Of a DNA stretch of 64,000 nt, positions 1 to 64,000 are shown piece after piece. The notes beneath the pieces were generated by a model. It searched no databases. It was not told the DNA's origin and saw only the letters and a program-made list of their open reading frames with translations. The translations under genes were made by a program, and so were the position numbers. How positions within the stretch are numbered: the stretch's first letter is position 1; the number at the start of each line of letters is the position of its first letter. The stretch lies in the NCBI RefSeq assembly GCF_058153355.1, contig NZ_CM177019.1. One strand, written 5' to 3'.

Positions 1-660
1 TGCAACTTAACGCCCAGTTAAGACTCGGTTTCCCTTCGGCTCCCCTATTCGGTTAACCTTGCTACAGAATATAAGTCGCTGACCCATTATACAAAAGGTA
101 CGCAGTCACCCCATAAAGAGGCTCCCACTGCTTGTACGTACACGGTTTCAGGTTCTTTTTCACTCCCCTCGCCGGGGTTCTTTTCGCCTTTCCCTCACGG
201 TACTGGTTCACTATCGGTCAGTCAGGAGTATTTAGCCTTGGAGGATGGTCCCCCCATATTCAGACAGGATACCACGTGTCCCGCCCTACTCATCGAGCTC
301 ACAGCATGTGCATTTTTGTGTACGGGGCTGTCACCCTGTATCGCGCGCCTTTCCAGACGCTTCCACTAACACACACACTGATTCAGGCTCTGGGCTGCTC
401 CCCGTTCGCTCGCCGCTACTGGGGGAATCTCGGTTGATTTCTTTTCCTCGGGGTACTTAGATGTTTCAGTTCCCCCGGTTCGCCTCATTAACCTATGGAT
501 TCAGTTAATGATAGTGTGACGAATCACACTGGGTTTCCCCATTCGGAAATCGCCGGTTATAACGGTTCATATCACCTTACCGACGCTTATCGCAGATTAG
601 CACGTCCTTCATCGCCTCTGACTGCCAGGGCATCCACCGTGTACGCTTAGTCGCTTAACC
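1..660 (-). rRNA. rrlH: 23S ribosomal RNA, 5' portion (partial, continues beyond window start)
   Basis: Reverse complement of 601-660 reads GGTTAAGCGACTAAGCGTACACGGTGGATGCCCTGGCAGTCAGAGGCGATGAAGGACGTG, the canonical enterobacterial 23S 5' end; lies downstream of 16S/tRNA-Ile/tRNA-Ala on the same strand; ORFs here are spurious. Confidence 0.95.
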
Positions 661-833
661 TCACAACCCGAAGATGTTTCACTTCTGATTGCGAAAATTT
701 GAGAGACTCACGAACAACTTTCGTTGTTCAGTGTTTCAATTTTCAGCTTGATCCAGATTTTTAAAGAGCAAAACTTCGCAGTGAACCTTTGCAGGTACAC
801 TCTGAAGTATTTTTTATTTAATCACTACAGAGA

Positions 834-909
834 TGGTGGAGCTATGCGGGATCGAACCGCAGACCTCCTGCGTGCAAAGCAGGCGCTCTCCCAGCTGAGC
901 TATAGCCCC
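834..909 (-). tRNA. alaV: tRNA-Ala (anticodon UGC)
   Basis: Reverse complement is GGGGCTATAGCTCAGCTGGGAGAGCGCCTGCTTTGCACGCAGGAGGTCTGCGGTTCGATCCCGCATAGCTCCACCA; spacer tRNA of an rrn operon. Confidence 0.97.
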
Positions 910-951
910 ATAACATGTAGTTAAAACCTCTTCAAATTTGCGGTGCAAATT

Positions 952-1028
<77 letters not shown>

Positions 1029-1096
1029 GTAGAGGTTTTACTGCTCATTTTCATCAGACAATCTGTGTGAGCACTGCAAAGCACAGTTCTTTAAGG

Positions 1097-2638
<1,542 letters not shown>

Positions 2639-2762
2639 AAAAGTTTGATGCTCAAAGAATTAAACTTCGTAATGAATTACGTGTTCACTCTTGAGACTTG
2701 GTATTCATTTTTCGTCTTGCGACGTTAAGAATCCGTATCTTCGAGTGCCCACACAGATTGTC

Positions 2763-2782
2763 TGATAAATTGTTAAAGAGCA
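2763..2782 (-). promoter_or_regulatory. rrn leader boxA antitermination element
   Basis: Reverse complement reads TGCTCTTTAACAATTTATCA, matching the boxA consensus TGCTCTTTAACAA, in the 16S leader. Confidence 0.8.
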
Positions 2783-2822
2783 GTTGCGACGCGGCTTTCA
2801 GCTCACTGTCGCGAGGTGGCGT

Positions 2823-2850
2823 ATATTACGCTTTCCTCTTTCAGAGTCAA
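2823..2850 (-). promoter_or_regulatory. rrnH P2 promoter (-35 TTGACT, 16-bp spacer, -10 TAATAT)
   Basis: Reverse complement of 2823-2850: TTGACTctgaaagaggaaagcgTAATAT, upstream of 16S. Confidence 0.75.
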
Positions 2851-2933
2851 CCCTGAATTTCAGGATTTTTTCTCTTCAACCGAACCGGCTGTTTGTGTGA
2901 AGTGATTCACATCCGCCGTGTCGATGGAGGCGC

Positions 2934-2985
2934 ATTATAGGGAGTCGTTTCAGGAAGACAAGCGGAAAAATGCATTTTTATTTCA
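2934..2985 (-). promoter_or_regulatory. rrnH P1 promoter with AT-rich UP element (-35 TTGTCT, 16-bp spacer, -10 TATAAT)
   Basis: Reverse complement: taaaaatgcatttttccgcTTGTCTtcctgaaacgactcccTATAATgcgcc, closely resembling rrn P1 promoters. Confidence 0.75.
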
Positions 2986-3004
2986 ACCGCTCATCTTTTA
3001 ATCA

Positions 3005-3577
3005 TTACGCCGGTTTTTGCTGCTTTTTTATCGCTTGCGGCAGGTCTGCCAGGCTATTTAACACCCAATCCGCCGCGTTTTCTGCTTCAGGCGTAATAGG
3101 TTTTCCCGTACGCACCAGCACTTTTGTTCCCACGTTCGCCGCAGCCGCTGCCTGCATATCTTCTAATTTATCGCCCACCATATAAGAAGCGGCCATATCA
3201 ATATGCAAATAATCGCGTGCCGACAAAAGCATCCCCGGATGTGGTTTGCGGCAGTCGCAGACCTGGCGAAACTCTTCAACACTACCCTGCGGATGATGCG
3301 GGCAATAATAGATGCCATCCAGATCGACATCGCGGTCCGCCAGCGACCAGTCCATCCACTCGGTCAGCGTTTCAAACTGTGCTTCAGTAAATTTACCGCG
3401 AGCAATGCCAGACTGGTTGGTTACTACCACCAGCGCAAAGCCCATTTTTTTTAGCTCGCGCATGGCGTCAATAACACCGTCGATAAATTCAAAGTTGTCG
3501 ATCTCATGGACATAGCCGTGATCGACATTAATGGTGCCATCACGGTCAAGAAAAATTGCGGGTACGCTCTTCGCCAC
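3005..3577 (-). CDS. gmhB: D-glycero-beta-D-manno-heptose-1,7-bisphosphate 7-phosphatase
   Basis: 190-aa ORF starting [38 protein letters not shown]-family DxDGT motif; recognised as GmhB (YaeD). Confidence 0.93.
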
Positions 3578-3666
3578 CTTTTATAGCTCCTTAATAAGGC
3601 ATGTGACGCTAGTATCGCATGTTTCGACCTGCAAGAAAGTGCTCTTCGCATAAACCTGATTGATTT

Positions 3667-3690
3667 AGACGTCTGGATGCCTTAACATCC
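3667..3690 (+). promoter_or_regulatory. MetJ operator (three tandem 8-bp met boxes) in metNIQ promoter
   Basis: AGACGTCT GGATGCCT TAACATCC, tandem matches to met-box consensus AGACGTCT, about 75-100 bp upstream of metN start. Confidence 0.75.
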
Positions 3691-3764
3691 ATTTCATTGA
3701 CGGCTTTGACCGTTTCAGGCATTCGAAATGCCACGACTAACTTAATGACGATAATAAATAATCA

Positions 3765-4796
3765 ATGATAAAACTTTCGAATATCACCAAAGTGTTCCAC
3801 CAGGGCACCCGCACCATCCAGGCGTTGAACAACGTCAGCCTGCATGTGCCAGCTGGACAAATTTATGGCGTTATCGGTGCCTCAGGCGCGGGTAAAAGTA
3901 CGCTTATCCGTTGTGTAAACCTGCTGGAGCGCCCAACCGAGGGTAGCGTGCTGGTCGATGGTCAGGAACTGACCACGCTGTCAGAATCCGAGTTGACCAA
4001 AGCTCGCCGCCAGATTGGTATGATTTTCCAGCATTTTAACCTGCTCTCTTCGCGCACTGTTTTTGGCAACGTGGCACTGCCGCTGGAGCTGGACAACACG
4101 CCGAAAGACGAGATTAAACGTCGCGTGACAGAATTACTGTCATTGGTTGGTCTTGGCGATAAGCATGATAGTTACCCGTCTAACCTTTCCGGTGGGCAGA
4201 AACAACGTGTGGCGATTGCCCGTGCGTTAGCCAGCAATCCCAAAGTATTGCTGTGTGATGAGGCCACCAGCGCACTGGACCCGGCAACAACACGTTCTAT
4301 TCTCGAACTGCTGAAAGACATCAATCGTCGTCTGGGTTTGACGATTCTGTTGATCACCCACGAAATGGACGTTGTGAAGCGCATTTGTGATTGCGTGGCG
4401 GTGATCAGTAATGGCGAGTTGATCGAGCAGGACACGGTAAGTGAAGTGTTCTCGCATCCGAAAACGCCGCTGGCGCAGAAGTTTATTCAGTCGACCCTGC
4501 ATCTGGATATCCCGGAAGACTATCAGGAACGTCTGCAAGCGGAACCATTCGCTGACTGCGTGCCGATGCTGCGCCTGGAGTTTACCGGTCAATCGGTCGA
4601 TGCCCCGCTGCTTTCTGAAACCGCGCGTCGTTTCAACGTCAATAACAACATTATTAGCGCGCAGATGGATTACGCCGGTGGCGTTAAGTTCGGCATTATG
4701 CTGACTGAAATGCACGGCACACAACAAGATACGCAAGCCGCCATTGCCTGGCTGCAGGAACACCATGTAAAAGTAGAGGTACTGGGTTATGTCTGA
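3765..4796 (+). CDS. metN: methionine ABC transporter ATP-binding protein
   Basis: 343-aa ORF with Walker [13 protein letters not shown] signature LSGGQKQR and C-terminal regulatory domain; first gene of metNIQ. Confidence 0.95.
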
Positions 4797-5442
4797 GCCG
4801 ATGATGTGGCTGCTGGTTCGTGGCGTATGGGAAACGCTGGCAATGACCTTCGTATCCGGTTTTTTTGGTTTTGTAATTGGCCTGCCGGTTGGCGTCCTGC
4901 TTTATGTCACGCGTCCGGGGCAAATTATTGCTAACGCGAAGCTGTATCGTACCGTTTCTGCGATTGTGAACATTTTCCGATCCATCCCGTTCATTATCTT
5001 GCTGGTATGGATGATTCCGTTTACTCGCGTTATTGTCGGTACATCGATTGGTTTGCAGGCAGCGATTGTTCCGCTGACCGTTGGTGCAGCACCGTTTATT
5101 GCCCGTATGGTCGAGAACGCTCTGCTGGAGATCCCAACCGGGTTAATTGAAGCTTCCCGCGCAATGGGTGCTACGCCGATGCAGATCGTGCGCAAAGTGC
5201 TCTTACCGGAGGCGTTGCCAGGTCTGGTGAATGCAGCAACTATCACCCTGATTACTCTGGTCGGTTATTCCGCAATGGGTGGCGCAGTCGGTGCCGGTGG
5301 TTTAGGTCAGATTGGCTATCAGTATGGCTACATCGGCTACAACGCGACGGTGATGAATACGGTACTGGTATTGCTGGTCATTCTGGTTTATTTAATTCAG
5401 TTCGCAGGCGACCGCATCGTCCGGGCTGTCACTCGCAAGTAA
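4789..5442 (+). CDS. metI: methionine ABC transporter permease
   Basis: 217-aa hydrophobic ORF overlapping metN stop by 8 bp; recognised as MetI. Confidence 0.95.
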
Positions 5443-5481
5443 CGTTCAACACAACATAAATAATTGAAGAAGGAATAAGGT

Positions 5482-6297
5482 ATGGCGTTCAAATTCAAAA
5501 CCTTTGCGGCAGTGGGAGCCCTGATTGGATCACTGGCACTGGTAGGCTGCGGTCAGGATGAAAAAGATCCAAACCACATTAAAGTCGGCGTGATTGTTGG
5601 TGCCGAACAGCAGGTTGCAGAAGTCGCTCAGAAAGTCGCGAAAGACAAATACGGCCTGGACGTTGAACTGGTTACCTTCAACGACTATGTTCTGCCAAAC
5701 GAAGCATTGAGCAAAGGCGATATCGACGCCAACGCCTTCCAGCATAAACCGTACCTTGATCAGCAACTGAAAGATCGTGGCTACAAACTGGTCGCAGTAG
5801 GCAACACGTTTGTGTATCCGATTGCCGGTTACTCCAAGAAAATCAAATCGCTGGATGAACTGCAGGATGGTTCGCAGGTTGCCGTGCCAAACGACCCGAC
5901 TAACCTTGGTCGTTCACTGCTGCTGCTGCAAAAAGTGGGCTTGATCAAACTGAAAGATGGCGTTGGCCTGTTGCCAACAGTTCTTGATGTTGTTGAGAAC
6001 CCAAAAAACCTGAAAATTGTTGAGCTGGAAGCACCGCAGCTGCCGCGCTCTCTGGACGATGCGCAAATCGCTCTGGCGGTTATCAACACCACCTATGCCA
6101 GCCAGATTGGCCTGACTCCGGCGAAAGACGGTATCTTTGTCGAAGATAAAGAGTCCCCGTACGTAAACCTGATCGTGACGCGTGAAGATAACAAAGACGC
6201 AGAGAATGTGAAGAAATTCGTCCAGGCTTATCAGTCTGACGAAGTTTACGAAGCAGCGAACAAAGTGTTTAACGGTGGCGCTGTTAAAGGCTGGTAA
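5482..6297 (+). CDS. metQ: methionine ABC transporter substrate-binding lipoprotein
   Basis: 271-aa ORF with lipoprotein signal (LALVGC); recognised as MetQ. Confidence 0.95.
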   Translation: MAFKFKTFAAVGALIGSLALVGCGQDEKDPNHIKVGVIVGAEQQVAEVAQKVAKDKYGLDVELVTFNDYVLPNEALSKGDIDANAFQHKPYLDQQLKDRGYKLVAVGNTFVYPIAGYSKKIKSLDELQDGSQVAVPNDPTNLGRSLLLLQKVGLIKLKDGVGLLPTVLDVVENPKNLKIVELEAPQLPRSLDDAQIALAVINTTYASQIGLTPAKDGIFVEDKESPYVNLIVTREDNKDAENVKKFVQAYQSDEVYEAANKVFNGGAVKGW

Positions 6298-6334
6298 TTT
6301 TTAGGCTGTTTCCACAATTTGTAATATCATTCAG

Positions 6335-6364
6335 GACGGGCGCTTGCCCGTCTTGTCATTTTTA
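6335..6364 (+). terminator. Rho-independent terminator after metQ
   Basis: Hairpin GACGGGCG-cttg-CCCGTC followed by T-rich run TTGTCATTTTT. Confidence 0.6.
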
Positions 6365-6414
6365 CAAGCTCCTGATTCAATATTGACGTTTTGATCATAC
6401 ATTGAGGAAATACT

Positions 6415-6819
6415 ATGCGTGCTTTACCGATCTGTTTAGTAGCACTCATGCTAAGCGGCTGTTCCATGTTAAGCAGATCCCCTGTCGAACCCGTTCAAAG
6501 CACTGCACCCCAGCCGAAAGCGGAGCCTGCAAAACCGAAAGCACCGCGCGCCACGCCGGTCCGAATTTATACCAATGCAGAAGAATTAGTCGGCAAACCG
6601 TTCCGCGATCTCGGTGAAGTCAGTGGCGATTCTTGCCAGGCCTCCAATCAGGACTCTCCGCCGAGCATTCCAACCGCACGTAAGCGGATGCAAATCAACG
6701 CCTCGAAAATGAAGGCCAATGCGGTATTACTGCATAGCTGCGAAGTTACCAGCGGTACGCCAGGCTGCTATCGTCAGGCTGTATGTATCGGTTCTGCGCT
6801 TAACATTACGGCGAAATGA
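6415..6819 (+). CDS. rcsF: outer-membrane lipoprotein RcsF (Rcs phosphorelay sensor)
   Basis: 134-aa ORF with lipobox LSGC and Pro-rich linker; recognised as RcsF. Confidence 0.93.
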   Translation: MRALPICLVALMLSGCSMLSRSPVEPVQSTAPQPKAEPAKPKAPRATPVRIYTNAEELVGKPFRDLGEVSGDSCQASNQDSPPSIPTARKRMQINASKMKANAVLLHSCEVTSGTPGCYRQAVCIGSALNITAK

Positions 6820-7523
6820 GCAGTTTTCAGTTCGAGCAAATAGGCGTTATTCGCTCGCCCTATAAAGAAAAATTCGCCGTTCCGCGCCAGCCAGGTCTGG
6901 TAAAAAGCGCCAACGGCGAACTGCATCTCATTGCTCCCTACAACCAGGCCGACGCCGTACGCGGCCTGGAAGCGTTCAGCCATTTATGGATACTTTTCGT
7001 CTTTCATCAAACGATGGAAGGCGGCTGGCGCCCAACTGTGCGTCCGCCTCGTCTTGGTGGTAATGCCAGAATGGGTGTTTTCGCTACGCGCTCCACTTTC
7101 CGCCCTAACCCGATTGGTATGTCGCTGGTAGAGCTGAAAGAGGTTGTTTGCCATAAAGACAGCGTGATTCTGAAGCTCGGCAGTCTGGATCTGGTCGATG
7201 GTACGCCGGTGGTAGATATCAAACCGTATCTTCCCTTTGCCGAATCGCTTCCTGATGCCAGTGCCAGCTATGCGCAAAGTGCACCAGCGGCAGAGATGGC
7301 GGTGAGTTTTACCTTAGAGGTCGAAAAGCAGCTTTTGACATTGGAGAAGCGCTATCCGCAGTTAACGCTGTTTATCCGCGAAGTACTGGCGCAGGACCCG
7401 CGTCCAGCCTATCGTAAAGGTGAGGAAACGGGCAAAACCTATGCCGTCTGGCTGCATAATTTTAACGTTCGCTGGCGCGTCACCGACGCTGGTTTTGAAG
7501 TCTTTGCGCTGGAACCGCGTTAA
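6816..7523 (+). CDS. trmO: tRNA (adenine37-N6)-methyltransferase TrmO (formerly YaeB/TsaA)
   Basis: 235-aa ORF overlapping rcsF stop (ATGA); recognised as YaeB/TrmO. Confidence 0.9.
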   Translation: MSSFQFEQIGVIRSPYKEKFAVPRQPGLVKSANGELHLIAPYNQADAVRGLEAFSHLWILFVFHQTMEGGWRPTVRPPRLGGNARMGVFATRSTFRPNPIGMSLVELKEVVCHKDSVILKLGSLDLVDGTPVVDIKPYLPFAESLPDASASYAQSAPAAEMAVSFTLEVEKQLLTLEKRYPQLTLFIREVLAQDPRPAYRKGEETGKTYAVWLHNFNVRWRVTDAGFEVFALEPR

Positions 7524-7633
7524 ATTCGCGCCCTTCTCTTTTGACATTTCTTTTGCACTGGTAAACTAAATCACTTTTTTTGTCCCAGGCTCGCCTTGAG
7601 CCTGCTCTACCTTCCAACTGGAACCGTAACAAC

Positions 7634-9352
7634 ATGCGTACTAGCCAATACCTGCTCTCCACTCTTAAGGAGACACCTGCCGACGCCGAGGTGATCAGCC
7701 ATCAGCTGATGTTACGCGCCGGGATGATCCGCAAGCTGGCCTCCGGGTTATACACCTGGCTGCCGACCGGCGTGCGCGTTCTGAAAAAAGTCGAAAACAT
7801 CGTGCGTGAAGAGATGAACAACGCCGGTGCGATCGAGGTGTTAATGCCGGTGGTTCAGCCATCTGAACTGTGGCAAGAGAGTGGTCGTTGGGAACAGTAT
7901 GGCCCGGAATTGCTGCGTATTGCTGACCGTGGTGACCGTCCGTTCGTACTCGGCCCAACTCATGAAGAAGTGATTACAGACCTGATTCGTAACGAGCTGA
8001 GCTCTTACAAACAGCTGCCGCTGAACTTCTATCAGATCCAGACCAAGTTCCGTGATGAAGTGCGCCCGCGTTTCGGCGTGATGCGTTCCCGCGAATTCCT
8101 GATGAAAGATGCTTACTCTTTCCATACCTCTCAGGAATCCCTGCAGGAAACCTACGATGCAATGTATGCGGCCTACAGCAAAATCTTCAGCCGCATGGGG
8201 CTGGATTTCCGCGCCGTACAGGCCGATACCGGTTCTATCGGCGGCAGCGCCTCTCACGAATTCCAGGTGCTGGCGCAGAGCGGTGAAGACGATGTGGTCT
8301 TCTCCGACACCTCTGACTATGCAGCGAACATTGAGCTGGCAGAAGCTATCGCGCCGAAAGAACCGCGCGCTGCTGCTACCCAGGAAATGACGCTGGTTGA
8401 TACGCCGAACGCGAAAACCATCGCTGAACTGGTAGAACAATTCAATCTGCCGATTGAAAAAACGGTTAAGACTCTGCTGGTTAAAGCCGTTGAAGGCAGT
8501 AGCTTCCCGCTGGTTGCGCTGCTGGTTCGCGGTGACCACGAGCTGAACGAAGTTAAAGCTGAGAAACTGCCGCAGGTTGCAAGCCCGCTGACTTTCGCGA
8601 CTGAAGAAGAAATTCGTGCCGTGGTTAAAGCCGGTCCGGGTTCACTGGGTCCGGTAAACATGCCGATTCCGGTAGTAATTGACCGTACTGTTGCGGCGAT
8701 GAGTGATTTTGCTGCTGGTGCTAACATCGATGGTAAACACTACTTCGGTATCAACTGGGATCGCGATGTCGCTACCCCGGAAATTGCTGATATCCGTAAC
8801 GTGGTGGCTGGCGATCCAAGCCCGGATGGCCAGGGTACGCTGCTGATCAAACGTGGTATCGAAGTCGGTCACATCTTCCAGCTGGGGACTAAGTACTCTG
8901 AAGCACTGAAAGCCTCCGTACAGGGTGAAGATGGCCGTAATCAAATCCTGACGATGGGTTGCTACGGTATCGGGGTAACGCGTGTAGTAGCTGCGGCAAT
9001 TGAGCAGAACTACGACGAACGCGGCATCGTATGGCCTGACGCTATCGCGCCGTTCCAGGTGGCGATTCTGCCGATGAACATGCACAAATCCTTCCGCGTA
9101 CAGGAGCTGGCTGAGAAACTGTACAGCGAACTGCGCGCACAGGGTATCGAAGTGCTGCTGGATGATCGCAAAGAACGTCCGGGCGTGATGTTTGCTGATA
9201 TGGAACTGATCGGTATTCCGCACACTATCGTGTTGGGTGACCGTAACCTCGACAACGACGATATCGAATACAAATACCGTCGTAACGGTGAGAAACAGTT
9301 AATTAAGACCGGTGACATCGTCGATTATCTGGTGAAACAGATTAAAGGCTGA
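7634..9352 (+). CDS. proS: proline--tRNA ligase
   Basis: ORF track starts at 7580, but recognised ProS begins [20 protein letters not shown] at the ATG at 7634 (572 aa); class II aaRS with editing domain. Confidence 0.95.
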
Positions 9353-9360
9353 TGCCAGAA

Positions 9361-9389
9361 AGGGTCCTGAATTTCAGGACCCTTTTTTA
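9361..9389 (+). terminator. Rho-independent terminator after proS
   Basis: AGGGTCCTGA-aat-TTCAGGACCC followed by TTTTTT. Confidence 0.85.
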
Positions 9390-9404
9390 CATGGATTGTA
9401 TAAA

Positions 9405-10229
9405 ATGGATAAACCAAAGGCGTACTGCTGCCTGCTTCTCCCCTGCTTTCTTTTCCTTTCGGCCTGTACCGTTGATATCAGCCAGCCAGACTCATCAGCC
9501 ACAGCGGTAGATGCCGAGGCAAAAACATGGGCAGTCAAATTCCAGCATCAAAGCTCTTTCACCGAACAATCAATAAAAGAAATAACAGAACCTGATCTCA
9601 AACCCGGCGATTTACTGTTCTCCTCAAGCCTCGGGGTAACCTCATTTGGTATCCGCGTCTTCAGCACTTCCTCAGTGAGCCACGTTGCAATCTTTTTGGG
9701 AGATAATAACGTTGCAGAAGCGACAGGAGATGGCGTCCAGATTGTTTCCCTTAAAAAAGCGATGAAGCATAGTGATAAGCTTTTCGTCTTACGAGTCCCG
9801 GATCTTACCCCGCAACAAGCCACAGAAATTACCGCGTTTGCCAATAAAATCAAAGATAGCGGTTATAACTATCGCGGCATTGTCGAATTTATTCCATTTA
9901 TGGTGACTCGCCAGATGTGCTCACTGAATCCGTTCTCCGAGGATTTTCGCCAACAGTGCGTCAGCGGCCTGGCGAAAGCGCAGTTAAGCAGTGTGAGCGA
10001 AGGAGACAAAAAGTCGTGGTTTTGTTCGGAATTTGTCACTGATGCATTTGCCAAAGCCGGACATCCGCTTACGCTGGCACAGTCTGGCTGGATTAGCCCT
10101 GCCGATCTGATGCATATGCGTACTGGCGATGTCTCTGCGTTTAAGCCAGAAACGCAATTAGAGTATATTGGGCACTTGAAGCCAGGGATTTATATCAAAG
10201 CGGGTCGCTTCGTTGGGTTGACTCAGTGA
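9405..10229 (+). CDS. yaeF: putative lipoprotein YaeF
   Basis: ORF 9396-10229; recognised as YaeF, start probably MDKPKAY at 9405 (274 aa); signal peptide with LSAC lipobox. Confidence 0.85.
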   Translation: MDKPKAYCCLLLPCFLFLSACTVDISQPDSSATAVDAEAKTWAVKFQHQSSFTEQSIKEITEPDLKPGDLLFSSSLGVTSFGIRVFSTSSVSHVAIFLGDNNVAEATGDGVQIVSLKKAMKHSDKLFVLRVPDLTPQQATEITAFANKIKDSGYNYRGIVEFIPFMVTRQMCSLNPFSEDFRQQCVSGLAKAQLSSVSEGDKKSWFCSEFVTDAFAKAGHPLTLAQSGWISPADLMHMRTGDVSAFKPETQLEYIGHLKPGIYIKAGRFVGLTQ

Positions 10230-10235
10230 TAAAAG

Positions 10236-10340
10236 CCAGCCTCGTCCACAAAATACCGGATGAGGCGTGAGCGCCTTACCCGACCTACAAAATCGTGCTA
10301 ATACAAAATGTTGCATTATTGGCTGTAGGCCTGATAAGCG
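10236..10340. repeat. REP/BIME-type palindromic elements
   Basis: CCGGATGAGGCGTGAGCGCCTTACCCGACCTAC and GCCTGATAAGCGCAGCGCATCAGGC match the GCCGGATG.../GCCTGATGCG... REP consensus family; between convergent yaeF and nlpE. Confidence 0.8.
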
Positions 10341-10384
10341 CAGCGCATCAGGCAATTTTTCGTTTGTTTCTGTCTCAAGACGGA

Positions 10385-11095
10385 TTACTGCCCCAAACTA
10401 CTGCAATCCTGGTTTGGGTAAAATTTACCTGCCGTATCGGGCACAAATACTTTGGTCGGCGCACCAGTATCCGGATTAGCCTCAAGCGTAAAGTGACCTT
10501 CTACTGACAGTAACACTGGTTTCTCGCTGTTGCCACGGGCAGCCAAATAGCCCCGTTCCAGCTCAGCGTTATTCGCTACCATGAAACGTTTTCCGGTCGC
10601 ACAATCAGTAAAGGTTGCCGCATCAGCCATATAAAAATACATGCCGCGTAGAGTCATCGGCGTCACTGGCAGGCTGGACTTTGCCGGTTCCAGTGTATAG
10701 TTGAACTGCGATTCGATCGGATTGCCTTCACGATCGAGCATCTCCAGCGCATCTCCTTTCGCCCGATAATATGACTTTTCACCTTTACTGTCGGTTAATA
10801 CCAGTTTGTCAGCGGTTCGCGCCCATGTACCGTAGGAGGCGAAAGAGGAAGGCTCTTCACGCGCCCCCAGATAACGTTCATTCATCACCCATGTTCCGTC
10901 TTTTTCGAGGAACAGTGAGGTTTCAATTCCTTCGCAATCAGCACACGGCAGTACGCCGCGCCAGCTTTGCGGCATCGGCTTCAGTTCAGCGGCCTGCGCC
11001 GGAGAAAGCGTATCGACTTCGGCTCGATTATTACATCCCATCAGAGTAAAGAGGCTGATTACAGCCATCGCTGTCACTATCGCTTTTTTCACCAT
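10385..11095 (-). CDS. nlpE: outer-membrane lipoprotein NlpE (CutF), Cpx pathway activator
   Basis: 236-aa ORF with lipobox LMGC and CxxC motif; recognised as NlpE. Confidence 0.93.
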   Translation of the reverse strand: MVKKAIVTAMAVISLFTLMGCNNRAEVDTLSPAQAAELKPMPQSWRGVLPCADCEGIETSLFLEKDGTWVMNERYLGAREEPSSFASYGTWARTADKLVLTDSKGEKSYYRAKGDALEMLDREGNPIESQFNYTLEPAKSSLPVTPMTLRGMYFYMADAATFTDCATGKRFMVANNAELERGYLAARGNSEKPVLLSVEGHFTLEANPDTGAPTKVFVPDTAGKFYPNQDCSSLGQ

Positions 11096-11108
11096 CCATT
11101 CCTTCTTT

Positions 11109-11531
11109 TTATTCCCGACCGCCGCGCACTTTGCCGCGCAACGCCTTCACGCTTGATTTTTGTGCTTTCGATACCAGCCTGCGCTCTTTTGATGCGCGGG
11201 TAGGTCGTGTCGGTCGTCGGGCTTTTTGTTCTGTTGTTAATTCTTTAATCACTGCCACCAGCCGAGCCAGCGCCGCTTCGCGGTTCAGTTCCTGGCTGCG
11301 GTATTCCTGTGCCTTGATGACTATCACTCCATCGCTGCTAATCAGATGATGGCTGGCAGCGAGCAGGCGCTCTTTGTAATACTCTGGCAGGCTGGACGCT
11401 CGAATGTCAAAACGTAGATGAATAGCCGTTGAGGTCTTATTCACATGCTGCCCGCCCGCGCCCTGCGCACGAATGGCGGTGATCTCAAGCTCGCCATCGG
11501 GGATAGCAACATGTCGGGCAATCATAATCAT
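11109..11531 (-). CDS. arfB: ribosome rescue factor ArfB (peptidyl-tRNA hydrolase, YaeJ)
   Basis: 140-aa ORF with GGQ motif ([12 protein letters not shown]) and basic C-terminal tail. Confidence 0.93.
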
Positions 11532-12073
11532 GAAGGTTGTTGCCAGGCGATTAAGTTTACTTCCAGATTATTCTTATCATCCGATAACCAAATCACCCCA
11601 TCCTGAATCGTTGCCTGCAGCGTCATGGTACGATCGGCAAAGGCGCTCACTTTTGCCAGTTGCTCATCGTCCAGATACCAGACGGAAAGATTGGCAAACT
11701 GCGCACATTTGCTCTGATTTTGCTGCCACCAGATTTGCGCCGCCCGACTATTATAGGCAAACAGCGCCACTTCTGCGGCCTGGGTGCAGGCTTTCTTAAT
11801 CCGCCGCTCATCCGGCAATCCCAGTTCAATCCACAAATCAATGCCCAGATGATCATTACGCAGCCACGCTTCCGGCTCATCATCGGCACACAAACCTCGG
11901 GTAAATTGCAGACGCTCATCGGCATATTTCAGCCACGCCAGCAGGCGCAGCATCATGCGCTCCTGTGTTTCTGAAGGGTGGCGCGCCAGCGTCAGAGAGG
12001 CATCGAGAAACTGGTTGCGGTCGAGATCGGCCACATTAACCGTCGCTTTATAAATTGTCGCTTTAAGCGCCAT
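11528..12073 (-). CDS. yaeQ: YaeQ family protein
   Basis: 181-aa ORF overlapping arfB start by 4 bp; recognised as YaeQ. Confidence 0.9.
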
Positions 12074-12238
12074 AAGAAAACTCCTTTCGAATCAGGAGGC
12101 CATTGTAACGGAATACGTGCAGTTGCGACGCTGATATTGCAGAAATGAGTGTGGTATAGTCACCTTGCGAAACAGAGTTTATCTTCGTAGGCTTAGACTT
12201 GCATCCACGGTTAAGTCAGAGTGCTGACAGGAGGGCAT

Positions 12239-12439
12239 GTGGAAAAATATTGTGAGTTAATACGCAAGCGGTACGCGGAAATCGCCAGCGGAGACTTAGG
12301 ATACGTTCCGGACGCGCTGGGCTGCGTTTTGAAAGTGCTGAATGAAATGGCTGCCGACGATGCCCTTTCTGAGGCTGTCAGGGAAAAAGCAGCATACGCT
12401 GCGGCAAACTTACTGGTGAGCGATTATGTCAATGAATGA
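12239..12439 (+). CDS. yaeP: UPF0253 protein YaeP
   Basis: ORF track starts at GTG 12221; recognised YaeP begins (M)[24 protein letters not shown] from the GTG at 12239 (66 aa) with upstream AGGAGGG ribosome-binding site. Confidence 0.85.
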
Positions 12440-12686
12440 TACGTATCAACCAATCAATTGTGATGATTACGATAATCTTGAGCTCGCCTGCCAGCATCAT
12501 TTAATGCTAACACTTGAGCTGAAAGATGGCGAAAAACTGCAGGGGAAGGCCAGCGATTTAGTCTCCCGCAAAAATGTGGAATATCTGGTCGTCGAAGCTG
12601 ATGGCGAAACCCGCGAGCTACGTCTGGATAAAATTACCAGCTTTAGCCACCCGGAAATCGGTACGGTGGTGGTGAGCGAGTCCTGA
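12426..12686 (+). CDS. rof: Rho-binding antiterminator Rof
   Basis: 86-aa ORF (alternative start MNDTYQ at 12432 gives 84 aa) overlapping yaeP end; recognised as Rof (YaeO). Confidence 0.9.
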
Positions 12687-12689
12687 TTG

Positions 12690-12730
12690 ACTTTCGCCGG
12701 ATGCGACGTTTGATGCGTCTTATCCGGCTT
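12690..12730. repeat. REP-like palindromic element
   Basis: GCCGGATGCGACGTTTGATGCGTCTTATCCGGC, imperfect palindrome of REP type between convergent rof and tilS. Confidence 0.7.
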
Positions 12731-12738
12731 TCACTTAA

Positions 12739-14034
12739 CTAAGCGTTTCGCCGCCAGACAAAACTTACGCCATTCTCACCTTCAGCCACACCTTCTTGCG
12801 TCACAAATACCTCTGCCGCAGCAATCAGCGTTTCGCCATAAAACAGCAGTGGCGTGGTGTCACGCAACCACGGCGGTACGCCCAGTTCCTGCCAGATTTT
12901 CTTTAACTTACGCCCACCATTGCGCCCGACAATATGCAGCAATCCTGGCGCTTTGAAACGCACGCTGACCGCTTCGTCTGCACGCGGAGGGCGAATATCG
13001 CCTCCCGCAGTAAGCTGTACACTTCCCAGCGCCGCCGGTAATTCCAGCGGTTGTAACCACGTCTGCCACGGCACAATGGTTTCGCTTTGCCCAGTGACGG
13101 ATTTAATCCACCACAGTTGCGATTGATAGCGGCGGATTTCAACCCCCCCCAAACGTAAACAGGGGGAAGCATCTTCTCGCGCCAGCGCCACTTCCTGCCA
13201 GATCCTCACCAACGCGTCGCGGGAAGGCATCGGTGCATTCTGCCCTGCCAGCCAGCGGCGGATAATCGCCGCGCGACGGGCATCACTCATCGCCAGCATT
13301 GGCGCAATCTGCAACGTCCCCTGCGGCGTTTGACAGTGTGCTAAATCATCTGCCAGCAGTTCATCCAGCAGGCTCTCTTGCTCAGCACAAAGTGCGGCGC
13401 TGCGGGCCGTTGCTTCGGCAAAATGCGGCCAACGCTGCTGCAATAACGGCACAACGCGCAGGCGCAGGAAGTTACGATCGTATGAGTCGTCCTGATTACT
13501 TTCGTCTTCAATCCAACGTAAACCATGCGCCAACGCCCACTGCTCCAGTTCTCCCCGTGTGCGGGCGAGCAACGGGCGGATAAGCCGCGTTCCGGCAAAC
13601 TCCGAGACTTCCGCCATAGCCGAAAGCCCTGCAGGGCCGCTACCACGTTTTAACGCCAGCAGAAACGTTTCACATTGATCGTCGAGATGTTGCGCTGTAA
13701 CCAGCACTTCACCAGGTAACAGGGTACGAGCAAATGCCTGATAACGTGCCTGCCGCGCCTGAGCCTCAATACCTAGCCCCTCTTGCGCAAGTTGCACACG
13801 CTCAACCACCAGCGGCACCTGCCACTGGTGGCAGATGTTCTCGCAATGCATAACCCAGGCATCGGCATTGGCACTTAAACCGTGATGCACATGAATAGCG
13901 CGCAGGGTGACGCCCGGATTTTCCGTCCGCCACTGCACCAACTGATGCAGCAGAACGGTGGAGTCAAGCCCGCCGCTAAAGGCCACCAGAATCTGGCGTG
14001 AGATGAGAAGTTGTCTATTGAGAGTGAGTGTCAT
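12739..14034 (-). CDS. tilS: tRNA(Ile)-lysidine synthetase
   Basis: 431-aa ORF with PP-loop SGGLDS; recognised as TilS (MesJ). Confidence 0.95.
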
Positions 14035-14098
14035 GATGGTGCGATTTTACAGTAGCAATGCCCGGCACGTTACCGGGCAAATATGGCGATGACAAGCC

Positions 14099-14488
14099 TT
14101 ACTGCTCATACAGTTCCAACGGCAGTCCGTCCGGATCGTTAAAGAATGTGAAGCGCTTTTGCGTGTAGGGATCGACACGTATGGCTTCACATTTCACCTT
14201 ATGGCTTTCAAGATGCGCCACTGCCGCATCGATATCATCAACGCTAAAAGCCAGATGACGCAGGCCGCAAGCTTCCGGTCGGCTGGGGCGCTCCGGCGGG
14301 AACGGAAATGAGAAAAGCTCAATCACATATTGCCCATTAAGCGCCAAATCCCCTTTCCACGAATCGCGCGCTTCGCGATAGACTTCGCTTTGCAGCGTGA
14401 AACCGAGAATATCGCAGTAGAAAGCTTTGCTCACCGCATAATCCGTCGCAATAATCGCAATATGGTGAACCTGTTTTAAACCCAGCAT
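14099..14488 (-). CDS. yaeR: VOC/glyoxalase-family protein YaeR
   Basis: ORF track 14099-14515; recognised YaeR starts MLGLKQVHHIAII (129 aa). Confidence 0.85.
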   Translation of the reverse strand: MLGLKQVHHIAIIATDYAVSKAFYCDILGFTLQSEVYREARDSWKGDLALNGQYVIELFSFPFPPERPSRPEACGLRHLAFSVDDIDAAVAHLESHKVKCEAIRVDPYTQKRFTFFNDPDGLPLELYEQ

Positions 14489-14544
14489 AACGTCTCCTTT
14501 ATTTGTTAACAGCACGTTACTCGCCCGGAAGCCGCTCTGGCAAG

Positions 14545-16686
14545 TTATCCCGCCATTTTTAGGACTCGTACGCGGTAAACGCCACCTTCGTCCTGTTTCG
14601 CGCCGTGAATATCCGTTTCAAAGCCGGGGTAGCGCTGGCCCACTGAACAGAGCATCAGCAGAAAATCGAGTACCGTGCGGCTCTCCTCGGTCAGCATTTC
14701 TCCTGGCATCAGTAGCGGTACGCCAGGCGGATAAGGCAGGATCATATTTGCCGATACTCTACCGACCAGTTGTTCCAGCGCAATGGTTTCTACTTCGCCT
14801 TTAATCTGCCGTTGCCAGGCCTGATGTGGCGTCATGATCATCTCCGGCAAAGTATCAAATGCCCGCAACATCAAACCGGGAAGATCGTGTTTACGAATCA
14901 GCTTATGGATGCCTTGCGCCAGATCCTGAATACGCATATTGCGATAAAAATCGGGATCTTCTGCATAGAGATCGGGCAGCATATTTTTGATCCGCAGGTT
15001 GAGATCGTAAGAGCGCTTAAATTCCGTCAACCCACGCAATAATCCCATTGCTTTGGTTTTATCGATGCCAATACTAAAGAGAAACAGCAGGTTATAAGGG
15101 CCGGTTTTCTCTACTACGATCCCACGTTCGTCGAGGAATTTTGCCACCAGCGCCGCCGGGATCCCCTCATCGCTCATATTGCCCTGCTCGTCCATCCCCG
15201 GTGTCAAAATAGTGACTTTAACCGGATCGAGAAACATATGATCGGCATCCGCATCGTTAAAGCCGTGCCACTGTTCGCCAGGCGCAACGGGCCAGCATTC
15301 GGCTTCATCCACCTGCGGCGGTTGCCAGATATCGAAAAACCAGCCGTCAGACTCTTCCCGCAGCCGCTGGACCTCTTTGCGAAAATGCAGCGCTCGTTCT
15401 ACTGAACGGTTAATCAGCCGTTTGCCCGGATTACCACGCAGCATCGCCGCCGCTGTCTCAACCGAAGCAACAATGGGATAACTGGGCGAAGTGGTGGTAT
15501 GCATCATAAAGGCTTCATTAAACGCCTCTTCGTCGTACTCACCTTTAATGTGGATCAGTGATGCCTGCGACAACGCCGCCAGCATTTTGTGGGTCGATTG
15601 CGTTTCGAAGAAAACTTTTCCTGCCACCCGATCGCCACTCATACCACTTTTGCCCTGATAGATCGGATGAAAATGAGTATACGGGACCCAGGCGGAATCG
15701 AAGTGGATCGAGGGGACATCCAGCGTCTGTTTGATCCAGTCGGTGTTGTAGAGCAAGCCATCATAGGTTGAGTTGGTGATCACCGCATGAACCGGCCATT
15801 GTGCCTGCGTGGTAGCAGCGACTTTCTCTTCGATACTGTCGCGGGTAAATTCTCGTCGCGGGATCCCGCCCAAAATACCCAACGCATTACGTGTTGGTTT
15901 TAGCCAGACCGGCACTACATCGTTCATCATCAACAGATGCGCCAGCGATTTATGACAATTGCGGTCAATTAACAGCGTACTGCCGGATGGCGCGGCGTAC
16001 ATACCCACAATTTTGTTCGACGTCGATGTTCCGTTGGTGACAATATAACTCTGTTCCGCGCCGAAAGTCCGTGCGATGTACTCTTCCGCTTCCAGATGTG
16101 GCCCGGTGTGGTCGAGCAACGAACCTAGCTCGGTTACCGAAATAGAGACGTCCGCCTTGAGGGTATTCCCGCCGAAAAAATCATAAAACAGACAGCCTAC
16201 CGGGCTTTTCTGATACGCGGTGCCGCCCATATGCCCCGGCGTACAAAAGGTGTACTTCCGCTCTTTGACATAAGTAAACAAGGCTTTAGTGAATGGCGGG
16301 GTAATGTTATCGAGATATTCGTTGGTGTACTGACGCATACGAATGGCGATATCTTCTGCCTGCCCCAGCGCATATTCAAAGAACCAGAGCGCCATCCGCA
16401 TATCCTGCACGCTGACATCCATCGTCGAGTGAGTATTGATGAAGGCATAAAGCGGGAGATATTCATTAAGTTGATTGATATCGCTACATAAATCGAGACT
16501 GTATTCATCCCAGTCAAAAATCACGCCGCATATTCGTGGGTTGTGTTCGATAAATTTCAGCAAATCAACGCTGTTTTGTGGCCAGATAATCTGAAAACCT
16601 TGCGCCACCAGCGCCGACTCCAGTTCTTTGATGGGCTCATCTTTATAAAAGACGCCATGCGGTCCCATAATGGCAATGATATTCAT
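14545..16686 (-). CDS. ldcC: lysine decarboxylase, constitutive
   Basis: 713-aa ORF, PLP-dependent Orn/Lys/Arg decarboxylase family; recognised as LdcC. Confidence 0.95.
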   Translation of the reverse strand: MNIIAIMGPHGVFYKDEPIKELESALVAQGFQIIWPQNSVDLLKFIEHNPRICGVIFDWDEYSLDLCSDINQLNEYLPLYAFINTHSTMDVSVQDMRMALWFFEYALGQAEDIAIRMRQYTNEYLDNITPPFTKALFTYVKERKYTFCTPGHMGGTAYQKSPVGCLFYDFFGGNTLKADVSISVTELGSLLDHTGPHLEAEEYIARTFGAEQSYIVTNGTSTSNKIVGMYAAPSGSTLLIDRNCHKSLAHLLMMNDVVPVWLKPTRNALGILGGIPRREFTRDSIEEKVAATTQAQWPVHAVITNSTYDGLLYNTDWIKQTLDVPSIHFDSAWVPYTHFHPIYQGKSGMSGDRVAGKVFFETQSTHKMLAALSQASLIHIKGEYDEEAFNEAFMMHTTTSPSYPIVASVETAAAMLRGNPGKRLINRSVERALHFRKEVQRLREESDGWFFDIWQPPQVDEAECWPVAPGEQWHGFNDADADHMFLDPVKVTILTPGMDEQGNMSDEGIPAALVAKFLDERGIVVEKTGPYNLLFLFSIGIDKTKAMGLLRGLTEFKRSYDLNLRIKNMLPDLYAEDPDFYRNMRIQDLAQGIHKLIRKHDLPGLMLRAFDTLPEMIMTPHQAWQRQIKGEVETIALEQLVGRVSANMILPYPPGVPLLMPGEMLTEESRTVLDFLLMLCSVGQRYPGFETDIHGAKQDEGGVYRVRVLKMAG

Positions 16687-16740
16687 GTGTTCCTCCTGGA
16701 AAATCCTTCCTTAATCATAGCCCGCTCAAACCATGGCGAT

Positions 16741-16770
16741 AAAAAAGGGCCACCGAAGTGACCCTTTTCA
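16741..16770 (-). terminator. Rho-independent terminator after accA
   Basis: Minus strand reads GGGTCACttcgGTGGCCC followed by TTTTTT; plus strand has A-run then T-run, so possibly bidirectional. Confidence 0.75.
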
Positions 16771-16783
16771 GAACATTTGCTGA

Positions 16784-17743
16784 TTACGCGTAGCCGTAGC
16801 TCATCAGGCGCTGATAACGACGATTTTTTAAATCTTCAGTACTTAACACGTCGAGATCGGCCAGATCCGCCAGCAGTTGCGCTTTCAGAGACGCCGCCAT
16901 CGCTTCCGGGTTACGGTGAGCGCCGCCCAGCGGTTCCGGGATGATGGAGTCAATCAGTTTCAGTTCTTTCAAACGCGGAGCGATGATCCCCATCGCTTCA
17001 GCCGCCAGCGGTGCTTTGTCGGCGCTCTTCCACAGAATGGACGCGCAACCTTCCGGCGAAATAACGGAATAGGTGCTGTATTGCAGCATATTCACTTTAT
17101 CGCCCACGCCAATCGCCAGTGCGCCGCCAGAACCACCTTCACCGATAACGGTGCAAATAGTCGGTACGCTAAGGCGAGACATTTCACGCAGGTTGCGTGC
17201 AATGGCTTCAGACTGACCGCGTTCTTCTGCGCCCACGCCCGGATAAGCCCCCGGGGTGTCGATAAAGGTGATGATTGGCATCTTAAAGCGTTCAGCCATT
17301 TGCATCAGACGCAGTGCTTTGCGGTAACCTTCTGGCGCTGGCATACCAAAGTTACGGCGAATTTTTTCTTTGGTTTCACGACCTTTTTGATGACCAATGA
17401 TCATCACCGGACGACCATCGAGACGGGCGATACCCCCGACGATAGCTTTATCGTCTGCATACGCGCGGTCGCCAGCCAGTTCGTCAAATTCATCAAAGGC
17501 CAGGCGAACGTAATCCAGGGTATAAGGACGCTGTGGATGGCGTGCCAGTTGCGCAATCTGCCATGCACCGAGATCGGCGAAGATTTTACGCGTCAGTTCT
17601 ACGCTTTTTTCACGCAGACGATGCACTTCTTCATCGATATTAATATCCAGTTTCTCATCCTGGCGGCTAACCGCAGTCAGAGAATCGATTTTCGCTTCCA
17701 GCTCTGCAATCGGCTGTTCAAAATCAAGGAAATTCAGACTCAT
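16784..17743 (-). CDS. accA: acetyl-CoA carboxylase carboxyltransferase alpha subunit
   Basis: 319-aa ORF; recognised as AccA. Confidence 0.96.
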
Positions 17744-17755
17744 AGTATTCCTGTA

Positions 17756-20700
17756 TTAGTCAAACTCCAGTTCCACCTGCTCCGAACCAATGAGGCCACG
17801 GAGATCGTTTAATAAACGATCGCTCGGAGAGACACGCCAAGTCGCGCCAAAACGCAACCGCGCGCGTGCATCCGCCCTCTGATAGTAGAGATGTACTGGA
17901 ATTGTCCCAGAGCGGTGGGGTTCCAGAGACTGACGGAGTCGGTTTAAAAGCTGGTCATCAATTTGCCTGTCCGTCAGCGAGATAGCAAGCCCGCGAGCAT
18001 ATTTTTCCCGGGCTTCGTCAATATCCATCACTTCGCGAGCGGTCATTTTAAGCCCACCGCTGAAGTCATCAAAGCTGACCTGTCCGCTGACGATAAGTAT
18101 GCGGTCTTTTTCCAGCAATTGCTGGTATTTATCCAGGGCGTCAGTAAACAACATCACTTCCAGCCGCCCGGAACGGTCATCCAGCGTGCAGATACCGATA
18201 CGATTGCCGCGCTTGGTGACCATAACCCGCGCAGCAACAACGAGCCCCGCAGCCGTGGTGACTTTACCACGTTCTGTCGGGTGCATGTCTTTCAGCCTTA
18301 CGCCTCCGACATAACGCTCAATCTCTTTTAAATACTGGTTGATAGGGTGTCCCGTCAGGTACAGACCTAACGTTTCACGTTCCCCATCTAACACCACCTG
18401 CTCCGGCCACGGTTGGCAACTGGCGTAGGATTGTTCAATTTGTTCCGGCTCTTCTGCCAGCACGCCGAACATATCAGCCTGACCGATGGCTTCTGCTTTC
18501 GCGTGTTGATCAGCCGCCTTTAACGCATCGCCCAGCGAGTTCATCAGCGCCGCACGGTGTGGCCCAAGACGGTCAAACGCCCCGGACATGATCAGTTTTT
18601 CCAGCACTCGCCGGTTTAACTTTTTGGTGTCTGTACGGGCGCAGAGATCAAACAGTTCACGGAAATAGCCGCCTTTATTACGGGCTTCGATGATCGCCTC
18701 AATCGGACCTTCACCTACCCCTTTGATCGCGCCAATACCATACACGATTTCGCCGTCGTCGTTGACGTGGAAATGGTAAAGACCGGAGTTTATATCTGGT
18801 GGCAGGATTTTCAGCCCCATCCGCCAGCACTCATCCACCAGGCCCACCACCTTCTCGGTGTTGTCCATATCGGCGGTCATTACTGCCGCCATAAACTCCG
18901 CTGGATAGTGCGCTTTCAGCCATAACGTTTGATATGAAACCAAAGCATAGGCCGCAGAGTGCGATTTGTTAAATCCGTAACCAGCGAATTTCTCCACCAG
19001 GTCGAAGATTTTCATCGCCAGTTCGGCGTTGATCCCGTTCTTTTCTGCGCCTTCAGCAAATACAGAACGCTGCTTGGCCATCTCTTCCGGCTTTTTCTTA
19101 CCCATCGCACGACGCAGCATATCCGCGCCACCGAGGGTATAACCAGAAAGCACCTGGGCAATCTGCATGACCTGTTCCTGATACAGGATAATGCCGTAGG
19201 TTGGCTCCAGTACCGGTTTCAGGCTTTCATGCTGCCACTGCACATCCGGATAGGAGATCTCTTCGCGACCATGTTTACGGTCGATAAAGTTATCCACCAT
19301 CCCTGATTGCAACGGACCGGGACGGAATAGCGCCACCAGTGCGATCATATCTTCGAAGCAGTCAGGTTGCAGACGTTTGATCAGGTCCTTCATGCCGCGC
19401 GATTCAAGCTGGAACACCGCCGTGGTTTCCGAGCGTTGCAGCATATCGAAACTTTTCTTGTCATCCAGCGGGATAGCGGCGATATCCAGCGGCGGCTCAC
19501 CATTCTTCGCCCGCCGTTTGTTAATCATCTCCAGCGCCCAGTTGATGATGGTGAGCGTACGCAGGCCGAGGAAGTCGAACTTCACCAGCCCGGCGTATTC
19601 AACGTCGCTTTTATCAAACTGGGTGACCGGATGTTTGCCCTCTTCATCGCAATAAAGCGGCGCAAAATCGGTAATTTTGGTCGGCGCGATAACCACCCCA
19701 CCGGCGTGCTTACCAGCGTTACGGGTGACCCCTTCCAGTTTGCGCGCCATGTCGATCAGCGCCTTAACTTCTTCGTCCGCTTCGTAGATTTCCGGCAGTT
19801 GCGGCTCGGCTTCAAACGCTTTCGCCAGCGTCATCCCCGGATCGGGCGGGATCAGTTTCGAGATACGATCGACAAAGCCGTACGGATGCCCCAGCACGCG
19901 GCCTACGTCGCGGATCACCGCTTTTGCCGCCATTGTACCGAAGGTGATGATCTGCGATACCGCATCACGGCCGTACATATCTGCCACGTGTTCGATAACC
20001 TGGTCGCGTTTTTCCATACAGAAGTCAACGTCGAAGTCAGGCATGGAGACACGTTCCGGGTTAAGGAAACGTTCGAACAGCAGGTCAAATTCCAACGGAT
20101 CGAGGTCGGTGATTTTTAACGCGTAAGCCACCAGTGACCCTGCACCAGAACCACGGCCTGGCCCTACCGGTACGCCGTTATCTTTCGACCACTGGATAAA
20201 TTCCATAACGATGAGGAAGTAACCCGGGAAGCCCATCTGGTTGATAACCTGAAGTTCAGTATCCAGACGCTCGTCATACTCCGGGCGACGCTTAAGACGT
20301 TCTTCCTCGTCAGGGAATAAAAATGCCAGACGCTCTTCCAGGCCTTCTTTTGCACGCTTGACCAGATAATCTTCGGTGCTCATGTCCCCGGTCGGGAACT
20401 GCGGCAGGAAGTATTCACCCAGACGCACAGTCACGTTACAGCGTTTGGCGATCTCAACAGTGTTGGCAAGGGCTTCGGGGATGTCGGCAAACAGCTCGCA
20501 CATCTCCTCTTCGCTGCGCATATATTGCTGCGGCGAATAATTACGCGGGCGTTTGGGATCGTCGAGAGTAAAGCCGTCATGGATCGCGACGCGGATTTCG
20601 TGCGCGTCAAAGTCACTGCTGTCGATAAAGCGCACGTCATTGGTCGCCACGACGGGCAAACCGCGCGCTTCCGCCAGTTCCACTGCCGCGTGCAGATAAC

Positions 20701-21238
20701 TTTCTTCGTCCGGCCTGCCGGTTCGGATCAGCTCGAGAAAATAGCGATCCGGGAAGTGCTCTTCATAAAACGCAACGCACTCATCTACCAGCGCGCTGTT
20801 ACCACGCAAAAGACTGCGCCCGACGTCGCCCATGCGCCCGCCGGAAAGGAGGATCAGCCCTTCGTTTAATTCGATAAGCCAGTCGCGATCGATGATCGGC
20901 CCGGCGGCACCGTACCCGCGCTGATACGCTTTTGAGATCAGCAACGTCAGATTCTGATAGCCGATATTGTTCGCCGCCAGCACCGTCAGGTGGGTTAACT
21001 CATCACCCAGCAGGTCGCACTGGACATTAAAATCTGCCCCGACGATGGGCTTAATCCCTGCGCCATGTCCCGCTCCGTAGAACTTCACCAGACCGCAAAG
21101 GTTGGTGAAATCGGTGATCGCCAGTGCTGGCATACCCAACGCCGCCGCCTTTTTTACCAGCGGCGCGGTTTTGGCCAGGCCATCGATCATCGAGTAGTCG
21201 CTGTGCACCCGCAGGTGTACGAAACGTGGTTCAGACAT
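17756..21238 (-). CDS. dnaE: DNA polymerase III alpha subunit
   Basis: 1160-aa ORF with PHP domain and polymerase core; recognised as DnaE. Confidence 0.97.
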
Positions 21239-21274
21239 CTTCAGATTCCGGTTTACTTAATCTCGACACAAGAA

Positions 21275-21871
21275 TCAGGACGCAAGTCCCAGTGCGCGTT
21301 TGACAGGCCCAAAGCTGCGACGATGATGTTCAGTCGCGCCATATTCAGCCAGTTTTTCCAGATGAAAAGCGGTTGGATACCCTTTGTGCTGGGCAAAACC
21401 ATATTGCGGGAAAACAATATCCAGCGCCGCCATTTCAGCGTCGCGCGTCACTTTCGCCAAGATAGACGCAGCACTGATTTCCGGCACACGACTGTCGCCT
21501 TTCACCACTGCCATCGAAGGCATCGGTAATTTTGGGCAGCGGTTACCATCAATCAACACATATTCTGGCGCAATATGCAGCCCCGCGACGGCGCGCTGCA
21601 TCGCCAGCATGGTCGCATGAAGAATGTTCAGTTCGTCGATTTCGTGGGGTTCCGCGCGGCCCAGACTCCAGCTTAACGCTTTCTCTTTGATCTCTTCACA
21701 GAGCGCCAGACGGCGTTTTTCGCTCAGCTTTTTGGAATCATTCAGCCCGGCAATCGGGCGCGCCGGGTCAAGGATTACAGCAGCGGTAACCACCGCGCCA
21801 ACCAACGGCCCGCGTCCGACTTCATCCACACCCGCAACCAGCTGCGTGTGTGGATAAACAAATTCGATCAT
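21275..21871 (-). CDS. rnhB: ribonuclease HII
   Basis: 198-aa ORF with DEVGRGPL motif; recognised as RnhB. Confidence 0.96.
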
Positions 21872-23016
21872 TGTGCTAACTCCAGAACGGCTTGTGCCGC
21901 CTGCTCATCGGCATTGCAGCGGATCTGCTGATGCAGTTCACGGAAGGTATCGTGCATCGCGTGACTGGTTTTCCCATTCGCCAACAGCGGTAACAGCGCC
22001 GCAGCCAGTTTTTGCGGCTCACACTCTTCCTGCAATAACTCTTTGACTAACTCTCTGCCCGCCAGCAAATTTGGCAGCGAGACATACTCGGTTTTCACCA
22101 GCCGCTTCGCCAGCCAGAAGGTAAAAGGCTTCATGCGATATCCCACCACCATCGGGCATTTCGCCAGCATGCACTCCAGGGCTGCCGTACCCGACGCCAG
22201 TAGCGCCGCATCACTGGCGACCATCGCCTCACGGCCCATTCCATCCAGCAGATGAACAGCAAGGTCCGGTGCGACTTCAGCTTTGATACGCTCAAACTGC
22301 TCGCGGCGTTTGGCATTCACCAGCGGCACCACGATCTCGAGATCGGGATATGTCTGACGCAAAAGCTGGGCCGTTTTCAGGAAATCGGCACTCAGCATCT
22401 CCACTTCCGCACCACGGCTTCCCGGCAGCAACGCAAGACAGTGAGCATCGTGAGGGATCCCCAGCACATCACGCGCGGCGTTTTTATCTGGATCTAACGG
22501 CATGGCATCAGCCATGGTGTGACCGATAAAACGGCACGGCACGTTGTATTTGTCATAAAACGCTTTTTCGAAAGGCAGAAATGCGAGCACCAGATCAGTG
22601 GCTCTGCCTATTTTGAAAACGCGTTTCTGTCGCCACGCCCAGACGGACGGACTGACGTAATGAATGGTTTTGATACCCTGCTTTTTAAGATTACCTTCGA
22701 GGGTAATATTGAAGTCAGGTGCATCAATGCCGACAAAAACATCTGGCTTCAGTTCGCCAAAACGCTTTGTCAGATCGGCACGAATATGCAGTAAGCGACG
22801 CAGACGACCGAGCACTTCAACAATGCCCATCACCGCCAACTCTTCCATTTCGTACCAGGCTTCGCAGCCTTCGGCCTGCATTCGTGGCCCGGCAACGCCA
22901 ACAAAGCGGGCGTTGGGCACTCGTTCTTTCAGAGCACGGATTAAACCGGCCCCCAGGATATCGCCGGAGGTTTCTCCGGCGACCAGGGCAATCGTTAATG
23001 GACGCTGTTCAGTCAT
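21868..23016 (-). CDS. lpxB: lipid-A-disaccharide synthase
   Basis: 382-aa ORF; recognised as LpxB; overlaps rnhB start by 4 bp. Confidence 0.96.
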
Positions 23017-23804
23017 TAACGAATCAGACCGCGCGTTGAGCGTGCAAAGAAATCGGTAAAGGCTTTTACTTCCGGATATGTTTCCGCCAGTTCGGCAATT
23101 TCCGGTTTCACTTCATCGAGCGTTTTACCGCTGCGATAAATCAGCTTATACGCATTGCGGATAGCGGTAATCGCCTCACGGCTGAATCCGCGGCGCTTCA
23201 GCCCTTCGATGTTGACACCGAACGGCGTTGCGTGGTTACCCTGCGCAATGACATAAGGAGGGACGTCCTGCGCCACACCGGAACAACCGCCAACCATCAC
23301 GTGTGCACCAATGATGCAGAACTGATGGACTGCGGTCATGCCGCCGATGATCGCGAAGTCGTCTACCGATACATGACCCGCCAGCGTTGCGTTGTTGGCG
23401 AGGATGCAGCGGTTACCTACCGTACAATCGTGCGCAATGTGCGCGTTGATCATCAGTAAGTTGTCGCTGCCCACCTTCGTCAATCCACCGCCCTGGACTG
23501 TGCCACGATGAATGGTGACGCTTTCGCGAATGCGGTTACGATCGCCGATTTCCACACGGGTCGGTTCGCCAGCATATTTAAGATCCTGGTTGACTTCGCC
23601 GATGGAGGCGAACTGATAAATCTCATTGTCACGGCCAATTTTAGTATGACCATTCACGACAACGTGAGATTTCAGTACGGTACCCTCACCAATTTCGACA
23701 TGGGGTCCAACGATACAAAAAGGACCAATGTGAGCATTGGCGGCAATCGATGCGCCCTCTTCCACAATGGCGGTTGGATGCACAAAGGCGGATTTATCAA
23801 TCAC
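23016..23804 (-). CDS. lpxA: UDP-N-acetylglucosamine acyltransferase
   Basis: 262-aa ORF with hexapeptide repeats; recognised as LpxA; 1-bp overlap with lpxB. Confidence 0.96.
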
Positions 23805-23807
23805 GTA

Positions 23808-24263
23808 TCAGGCCTCCCGGCTACGAGCACACATCATCGTTGCTTCGCAAACTACTTTACCGTCGACCAGAGCAACCCCTTTAAAACGGGTCAGGCCGCG
23901 GCGCGTTTTTTCGAAAGTGACTTCCATGATCATTTGATCGCCTGGCACGACCGGGCGCTTGAAGCGCGCTTCGTCAATACCGGCGAAGTAGTACAGCTCG
24001 CCCGGTTCCAGTTTTCCTACGCTCTTAAACGCCAGAATACCTGTTGCCTGTGCCATTGCTTCCAGAATAAGCACACCCGGGAAAATCGGTTTTCCAGGAA
24101 AATGGCCCTGGAAGAATGGCTCATTGACAGAGACATTTTTTACTGCGCGCAGAAAACGACCTTCTTCAAAATCCAGCACGCGATCCACCAGTAAGAACGG
24201 GAAACGGTGCGGCAGAAGTTCTAAAATCTCTTCAATCTGCAGAGTATGAGTGTTAGTAGTCAA
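23808..24263 (-). CDS. fabZ: 3-hydroxyacyl-ACP dehydratase FabZ
   Basis: ORF track extends to 24356; recognised FabZ starts (M)[22 protein letters not shown] from a TTG codon at 24261-24263 (151 aa). Confidence 0.9.
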
Positions 24264-24367
24264 GATACTCTTCCTGTCAAAATATAAGAAACGACAATAA
24301 TAACACGGCCTGCCGCAATCGTAAGAATGAGACAGGCCGTAAAGTTTGGCGAACAAAAGATGGAACG

Positions 24368-25393
24368 TTAGTCTTGTTGATTAACCTTGCGCTCAAGCGA
24401 TTTCAAACGCTTGCTCATGTCATCAATGTTCATCACCAGTGCAGCGGTTTTGCGCCAGACTTTGTTGGGTTGCAGCGGAATGCCTGAGGAATAGACGCCT
24501 GGTTCAGTGATGGGACGCATCACCATACCCATGCCCGTAACCGTCACTTTGTCGCATATTTCCATATGCCCGTTGATTACGCTGGCTCCGCCGATCATGC
24601 AGTAACGACCAATTTTCAGGCTTCCCGCCATAATGACGCCACCGGCAACCGCCGTATTGTCGCCAATCACGACGTTATGTGCAATCTGGCACTGGTTATC
24701 AATGATCACACCATTGCCAATAACAGTGTCATCCAGCGCGCCGCGATCGATGGTAGTACATGCGCCGATCTCCACGCGATCGCCAATAATTACGCGACCA
24801 ATCTGCGGGATCTTCACCCAGTTACCCCGATCGTTGGCATAACCAAAGCCGTCTGCGCCTACCACTGTTCCGGACTGGATCAGGCAATTCTGACCGATCT
24901 GGATCTCATGGTAAATGGTTACGTTCGCCCAGAGACGCGAACCTGCACCTATTTTGCTGTTTTTACCTACGAAGCAACCGGCACCGATAATCACGTTATC
25001 GCCCAGTTCAACGCCGGACTCAATCACCGCGTTAGCGCCAATCGATACGTTGTTACCCAGCTTCGCCGTCGCGTCGATCACCGCACTGGGTGCAATGTTC
25101 TGCGCGGGCTGCGGCGTGGTATCTAAAATTTGCGCCATGCGCGCGTAAGTCAGGTAGGGGTTCTTCACTACCAGCGCGGCACTTTTCGCGAAAGGAAGAT
25201 CGTCCTGGGTCATGACAACCGCGGACGCCTGGCACAAGCCTAAATGCTCACGGTATTTTGGGTTAACCATGAACGTGATGTGACCTGTTTGTGCAGATTG
25301 CATGGACGCAACGCCGGTGATGACGATATCGCCATCACCGTGTAGTTCTGCATCCAACTGCTGCGCTAAATCAGCCAGTCGAATTGAAGGCAT
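24368..25393 (-). CDS. lpxD: UDP-3-O-(3-hydroxymyristoyl)glucosamine N-acyltransferase
   Basis: 341-aa ORF with hexapeptide-repeat left-handed beta-helix; recognised as LpxD. Confidence 0.96.
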
Positions 25394-25396
25394 TAC

Positions 25397-25882
25397 TTAT
25401 TTAACCTGTTTCAGTACGTCAGCAGTGATGTCTTTTACATCGCTGCTGTTGTAAGCAACGGCGTTTGCATCAACAACCAGATCGATATCCTGGCTGTTGG
25501 CAACGGATTTCACAGCAGTCTGGATACGAGTAACCAGTTTGCCGCGTTCTTCGTTGGAACGACGAGCGCGATCCTGCTCAAAAGCCTGCGCTTTCTGAGC
25601 AAAAGTCTGGCGCTGAGCCATCACGTCTTTTTCCAGTTTGGTACGATCGCTGCCCGCTTTCATGGACTGCAGCTTTTTCATTTTAGCCTGCAGATCGGTT
25701 TCCATACGCTGCAGTTCGCTGGCACGGCCTTTGAACTCATTTTCCAGCGTGTTAGAAACACCGGTTTTCTGCGCTACCTGCTGGAACAGGCTGCCCATAT
25801 TGACGATTGCAATTTTGTCAGCCGCCTGAGCAGAAGTTGCCAGTGCTAAACCGAGACCTGCAGCTAATAACCACTTTTTCAC
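25397..25882 (-). CDS. skp: periplasmic chaperone Skp (OmpH)
   Basis: 161-aa ORF with signal peptide and coiled-coil; recognised as Skp. Confidence 0.96.
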
Positions 25883-26003
25883 AATAAACTCCTTACCATC
25901 CCATTTGCACCGGAGGGTGCAGTTCTTTGCGTGGCCCGGCGATCTTATATTGATCGCCTAAAGTCATCGCTACACTACCACTACATTCCTTTGTGGAGAA
26001 CAC

Positions 26004-28454
<2,451 letters not shown>

Positions 28455-28465
28455 CTAACTAACTC

Positions 28466-29818
28466 TCATAACCGAGAGAAATCATTGAAAAGTGCAAGCC
28501 CCATTAACAGCACCAGCAGAATCGAGCCAATGCGATAACAAAAGTCTTGAACCCGCTCGGATACCGGTCCGCCCTTGATCTTTTCGATCGCAAGGAACAG
28601 CAGATGCCCCCCATCAAGTACGGGCAACGGAAACAGGTTAATTATCCCTAAGTTCACGCTAATAAGCGCAAGAAACGGCAGGTAATAAACAACCCCGAGT
28701 TCCGCTGTCATCCCAGCCCCCTTGGCGATAGAGATCGGCCCACTGAGGTTGTTCAGTTTCACATCACCGGTGATCAATTTTCCCAGCATACTGACCGTCA
28801 GCTTCATCAGCTGCCACGTTTTGTCCGTGGCTTCGACGATGGCGTTGAACGGCCCATACTGGCGTACAACTTTATACTCATCTGGCAAAGGAATGACTTT
28901 CGGCTCAATACCGACAAAACCAATCGCCTTACCATTACCCGGTTTACTCTCCGGGATTAATGTCAAAGACAAGGGACTCCCCTGTCTTTCGATTTCTAAC
29001 GCTAAGGATTTACCCGGGTTATCCCGGACAAGCATCACAAAGGTCACCCACTGCGTTAAGGGCTGACCATCGACTTTAACGATCCTGTCGCCTGCTTGCA
29101 AACCTGCCTTGCTTGCCGCCGAGTTTGGCTGCACATTTTCCAGTACAGGTTCAATTTGCGGGCCACGAGGACGAATCCCCAGCGAAGATACCGGATCTTC
29201 TTTATCAGGCTCAAACGCCCAGTGACGTAAATCGAGCTTTACATCCCGTCGTTGGTCGCTGCCAAATGGCGCTACCGTAATGGTGGTGCTTTCATCGCCA
29301 ATTTTATCGACCAACTGCAAACGCACGGCATCCCAATCAGGCGTTTCGATACCATCTACGGCTTTTAGTTCCGTACCTGGTGCAATTTGTGCTTCCGCAG
29401 CTATCGAATTGGCTGCTATTTCGCCAACCACCGGACGTACGCCAGGTACACCAATAATAAAAACCAGCCAGTAGGCAAAGATAGCAAAAATGAAGTTTGC
29501 AACCGGACCTGCGGCAATAATCGCCGCACGTTGGCCGACAGATTTATTATTGAAGGCATGGTGGCGGAGTTCCGGAACAACCGGTTCTGCGCGCTCATCC
29601 AGCATTTTGACATAACCGCCCAACGGGATCAGGGCGATGACATATTCGGTGCCTAGCTTATCAGTTCGGCGCCAGAGCGCCTTGCCAAAACCTATTGAGA
29701 AACGCTCAACGCGAACACCACAACGCCGGGCAACCCAGAAATGACCAAATTCATGCACGGTGATAAGTACACCCAGTGCAACGATGAACGAAGCCAAATC
29801 CCAGAGAAAACTCAGCAT
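28466..29818 (-). CDS. rseP: regulator of sigma-E protease RseP (site-2 protease)
   Basis: ORF track 28466-29863; recognised RseP starts [11 protein letters not shown] (450 aa); HExxH motif (HEFGH) and PDZ domains. Confidence 0.95.
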
Positions 29819-29829
29819 ATTACCTTCCG

Positions 29830-30687
29830 TTAAAGCGTCCTGAATACCAGTAACAACAAGCAAGCAAAGACCGGTACCGCAGCCGTCAGACTATCAATAC
29901 GATCTAAAATACCACCGTGTCCTGGAATTAAATGACCGCTGTCCTTAATTCCTGCTTCACGCTTAAACATACTCTCGGTCAGATCGCCGAGCACTGAGGC
30001 TAACGCTGCGACAATAGAGCAAATGAGTAAGGTGACGGGAGCGACGTCGAGATTCGCCCACATGCCATAACCCCATGAGATTACCGCTGCAGTCGCGAGC
30101 CCACCGATAAAGCCTTGCCAGGTTTTACCCGGAGAAACCTTCGGTGCCAGCTTATGTTTACCAAACAATTTGCCAAACATATATGCGCCAGAGTCAGCGC
30201 CCCATACCAGGATCATGACATAGAGCAGCCATATTGCGCCACTGTAATGATTCTCGTCGTAGTGCCAGGCCCGTAACGCCAGCATGCCCCAGAAGAAGGG
30301 AACAATGGTTAGCACGCCAAAAATAATGCGCAATGTTTTAGAGTTACGCCAGATTGCTGCGGAACCTGGGTAAAACAGCACCAGCAATAGCGCGACAATC
30401 CACCAACCCAGCGAAGCCCAAAGTGAGATTTCAACCAGCGGTTGATGAATATTTCGGTGATATTCCGGCAACAGAAAAAGCATCAGCGCCAACAATAACC
30501 CACATAACACCGCCAACCATACTCGCTGCGAGCGAGTGGTAAAACCGCTAAGCTGTCCCCATTCCCACGCTGCCAGCATGCAGACCACCAGCGTTACAAT
30601 GGCGAACCCCACCGGCGGCAACAGAAACAACGCCGCGATGACGACGGGTATTAACACAAAAGCAGATATCAGGCGATACTTCAGCAA
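29830..30687 (-). CDS. cdsA: phosphatidate cytidylyltransferase (CDP-diglyceride synthase)
   Basis: 285-aa hydrophobic ORF; recognised as CdsA. Confidence 0.95.
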
Positions 30688-30699
30688 AAGCGCCCCCCA

Positions 30700-31461
30700 T
30701 CAGGCTGTTTCATCACCGGGCTCGGTGCCGCCGAAACGACGCTCTCGATTAGCAAAGGCATTTAACACCCCTTCAAAGTCTTGTTCATCGAAATCGGGCC
30801 AGAGAACATCTGTAAAGTAAAGTTCGGCATAGGCAATTTGCCAAAGCAAAAAGTTACTAATGCGATGCTCCCCCCCAGTCCTAATTACTAAATCTACAGG
30901 GGCCAGTTCATGCATACAGACATGCTGGTTTAGCATCTCTTCATCTATCTGATCTGGTTGCAGGTTTCCTTGCTGCACCTTTTCAGCCAGTTGCCTGACT
31001 CCCTGGACTATATCCCAACGTCCACCGTAGTTCGCCGCAATATTCAGCGTTAGACCGGTATTTCCGGCTGTTAGCGCTTCCGATTTACGAATACGTTCTT
31101 GCAAACGCGAGTTAAAGCGACTGGTATCGCCAATAATACGCAGACGTACGTTATGTCGGTGCAGGCTTTTTACTTCGCTATCGAGCGCCCAAACAAACAG
31201 TTCCATTAACGCACTGACTTCCTGCGCTGGTCGGTTCCAGTTTTCACTACTAAAGGCATACAGCGTTAACGCCTCAATACCGTTGTTGGCCGCAAAAGAG
31301 ACAGCCCGGCGGACGGATTTTGCCCCGGCTTTATGCCCAAAGGCACGAATCTTCCCTTGCTTTTTTGCCCAGCGACCATTGCCGTCCATAATGATCGCAA
31401 CATGACGACAGCCATGTACTGGCAATTTTTCGCTAAGTGGTTGAGTAGCAGACAACATCAC
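30700..31461 (-). CDS. uppS: undecaprenyl diphosphate synthase
   Basis: 253-aa ORF with HVAIIMDGNGRWA motif; recognised as UppS (IspU). Confidence 0.96.
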   Translation of the reverse strand: MMLSATQPLSEKLPVHGCRHVAIIMDGNGRWAKKQGKIRAFGHKAGAKSVRRAVSFAANNGIEALTLYAFSSENWNRPAQEVSALMELFVWALDSEVKSLHRHNVRLRIIGDTSRFNSRLQERIRKSEALTAGNTGLTLNIAANYGGRWDIVQGVRQLAEKVQQGNLQPDQIDEEMLNQHVCMHELAPVDLVIRTGGEHRISNFLLWQIAYAELYFTDVLWPDFDEQDFEGVLNAFANRERRFGGTEPGDETA

Positions 31462-31516
31462 GCGTTTCTTATTCCCTGACAGGGTTTACGGTACTCAGGA
31501 ATACTGAAGCCTATAC

Positions 31517-31542
31517 AAAAAAAAGCCGTGTAAAACCACGGC
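31517..31542 (-). terminator. Rho-independent terminator after dxr
   Basis: Minus strand: GCCGTGgttttaCACGGC followed by TTTTTTTT. Confidence 0.8.
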
Positions 31543-31646
31543 ATACCTGACCTTATAAAGCCAACTACTTATGGCCAGATGGCGCAGACTATATCACTGA
31601 AGCCCTACGCTAACAAATAGCACGACTCTCTGTAGCCGGATTATCC

Positions 31647-32843
31647 TCAGCTTGCGAGACGCGTCACCTCTTTTCTGGCGACTTCACGCGCGTTCGTATC
31701 AACAGATAACACATCGTCCACGCATTGTGGTTCGCGCATATCCATTTTTTCCAGTACGGATAAATTCAACGCGGCGATATCCGTAAAGCGGATTTGTTGC
31801 GCAAGAAAGGCTGCAACGGTGATTTCGTTTGCGGCATTCAATGCAGTCGTCGCAGCCTGGCCTTGTTCGAACGCGTCCATTGCCAGTTTAAGGCATGGAT
31901 AGCGATCATAATCCGGTGCGGCAAATGTCAACGCACTGAGTTTGCAAAAATCGAGCGGCTTCACGCCAGAGTTCACGCGATTCGGCCATGCCATGGTGTG
32001 GGCAATTGGCGTACGCATATCCGGTTCCCCCAGCTGCGCCAGAACACTGCCGTCCTGATAGCGCACCATTGAGTGAATCACTGACTGCGGGTGAATCAGC
32101 ACTTCCATCTGGCTGGCGCTGGCGTTAAACAGCCAACGCGCTTCAATGTATTCCAGACCTTTATTCATCATGGTAGCCGAATCGACAGAAATTTTACGCC
32201 CCATCGACCAGTTCGGATGACGGCAGGCTTGATCCGGCGTCATTGTTGCCAAATCGCGCAATGGCGTCTCACGGAAAGGGCCACCAGACCCGGTAAGTAA
32301 AATGGACACCACGCCATTTTGCTCAAGGTCAGCGTATCCCAGATTATGCTGGATAGGTTGCGGTAAACTCTGAAAAATGGCGTTATGTTCGCTATCGACC
32401 GGTAACAATTGCGCTTTGCTCTGCTTTACGGCGTCCATAAACAGACGTCCGCAAGTGACCAGTGATTCTTTATTGGCCAGCAAAATGGTTTTACCCGCGC
32501 GAATCGCAGCAAGCGTAGGTAACAGGCCAGCTGCGCCAACAATGGCTGCCATCACCTGATCAACATCCTCAAGCGCTGCCATATCGCAAGCGGCTTGTTG
32601 CCCACTTAAGACTTCGGTGCGGCTACCCTGTTGCTGTAGCATCGTTTTAAGAAGTTTCGCACTCGCTTCATCGTCCATTACAGCATATCGGGGAGAGAAT
32701 TCCAGGCACTGTTCTACCATGCGAGTGACATTTTTGCCTGCCACCAGCGCAACTACGCGGAAGTGTTCGGGATTATGGCGCACCACGTCCAGCGTGCTGC
32801 AACCAATCGAGCCGGTCGAGCCCAGAATGGTGAGTTGCTTCAT
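31647..32843 (-). CDS. dxr: 1-deoxy-D-xylulose 5-phosphate reductoisomerase
   Basis: 398-aa ORF starting [21 protein letters not shown]; recognised as Dxr (IspC). Confidence 0.96.
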
Positions 32844-32865
32844 GAAACATCCAGAGTTGAGACAG

Positions 32866-32920
32866 AATAAAAAGCAAAACGCCGCCAGCCGATCCGCAAG
32901 GATCTACTGAGCGGCGTTTT
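32866..32920 (-). terminator. terminator after frr (stem with internal sub-hairpin, then T-run)
   Basis: Minus strand: AACGCCGC...GCGGCGTT flanking GATCCGCAAGGATC, followed by TTGCTTTTTATTC. Confidence 0.6.
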
Positions 32921-32934
32921 TGTCGTTCAAGAAA

Positions 32935-33492
32935 TCAGAACTGCATCAGTTCTGCTTCTTTGTCTGCCAGCGCCGCTTCAATTTTCTTGATTGCAGCATC
33001 AGTCAGTTTCTGTACATCGTCCTGAGAACGGCGATCGTCGTCTTCGCTGATCTCTTTATCTTTCAACAGTGCTTTCACTTTGTCGTTCGCGTCACGACGC
33101 ACGTTACGTACTGCAACACGCGCTTGTTCTGCTTCACCACGAACAATTTTGGTCAGATCTTTACGACGTTCTTCCGTCAGCGGCGGCAGCGGAACACGGA
33201 TGTCGCTACCCGCAGAGTTCGGGTTCAGGCCAAGATCGGACGCCATAATCGCTTTTTCAACGGCCGGAGACATTGAACGATCAAACACGTTGATTTTCAG
33301 AGTACGGGAATCTTCTACCGTTACGCTTGCCAGCTGACGCAGCGGCGTCGGCGTGCCGTAATATTCCACGACAATGCCATCCAGCAGGCTGGGAGAAGCA
33401 CGACCCGTGCGTATTTTGCTGATTTGGGTTTTGAACGCTTCTACGCATTTGTCCATGCGTACTTCAGCATCTTTTCTGATATCGCTAATCAC
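32935..33492 (-). CDS. frr: ribosome recycling factor
   Basis: 185-aa ORF; recognised as Frr. Confidence 0.96.
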
Positions 33493-33783
33493 GTTACGAA
33501 TCCTTGAAAACTTGTCTCAGTCAGACCAGACAGTCACACACAGTGGAAGTGTGCTAAGTATAGCCCTGATTAAACATATTACGGGTAATCGTCTGGATTA
33601 TTAGGCTATTTTATTTGCCATTTTGGCCCCGGGCAGTGCTCGCCATCCTCGCGTACTTGTGTACGCTCCGGTTGCTGCGCGCTGGCCGTGACCAAACTGC
33701 CTGCAACAATAACGCCTTATAACCAGACTTACGCCCCCGCGATACTTACGCGGAATCTTACCCTTATTTATCCATCACGGGAA

Positions 33784-34509
33784 TTATTCCGTGATTAAAG
33801 TCCCTTCTTTTTCACCCATTACCACACGGCGCAGCGCACCCGGTTTGTTCATGTTGAAAACACGAATCGGTAATTTATGGTCACGAGCCAGCGTGAAGGC
33901 CGCCAGGTCCATGACTTTCAGCTCTTTTTCCAGCACTTCGCTGTAAGTCAGTTGCTCGTACATCGTTGCGGTTGGATCTTTCGCCGGATCAGCAGTAAAC
34001 ACGCCGTCAACTTTGGTTGCTTTCAGCACCACATCGGCTTCAATTTCGATACCACGCAGGCAAGCTGCAGAGTCGGTGGTAAAGAACGGGTTACCTGTAC
34101 CGGCGGAGAGGATCACCACACGATTGTTGCGCAACAGGCTAATCGCTTCTGCCCAGCTGTAGCTGTCGCACACGCCATTCAATGGAATAGCGGACATCAG
34201 ACGAGCGTTCACATAGGCGCGGTGCAGTGCATCACGCATTGCCAGGCCGTTCATTACGGTCGCCAGCATCCCCATGTGGTCGCCCACAACGCGGTTCATA
34301 CCCGCTTTCGCCAGACCAGCGCCACGGAACAGGTTACCCCCACCAATCACCACACCAACCTGAATACCCAGTTCAACCAGTTCTTTGATTTCCTGAGCCA
34401 TGCGATCCAGTATGCTTGCATCAATACCGAAGCCTTCCGTGCCCTGCAGAGCTTCGCCACTCAACTTAAGCAGAATGCGTTTATAGACGGGTTTTGCATT
34501 GGTAGCCAT
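33784..34509 (-). CDS. pyrH: UMP kinase
   Basis: 241-aa ORF starting [21 protein letters not shown]; recognised as PyrH. Confidence 0.96.
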
Positions 34510-34611
34510 GTTTCTTTCCTGAGACTGTCAACGATTGAAATGAATTAATACCGGCGACATTGTACGTCGCTTTTCAGCGCAGCCCCATAAGGGTTAGCTG
34601 AATTTACAAGA

Positions 34612-34650
34612 TGGGCGCAAAAAGAAGCCGCCCTCAGGCGGCTCCTTTTC
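34612..34650 (-). terminator. Rho-independent terminator after tsf
   Basis: Minus strand: GGAGCCGCCtgagGGCGGCTTC followed by TTTTTG. Confidence 0.7.
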
Positions 34651-34655
34651 GATAA

Positions 34656-35507
34656 TTAAGACTGCTTGGACATCGCAGCAACTTCTGCTGCAAAGTCAGT
34701 CTCAACTTTCTCGATGCCTTCACCTACTTCGAAGCGGATGAAGCCAGTCACTTCAGCGTTATGCTCTTTCAGCAGCTGACCAACAGTTTTGCTTGGTTCC
34801 ATAACGAACGGCTGACCGGTCAGAGAAACTTCGCCGGTGAATTTCTTCATGCGGCCTTCAACCATTTTCTCTGCGATTTCTTTCGGCTTACCAGACTGCA
34901 TCGCGATATCCAGCTGAACCTGGTATTCTTTCTCTACCACTTCAGCGGAAACGTCTTCCGGTTTGATGAATTCTGGTTTGCTTGCAGCAACGTGCATAGC
35001 GATGTGTTTAACCAGCTCTTCGTCAGCGCCTTTAGCAGCAACCAGAACGCCGATACGCGCACCGTGCTGATAAGAACCCAGAACGTCGCCTTCCAGCGCA
35101 GCAACGCGGCGAATGTTGATGTTTTCACCGATTTTCGCTACCAGCGCAACACGTTCTTCTTCGAACTGTGCTTTCAGAACTTCAACGTCAGTGATTTTGC
35201 CAGCAACAGCTGCGTCCAGAACTTTGTCTGCGAACGCCTGGAAACCAGCGTCTTTTGCAACGAAGTCAGTCTGGCAGTTAACTTCCAGAATGATGCCGTA
35301 GTTGCCGTCGATTTTGGTTTTGATCACGCCGTCAGCAGCAACGTTGCCTGCTTTTTTCGCTGCTTTGATAGCACCGGACTTACGCATGTTTTCGATTGCC
35401 AGCTCGATGTCGCCGTTAGCTTCAGTCAGTGCTTTTTTGCAATCCATCATGCCTGCGCCAGTACGCTCACGCAGCTCTTTTACCAGGGATGCGGTAATTT
35501 CAGCCAT
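34656..35507 (-). CDS. tsf: elongation factor Ts
   Basis: 283-aa ORF starting [27 protein letters not shown]; recognised as EF-Ts. Confidence 0.97.
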
Positions 35508-35764
35508 TCTAAAATCCTCGGAGATGTGATCTGCCCGGCGTTAAACCGCACAGATATAAAAGTGAAAAAGGGGGCCATATGCAGGCCCCCTAACCAAACG
35601 TGTACTACCTGGTCTATAAGGGCTCTCCCCCTTCATATTTCGCGCCGCAGATGCGTTGTCTTCGCTCGCTCATCCCGGTCACTTACTGATGTAAGCTCCC
35701 GGGAATTCTCGAGCTTGCCGCCTTTCTGCAACTCGAACTAATTTGGGGGAGTTATCAAGCCTTA

Positions 35765-36712
<948 letters not shown>

Positions 36713-36857
36713 TCAGACGATGAATTTTCTATTATAGAAAACGTTCAGTGGCACGTTTGGCGAAATTCAGAATGATTCTCAATTTGCCCGGGTGTGATAC
36801 CATTGACGACACTTACATATATATTGTCGGTATCACCGACGCTGATGGACAGAATTA

Positions 36858-37652
36858 ATGGCTATCTCAATCAAGACCCCAGAAGATATCGAAAAAATGC
36901 GCGTCGCTGGCCGACTGGCTGCCGAAGTGCTGGAAATGATCGAACCGTATGTTAAACCGGGCGTCAGCACCGGCGAGCTGGATCGCATCTGTAATGATTA
37001 CATTGTTAATGAACAACACGCGGTTTCTGCCTGCCTCGGCTATCACGGCTATCCGAAATCCGTTTGCATCTCTATTAATGAAGTGGTGTGCCACGGTATC
37101 CCGGACGACGCCAAGCTGCTGAAAGATGGCGATATCGTTAACATTGATGTCACCGTAATCAAAGATGGTTTCCACGGCGACACCTCGAAAATGTTTATCG
37201 TCGGTAAGCCGACCATCATGGGCGAACGTCTGTGCCGCGTAACGCAAGAGAGTCTTTACCTGGCGCTACGCATGGTAAAACCGGGCATTAATCTGCGCGA
37301 AATCGGCGCGGCGATTCAGAAATTTGTCGAAGCAGAAGGCTTCTCCGTCGTTCGTGAATATTGCGGACACGGTATTGGTCGCGGCTTCCATGAAGAACCG
37401 CAGGTGCTGCATTATGACTCCCGTGAAACCAACGTCGTGCTGAAGCCGGGAATGACCTTCACCATCGAGCCAATGGTCAACGCGGGCAAAAAAGAGATCC
37501 GCACCATGAAAGATGGCTGGACGGTAAAAACCAAAGATCGCAGCTTGTCTGCACAATATGAGCATACTATTGTGGTGACCGATAACGGCTGCGAAATTCT
37601 GACGCTACGCAAGGATGACACCATCCCGGCGATAATCTCGCACGAAGAATAA
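36858..37652 (+). CDS. map: methionine aminopeptidase
   Basis: 264-aa ORF; recognised as Map (metal ligands D97/D108/H171/E204/E235 context). Confidence 0.96.
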   Translation: MAISIKTPEDIEKMRVAGRLAAEVLEMIEPYVKPGVSTGELDRICNDYIVNEQHAVSACLGYHGYPKSVCISINEVVCHGIPDDAKLLKDGDIVNIDVTVIKDGFHGDTSKMFIVGKPTIMGERLCRVTQESLYLALRMVKPGINLREIGAAIQKFVEAEGFSVVREYCGHGIGRGFHEEPQVLHYDSRETNVVLKPGMTFTIEPMVNAGKKEIRTMKDGWTVKTKDRSLSAQYEHTIVVTDNGCEILTLRKDDTIPAIISHEE

Positions 37653-37656
37653 GATG

Positions 37657-37682
37657 AAGCCGGCGAATGCCGGCTTTTTTAA
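37657..37682 (+). terminator. Rho-independent terminator after map
   Basis: AGCCGGCgaatGCCGGCT followed by TTTTTTAA. Confidence 0.85.
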
Positions 37683-37695
37683 TACGATAATTTAA

Positions 37696-40386
<2,691 letters not shown>

Positions 40387-40416
40387 TGTGTTTACTGATA
40401 TGAAAAGAGTTTAACA

Positions 40417-41241
40417 ATGCAGCAGTTACAGAACATTATTGAAACCGCTTTTGAACGCCGTGCCGAGATCACGCCAGCCAATGCAGACACCGTTACCCGC
40501 GAAGCGGTAAATCAGGTGATCGCCCTGCTGGATTCCGGCGCACTGCGTGTAGCGGAAAAAATTGACGGTCAGTGGGTGACGCATCAGTGGTTGAAAAAAG
40601 CGGTGCTGCTCTCTTTCCGTATTAATGATAATCAGGTGATCGAAGGGGCAGAAAGCCGCTACTTCGACAAAGTGCCGATGAAATTCGCTAACTACGATGA
40701 AGCACGTTTCCAGAAAGAAGGCTTCCGCGTCGTGCCACCAGCGGCAGTACGTCAAGGTGCGTTTATCGCCCGTAACACCGTGCTGATGCCGTCTTACGTC
40801 AACATCGGCGCATATGTTGATGAAGGCACCATGGTTGATACCTGGGCGACCGTCGGTTCCTGTGCGCAGATTGGTAAAAATGTCCACCTTTCCGGTGGCG
40901 TAGGTATCGGCGGCGTGCTGGAGCCGCTGCAGGCTAATCCGACCATCATTGAAGATAACTGCTTCATCGGCGCGCGCTCTGAAGTGGTTGAAGGCGTAAT
41001 TGTCGAAGAAGGTTCCGTCATCTCTATGGGCGTATACATTGGTCAAAGCACCCGTATTTACGACCGTGAAACCGGCGAAATCCACTACGGTCGCGTTCCG
41101 GCGGGGTCTGTGGTTGTTTCAGGTAATCTGCCGTCGAAAGATGGCAAATACAGCCTCTACTGTGCGGTGATCGTTAAGAAAGTTGACGCGAAAACTCGCG
41201 GCAAAGTCGGCATTAACGAACTGCTACGCACCATCGACTAA
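40417..41241 (+). CDS. dapD: 2,3,4,5-tetrahydropyridine-2,6-dicarboxylate N-succinyltransferase
   Basis: 274-aa ORF with hexapeptide repeats; recognised as DapD. Confidence 0.96.
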
Positions 41242-41253
41242 AAGTATGCACAC

Positions 41254-41285
41254 GGGCAGCACGACGCTGCCCGATTGCTTTCTGG
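41254..41285 (+). terminator. putative terminator after dapD
   Basis: GGGCAGCacgacGCTGCCC followed by GATTGCTTTCTGGTT (moderately T-rich). Confidence 0.55.
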
Positions 41286-41553
41286 TTCAGAATAATTCGT
41301 CCTACTCATTCTTCTTCCCCTTTTTTAAATACTTTTTCATCTTGTTTCGGACTGTCATGTAATTCGCAAAACAAAGATAAATGTGCTAATCCATCCCATG
41401 GAATATCGCCACAATAAAGCAGGTAATTTTTTGATTTTTACGCCATGATAGAAGTCTGGAAGAAAAAGGCTTTCTGCGATCACAGTCGAGCCGGGCGGGC
41501 CAGGCCAAATGCTAAAATAAGCACAATTTACTGACTCATTTTGAGGTAACGCT

Positions 41554-41940
41554 ATGTACGACAATCTGAAAAGTCTGGGTATTACCAATCCTGAAGAAAT
41601 TGATCGTTACAGCCTCCGGCAGGAAGCCAACAACGATATTCTGAAAATCTATTTCCAGAAAGACAAAGGCGAGTTTTTCGCCAAGAGCGTGAAATTTAAA
41701 TATCCACGTCAGCGCAAAACGATAGTCGCTGATGGTGTGGGTCAAGGTTATAAAGAAGTACAGGAAATCAGCCCGAACCTGCGGTATATCATTGATGAAC
41801 TTGATCAAATCTGCCAGCGTGACCGCAGCGAGGTCGATCTTAAGCGTAAGATCCTCGACGATTTACGTCACCTGGAATCAGTCGTCACTAACAAAATCAG
41901 CGAGATTGAAGCCGATCTGGAAAAACTGACACGTAAATAA
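41554..41940 (+). CDS. yaeH: UPF0325 protein YaeH
   Basis: 128-aa ORF starting [21 protein letters not shown]; recognised as YaeH. Confidence 0.9.
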
Positions 41941-41967
41941 TCCCTGACTGACGGTTAGCTCGGGTAG

Positions 41968-41994
41968 TCTCCTCTCCCCTTCGGGGTGAGGAGA
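41968..41994. other. stable stem-loop with UUCG-type tetraloop between convergent yaeH and cdaR (possible bidirectional terminator)
   Basis: TCTCCTCTCCCC-ttcg-GGGTGAGGAGA, imperfect 11-12 bp stem; no strong T-run. Confidence 0.5.
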
Positions 41995-42028
41995 ACAAGC
42001 CTGCCCCGCCTCGACCTTAACGCATAAC

Positions 42029-43186
42029 CTACCGCTCTTCATCTAGTTGCAGCGCCACATACAGCAGCAACCTGTCATCAAAATTGCCCAAATCAAGCCC
42101 GGTCAGTTCCGATATACGATTAAGCCGATACTCAAGAGTATTACGATGAATAAACAACGCCTTTGACGTTGCCAGCGGTTGCACATTGTGGCGAAACCAC
42201 GCCGCCAGCGTTCGCCGCAGCAAGCCGTTATTGTCCATCGCTTTCAGCCGCGCCAGCGGTCGCGCCAGTTCGTTGGCCTGCCAGTCGCCACGCAAACTGT
42301 CGAGCAACACAGGCAACATCAAATCCTGATAAAAATAGCAGCGACTTTCGGGCATCCGCTGTTTACCCACCACCATCGTCGTTTTCGCCGTACGATAGGA
42401 TCGGGCAATACTGCCAGGACCGGTAAAATAGTTGCCCAGCGAAACGCGAAAACGCAGCTGGCCGTACTCTTTCATGCGGGTAATCAGTTGTTCAACTCGC
42501 TTACGATGATCTTCTGCATCCCAGCGCCCAAAAGAGTTCAACGCCGGTTTCAACACCACCATTTCGGTCAGCGAGACAATCGCCACCAGATTATTACGCT
42601 CGGGCGTAGTCAGCGCGTTTTGCAGTTGCTGTAACTCCGCCATTGCGCTATCCACGCCAAGTTGACCGCTATCGACCTCAACAATAGCCACCACTCGCGG
42701 TTGATTGAGATCGATCCCCAACCGTTGCGCCCATTCAGTGAGTGCGGGAGTATTCTCCTCCGCCTGAATCAGGTTCATCACCAACTCTTCCCGCAAACGG
42801 CTATCCTGCGCCAACAGATGCATCAACCGCGACTGTTCCAGCATCATTTCAGCCGTCATGCAGACCAGTTCGCCATATTTACGCAGATTCTCTGGTTCAC
42901 CAGTCAAGCCGATTACGCCGACAATTTCACCTTCCAGCCGTAATGGTAGATTAATCCCCTGCCGCACACCGTGCAGATGACGTGCCACCGCGTCATCGAT
43001 ATCGACGACTCGTCCCTGTGAAAGTACCAGCAATGCACCTTCGTGCAATTCACCAATACGCTCACGATCGCCGCTGCCGATAATACGCCCGCGGGCATCC
43101 ATTACGTTAATATTGGTATCAATGATGCGCATGGTGCGCGCCACGATATCCTGCGCCATTTTGGTATCAAGATGCCAGCCAGCCAT
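42029..43186 (-). CDS. cdaR: carbohydrate diacid regulator CdaR (SdaR)
   Basis: ORF track 42029-43204; recognised CdaR starts MAGWHLDTKMAQDIV (385 aa); C-terminal HTH. Confidence 0.93.
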   Translation of the reverse strand: MAGWHLDTKMAQDIVARTMRIIDTNINVMDARGRIIGSGDRERIGELHEGALLVLSQGRVVDIDDAVARHLHGVRQGINLPLRLEGEIVGVIGLTGEPENLRKYGELVCMTAEMMLEQSRLMHLLAQDSRLREELVMNLIQAEENTPALTEWAQRLGIDLNQPRVVAIVEVDSGQLGVDSAMAELQQLQNALTTPERNNLVAIVSLTEMVVLKPALNSFGRWDAEDHRKRVEQLITRMKEYGQLRFRVSLGNYFTGPGSIARSYRTAKTTMVVGKQRMPESRCYFYQDLMLPVLLDSLRGDWQANELARPLARLKAMDNNGLLRRTLAAWFRHNVQPLATSKALFIHRNTLEYRLNRISELTGLDLGNFDDRLLLYVALQLDEER

Positions 43187-43304
43187 AAGTCCTCCGTTAT
43201 GCACGGCTTAGCATAAGGAAGTACGTAACGTACGGCATTGTGCAAATGCCCAAAGGATGAGGAAGATGTATGGAGTTGTGGTGAAGTTCACAGATTGTAA
43301 GGAG

Positions 43305-43332
43305 AACCCCTTCCCGTTTTCAGGAAGGGGTT
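43305..43332 (-). terminator. putative terminator after degP
   Basis: AACCCCTTCC-loop-GGAAGGGGTT hairpin immediately downstream of degP stop. Confidence 0.6.
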
Positions 43333-43340
43333 GAGGAAGA

Positions 43341-44765
43341 TTACTGCATTAACAGATAGATGGTGCTGTCGCCGCGCTGAATATTCAGTGCCAGCACAGA
43401 CGGTTTGCTGTCGAGAACTTTACGCAGTTCAGCGATGTTTTTCACTGCCTGCTGGTTCGCACCAATAATCACATCACCTTTCTTCAGGCCGATCTGCGCA
43501 GCCGGAGTGCCCGTTTTCACGTTGTTCACCACCACGCCCTGATCTTTGCCTTTGTTGCTCATCTCAGCGCCTTCAATGCCGTTGAAGATGGTGCTGGAAT
43601 CAACCTGATTCTGGCTGCTCTGCTGCAGTTCCAGGTTCACGTTAACCTGCTTCCCGTCGCGCAGTAAGCCCAGGGTCAGTTTGCTGCCTACCGGCATAGT
43701 GCCCACCTGAGCACGCAGTGCGGCAAAGCTGCTGATTGGCTTACCGTTCAGTGAGGTGATCACATCACCCGCTTTAATGCCCGCTTTCGCGGCGGAAGAG
43801 TTCGGCAGAACCTGGCTTACGAAAGCACCGCGCTGGGCGTCAACTTTCATCGCTTTCGCCAGATCGGAGTTCAGCTCAGTCCCCATAATACCCAGCTCAC
43901 CGCGTTTCACCTGGCCGTATTCCACCATCTGCGAGGTCAGGTTTTTCACCATGTTGCTCGGGATAGCAAAACCGATACCGATGTTTCCGCCGTCCGGTGC
44001 GAGGATCGCGGTGTTGATACCAATCAGTTCGCCGTTCAGGTTAACCAGCGCGCCACCAGAGTTACCCCGGTTGATCGCTGCATCGGTCTGGATGAAGTTT
44101 TCGTAGTTTTCAGCGTTCAGGCCGCTACGTCCCAGCGCAGAGACAATCCCGGAAGTTACTGTCTCGCCCAGGCCGAACGGGTTACCAATTGCTACGGTGT
44201 AATCACCCACGCGCAGTGCATCAGAATCCGCCATCTTAATTGCGGTCAGGTTTTTCGGATTCTGGATCTGGATCAGCGCGATATCAGAGCGCGGATCTTT
44301 GCCAACCATCTTCGCGTCGAACTTACGACCATCGCTCAGCTGGACTTTAATCACCGTCGCGTTATCAACAACGTGGTTGTTGGTGACGACATAGCCTTTA
44401 TCGGCATCAATGATGACGCCGGAACCCAGCGCCATGAATTTTTGTTGCTGGCCGCCGCCATTACCGCCCTGGCCCCCCTGGCAGAACGGAGAGCTCTGGA
44501 ACGGAGAACCTTCCTGGCAGAACGGAGAATCATCACCGAAGAACTGCTGGAAATTACGCGGCATACGCGGCGTATTAACGGTTGTGCTACCTTCTACGTT
44601 AATGCTGACCACTGAAGGCATCACCTTTTCGAGCATTGGTGCAAGGCTTGGTATCTGCTGGGCTGTCGTTGCTGAAGAAGTCTCAGCCGCCGTTGCAGAG
44701 AGCGGAGATAACGCCAAACCTAAACTCAGAGCCAGTGCACTCAGTGCTAATGTGGTTTTTTTCAT
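43341..44765 (-). CDS. degP: periplasmic serine endoprotease/chaperone DegP (HtrA)
   Basis: 474-aa ORF with signal peptide, trypsin-like protease domain (GNSGGAL) and two PDZ domains; recognised as DegP. Confidence 0.96.
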   Translation of the reverse strand: MKKTTLALSALALSLGLALSPLSATAAETSSATTAQQIPSLAPMLEKVMPSVVSINVEGSTTVNTPRMPRNFQQFFGDDSPFCQEGSPFQSSPFCQGGQGGNGGGQQQKFMALGSGVIIDADKGYVVTNNHVVDNATVIKVQLSDGRKFDAKMVGKDPRSDIALIQIQNPKNLTAIKMADSDALRVGDYTVAIGNPFGLGETVTSGIVSALGRSGLNAENYENFIQTDAAINRGNSGGALVNLNGELIGINTAILAPDGGNIGIGFAIPSNMVKNLTSQMVEYGQVKRGELGIMGTELNSDLAKAMKVDAQRGAFVSQVLPNSSAAKAGIKAGDVITSLNGKPISSFAALRAQVGTMPVGSKLTLGLLRDGKQVNVNLELQQSSQNQVDSSTIFNGIEGAEMSNKGKDQGVVVNNVKTGTPAAQIGLKKGDVIIGANQQAVKNIAELRKVLDSKPSVLALNIQRGDSTIYLLMQ

Positions 44766-44810
44766 GTATTTCAGTCTCGATTAACAGATAACGCAAAATT
44801 GCTGTGTTCT

Positions 44811-44838
44811 TCAGATTCGTTTTATAGCGCGAAGTTCC
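44811..44838 (-). promoter_or_regulatory. sigma-E-type promoter of degP (-35 GGAACTT, -10 TCTGA)
   Basis: Reverse complement reads cGGAACTTcgcgctataaaacgaaTCTGAag, matching the sigma-E consensus GGAACTT-N16-TCTGA, about 50-75 bp upstream of degP start. Confidence 0.7.
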
Positions 44839-44894
44839 GAACTAAAGTTTCTGCAAAAAGTAAAAATTTATTGTCCGTCTTTACAAAAGCCTGG

Positions 44895-46412
44895 TTATTG
44901 TTCTACGGCCATCAGACGTCGGTATTCATCCCACGCATAGAGGTCGGTCATACCGCTGATATAATCCTGTAGCAGGCGGCAGCGGTAATAATATTCCCAT
45001 AGCGGAAACTCAGGAGAATCTGACGGTAATTTACTGACAGCCTCGACATAGGCCAGCCGATGGCGCGTCGAGAGTTTGTGGAATAAGCGCGATTCAATAG
45101 GGAAACGTTTCACCCGTTCTTTTTCTACCAATTCAGTAAAGTCTGATAACGACAGGCTTAATAAAGGGCGATAAATCTCTAATAATCCGCTAATGACCCG
45201 ATAGCCCTGCAATTCAAGCTGCTCGACATCTGGATGGCTAAACACATGTTTTACAGCGACATTTTTATATAGCTTTAGAAGATCGCTGCATTCGCTGGCA
45301 TCTTCCAATAATGCATGATTAAACGTTCCGGCGAAAATCGCAGGCAGATTATCAATAAATCGTTGTGCCGCGTAGGGTACCAGTTTATTTAGGGTGTTTA
45401 CCCGTAAATACATAAAAAACTGATCTTCCGTACTGCGGCTTAAACTATTTGAGCGTGATTTTTCCCAGGCATTTTCAACCACCAGCGAAAAGAGCGAACC
45501 TTTCTCATGCTGGCCCCACGCTTCGTGCAAATGATGATAAAGCTGCTCAACGCTGAATATTCTTTTCTCTACCGCATCTTCAAGATCTGCCACACAATAG
45601 GAGATGTCGTCGGCAGCTTCCATAATCCACGTTAATGGAAAACGACTGTAAAGCGCCAAATTAAGTTCTTTACGCAACCGGGCAATATAGGCTTCTTCAG
45701 AAAGATAATAACCCGGCTTTTTCATTAAATAGTGATGTGTCTCAGGCGTTTCACCACGCCACCACGCCGGACGAGTATATTTTAAAATACCGCCAACCTG
45801 TGCCCAGGTGAGATTCATCCGCATCAATGTATGCACCAGACGAATGCCTTGTGCATTCCCCTCAAAATGACATAAGTCCTGACGTATTTTGCGCCGCAGC
45901 TCGTTAAGCGGTTCTTCCCCTTCCCGTAAACGTAATGCCGCCACGCTGCAGCGATCGTCAGTCAGAGGCTGGCTTTCGGCATCAGCCGGAAACAAACGCT
46001 GGCGAAACCAGTCATTTATCGCCGCTTCACCAAAATGACCAAACGGCGGATTGCCGATATCGTGCATCAGGCATGACATCTCAACAATACTTTCAAAGGG
46101 GCCGGTCAGTTCATCCAGACCATAATCTTCCAGTAATTTAAGCTCTTTCAGACGGCTTAAAATTTCTTTGGCGATGTAGCGCCCCACCTGCTGGACTTCC
46201 ATTGAATGGGTTAGACGCGTGCGCACGGCGGCATTTCGCTCCAGCGGAAAAACCTGGGTCTTTTGTTGCAGACGACGAATTGCCGGAGAGTTGATAATAC
46301 GCCCACGATCGCTCTCAAAGATTCGCAGGATCTCATGTTCGGTTTTAACGCCCTGTGGTGAACGGTAACGACGATGCCAGTTTATTTTTTTTCGGAAATC
46401 AATCTGTGCCAT
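44895..46412 (-). CDS. dgt: deoxyguanosinetriphosphate triphosphohydrolase
   Basis: 505-aa ORF with HD-domain motifs; recognised as Dgt. Confidence 0.95.
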
Positions 46413-46495
46413 GTCCTCTCCCGCGTGAGAAATACGCTTCCCCGTAAGCGCATGGTAAACTATGCCTTCAAATCGGGCTTATCGCGAGTAAATCT

Positions 46496-47194
46496 ATGAA
46501 AATCGGCATCATTGGTGCAATGGAAGAAGAAGTTACGCTGCTGCGTGACAAAATCGAAAACCGCCAAACTATCAGTCTGGGCGGTTGCGAAATCTATACC
46601 GGCCAACTGAATGGAACCGAAGTTGCGCTTCTGAAATCGGGCATCGGTAAAGTTGCTGCGGCACTGGGTGCAACTCTGCTGTTGGAACACTGCAAGCCAG
46701 ATGTGATTATTAACACCGGTTCTGCCGGTGGCCTGGCGCCAACGCTGAAAGTGGGCGATATCGTTGTCTCGGACGAAGCACGTTATCACGACGCGGATGT
46801 CACGGCATTTGGTTACGAATACGGTCAGTTACCTGGCTGCCCGGCTGGCTTCAAAGCTGACGATAAACTGATCGCTGCCGCTGAGGCCTGCATTGCCGAA
46901 CTGAATCTTAACGCTGTACGTGGCCTGATTGTCAGCGGCGACGCTTTCATCAACGGTTCTGTTGGCCTGGCGAAAATCCGCCACAACTTCCCGCAGGCCA
47001 TTGCTGTAGAGATGGAAGCGACGGCAATCGCTCATGTCTGCCACAATTTCAACGTCCCGTTTGTTGTCGTACGCGCCATCTCCGACGTGGCCGATCAACA
47101 GTCTCATCTTAGCTTCGATGAGTTCCTGGCTGTTGCTGCTAAACAGTCCAGCCTGATGGTTGAGTCACTGGTGCAGAAACTGGCACATGGCTAA
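46496..47194 (+). CDS. mtn: 5'-methylthioadenosine/S-adenosylhomocysteine nucleosidase
   Basis: 232-aa ORF starting [13 protein letters not shown]; recognised as Mtn (Pfs). Confidence 0.96.
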
Positions 47195-47987
47195 GTCACT
47201 GTTCAGGGCGCTGGTCGCCCTGTCTTTTCTCGCCCCTCTGTGGCTCAACGCCGCACCGCGCGTCATCACGCTTTCACCCGCCAACACTGAACTTGCTTTT
47301 GCCGCCGGGATCACGCCGGTTGGGGTCAGCAGTTATTCCGACTACCCTCCACAAGCGCAAAAGATTGAGCAGGTTTCAACCTGGCAGGGGATGAATCTCG
47401 AACGCATTGTGGCCCTTAAACCCGATCTGGTGATTGCCTGGCGTGGAGGTAATGCCGAGCGGCAGGTTGACCAGTTAGCTTCGCTGGGAATAAAAGTGAT
47501 GTGGGTCGATGCGACAAGCATTGAACAAATTGCCAATGCGTTACGTCAACTGGCCCCCTGGAGCCCACAACCGGACAAGGCTGAACAAGCCGCGCAATCC
47601 CTGCTGGACCAGTACGCACAATTGAAAGCGCAATATGCTGATAAACCTAAAAAACGTGTTTTTCTGCAATTCGGCATTAATCCGCCATTTACCAGTGGAA
47701 AAGAATCGATTCAAAACCAGGTACTCGAAGTTTGTGGCGGAGAAAACATCTTTAAAGATAGCCGGGTTCCCTGGCCGCAAGTTAGCCGCGAACAGGTGTT
47801 AGCACGCGCGCCACAGGCAATTGTCATTACCGGCGGACCGGACCAAATTCCTAAAATCAAACAATACTGGGGCGAACAGCTCAAAATTCCCGTTATTCCT
47901 CTCACGAGTGACTGGTTTGAACGTGCAAGCCCACGTATTATCCTCGCTGCACAACAGCTCTGTAATGCGCTTTCACAGGTAGATTAG
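47187..47987 (+). CDS. btuF: vitamin B12 ABC transporter periplasmic binding protein
   Basis: ORF track starts 47160; recognised BtuF starts [22 protein letters not shown] (266 aa), overlapping mtn stop by 8 bp. Confidence 0.93.
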
Positions 47988-48024
47988 CGCCTGACCTTTT
48001 CAGGTGCTCAGTGGGGATTGAACA

Positions 48025-48648
48025 ATGCTCGTCTATTGGCTGGATATAGTCGGCACAGCGGTATTTGCCATCTCCGGCGTTTTGTTAGCCGGAAAATTGC
48101 GTATGGACCCTTTTGGTGTTCTGGTACTGGGCGTGGTTACCGCAGTAGGCGGCGGAACAATTCGCGACATGGCGCTGGATCACGGCCCGGTATTTTGGGT
48201 GAAAGATCCCACCGATCTGGTCGTTGCAATGGTAACCAGCATGCTGACGATCGTGCTGGTGCGCCAGCCAAGACGCTTACCGAAATGGATGTTGCCGGTG
48301 CTGGATGCCGTTGGTCTGGCGGTGTTTGTCGGCATTGGCGTGAATAAAGCCTTTAATGCGGAAGCCGGTCCGTTGATCGCGGTTTGTATGGGCGTCATTA
48401 CTGGCGTTGGCGGCGGGATCATTCGTGATGTACTGGCCCGCGAAATCCCCATGATTTTACGCACAGAAATCTACGCAACGGCCTGTATTATCGGCGGTAT
48501 TGTCCACGCTACGGCTTATTACACATTTTCCGTGCCCCTGGAAACAGCCAGTATGATGGGCATGGTCGTGACGCTATTGATTCGACTGGCGGCTATTCGT
48601 TGGCATCTTAAGCTACCGACGTTTGCGCTGGATGAGAATGGGCGTTGA
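48025..48648 (+). CDS. yadS: UPF0126 inner-membrane protein YadS
   Basis: 207-aa hydrophobic ORF with duplicated glycine-rich membrane motif; recognised as YadS. Confidence 0.88.
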   Translation: MLVYWLDIVGTAVFAISGVLLAGKLRMDPFGVLVLGVVTAVGGGTIRDMALDHGPVFWVKDPTDLVVAMVTSMLTIVLVRQPRRLPKWMLPVLDAVGLAVFVGIGVNKAFNAEAGPLIAVCMGVITGVGGGIIRDVLAREIPMILRTEIYATACIIGGIVHATAYYTFSVPLETASMMGMVVTLLIRLAAIRWHLKLPTFALDENGR

Positions 48649-48659
48649 AGAGAGGAGAT

Positions 48660-48683
48660 GTGCCGGATAGCTTATCCGGCACA
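48660..48683. repeat. palindromic REP-like element / bidirectional terminator between yadS and erpA
   Basis: GTGCCGGATA-gct-TATCCGGCAC, perfect 10-bp inverted repeat. Confidence 0.6.
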
Positions 48684-48694
48684 CGAATAAGAGA

Positions 48695-49039
48695 TTAGAT
48701 GCTGAAGGAAGAACCGCAACCGCAGGTGCTTTTCGCGTTCGGGTTGGTCACGATGAAACGAGAACCTTCCAGACCTTCGGTATAGTCAACGGAACCGCCG
48801 ACCAGATATTGCAGGCTCATCGGGTCAACCACTAGGCCTACGCCCTGTTTTTCGATGGTCATATCGCCTTCGTTCACCTGATCATCAAAGGTGAAACCAT
48901 ACTGGAAGCCGCTACAACCGCCACCGGTGATATACACGCGTAATTTCAGATTCGGGTTATCTTCGTCAGCGATCAGGCTTTTAACTTTGTTGGCTGCTGC
49001 GTCGGTAAACTCCAGCGGCAGTGCTACGTCATCACTCAT
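48695..49039 (-). CDS. erpA: iron-sulfur cluster insertion protein ErpA
   Basis: ORF track 48695-49072; recognised ErpA starts [19 protein letters not shown] (114 aa); C-terminal CGCGSSF. Confidence 0.93.
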
Positions 49040-49120
49040 ATTTTGCTCCAAACGACATCGGCAATTGGGCAAATTCTAACCCAATAATAATCGCCATTAT
49101 CTAATACCCTGGTATTTCGT

Positions 49121-50560
<1,440 letters not shown>

Positions 50561-50766
50561 TCATACAAATAAGATGACGGCATTTTACTCGCACGTTCCA
50601 TGAAAATCCTTTGCAAAGCGTAATGTTTCAAATGCACAAAACTTTTATACTCTAAGAAATCAGGATTGTACCAGTACAAGCAACCTGACGTTTGACGAGT
50701 ATTTAACTTGTTATGAATAACATAGAATAGCAGCCATTCACTTTTTCTACGAATCAGGAACCCTCC

Positions 50767-52047
50767 ATGAGTAAGTCTGAAAATCTATACAGCGCAGCGC
50801 GCGAGCTGATCCCTGGCGGTGTGAACTCCCCTGTTCGCGCCTTTACTGGCGTGGGCGGCACTCCACTGTTTATCGAAAAAGCGGACGGTGCTTATCTGTA
50901 CGATGTTGATGGCAAAGCCTATATCGATTATGTCGGTTCCTGGGGGCCGATGGTGCTGGGCCATAACCATCCGGCGATCCGCAATGCCGTGATTGAAGCC
51001 GCCGAGCGTGGTTTAAGCTTTGGGGCACCGACCGAAATGGAAGTGAAAATGGCGCAACTGGTGACCGAACTGGTCCCGACCATGGATATGGTGCGCATGG
51101 TGAACTCCGGCACTGAAGCGACAATGAGTGCCATCCGCCTGGCCCGCGGTTTTACCGGTCGCGACAAAATCATTAAATTTGAAGGTTGTTACCACGGTCA
51201 CGCTGACTGCCTGCTGGTAAAAGCCGGTTCTGGCGCACTCACGTTAGGCCAGCCAAACTCGCCGGGCGTTCCGGCAGATTTTGCCAAACATACCTTAACC
51301 TGTACTTATAACGATCTGGCTTCTGTACGCGCCGCGTTTGAGCAATACCCGCAAGAGATTGCCTGTATTATCGTCGAGCCGGTGGCAGGCAATATGAACT
51401 GTGTTCCGCCGCTGCCAGAGTTCCTGCCGGGTCTGCGTGCGCTGTGTGACGAATTTGGCGCGTTGCTGATCATCGATGAAGTGATGACCGGTTTCCGCGT
51501 GGCGCTGGCTGGCGCGCAGGATTATTACGACGTGGTGCCAGACCTCACCTGCCTGGGCAAAATCATCGGCGGTGGAATGCCGGTAGGCGCATTCGGTGGT
51601 CGTCGTGATGTGATGGATGCGCTGGCCCCAACCGGTCCGGTCTACCAGGCGGGTACGCTTTCCGGTAACCCGATTGCGATGGCAGCCGGTTTCGCCTGTC
51701 TGAATGAAGTCGCGCAGCCGGGCGTTCACGAGACGCTGGATGAGCTGACAACACGTCTGGCAGAAGGTCTGCTGGAAGCGGCAGAAGAAGCGGGAATTCC
51801 ATTGGTCGTTAACCACGTTGGCGGCATGTTCGGTATTTTCTTTACCGACGCCGAGTCCGTGACGTGCTATCAGGATGTGATGGCCTGCGACGTCGAGCGC
51901 TTTAAGCGTTTCTTCCATATGATGCTGGACGAAGGTGTTTACCTGGCACCGTCAGCGTTTGAAGCGGGCTTTATGTCTGTGGCGCACAGCATGGAAGATA
52001 TCAATAACACCATCGATGCTGCACGTCGGGTGTTTGCGAAGTTGTAA
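50767..52047 (+). CDS. hemL: glutamate-1-semialdehyde 2,1-aminomutase
   Basis: 426-aa ORF; recognised as HemL. Confidence 0.96.
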
Positions 52048-52053
52048 TGATTT

Positions 52054-52082
52054 TGCCTCGCCCACCGGGCGAGGCATTTTAT
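52054..52082. terminator. bidirectional terminator between convergent hemL and fhuB
   Basis: TGCCTCGCCC-acc-GGGCGAGGCA (10-bp stem) followed by TTTT; the whole intergenic region is only 34 bp. Confidence 0.8.
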
Positions 52083-54064
52083 TAACGGCTCTGCTTTCTC
52101 AACAAATAGATAAAATACGGCGCGCCGATAAAGGTCGACAGCAGCCCCGCTGGGATCTGGAATGGAAACAGCACCATCCGCCCACACCAGTCAGCGAACA
52201 CCAGCAACAATCCCCCCACCAGCGCCGAAATCACAATATGCGGCATCGTCCGTCGAAAGCCCATCATCCGCGCAATATGCGGTGCCATTAAACCAACAAA
52301 ACTCAACGGTCCAATGGTCATTGTCGCGGTCGCCGTCAGGCAAGCCGCTAACAGCAGCAGCGCAATTCGCGTCGGCGTCAGCGCCATTCCCACGGCTCGT
52401 GCGGTATCACCTCCCAGCGGTAAAATGGTCAGCCAGCGGCGGCACAGCGGGGTAATCGCCAGCAAAATCACCATCACAATTCCGGTGCGCCAGACCTGCG
52501 CATCGGTCGCGTTGTAGGTCGAACCGGAAATCCAGGTCAGAACTTGCGCCATTCGCGGGTCACCACTTGCCTGCAACATCATCAAAAGCATGGTGAACGC
52601 GGTACTTAAGGCCATCCCCGCCAGTAACATGCGGTGTGGGGAAAATCCACCGCGTCCGGCAGCGATCATAATGATCAACAGCGTCACCGCCGCGCCGAAA
52701 CTGCCCGCGGGTAACAGCCAGCCAAAGGCATTACCCGGCACCAAAAACAGCATCAACACCACACCAAACGCCGCGCCGGAACTAATCCCCAGCACTTCCG
52801 GGCTTGCCATCGGGTTGCCGGTCAGCCGCTGAATAATACAGCCCGCCACCGCCAGCATGACGCCCGCAAACAGCGCCGCCATAATTCGCGGCCAGCGCCA
52901 AGGCATCAAATCCTCGAGCAACGCCCCGCTCGCCCACGTCCAGCCGTGCGCATCACGACCAAACGACAGCGCCACCACCACAGCCATCAACAGCAGCACG
53001 CCGCCCGCGAGGGCAAACGCCAGCACATGTTGGCGTTCAGCAGCGACACGATCGTTCACCTTCATATCCGGCGCGCTAATGCAGCGTAAACGCGGCAGCA
53101 GCCACAGCAGCAGCGGCGCACCGATGAGCGCAGTGACCGAACCGGTAGAAACTTCCATCCACACGCGAGTCAGCCAGAGGATGATTTGATCGGAAAGCCA
53201 GAGGATCAGCGCACCAATCAGTGACGCCAGCAGCAGTCTTGGCAGCAGACGCCGCGCCCCCAGCATTTTTGCCAGCAGCGGCGCGAACAACCCGATAAAG
53301 CCGATAATCCCCACCGCGTTCACCAGCAGCGCACTGATGACTATCGCCAGCGACAGCGCCGCCAGACGCGCGAGCGACAAGGCCAGCCCGAGATTGCGCG
53401 CCACGCCATCATCAAGCCCCATCAGGGTTAACGGACGAAGTAGCAGTAACGTCAGCATCACGCCGCCCAGCAACTGCGGCCATAAACGCTCAACGCCACC
53501 CCAGTCGGTTTGCGTCAGCGTTCCGGTGCTCCACAGGAACATGCTTTGTAGCTGGTCGTGATGGAAGATAACCAGTAACTGATTGATTGCCCCGCAATAA
53601 AGGCTCACCACAAGCCCCGCGAGGATCAGCGTTACCGGAGAAAGCCGTTTCCCCCACGCGACGCCAAAGACAATTAAGCCAACCACACAAGCCCCTGCCA
53701 ATGCAGCAAACTGGCTCGCCATCGCACCAGGGATCGCCCAGAGTGTAGTGACAGTAATTCCCAGTTGCGCACCAGTTGCGACGCCCAACGTGGTCGGCTC
53801 CGCCAGCGGGTTACGCAGCACTTGCTGAAATAGCACGCCCACCAGCCCCAGACCCGCGCCCACCAGCAGCGAAATCGCCAGACGCGGCAGCAAGCTGTAG
53901 TGAAAAATCATCTGCTCGATGACGTCAATATCCGGCGACCAGGCAGCCTGCGCCCACTGGCTACGCGGCAGCGCCTGAGAGAAGTTCATCCAGGTGAGCA
54001 CCGCTGCGGCAACCACCAACAGCGCCAGCAATAATGCCGGGAAAAGCGCAATACGTTTACTCAC
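52082..54064 (-). CDS. fhuB: ferric hydroxamate ABC transporter permease
   Basis: 660-aa ORF, duplicated permease; recognised as FhuB. Confidence 0.95.
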   Translation of the reverse strand: MSKRIALFPALLLALLVVAAAVLTWMNFSQALPRSQWAQAAWSPDIDVIEQMIFHYSLLPRLAISLLVGAGLGLVGVLFQQVLRNPLAEPTTLGVATGAQLGITVTTLWAIPGAMASQFAALAGACVVGLIVFGVAWGKRLSPVTLILAGLVVSLYCGAINQLLVIFHHDQLQSMFLWSTGTLTQTDWGGVERLWPQLLGGVMLTLLLLRPLTLMGLDDGVARNLGLALSLARLAALSLAIVISALLVNAVGIIGFIGLFAPLLAKMLGARRLLPRLLLASLIGALILWLSDQIILWLTRVWMEVSTGSVTALIGAPLLLWLLPRLRCISAPDMKVNDRVAAERQHVLAFALAGGVLLLMAVVVALSFGRDAHGWTWASGALLEDLMPWRWPRIMAALFAGVMLAVAGCIIQRLTGNPMASPEVLGISSGAAFGVVLMLFLVPGNAFGWLLPAGSFGAAVTLLIIMIAAGRGGFSPHRMLLAGMALSTAFTMLLMMLQASGDPRMAQVLTWISGSTYNATDAQVWRTGIVMVILLAITPLCRRWLTILPLGGDTARAVGMALTPTRIALLLLAACLTATATMTIGPLSFVGLMAPHIARMMGFRRTMPHIVISALVGGLLLVFADWCGRMVLFPFQIPAGLLSTFIGAPYFIYLLRKQSR

Positions 54065-54951
54065 GCTTTACCTCCGATGGCGTTATCCAGAATACGCACA
54101 AAGTGCATTGCCGAGAGCGTCGCACCATAAAACCAGACTGCAGGTACGCGCTGAAAGCGTCCGGCACGGACAAACGGCATGGCCTGCCACAGCGGGGTTG
54201 CCATTAGTGCGTCCATGTCTTTGCTGTTGTCGTGATCAAAACAGAGCACATCAACGTCCTTATACGCTGCCAGACGATCGATACTGACGGCAGTACTGCC
54301 CCAGAAGTTGGTTTCCCCTTGCCAGGCATTTGGGATGCCGTACCCATCAAGAATTTCCTGGAACAAGCTGTTTGGACCGAAGACCAGCATATGGCGCGGA
54401 TCGATAAGTGTCGTCAGTAATAACGGACGCGCACCACGCTTCACAAAGCGGGGTTTCATGCTGCGGATAAAGTCTTCATAGTGCGCTAAATGCGTTTCTG
54501 CTGCGCTTTGCAGGTTAAGTAAATCTGCCATTTCCGTCAGCGATTTACGCGCCATCGCCAGCGGCTGTTTGCCGTCGCTGAAGTTAAATCCGCGCCCAGG
54601 CGCAATGCGTGCCAGCATTTCTGGTGAAGGGCCATACCCTGCCGACCAGACCATAAACGACGGCTTCATTTCGGTCAGCAGTTCAAGGTTAGGTTCTGTC
54701 CGCAAACCGACGTCAATCACCGATTCAGGTAATGGCGGTTCGCTGACCCACAGGCGATAGTTGATGGTATCCGCCACGCCGTAAGGTACGATGCCGAGCG
54801 CCAGCAGTAATTCCACCGGCAACCACTCCAGCGCCACAATACGATTGGGATCAATAGCCGCCGCGCGGGCGGTATTCATCTGCCATAACAACGGAGAAAG
54901 CGCCATCGCCGTTAACAGTCGACGGCGCGAAATAAGAGGTAAGCCGCTCAT
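54061..54951 (-). CDS. fhuD: ferric hydroxamate periplasmic binding protein
   Basis: ORF track 54061-54954; recognised FhuD starts MSGLPLISRRRLLTAMAL (296 aa, Tat-like signal). Confidence 0.93.
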   Translation of the reverse strand: MSGLPLISRRRLLTAMALSPLLWQMNTARAAAIDPNRIVALEWLPVELLLALGIVPYGVADTINYRLWVSEPPLPESVIDVGLRTEPNLELLTEMKPSFMVWSAGYGPSPEMLARIAPGRGFNFSDGKQPLAMARKSLTEMADLLNLQSAAETHLAHYEDFIRSMKPRFVKRGARPLLLTTLIDPRHMLVFGPNSLFQEILDGYGIPNAWQGETNFWGSTAVSIDRLAAYKDVDVLCFDHDNSKDMDALMATPLWQAMPFVRAGRFQRVPAVWFYGATLSAMHFVRILDNAIGGKA

Positions 54952-55748
54952 CAATAAACAAAACTCACAGGTGCAGCACCCGCCGGATGCGGCAAAATAC
55001 CCATCGGGATGCCATAAATCATTTCGAGGGTTTCGCCGCGCATAATTTCCGCAGGCGTTCCCTGAGCAATCATTTCACCGCCGCGCAGGGCGACCAGATA
55101 ATCACAGTAACGCGCTGCCATATTGATATCGTGCAGTACGGCAATGACCGTCAGACCACGTTCCTGACTTAAACGGTGCACCAGCGCCAGCACATCAACC
55201 TGGTGGGCGATATCCAGCGCCGAGGTCGGTTCGTCCAGCAACAGACAACGGCTATCCTGCGCCACCAGCATGGCGATCCACGCCCGCTGACGTTCACCGC
55301 CTGAGAGGCTATCGACCAGCCGATGCGCCAGCGGTTTTAAGCCAACCAGCGAGATAGCCTCTTCGACCTTTTCGCGATCTGCCGCGCCAAAGCGCCCCAG
55401 CGCGCCATGCCACGGGTAACGACCAATCGCCACCAGTTCACGCACCGTCATCCCTTCTGCCGGAGGAAGCTGCTGCGGCAAATAAGCCACTTTGCGAGCA
55501 AACGCTTTGCTGCTCCAGCTTTCCAGTGGCTGGGCATCAAGAAGAATCTCCCCTTCCGACGGCGGTTGGTGACGGCCAAGCATTTTGAGCAGAGTGGATT
55601 TACCAGAACCGTTGTGACCAATCAGACCGGTCACTTTCCCGGCAGGAAAGGTTAACGACAGCGGATGCAAAAGCGTGCGCCCGGGCACACGAAAGGAGAT
55701 ATTACGCAGTGCAAAAGTGGTATCGGAATGATTCGTGTATTCCTGCAT
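54951..55748 (-). CDS. fhuC: ferric hydroxamate ABC transporter ATP-binding protein
   Basis: ORF track 54951-55790; recognised FhuC starts MQEYTNHSDTTFALRNISFRV (265 aa); Walker A GHNGSGKST. Confidence 0.93.
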   Translation of the reverse strand: MQEYTNHSDTTFALRNISFRVPGRTLLHPLSLTFPAGKVTGLIGHNGSGKSTLLKMLGRHQPPSEGEILLDAQPLESWSSKAFARKVAYLPQQLPPAEGMTVRELVAIGRYPWHGALGRFGAADREKVEEAISLVGLKPLAHRLVDSLSGGERQRAWIAMLVAQDSRCLLLDEPTSALDIAHQVDVLALVHRLSQERGLTVIAVLHDINMAARYCDYLVALRGGEMIAQGTPAEIMRGETLEMIYGIPMGILPHPAGAAPVSFVY

Positions 55749-55798
55749 AACAGCCAACTTGTGAAACGGGCACGGAAATCCGTGCCCCAAAAGAGAAA

Positions 55799-58042
55799 TT
55801 AGAAACGGAAGGTTGCGGTTGCAACGACCTGACGTTCTGCGCCCCAGAAGCAGCCATAGGTATTAAAGCAGCTGGCGACGTATTCACGATCGAACAGGTT
55901 GTTGACATGCAGCGCCACGTTGGAGCCAGCCATGCCGACCCGCGCCAGATCATAACGCACTAACGCATCCACGACCGTATAACTTCCCACTTTAAAGGAG
56001 TTAGCCGGATCACCATAGCTGGAGCCAGTATAACGACCACCAGTACCCAGCGTCAGGCCAGAAAGCGGACCATCAAAGAAGGTGTAGTCAGCCCACAGCG
56101 AAGCCATATGTTTTGGCACCTGCGCAGGCGTATTGCCTTTGTAGGTAGTATCGGTGGTGTATTCCGCATCGGTGTAAGTATAAGAACCTACTACGTTAAC
56201 ACTCGCCGACAGCGCCGCTTTCGCTTCGATTTCTACGCCACGAGCGCGGATTTCACCACCTTCAACCGAGAAGAAGGAACCCTCAGGGTCCGCCATCAGG
56301 TTGTTGGTTTTAGTGAGATTATACACAGCACCAGTAACCACAATTGGGCGATCTTCCGGTACATATTTCACGCCGACCTCATACTGCTTACCTTTAGACG
56401 GCGCAAAAATATTACCATCCTTCCCAACTTGTGAAGAAGGTTCAAACGATTCGCTATAGCTGAAGTAAGGTGTTACACCATTATCAAACAGGTAGTTAAC
56501 ACCACCACGCCAGGTAAACTGTTTGTCATCACGTTTATCGGTCGTCCCTTCAACGCGGTTATGAGACTCTTGATCCGCCCAGTCATAACGACCGCCCAGG
56601 GTGACCAGCACTTTATCCCACTGCGCCTGATCCTGAACATAAACACCCGTTTGTTTCTGCTTATTCAAAATGCGGTAAGGACCGGAGTTTGCCGGATCTT
56701 TCGCATTGAAGTCGAAATCGGTATTCACCGGATTGTACAGATCGAGCAGCGGTACGGAGTCGTCGTAACCAAACCAGGCGTTGATGTCATTACGCATACG
56801 CATAAAGTCGACGCCGGTCAGCAGAGTGTGGTCGATATCGCCAGTGGCAAACTTGCTCTGCAACTGGGTATCAACGGAGAAGTTTTGCAGCTTCTCATCA
56901 TCAACGACGTATTTACGTGCCAGGTAGTGACCTTTATCGGCTGGCGCTAAAGCGGCACACTGTTTGCTGTAAGCATTCGCCGGATCGGAGCAGACGCCGT
57001 AACCATAAACGCTGTTTTGCGAGGTTTTGTTTTCAGCAAAGCGCAGGTTCTGACGCACAGTAAAGGTGTCGTTAAATTCGTGATCGAAGCTGTAGCCCAC
57101 CATCTTCTCATTACGAGAATAGGTGTTGTTCTTCGCCCCTTCGTTAAAATCTGTCGGCAGACGCTTACCGTTCGGCAGCGGCTCAACGGTTCCCTCTTTC
57201 GGCAGCCAGCCGTAATAACCGGTTTCCGGCTCGTTCTGGAAGTAAGAAAGGAAGGTGAAATTGGTTTTATCATCCGGACGCCAGGTAAACGCTGGCGCAA
57301 TGGCATAACGCTGCTCTTCCGCGCCCTTTTGCTGGGCATTGGCAGAGCGCGCAAGACCGGTCAGGCGATAAGAGTAAACACCGTCATCATCCAGCGCATC
57401 GCTAAAGTCAAAACCGGTCTGGAACAGGCTGTCAGTACCGGCTTTAAACTGAACTTCTTTCAGCGGTTCAGTAGTCGGACGCTTGCTGACCATATTCAAC
57501 AGGCCGCCAGGACTGCTTTTACCGTAAAGCACTGAAACCGGGCCACGCATAATTTCAGCGCGTTCCAGCATATACGGGTCAATGACCGCATCGTTATAGA
57601 AGTTGCCCTGCAACTTCAGGCCATTCAGATAGTTATTCTGGCTTTGGCCTTCTGCCGCAAAGCCGCGAATGATCAGGTGGTCATAGGTGTTGGATGCGCC
57701 ACGCGTACCAACAGAGACACCCGGCGTGTAGCTAAGCGCCTCTTTTACTGACTTCGGCTGATGCAGCGCCATCTCTTCGGCGGTCACAACAGAAATAGAC
57801 TGTGGCACTTTTTGAATCGGTGTATCGGTTTTGGTGCCGGTAGCGGACTGTCGCGCCGCAATAGTTGCAGCTGGCCCCCATGCGCTTTCTTGCGGCGCTG
57901 GTGCAGCGGTAACGGTGATAGTGTCTTCTTTCGGTTCAACCGCTGCCTGTGCATAAACAGACATGCCGCTAACCGCTGTGGCTACTACAACTGCAATTTT
58001 ACGCAGTGAGTGTTTTGGCTGAGCAGTTTTGGAACGCGCCAT
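55799..58042 (-). CDS. fhuA: TonB-dependent ferrichrome outer-membrane receptor
   Basis: 747-aa ORF with signal peptide, TonB box and C-terminal ...ATATFRF; recognised as FhuA. Confidence 0.96.
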   Translation of the reverse strand: MARSKTAQPKHSLRKIAVVVATAVSGMSVYAQAAVEPKEDTITVTAAPAPQESAWGPAATIAARQSATGTKTDTPIQKVPQSISVVTAEEMALHQPKSVKEALSYTPGVSVGTRGASNTYDHLIIRGFAAEGQSQNNYLNGLKLQGNFYNDAVIDPYMLERAEIMRGPVSVLYGKSSPGGLLNMVSKRPTTEPLKEVQFKAGTDSLFQTGFDFSDALDDDGVYSYRLTGLARSANAQQKGAEEQRYAIAPAFTWRPDDKTNFTFLSYFQNEPETGYYGWLPKEGTVEPLPNGKRLPTDFNEGAKNNTYSRNEKMVGYSFDHEFNDTFTVRQNLRFAENKTSQNSVYGYGVCSDPANAYSKQCAALAPADKGHYLARKYVVDDEKLQNFSVDTQLQSKFATGDIDHTLLTGVDFMRMRNDINAWFGYDDSVPLLDLYNPVNTDFDFNAKDPANSGPYRILNKQKQTGVYVQDQAQWDKVLVTLGGRYDWADQESHNRVEGTTDKRDDKQFTWRGGVNYLFDNGVTPYFSYSESFEPSSQVGKDGNIFAPSKGKQYEVGVKYVPEDRPIVVTGAVYNLTKTNNLMADPEGSFFSVEGGEIRARGVEIEAKAALSASVNVVGSYTYTDAEYTTDTTYKGNTPAQVPKHMASLWADYTFFDGPLSGLTLGTGGRYTGSSYGDPANSFKVGSYTVVDALVRYDLARVGMAGSNVALHVNNLFDREYVASCFNTYGCFWGAERQVVATATFRF

Positions 58043-58080
58043 TGGTATATCTCTGATGTAAAGTGAATGATAACGTAAAC

Positions 58081-58114
58081 GAGAATGATTATTATAAAGA
58101 TAAGATAATATTCG
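58081..58114 (-). promoter_or_regulatory. Fur box in fhuA promoter
   Basis: GAGAATGATTATTATAAAGATAAGATAATATTCG, GATAAT/ATTATC-type hexamer repeats, 40-70 bp upstream of fhuA start. Confidence 0.7.
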
Positions 58115-58261
58115 AAACGCTGGCGGGTTCGCAAGCGGTACGCAATCTGAGCATTCCTGAGGGGTTAATAAACAATCAGATGAAAAGAAAGGGTTAATAC
58201 TTTGGGTAGGATGTTATTTTACCGGATGGCGACTCGCCATCCGGTATGTCACGCTTAGACG

Positions 58262-60796
58262 TTAATTACTACCAAACATATCCTTGATCCAACCTGCTAC
58301 GCCGTCACTGTCTTTCTGCTCTTGCTGAGCAGGTTGCTGTTGCGGTTGTTGCTGCGGCTGAGAAGACTGATCAAACGGATTGCCTGACGGTTGCTGCTGA
58401 ATCTCACTCTGCTGGCACAGCGATTGCGGATCGCTGGTCCAGACCGGCAAGACACGCATGCCACCGCTGCAAACAAAGTTGCCGTCGTAGTCCACGCCCA
58501 TATCTGCAATATCTTCTGGTGGAACAAGATTCAGCGGTGTTGGTGTCTGGTTAGCCAGATAACGCTGATAAATCGACATTGCCCCACTGGCACCATACAG
58601 TTTGGTCGGCTGGTTGTTATCACGGCCTACCCAGGTGATGGTCACCGTGCTGCCGTCAATGCCCGCAAACCAGGTATCCACGTTGTTGTTGGTAGTCCCG
58701 GTTTTGCCCGCCAGATGCAGGTTCGGGTATTTCGCCCCAAGCTGACGACCCGTACCGCGTTGTACCACCTGCTGCATGGTCCATAGTGTCAGATACGCCG
58801 CCTGCGCCGGAACCGCGCGTTCCGCCTGCGGGAAGCTCTGATACAACACCTTGCCATCTTCCGCGATTACCGAACGCAGCGCAGAAAGCGGTGCTCGGTT
58901 ACCACCGCTGGCGATGGTCTGGAACGCCTGCGCCACTTCAATTGGCGTTAAGTTCAACGCCCCCAGCAGCATTGCCGGAACCGGATGCAGCTGATCTTTC
59001 GGTACGCCCAGTTTAATCCAGGTATCCGTAACCGCAGGCAGCCCCAACGCCATCCCCAGATTTACCGTCGGCACGTTCATCGAACGAGTCAACGCATCCA
59101 CCAGCATCACTCTGCCACTTTCGCTATAACGACGATCATCGTTCTGCGGTGACCAGACCTGGCCATTCGGCTGACGCAGCGCGATTGGCGCATCGGCAAT
59201 CCACGTGTTCAGGCGATAGATTTTCGGCTGGCTTAAGGCCGTCAGATAAGTCGCTGGTTTTGCAAGGGAACCAATCGAACGACGCGCCTGCATCGCACGG
59301 TTGTAACCTGCAAACTGCGGCTCAGAACCACCAACCATCGCACGAACTTCACCACTAAAGCGGTCGACGACCACAATTGCCGTTTCCAGATCGCTTAACT
59401 TACGCTGTTTCTTCAGTGCCGGAATGCCTTCCACGGCGGCTTTTTCCGCCGCGTCCTGAGCCACCGAGTCAAAGGTAGTGAAGATCTTCACGCCGGAGAG
59501 ATCTTTTACCTTATCGCCTAATTTCGCCTGCAGCTCCTGACGCACCAGTTGCATAAAGGCTGGCTGTGGAGAGATTACCCCACCACGCGGCTGAACCCCC
59601 AGCGGACGTGCACTCAACATGTCATAGAGCTCTTGATCAATAATCTGCTGTTGTTGCAGCAGACGCAGCACCAGGTTACGTCGCTCCAGCGCCAGTTTCG
59701 GGTTACGCCACGGGTTGTAGATCGACGCCCCTTTCACCATACCAACCAACAGCGCCTGCTGGTCGAGACTCAGCTCTTCTACCGGGCGACCAAAGTAGTA
59801 CAGGCTCGCCAGCGGGAAACCGCGGATTTCGTTGTCGCCGCTCTGACCGAGATACACCTCGTTCATATACAGCTCAAGAATGCGGTCTTTGCTGTAACGC
59901 GCATCCATGATCAGCGCCATGTAGGCTTCGTTCGCTTTACGCCAGTAAGAGCGCTCGCTGGAGAGGAACAGGTTCTTCACCAACTGCTGGGTCAGCGTAC
60001 TGGCCCCCTGTACCGTACGACCTGCCATCAGGTTCGCCAGCACGGCACGGCCAATGGAATAGAGACTGATCCCATCATGCTCGTAGAAATGACGGTCTTC
60101 AGTCGCCAACAACGTATCCACCAGCAAGTCAGGGAACCCACTGCGCGGCACAAACAGACGCTGCTCACCGTTTGGTGAAGAGATCATGGTGATCAGGCGC
60201 GGATCAAGACGGAAGAAACCGAACTGACGGTTGTTCTCCATATTGACGATGGTCGCCAGATGATCACCATCAAAAGTCAGACGCGCACGTACCTGCCCTT
60301 CTTTACTGTCCGGGAAATCAAACGGACGGCGGATCATTTCAATGCTGTTGGCCTGCACGGTAAATTCGCCAGGGCGCGTCATTTTCGACACCTGACGATA
60401 CTGGGTCGCCTCCAGCAGCTTCACCATCTCGTTTTTGCTGATGGTCATGTCTGGCTCAAGGTTGACCATTCGGCCATAAACAGCCGCAGGCAATTGCCAG
60501 ACTTTGCCATCAATACGGCTACGAATTTTTTGATCGAGATAAACACCGTAAATGGCGATCAGCACGGCAAAAACGATAGCCAGTTTTAGCAGCAGCCATA
60601 GCCAGCCGCGTTTGCCACGAGGCTTACGCCCTTTGCCTTTGCCCTTACCTTTGCGCGGCATCGGTTCTTCATCCTCATAGTCATCATAATCGTCGTAATC
60701 ATCGTCATCTTCGTAACGACGACGGCTTACCTTTTGTTTGACCGGACGCGTCGGTTTCCCTTTGCGTCCAATTGGCTCGCGGTCATTCCCGGCCAT
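58262..60796 (-). CDS. mrcB: penicillin-binding protein 1B (bifunctional glycosyltransferase/transpeptidase)
   Basis: ORF track 58262-60811; recognised PBP1b starts [18 protein letters not shown] (844 aa). Confidence 0.95.
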
Positions 60797-60889
60797 GCTT
60801 TTTCTCCGCAATATTCAGGCGCAAAAGCCCGATTTTCTGTTCTTCTGTAACAAGACAGAAGAAGATATCTCTCAAATTTACTTTGGTCT

Positions 60890-63184
60890 TCATGAATACT
60901 TTTTCGTCCGTCGCGTCGGTGCGGTATTTGCCGGATCATCCGGCCAGACGTGTTTGGGATAACGCCCTTTCATTTCTTTTTGCACCTCGCGATACGCTCC
61001 TTTCCAGAAGGCACTCAAATCTCGTGTGATTTGCAGCGGCCTTTGGGCAGGAGAAAGCAACTCCAGCACCAGCGGCACACGCCCCTGGGCGATCGTCGGA
61101 TTGGTGGCCTCGCCAAACATCTCCTGCATTCTCACCGCCAGCGCGGGCGGGTTATCTTCATGGTAACGAATGGCGATCCGGCTTCCCGTCGGCACAGTGT
61201 AATGCGCAGGCAATTCACTATCCAGACGTTGCTGCATCCCCCAATCAAGTAATCCGCGTAGCGCCTGATAAATATCGAGTGATTTCAGGCCGCGTAGCGA
61301 ATGTACGCCTGCCATATGCGGCAGTAGCCACGTTTCCAGCGTCGCCAACAAACTTTCATCATCAACCGCTGGCCAGTCATATTCTGGCAACCACCTGGCG
61401 GCGCATAACAAACGCAAGCGTAGCTGTTCCGCTTCCGGCGTCCAGTTAAGCACGCTTAAGCCTTTATCACGAACGCCGTTAAGCATCGCCTGATGCAGCT
61501 CGTCTTCTGAAGGCTTCGCCAGCGGCTGCACTTTTACCGTCAGTTGACCAATTTGCAACCGACGCCAGGCTTTCAGCGTACCTTGCGCATCATCCCACTC
61601 CACGGTGTCCGATTGCTGCACCAGCTGCGGACAGCGTTGCACTAATTCATCGATATCGACCGGTAGCGCCAGTAAAATCCGCGCATCCGGCGAGGCGCTA
61701 CCCTGCAATAATAACGGTGCGATAAGCGAACTGTCTGCCTCACCGCCGCGTACGTTTAAGCGCTTTAACAGTTGCTGGCTACGTTGCTGCCAGGCAGGTT
61801 GATTGCGCGAAAACGCCACGCCCAGATCGATATTGCCCATCCGTGGTGGCTCTTCGAGAATAGCGGCAATTTTTGCAGCGGTAGCAGCTTCGTCGTCGCT
61901 CTTTACGCTCACCAGCATTGCCGCTAAACGCGGATCGTTACCCAGCGTCGCCATTTTCTGCCCTTTCGTGCTTAGCCGTTCACCGTCCATCGCCCCCAGC
62001 ATCCGCAACAGGCGTTTCGCGGCCTGTAAATTCACGGCTGGCGGTTGATCCAGCCAGCTCATCTGCGCCGGATCGCTGCATCCCCATTGCAGTAATTCCA
62101 TCAGCAAACCGGAAAGATCGCTTTGTAAGATCTCCGGTTCACTTTGTGCGGCAGCGCGTTCTGCTTGTTCTTTGGCGATTAAATGCAGGCAGATACCCGG
62201 CTCCAGACGCCCGGCACGCCCGGCACGCTGCGTCATCGACGCCTGACTGATTCGCTGAGTAATCAACCGCGTAAGTCCTGTACGCGGATCAAAACGCGCC
62301 ACCCTTTCCTGGGCGCAATCCACCACCAGACGAATACCTTCGATGGTTAAACTGGTTTCAGCAATATTGGTTGCCAGCACCACTTTGCGCATCCCTTCTG
62401 GTGCCGGAAGGATCGCTTTTCGCTGATCGTTCAGCGACAACGCGCCATACAGCGGGCAGAGCAACACATCACTACCGATGCGCGAAGCCAGTTGTTCCTG
62501 AACGCGCTGAATTTCTCCGACACCAGGTAAAAATAACAGTAATGAGCCGCTTTCCTGATGCAGCAATTCGGCGGTGGCAACCGCCACGGCTTCATCAAAA
62601 CGCTGATGAGCGAGCAGCGGTAAATATCGGCGTTCAACCGGAAATGAGCGCCCTTCTGAGATGACGACGGGCGCTTCTGGCAGCATCTGCTGCAAGCGGT
62701 CATTGTCCAGCGTAGCCGACATAATCAGTAGTTTAAGGTCATCACGCAGACCTTGTTGCACATCGAGTAACAGCGCCAACGCCAGATCCGCCTGCAAGCT
62801 GCGCTCATGAAACTCATCGAGGATCACCAATCCAACGCCGCTCAGTTCAGGGTCACGCTGGATCATGCGCGTCAACACGCCTTCGGTAACTACTTCCAGG
62901 CGAGTATTTGGCCCGACACAGTTTTGCGCGCGCATCCGGTAGCCTACCGTATCACCTGTTTTTTCGTTAAGCAGTTCCGCCAGTCGTTGCGCAACGTTAC
63001 GCGCCGCCAGGCGACGCGGCTCCAGCAGGATAATTTTTCCGTTAATGCCGGGATGCGCCAGCAGTTGCAGCGGCAGCCAGGTTGATTTCCCGGCCCCGGT
63101 CGGCGCACTTAATAACACCTGCGGTGCACCATCGAGGGCAGCAAGTAACTCAGGTAAGACGACGGCAACGGGCAACGACGACAC
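60890..63184 (-). CDS. hrpB: ATP-dependent RNA helicase HrpB (DEAH-box); appears about 45 codons shorter than the K-12 reference I recall
   Basis: ORF track 60890-63229 (779 aa from ATG); recalled HrpB start (M)SSLPVAVVLPELLAAL corresponds to the GTG at 63182-63184, giving 764 aa; motifs GAGKST, DEFH, SAT present. Confidence 0.85.
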   Translation of the reverse strand: MSSLPVAVVLPELLAALDGAPQVLLSAPTGAGKSTWLPLQLLAHPGINGKIILLEPRRLAARNVAQRLAELLNEKTGDTVGYRMRAQNCVGPNTRLEVVTEGVLTRMIQRDPELSGVGLVILDEFHERSLQADLALALLLDVQQGLRDDLKLLIMSATLDNDRLQQMLPEAPVVISEGRSFPVERRYLPLLAHQRFDEAVAVATAELLHQESGSLLLFLPGVGEIQRVQEQLASRIGSDVLLCPLYGALSLNDQRKAILPAPEGMRKVVLATNIAETSLTIEGIRLVVDCAQERVARFDPRTGLTRLITQRISQASMTQRAGRAGRLEPGICLHLIAKEQAERAAAQSEPEILQSDLSGLLMELLQWGCSDPAQMSWLDQPPAVNLQAAKRLLRMLGAMDGERLSTKGQKMATLGNDPRLAAMLVSVKSDDEAATAAKIAAILEEPPRMGNIDLGVAFSRNQPAWQQRSQQLLKRLNVRGGEADSSLIAPLLLQGSASPDARILLALPVDIDELVQRCPQLVQQSDTVEWDDAQGTLKAWRRLQIGQLTVKVQPLAKPSEDELHQAMLNGVRDKGLSVLNWTPEAEQLRLRLLCAARWLPEYDWPAVDDESLLATLETWLLPHMAGVHSLRGLKSLDIYQALRGLLDWGMQQRLDSELPAHYTVPTGSRIAIRYHEDNPPALAVRMQEMFGEATNPTIAQGRVPLVLELLSPAQRPLQITRDLSAFWKGAYREVQKEMKGRYPKHVWPDDPANTAPTRRTKKYS

Positions 63185-63257
63185 AAAACGCTCCAGAGGG
63201 TTAACATTCTTCGCGCCACATTGTAGCATCGCGGTAATGCATAACCGAGTACCTCAC

Positions 63258-64000
<743 letters not shown>

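Follow-up and report, generated by a model that had tools for sequence, protein, structure and literature searches.

The perfect inverted repeat in the short spacer between hrpB and mrcB is, judged from a comparison of related loci, the Escherichia form of a conserved stem-loop in the mrcB leader. The structure is very probably under selection, and the best explanation overall, which we favour with some reserve, is that the leader stem-loop has a post-transcriptional role in cis. E. coli has two main peptidoglycan synthases, of which PBP1B, the product of mrcB and a target of beta-lactams, is one; the control known for it is post-translational (LpoB, CpoB). Literature searches found no paper on the mrcB leader, on sRNA control of mrcB or on control of mrcB mRNA, and the leader hairpin appears to be undescribed, while the polymorphism of the BoxC repeats next to it is already known. 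With its support from covariation and its conservation across the Enterobacteriaceae, the leader structure is a concrete target for mutations, by which a control of PBP1B levels after transcription could be probed.

Stem-loops of the mrcB leader and their conservation

In the 64,000-nucleotide stretch of E. coli DNA analysed here (the window), mrcB starts on the minus strand with the ATG at 60796 and hrpB, on the same strand, ends with the TGA at 60890-60892, as read directly from the sequence; the spacer accordingly covers 60797-60889, the 93 bp given in the preliminary description. Direct reading and a repeat finder also recover the perfect 9-bp inverted repeat named there, which consists of TTCTTCTGT (60840-60848), a 6-nt loop (60849-60854) and ACAGAAGAA (60855-60863). 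On the mrcB mRNA the repeat corresponds to stem-loop 1 (60840-60863, minus strand), with the 5′ arm UUCUUCUGU (60863-60855), the loop CUUGUU (60854-60849) and the 3′ arm ACAGAAGAA (60848-60840). The duplicated TTCTGT next to it is present as well, as a direct repeat on the plus strand (60835-60848) with copies at 60835-60840 and 60843-60848; the matching columns differ in other genera, and the duplication looks Escherichia-specific and incidental.

By itself the repeat is statistically unremarkable: perfect 9-bp inverted repeats with loops of 3-10 nt number 18, at 8 distinct places, in the 64-kb window (shuffles, 1.9±1.7), and the fold of the whole spacer is uninformative (z = -0.21). It is the comparative evidence that argues against chance. 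The other perfect 9-bp inverted repeats lie at 933, 9359, 22961, 43305, 48659 and 52054, and a nested perfect inverted repeat of 9-12 bp at 58220-58246, 16 nt downstream of the mrcB stop codon (58262), is probably the mrcB terminator.

The comparison was made with mrcB loci from 80 species of Enterobacteriaceae whose MrcB is 80-99% identical to that of the window, giving 81 sequences with the window included. All 81 keep a block of about 80 nt directly before the mrcB ATG, which starts sharply at TTGAGAGAT; TTGAGA is invariant in 81 of 81 and stands 79 nt before the ATG in most of them (range 76-82). Upstream of the block the sequence is unrelated between species and may consist of REP-like units (Salmonella, Citrobacter), BoxC-like hairpins (Enterobacter, some Escherichia) or other DNA; in C. 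youngae and Lelliottia the hrpB stop codon itself is immediately upstream. In K. pneumoniae MGH78578, hrpB (KPN_00148) and mrcB (KPN_00164) are about 15 genes apart, and the leader is kept. Since it persists next to unrelated upstream DNA, and also where hrpB is not adjacent, the leader belongs to mrcB and not to the end of hrpB. Invariant or nearly so are TTGAGAG, UCUUCUU, the residues A45/A47/A48/U49 and most of stem-loop 2 including its loop. Within E. coli, 5424 of the 5426 complete genomes have the block once, with an identity of 95% or more in every case, and a covariance model of the block (R1) has one match in the 64-kb window, with 96 bits.

Beyond this range of relatives, MrcB representatives of 65% identity (with polA-mrcB synteny) and of 49% identity have no such leader. 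A search of Rfam 15 (E ≤ 10) found no family on the mrcB-sense strand; chance matches were MicF (22 bits, E 0.82, gathering score 79) and, elsewhere, GHRLOS. The weak MicF match, at 60676-60762 on the plus strand, is antisense to the 5′ coding region of mrcB and is almost certainly due to chance.

At the position of the inverted repeat a hairpin is present in every species, and its inner stem differs between genera and stays complementary. The 5′ and 3′ arms read CUUCUGU and ACAGAAG in Escherichia, CUUUCACC and GGUGGAAG in Enterobacter, CUUCCUCU and AGGGGAAG in Klebsiella, CUUCCUCC and GGGGGAAG in Leclercia, and CUUCUGC and GCAGAAG in Kosakonia; further genera have yet other arms, and the loop varies from 4 to 6 nt across species. 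RNAalifold, unguided, predicted the helix of stem-loop 1 and a second small helix. Over the 15-pair structure 92.7% of the cells hold standard pairs, versus 48-58% (maximum 57.6%) when the 3′ partners are slid by 1-3 columns; changes on both sides of a pair were counted in 90 cells, versus 33±4 in column shuffles, none of which (0 of 500) reached 90. Helix 1 has compensatory changes at 6 of its 10 pairs, with 91% of cells paired and six pair types at pair 25:34; its basal four pairs are invariant and neither support nor contradict pairing. Stem-loop 2, a 5-bp stem predicted by RNAalifold at 60816-60831 (minus strand; CGGGC-UUUUGC-GCCUG in the window), has 95% of cells paired and an alternation of A-U and G-U at one pair, with no double-sided change. 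When the species were folded individually, the mean energy was -12.7 kcal/mol and the mean z -3.1, with z < -1.5 in 91% of the sequences.

The direction of the pairing can be told as well. Pairing reaches 91.4% on the sense strand versus 83.8% on the antisense strand, and G·U accounts for 79 cells, with Watson-Crick pairs in 81.6%; the excess on the sense strand together with the G·U cells points to an RNA structure on the mRNA strand and not to a DNA dyad. The preliminary description had placed a structural element on the transcribed minus strand, with which the covariation on the mrcB-sense strand agrees.

Escherichia has the weakest version of the hairpin, with 9 bp, -9.9 kcal/mol and 5 nt unpaired on the 5′ side, while the stem of most genera is 14 bp long and contains a 2-nt bulge. 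In the window the minimum free energy of stem-loop 1, -9.9 kcal/mol, corresponds to z = -2.5, and in the fold of the 72-nt untranslated region described below the hairpin has a pairing probability of about 1 and the Shine-Dalgarno sequence is largely unpaired. The latter (GGAG, 60807-60804) and the mrcB start codon (ATG, 60796-60794) lie in invariant columns within 60794-60807 on the minus strand and are predicted to be mostly unpaired.

Some variation within E. coli may be mentioned here. The window loop CUUGUU reads CUUGUA in nearly all E. coli, K-12 included, and CUUGCA in strain MLI109; an identity of 99% or more to the window leader is reached in only about 19 of 5424 genomes. Over 60600-61100 the window is about 96% identical to most E. 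coli, and at least 99% identical in 23 genomes, and so comes from an uncommon lineage. On the other side of the start codon, the first eight or so mrcB codons (60750-60796, ATGGCGGGGAATGACCGCGA…) are nearly invariant in nucleotides across genera, synonymous sites included, which suggests a constraint from translation initiation beyond that on the protein sequence; by eye, UUGCGG just 5′ of the Shine-Dalgarno sequence can pair with CCGCGA in mrcB codons 5-7.

Transcription start and the promoter-proximal element

In Salmonella SL1344, a single dRNA-seq dataset maps the primary start of mrcB to 220848, which is 72 nt upstream of the ATG, with 4 and 9 reads (Ramachandran 2012). The mrcB promoter string in the supplementary table of that study ends …AAATTGAGAGA / …GTAAATTGAGAGA, which places +1 at the A of TTGAGAGA, that is, at window position 60868, the counterpart of K-12 position 164658; the promoter was classed as "motif 1", with a -10-like element ending at -6. 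By homology, the window would then have a putative 72-nt mrcB 5′ untranslated region at 60797-60868 (minus strand), and the stem would begin at +2 in most genera and at +6 in Escherichia. In E. coli K-12, start sites with low counts have been reported at 164235 (inside hrpB) and at 164551 and 164574 (both inside the BoxC insert treated below), and in Klebsiella a start site was reported at -296. All the start sites mapped in Salmonella, E. coli and Klebsiella are upstream of the hairpin, so it is transcribed from each of them, and its location in the mrcB 5′ untranslated region is likely. Whether it is "5′-terminal" in E. coli is uncertain, because the E. coli and Klebsiella datasets call more distant starts with equally low counts. 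The Cappable-seq, SMRT-Cappable-seq and Romero 2014 supplements contained no relevant entries for the mrcB leader.

Directly upstream of the putative +1 lies a conserved element (60869-60880, minus strand), made up of the -10-like hexamer TAAATT (60880-60875) and TGAGAG (60874-60869), to which invariant columns, enrichment of the hexamer and gSELEX peaks all point. A -10-like hexamer (A2, T6) stands at the right distance in 62 of the 81 sequences, versus 17% in shuffles; no conserved -35 was found among the 81, and a scan for consensus promoters around the spacer made no call. Holoenzymes with RpoD, RpoH, RpoF and RpoE gave gSELEX peaks in the K-12 spacer in vitro, with the peak at 164658. The preliminary description had put the repeat upstream of the mrcB promoter; it in fact follows both the Salmonella start site and the one promoter-like element that is conserved.

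Other promoter assignments were considered and rejected. A σ70 promoter TTGAGA-17-TGTAAC has been computed for mrcB (Shimada 2014, PMC3946193); it takes the invariant TTGAGA as a -35 and places the -10 inside the hairpin loop, and it is the outcome of a best-match computation and not a mapped start. As a mapped promoter it was discarded: the supposed -10 in the loop reads TGTTAC in the window and is not -10-like outside Escherichia. By eye, the Salmonella start site agrees neither with an extended -10 (TGaGAGATT) nor with a -10 at GAGAAT, and a σ54 reading of GGCC…TTGC has the wrong spacing. Independently of these, the hrpB stop codon adjoins or overlaps the -10-like element (…GTATTCATAAATTGAGAGA) at two Citrobacter loci and in Lelliottia; there the spacer is the leader alone and the -35 region lies inside the hrpB coding sequence.

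Spacer-length alleles upstream of the leader

Complete genomes of E. coli carry three spacer alleles, of 93, 131 and 195 bp. The 93-bp allele is that of the window, strain 2020CK-00188, MLI109 and JJ1886-type strains, the 131-bp allele was seen in strain 12689, and the 195-bp allele is that of K-12, B and O157; the preliminary description was thus right in giving K-12 a longer spacer. That description had also said that a spacer of the same length as in reference strains, with an unconserved stem, would speak against it; the length differs and the stem is conserved.

The repeats known as BoxC, PIT or TMECO were reportedly described by Bachellier in 1999. The extra 102 bp of K-12, which read CCCTCTCCCTGTGGGAGAGGGCCGGGGTGAGGGC … ACCCTCACCCTAACCCTCTCCCTCAAGGGAGAGGG, match the motif of these repeats, CCCTCTCCC-N-GGGAGAGGG-(CC/TT)-GGGGTGAGGG, a triplex or G4 motif that is repeated in the genome; a reading of the window spacer shows the motif to be absent there. 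The insert corresponds to entries 1 (164547-164580, plus strand) and 2 (164631-164597, minus strand) of the TMECO table (Holder 2015, PMC4666352), and its elements are HPG2 and HPG1 in the list of Kaplan 2016, where they are described as a "G-quadruplex-hairpin-duplex switch" (PMC5100583); presence and absence of the TMECO locus among E. coli strains have already been published. As read from the alignment of E. coli alleles, then, an inverted BoxC/TMECO pair is inserted directly upstream of the -10 element in K-12 and in some 60% of E. coli, and the remainder of the window spacer (60881-60889, minus strand) is the corresponding empty site.

At least 80% of the K-12 spacer is present in 3266 of 5426 complete E. 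coli genomes, and the 195-bp spacer, used as a query, is matched at a median of 2 places in a genome and at 6 at most; the long allele thus occurs in about 60% of E. coli genomes and a short or intermediate one in about 40%. The short allele was counted directly in at least 359 genomes, a lower bound since it comes from a 71-bp junction query with which megablast lost 1534 genomes. A short form of recognisably homologous sequence is common to E. albertii and an Escherichia sp., which argues that the 93-bp allele of the window is the ancestral empty site; the 131-bp allele, from its sequence, looks like a deletion between the two BoxC hairpins.

The preliminary description had suggested that a REP-type unit might be missing from the window. 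A repetitive palindromic element is indeed absent, and to that extent the suggestion stands, but the element is the inverted BoxC/PIT/TMECO pair and not a REP: the REP core GCCGGATG/CATCCGGC, an imperfect palindrome, is found neither in the window spacer nor in the 102-bp insert of K-12. Sequences like REP (…CGCCATCCGGC…) do occur at this position in Salmonella and Citrobacter. REP and BIME elements resemble the leader repeat in being extragenic palindromic repeats, often located after stop codons, but they are multi-copy in a genome whereas the mrcB leader is single-copy. Nor is the BoxC element related to the inverted repeat of the window, which is A/T-rich and single-copy.

Because the BoxC/TMECO polymorphism directly adjoins the mrcB -10 element, the whole sequence upstream of -12 differs between the two common E. 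coli alleles, and so does the presence of a 3′-end-forming structure between hrpB and mrcB; the difference may change mrcB expression between lineages. In K-12 the published low-count start sites 164551 and 164574 (Cho 2014) and a Term-seq 3′ end at 164636 (Adams 2021) lie in, or at the edge of, the BoxC/TMECO pair, so that in K-12-type strains the insert may make a short transcript of its own, one that the window allele cannot make.

The neighbouring hrpB of the window (60890-63184, minus strand) encodes 764 aa versus 809. It lacks 45 codons (135 bp) in frame, which correspond to K-12 residues 487-531, and the deletion falls precisely between two copies of the peptide LIAPLL; the gene starts with GTG where K-12 has ATG. 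The deletion looks strain-specific, since the closest genome annotates a full-length hrpB of 2430 nt.

Possible roles of the mrcB leader

For a role in cis, the following scheme can be proposed. A weak promoter relying on its -10 (TAAATT in the window) would start transcription at the A of TTGAGAGA, and the resulting 72-nt 5′ untranslated region would consist of stem-loop 1, a purine-rich single-stranded linker GA(G/A)AAUC, stem-loop 2, the Shine-Dalgarno sequence and the ATG. The 5′-proximal hairpin could shield the 5′ end of the mRNA from 5′-end-dependent decay (RppH, RNase E), as in ompA, and could keep the conserved pyrimidine tract UUUCUUCUU paired, which would leave the ribosome-binding site open; both effects together would set the basal level of PBP1B. 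That the mechanism is in fact a cis-acting stabilisation of the mRNA or a tuning of PBP1B translation is a tentative proposal. Against the stabiliser, the 5 unpaired 5′ nucleotides in Escherichia would give poorer protection than a flush 5′ hairpin; against the shielding of the tract, the duplex that it could form instead with the Shine-Dalgarno sequence is a weak one of -6.1 kcal/mol. TTGAGAG and GA(G/A)AAUC are also more strictly invariant than a simple stabiliser would require, which hints at a bound factor.

Two other pairings were tried and rejected. An anti-Shine-Dalgarno switch, in which the 5′ arm pairs with GGAGAAAAAG at 9 of 10 positions by eye, would form a duplex of -6.1 versus -9.9 kcal/mol for the hairpin. 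Pairing of the loop of stem-loop 2 (CUUUGCG) with mrcB codons 10-12 (CGCAAAG) shows no convincing covariation, most genera having CGT whatever the loop base.

The hint of a bound factor leads to the alternative that an sRNA or an RNA-binding protein (Hfq, ProQ, a ribosomal protein) docks on hairpin, invariant linker and stem-loop 2, and that this factor switches PBP1B translation or decay according to the state of the envelope; both parts of this idea we regard as rather unlikely, but they deserve consideration. Conservation of sequence above structural need, namely in TTGAGAG, UCUUCUU, A45/A47/A48/U49 and stem-loop 2 with its loop, would be explained by it, and the linker appears purine- and A-rich like the ARN sites of Hfq, with GAGA|AUC apparently close to an RNase E-type site. 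The whole K-12 spacer, annotated in one assembly as the 68-aa open reading frame D8B36_18480, lowered csgA expression 18-fold when over-expressed from pUC19 (PMC10869245), and titration of a factor by the spacer RNA could explain this repression of a curli gene. Yet the over-expression phenotype may be due to a peptide, to plasmid effects or to the BoxC part of the spacer; the literature searches found no partner of the mrcB leader among sRNAs or proteins, and no Rfam family matches it. The fuller version, in which the leader is a dedicated cis-regulatory RNA that is bound by a trans factor and couples PBP1B synthesis to the envelope state, is less probable still; if true, it would give the class A penicillin-binding proteins of Enterobacteriaceae their first described element of post-transcriptional control.

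A connection of the hairpin with the 3′ end of hrpB, whether as a weak terminator, as an exonuclease block or as an RNase processing site for read-through transcripts, is improbable. The short allele does have no other structure between the hrpB stop codon and mrcB, so any read-through must cross the hairpin, which still forms in the fold of a read-through transcript. For the weak terminator proposed in the preliminary description, however, the stem has only 3 G-C pairs out of 9 and is followed by CAGAAAAUC, with no U-tract, and a scan of 60600-61100 returned 0 terminator-like sites. In the K-12 spacer a single Term-seq 3′ end has been reported, at 164636, just after the second BoxC hairpin, 15 nt before TTGAGA (164651) and hence upstream of the leader hairpin (Adams 2021); no Term-seq 3′ end falls at the leader hairpin in K-12, which has the long allele. 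The hairpin, moreover, keeps a fixed distance to the mrcB ATG and not to the hrpB stop codon, and persists where hrpB is not a neighbour. We infer that in strains with the short allele nothing obvious separates hrpB from mrcB transcription, because the BoxC element at the 3′ end 164636 is missing.

A palindromic DNA operator is more doubtful again. A dimeric repressor would sit on the 9-6-9 palindrome, over TTGAGA-17-TGT(A/T)AC or from +6 to +29; in its favour, E. coli has the dyad without a mismatch, in overlap with the hexamers of the best σ70 match of Shimada 2014 and within a spacer that binds holoenzyme, and the outer arm, TTCTTC/GAAGAA, is conserved as sequence. Against it, the inner half-site is fully different between genera yet complementary, and the loop varies from 4 to 6 nt; in DNA symmetry the 79 G·U cells would be A·C mismatches, and the Watson-Crick share is only the 81.6% given above. 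Outside Escherichia the loop does not keep the supposed -10, and the palindrome is not known to match the consensus sites of transcription factors such as LexA, CRP and TyrR. The protein-binding palindrome of the preliminary description is thus disfavoured by the covariation of the inner stem, the variable loop and the G·U cells.

Least credible of all is a small protein or leader peptide (in the window a 36-aa frame from the ATG at 60893 to the TGA at 60783, in K-12 the 68-aa D8B36_18480), since the frame, although 64 of 81 sequences keep it open over 25 codons or more, its window ATG overlaps the hrpB TGA and an over-expression phenotype is reported (PMC10869245), has stops in 17 of 81 (among them S. 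enterica arizonae, K. pneumoniae and Pseudescherichia) and frameshifts in Kosakonia and Lelliottia, conserves neither start codon nor Shine-Dalgarno sequence, varies in the residues over the hairpin although pairing is kept, consists in the N-terminal half of the K-12 product of translated BoxC repeat, and contains the Salmonella start site. The 36-codon frame of the window (60783-60893, minus strand) ends 14 nt inside mrcB. The D8B36_18480 frame is not conserved as coding; the csgA effect, if real, is at least as likely to be an effect of the RNA as of a peptide.

Returning to the favoured reading, a conserved leader stem-loop acting in cis, the closest known counterpart is the 5′ untranslated region of ompA, whose hairpin hp1 is said, after the work of Emory, Bouvet and Belasco in 1992, to be a 5′-terminal stabilising stem-loop. 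In both leaders there are two hairpins with an A/U-rich single-stranded linker, the second hairpin lying close to the ribosome-binding site, and in most genera the first hairpin of the mrcB leader begins 1-5 nt from the putative 5′ end. They differ in length, 72 nt in mrcB versus 133 nt in ompA, and have no sequence similarity; the mrcB leader of E. coli leaves 5 nt unpaired, and its 5′-terminal position there is putative, taken as it is from the Salmonella start site.

What the first reader, a model, noticed from the sequence alone, without database searches (positions are those of the whole stretch)
60890..63184. hrpB appears about 45 codons short, in frame, with the junction at a repeated LIAPLL motif
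The HrpB reading frame here is 764 aa from the GTG start (779 aa from the upstream ATG). My recollection of E. coli K-12 HrpB is 809 aa. The translation reads ...RGGEADSSLIAPLL-LQGSASPDARILL... with the join encoded at 61706-61732 (minus strand AGT TCG CTT ATC GCA CCG TTA TTA TTG CAG GGT). In the reference as I remember it, a 45-residue segment (roughly AGAFADRIARRRGQDGRYQLANGMGAMLDANDALSRHEWLIAPLL) lies between two LIAPLL motifs, a geometry typical of short-direct-repeat deletion. The missing piece would fall in the C-terminal auxiliary region after HA2 in DEAH helicases, so the protein could be stable but functionally altered. The frame is otherwise intact.
Basis: partly seen in the sequence, partly recalled or inferred. 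Interest (0 to 1): 0.45.

Follow-up and report, generated by a model that had tools for sequence, protein, structure and literature searches.

The report
Recurrent in-frame deletion in E. coli hrpB
This E. coli strain's hrpB gene, an RNA-dependent ATPase of unknown role, has lost exactly 135 bases between two short repeats, which removes most of one RNA-binding domain; the same loss arose independently in two other E. coli lineages, but it is a rare and probably inactivating variant, not a new system.

Summary
hrpB (window 60890-63184, minus strand) encodes 764 aa instead of 809 because 135 bp are missing in frame.

- **Junction.** In the closest full-length relative the lost segment lies between two perfect 12-bp direct repeats (ATCGCACCGTTA, coding IAPL of two LIAPLL motifs). 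The window keeps one copy, at 61712-61723.
- **Real, not an artefact.** The identical protein and DNA occur in NCBI and Logan assemblies. It is the only indel inside a coding sequence across the 64 kb.
- **Rare.** None of 5,424 complete E. coli genomes lacks the segment.
- **Recurrent.** The same 135 bp are missing from two other hrpB alleles, one O157:H7 and one O26/O111/O103-like. Each is otherwise identical, or one SNP different, to full-length alleles of its own lineage. That makes three independent events.
- **Mechanism (inferred).** Misalignment between short direct repeats during replication.
- **Consequence.** A confident AlphaFold model (pLDDT 95.4) shows the deletion removes most of the last helical-bundle helix and strands 1-3 of the five-stranded OB domain, including M519-D521. 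The segment is present in all 147 diverse homologues and holds near-invariant residues. HrpB is therefore probably crippled, which is tolerable because hrpB mutants show no known phenotype.

Interest is low to moderate.

The parts
60890..63184 (-). hrpB coding sequence carrying the 135-bp in-frame deletion: 764 aa plus stop, GTG start at 63184 as annotated in relatives
   Evidence: The protein is identical to NCBI EGO8350420.1 / HFG3507804.1. It passes the NCBIfam HrpB equivalog (1390 bits, cut-off 1053), but in two stretches.
61712..61723 (-). The single retained copy of the 12-bp direct repeat ATCGCACCGTTA. This is the deletion junction; the crossover lies somewhere within it.
   Evidence: The closest full-length allele (L001) has two perfect copies 135 bp apart.
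61709..61726 (-). Codons of the single remaining LIAPLL motif. Full-length HrpB has two, at residues 487-492 and 532-537.
62693..63136 (-). RecA1 domain (Pfam DEAD, residues 17-164), intact, with motif I GAGKST and motif II DEFH
62204..62569 (-). RecA2 domain (Pfam Helicase_C, residues 206-327), intact
61634..61723 (-). Remnant of the OB domain: strands 4 and 5 and the following helix (full-length residues 533-562, which are residues 488-517 here). Strands 1-3 are missing.
   Evidence: (secondary structure of the full-length model) mapped through the alignment
61520..61624 (-). Connector region (Pfam CON_HrpB, residues 521-555 here), intact
60932..61330 (-). HrpB C-terminal domain (Pfam HrpB_C, residues 619-751 here), intact
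63227..63229 (-). Upstream in-frame ATG that would give 779 aa. It is not the start used in annotated relatives, and the 779-aa product is not in the protein collection.
58262..60796 (-). mrcB (PBP1b, 844 aa), the downstream neighbour, intact. Conserved synteny.
63258..63788 (+). thpR (RNA 2',3'-cyclic phosphodiesterase, 176 aa), the divergent upstream neighbour, intact. Conserved synteny.

Best explanation
This is a real, rare, naturally occurring allele of E. coli hrpB. A 135-bp segment (codons about 488-532) was lost by misalignment between two short direct repeats 135 bp apart, most likely strand slippage during replication. The repeats exist because the peptide LIAPLL is encoded twice in enteric HrpB. 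One repeat copy and everything between the two copies were removed, which leaves the frame intact.

Shown: the deletion, its exact endpoints within the repeat, its presence in independent assemblies, and its independent recurrence on three allelic backgrounds.

Inferred: the slippage mechanism, and the consequence. The protein loses most of the last helical-bundle helix and three of the five OB-domain strands, which form one wall of the RNA tunnel. It therefore probably cannot form the OB barrel and is inactive or badly impaired as an RNA-dependent NTPase. I put that at about 65%. The allele is tolerated because loss of hrpB has no known phenotype in E. coli.
For: - **Deletion and repeat geometry.** On the window-like allele the LIAPLL pair is the best short-range direct repeat in the whole gene (12/12 exact, in frame).
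- **No filler at the junction.** The O26-like deletion allele equals its parent minus 135 bp exactly. The O157 deletion allele equals its parent minus 135 bp plus one distant SNP.
- **Not an artefact.** The identical protein is under two NCBI accessions and on 5 contigs. A Logan assembly of SRR8656992 and GCA_043012465.1 both show 0 mismatches to the window over 6,111 nt. It is the only intragenic indel in 64 kb compared with the closest complete genome.
- **Derived state.** All 5,424 complete E. coli genomes keep the inner 123 bp. All other Escherichia and Citrobacter HrpB are 805-824 aa. All 147 diverse homologues keep the segment.
- **Independent recurrence.** The three deletion alleles differ from each other by 84-168 nt in hrpB and by 39-134 nt in the 3-kb flank, and each matches full-length alleles of its own lineage.
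- **Structure.** The AlphaFold model has pLDDT 95.4 and pTM 0.87, and matches 6EUD/6HEG and other DEAH/RHA helicases. It shows helix 485-495, strands 500-503, 509-512 and 517-519, helix 525-528, and strands 531-539 and 546-553.
- **Conservation inside the deletion.** A495 95%, R499 94%, R504 89%, Y/F510 99%, G515 99%. PMC8325345 places M519/L520/D521 in the OB domain at the RNA-tunnel entrance.
- **Dispensability.** PMC7237152 reports that hrpB mutants of E. coli and P. aeruginosa show no phenotype.
Against: - On the O26-like background the repeat is only 10/12, with a 5-bp exact core. It is one of about 20 comparable in-frame pairs, so repeat quality alone does not explain why the same deletion arose there.
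- No secondary structure in the single-stranded DNA brings the repeats together (z = +1.36).
- Loss of function is not demonstrated. The RecA core, connector and C-terminal domain are intact, and engineered P. aeruginosa HrpB truncations lacking the accessory domains keep ATPase activity (PMC7237152).
- Changes on the window's branch show no significant relaxation of constraint: 4 nonsynonymous to 7 synonymous, p = 0.11.
- The immediate full-length parent of the window's allele has not been sampled.
- All carriers are short-read draft assemblies.
Confidence: 0.72

Rival explanations
1. The product is the same but the route differs. The deletion arose by repair of a double-strand break through microhomology-mediated (alternative) end-joining, not by replication slippage. 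In the enterohaemorrhagic lineages the IS-excision enhancer protein, which has such an activity, could have helped.
For: The exact microhomology at the junction is short on two backgrounds, 9 bp and 5 bp, which is in the range used by end-joining. Two of the three backgrounds are O157:H7 and O26/O111/O103-like. The IS-excision enhancer of enterohaemorrhagic E. coli performs microhomology-mediated end-joining in vitro (PMC9943667).
Against: There is no insertion sequence at or near the site in any of the loci. Three breaks would have to be resected to exactly the same pair of microhomologies among many alternatives. The window-like allele has a perfect 12-bp repeat only 135 bp apart, the classic slippage substrate. 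I did not check for the enhancer gene in the carrier genomes.
Confidence: 0.12
2. The deletion is a selected, functional remodelling of HrpB. Removing the OB wall changes which RNAs stimulate the enzyme, and the variant was favoured independently in three lineages.
For: The same in-frame deletion occurs on three backgrounds. These were the only large internal-deletion variants of Escherichia HrpB among the top hits of the protein search. On the O26-like allele the repeat is not an outstanding slippage substrate. Deleting the accessory domains of P. aeruginosa HrpB changes RNA preference, giving poly(U)-stimulated ATPase (PMC7237152). The O26-like allele is on 8 contigs, so it is transmitted.
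Against: The allele is extremely rare: 0 of 5,424 complete genomes, and no hits among species-representative genomes or metagenome contigs. The two deletion alleles whose parents are sampled (O157 and O26-like) differ from them by 1 and 0 substitutions, so they are very recent and have not spread. The deletion removes near-invariant residues and three of five strands of a barrel, and no natural family member lacks them. The survey is biased: only in-frame deletions large enough to break out of a 90% cluster are visible.
Confidence: 0.08
3. The deletion is an assembly or sequencing artefact caused by collapse at the short repeat.
For: Every carrier is a short-read draft assembly and none of the complete genomes has it. 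I could not inspect raw reads.
Against: A 12-bp repeat, 10/12 on one background, is shorter than any assembler k-mer. The identical junction appears in assemblies from different pipelines (a GenBank submitter assembly, an NCBI third-party assembly and Logan) and on 5, 2 and 8 contigs for the three alleles. No other intragenic indel occurs in the 64-kb window.
Confidence: 0.03
4. There was only one deletion event, and a small recombination patch carried it into the other lineages.
For: E. coli hrpB alleles are mosaic. Between the window and L001, 22 of the 40 differences cluster in gene positions 873-1117.
Against: Lineage-specific SNPs lie within about 25 nt to the left of the junction and 6 nt into the retained repeat. 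Any shared patch between the O157 and O26-like alleles would have to be shorter than about 31 bp. Each deletion allele matches its own lineage's parent everywhere else.
Confidence: 0.02

Closest known systems
E. coli K-12 HrpB (809 aa; crystal structures 6EUD and 6HEG), a DEAH/RHA-type RNA-dependent NTPase
   Same: It is the orthologous gene, in the same thpR-hrpB-mrcB neighbourhood, about 96-97% identical in protein. The RecA1, RecA2, connector and C-terminal domains are all present.
   Different: The window's protein lacks residues about 488-532. That is most of the last helical-bundle helix, OB strands 1-3 and a short helix, including M519-D521.
Spontaneous deletions between short direct repeats in E. 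coli, such as the classic lacI deletion hotspots (Farabaugh 1978, Albertini 1982; reviewed by Lovett 2004). Cited from my own knowledge.
   Same: The endpoints lie in short direct repeats, one copy is retained, the junction has no filler, and the best and closest repeat pair is favoured.
   Different: This is seen in natural isolates rather than a selection experiment. It recurs on a background where the repeat is only 10/12 with a 5-bp exact core.
Engineered accessory-domain truncations of P. aeruginosa HrpB (1-365, 1-628, 1-702; PMC7237152)
   Same: Both remove accessory-domain material and leave the RecA core. This suggests that residual ATPase with altered RNA preference is possible.
   Different: Those are clean C-terminal truncations at domain borders. 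Here an internal piece is cut out of the middle of a beta-barrel, and the connector and C-terminal domain are left attached to the remnant.
E. coli HrpA OB-domain 'stacking triad' mutants (FP655/6AA; PMC8325345)
   Same: They affect the same structural site, the OB surface at the entrance of the RNA tunnel. HrpB M519/L520/D521 are the equivalent positions.
   Different: Those are point substitutions in a folded OB domain of an active helicase. Here the whole region is deleted from a protein for which no helicase activity has been shown.

Membership tests
HrpB (NCBIfam equivalogs NF008662 / TIGR01970) | Whole-protein score above the curated cut-off | tested here: met
   1390 bits against a cut-off of 1053, and 1169 bits against 546
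HrpB (NCBIfam equivalogs NF008662 / TIGR01970) | One continuous end-to-end match to the family profile | tested here: not met
   The match is in two stretches, the first ending at profile position about 495. The full-length relative matches 1-812 in one stretch.
HrpB (NCBIfam equivalogs NF008662 / TIGR01970) | RecA1 and RecA2 core with the GAGKS/T and DEFH motifs, plus the HrpB-specific connector and C-terminal domains | tested here: met
   Pfam DEAD, Helicase_C, CON_HrpB and HrpB_C are all found, and the motifs are visible in the translation.
HrpB (NCBIfam equivalogs NF008662 / TIGR01970) | Complete five-stranded OB domain between the helical bundle and the connector | tested here: not met
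   Strands 1-3 (residues 500-519) and helix 525-528 of the full-length model fall inside the deleted residues 488-532.
HrpB (NCBIfam equivalogs NF008662 / TIGR01970) | Conserved enterobacterial neighbourhood thpR - hrpB - mrcB | tested here: met
HrpB (NCBIfam equivalogs NF008662 / TIGR01970) | RNA-stimulated NTPase activity | not testable with these tools
   This needs purified protein.
Short-direct-repeat (slipped-misalignment) deletion | Both endpoints lie in a direct repeat in the undeleted parent | tested here: met
   The repeat is 12/12 in L001, 11/12 (9 exact) in O157 and 10/12 (5 exact) in the O26-like allele.
Short-direct-repeat (slipped-misalignment) deletion | Exactly one repeat copy plus the intervening sequence is lost, with no filler bases | tested here: met
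   Parent minus 135 bp reproduces the O26-like deletion allele exactly, and the O157 deletion allele apart from one distant SNP.
Short-direct-repeat (slipped-misalignment) deletion | The repeat pair is among the longest and closest in the gene | tested here: inconclusive
   It ranks best in the gene on the window-like allele and in the top five on O157. On the O26-like allele it is not outstanding, although its spacing is the second shortest among the in-frame pairs spaced 90-600 bp.
Short-direct-repeat (slipped-misalignment) deletion | Replication-dependent and RecA-independent formation | not testable with these tools
   This needs genetic assays.

The most novel reading that the evidence does not exclude
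The OB-less HrpB is a stable, working enzyme with altered RNA preference, and it has been favoured convergently in three E. coli lineages, two of them Shiga-toxin-producing. That would make this junction a recurrent adaptive switch and not a neutral scar. It would also give the first natural handle on what HrpB does.
Probability: 0.07. Interest if true: 0.55.

Novelty: new member of a known kind. Interest (0 to 1): 0.25.

Why it matters
The practical value is modest.

- **Annotation.** The allele is named as an ordinary intact 'ATP-dependent helicase HrpB' because it still passes the family model, although it lacks most of a domain. In-frame domain losses can slip past pseudogene filters in this way.
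- **A fragile site maintained by protein constraint.** A peptide motif conserved at two places in a protein (LIAPLL in enteric HrpB) creates a standing fragile site in the DNA. Synonymous differences set the length of the repeat (12, 9 or 5 exact bases). Only 16 of 5,423 complete genomes carry the perfect 12-bp version, and the window's lineage belongs to that family.
- **A natural experiment.** The function of HrpB in E. coli is unknown. Natural isolates that carry an OB-deleted version could be compared with near-isogenic full-length relatives.

Tried and rejected
- **Hairpin-assisted slippage.** I folded the 177-nt region of the full-length allele as single-stranded DNA. It showed no structure beyond shuffled controls (z = +1.36), so I rejected this idea.
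- **Immediate full-length parent of the window's allele.** I looked up four reconstructed 809-aa candidates by exact sequence. None is in the collection.
- **Junction pattern scans.** The species-representative genomes and the metagenome contigs both gave 0 hits.
- **Counting genomes that retain the segment.** Megablast undercounted (4,393) because the segment is polymorphic. The blastn mode gave 5,424.
- **Pfam coverage of the deleted segment.** No Pfam model covers it even at E = 10, and a PDB sequence search of the region reaches only HrpB itself. Domain assignment therefore came from the literature and the structure model.
- **First AlphaFold run.** A shallow alignment of 18 sequences at 86% identity or more gave pLDDT 38.9. 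I discarded that model and reran with 148 diverse sequences.
- **Relaxed-selection test on the window's branch.** The counts were too small: 4 nonsynonymous to 7 synonymous, p = 0.11.
- **RNA and promoter scans.** Rfam found nothing in hrpB or in the deleted segment. Promoter and terminator matches were at chance level.
- **Literature.** A search for this deletion found nothing. I also found no reported E. coli hrpB phenotype.
- **Model coordinates.** They are not exposed to scripts, so I could not measure the distance between the two joined residues.
Full report
**Observation.** The minus-strand ORF at 60890..63229 translates to 779 aa from the upstream ATG. Annotated relatives start at the GTG corresponding to window 63184, which gives 764 aa. 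E. coli K-12 HrpB in the solved structures 6HEG and 6EUD is 809 aa. Every one of the 5,424 complete E. coli genomes that has hrpB spans 2,475 bp where the window spans 2,340 bp. A DNA alignment with the closest relative (L001, 98.3% identical) and a typical E. coli allele (L002, 94.9%) shows one clean 135-bp gap and nothing else.

**Anatomy of the junction.** In L001 the missing segment lies between two perfect copies of ATCGCACCGTTA, 135 bp apart. The window keeps one copy, at 61712-61723. On that allele this is the best short-range direct repeat in the whole gene and one of only two exact 12-mers repeated anywhere in it. About 0.09 such repeats within 600 nt would be expected by chance. The repeat exists because the peptide LIAPLL is encoded twice. 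In an alignment of 148 HrpB sequences, the duplicated peptide is found only in the Escherichia and Citrobacter members, and more distant homologues have unrelated residues at the two positions. The fragile site is therefore a lineage-specific accident maintained by protein-level constraint. Synonymous differences set how long the exact DNA match is: 12 bp on the window-like allele, 9 bp in O157:H7, and 5 bp (10 of 12 overall) in typical and O26-like alleles. Only 16 of 5,423 complete genomes carry the copy-1 context that makes the repeat perfect.

**Is the deletion real?** The exact 764-aa protein is already in NCBI under two accessions, EGO8350420.1 and HFG3507804.1, named 'ATP-dependent helicase HrpB'. 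It is encoded on five contigs. These include a Logan assembly of run SRR8656992 and the NCBI assembly GCA_043012465.1, and both are identical to the window over 6,111 nt. A 12-bp repeat is far shorter than assembler k-mers. Compared with the closest complete genome across the whole 64 kb, this is the only indel inside a coding sequence. The others are rRNA-operon microheterogeneity, intergenic repeat-element differences and one whole-gene presence/absence difference. I could not inspect reads, so a small residual doubt remains.

**Direction of change.** The short form is derived. All complete E. coli genomes retain the inner 123 bp (the first megablast attempt undercounted). E. albertii, E. 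marmotae and Citrobacter HrpB are 805-824 aa. All 147 diverse family representatives have 41-64 residues aligned to the segment.

**Recurrence.** A search of 5.8 billion protein clusters found two further 764-aa HrpB proteins, P0004 (E. coli O157) and P0005. Both lack exactly the same 45 residues and 135 bp. The three deletion alleles differ from one another by 84-168 nt within hrpB, by 39-134 nt in the upstream 3 kb, and in the length of the hrpB-mrcB spacer. The O157 deletion allele equals full-length O157:H7 hrpB minus 135 bp plus one distant SNP. The other equals full-length hrpB of O26/O111/O103 strains minus 135 bp exactly. Lineage-specific SNPs lie within about 25 nt of the junction and inside the retained repeat, so a shared recombination patch is excluded. 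These are three independent and, in two cases, clearly very recent events. The alleles are rare. They are found in 0 of 5,424 complete genomes. They are on 5, 2 and 8 contigs in the whole collection. There are no hits in the species-representative genomes or in metagenome contigs.

**Mechanism.** The geometry has three features: endpoints in a direct repeat, one copy retained, and no filler bases. This is the signature of misalignment between short direct repeats, classically replication slippage (established knowledge: lacI deletion hotspots; Lovett 2004). On the window-like and O157 alleles, the quality of the repeat explains the choice of site. On the O26-like allele it does not. There the pair is 10 of 12 with a 5-bp exact core, one of about 20 comparable in-frame pairs, although its spacing is the second shortest. 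If all such pairs were equally likely, three events at the same pair would have a probability of roughly 0.002. Some site preference therefore remains unexplained. Hairpin assistance is not supported. The remaining candidates are: ascertainment, since only in-frame deletions large enough to fall out of a 90% cluster are visible; an unsampled ancestor with a better copy 1; microhomology-mediated end-joining (PMC9943667); or tolerance or selection of this particular product.

**Consequence for the protein.** Pfam still finds the DEAD, Helicase_C, CON_HrpB and HrpB_C domains, and no Pfam model covers the deleted part. The NCBIfam HrpB equivalogs still pass, but in two stretches, which explains why the allele is annotated as intact. 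A first AlphaFold run with a shallow alignment failed (pLDDT 38.9). With 148 diverse sequences the full-length model is confident (pLDDT 95.4, pTM 0.87). It matches the HrpB crystal structures and the helicase cassettes of HrpA, DHX15, Prp43, Prp2 and Prp22. In that model the region reads: helix 485-495 (holding the first LIAPLL), strands 500-503, 509-512 and 517-519, a short helix 525-528, strand 531-539 (holding the second LIAPLL), strand 546-553, and then the three-stranded connector. The deletion therefore removes most of the last helical-bundle helix and strands 1-3 of a five-stranded OB domain, leaving only the strand 4-5 hairpin. PMC8325345 places HrpB M519, L520 and D521, all deleted here, at the positions equivalent to the RNA stacking triad of HrpA at the tunnel entrance. 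The segment includes some of the most conserved accessory-domain positions in the family: A495, R499, R504, Y/F510 and G515, at 89-99%. I infer that the OB barrel cannot form and that RNA-dependent activity is lost or badly impaired. This is an inference, not a result. The RecA core could keep some ATPase activity, as engineered P. aeruginosa truncations do (PMC7237152). A test for relaxed constraint on the window's branch was uninformative. Loss would be tolerated, because hrpB mutants of E. coli and P. aeruginosa show no phenotype in the conditions tested (PMC7237152).

**Comparison and verdict.** The gene is a member of the HrpB family by score, motifs and neighbourhood, but it fails two features: one continuous profile match and a complete OB domain. 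The event is a new instance of a well-known kind of mutation. The points of interest are its exact recurrence in three lineages, the protein-motif origin of the fragile site, and the fact that annotation treats the product as intact. I found no paper describing it. Interest is low to moderate. The most novel reading still open is convergent selection of a working OB-less HrpB, at about 7%.

Noticed in passing
window 41274-41403: The whole yaeI gene (phosphodiesterase, 813 bp) is absent. About 130 nt of unrelated sequence sits between dapD and yaeH where the closest complete genome has 844 bp. Judging from span lengths, some other E. coli also lack it, so this looks like a presence/absence polymorphism.
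   Followed up: partly
window 62068-62312 (hrpB gene positions 873-1117): Of the 40 differences between the window's hrpB and its closest full-length relative, 22 cluster here. Their patterns are shared alternately with other E. coli alleles, which is the signature of a recombination patch in a mosaic gene.
   Followed up: no
whole window; flank of L003 vs L005/L006: The window's lineage is unusually divergent for E. coli. It is at most 98.5% identical to any of 5,424 complete genomes over 24 kb, and about 4% different from O157 and O26-like strains in the dksA-sfsA-thpR flank. Its hrpB allele type is shared by only about 18 complete genomes.
   Followed up: partly
window 61708-61737, minus strand: The deletion brings CAGACA and TATTAT together with an 18-nt spacer, a weak sigma-70-like match (9 of 12) inside the gene. 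Such matches are at chance level in this region: 3 found against 1.7 +/- 1.2 expected.
   Followed up: no
window 60797-60889; L005 5296-5490; L006 5296-5426: The hrpB-mrcB spacer is 93 nt here and in typical E. coli. It is 195 nt in O157 and 131 nt in the O26-like strain, because of extra palindromic GGGAGAGGG-type repeat elements that I take to be boxC-like (from memory, not tested). PMC10869245 mentions a 68-aa ORF 'between mrcB and hrpB' in MG1655 that affects curli expression. I did not locate it.
   Followed up: no
window 1-2866: The window starts inside an rRNA operon (end of the 23S rRNA, tRNA-Ala, tRNA-Ile, then 16S rRNA, by comparison with the relative). Several 1-5-nt indels relative to the closest genome are typical of differences between rRNA operon copies.
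   Followed up: no
window 10238-10383, 41942-42026, 52046-52080: Intergenic length differences from the closest complete genome at yaeF-nlpE (146 vs 20 nt), yaeH-cdaR (85 vs 50 nt) and hemL-fhuB (35 vs 158 nt). These are probably repeat-element gain or loss.
   Followed up: no
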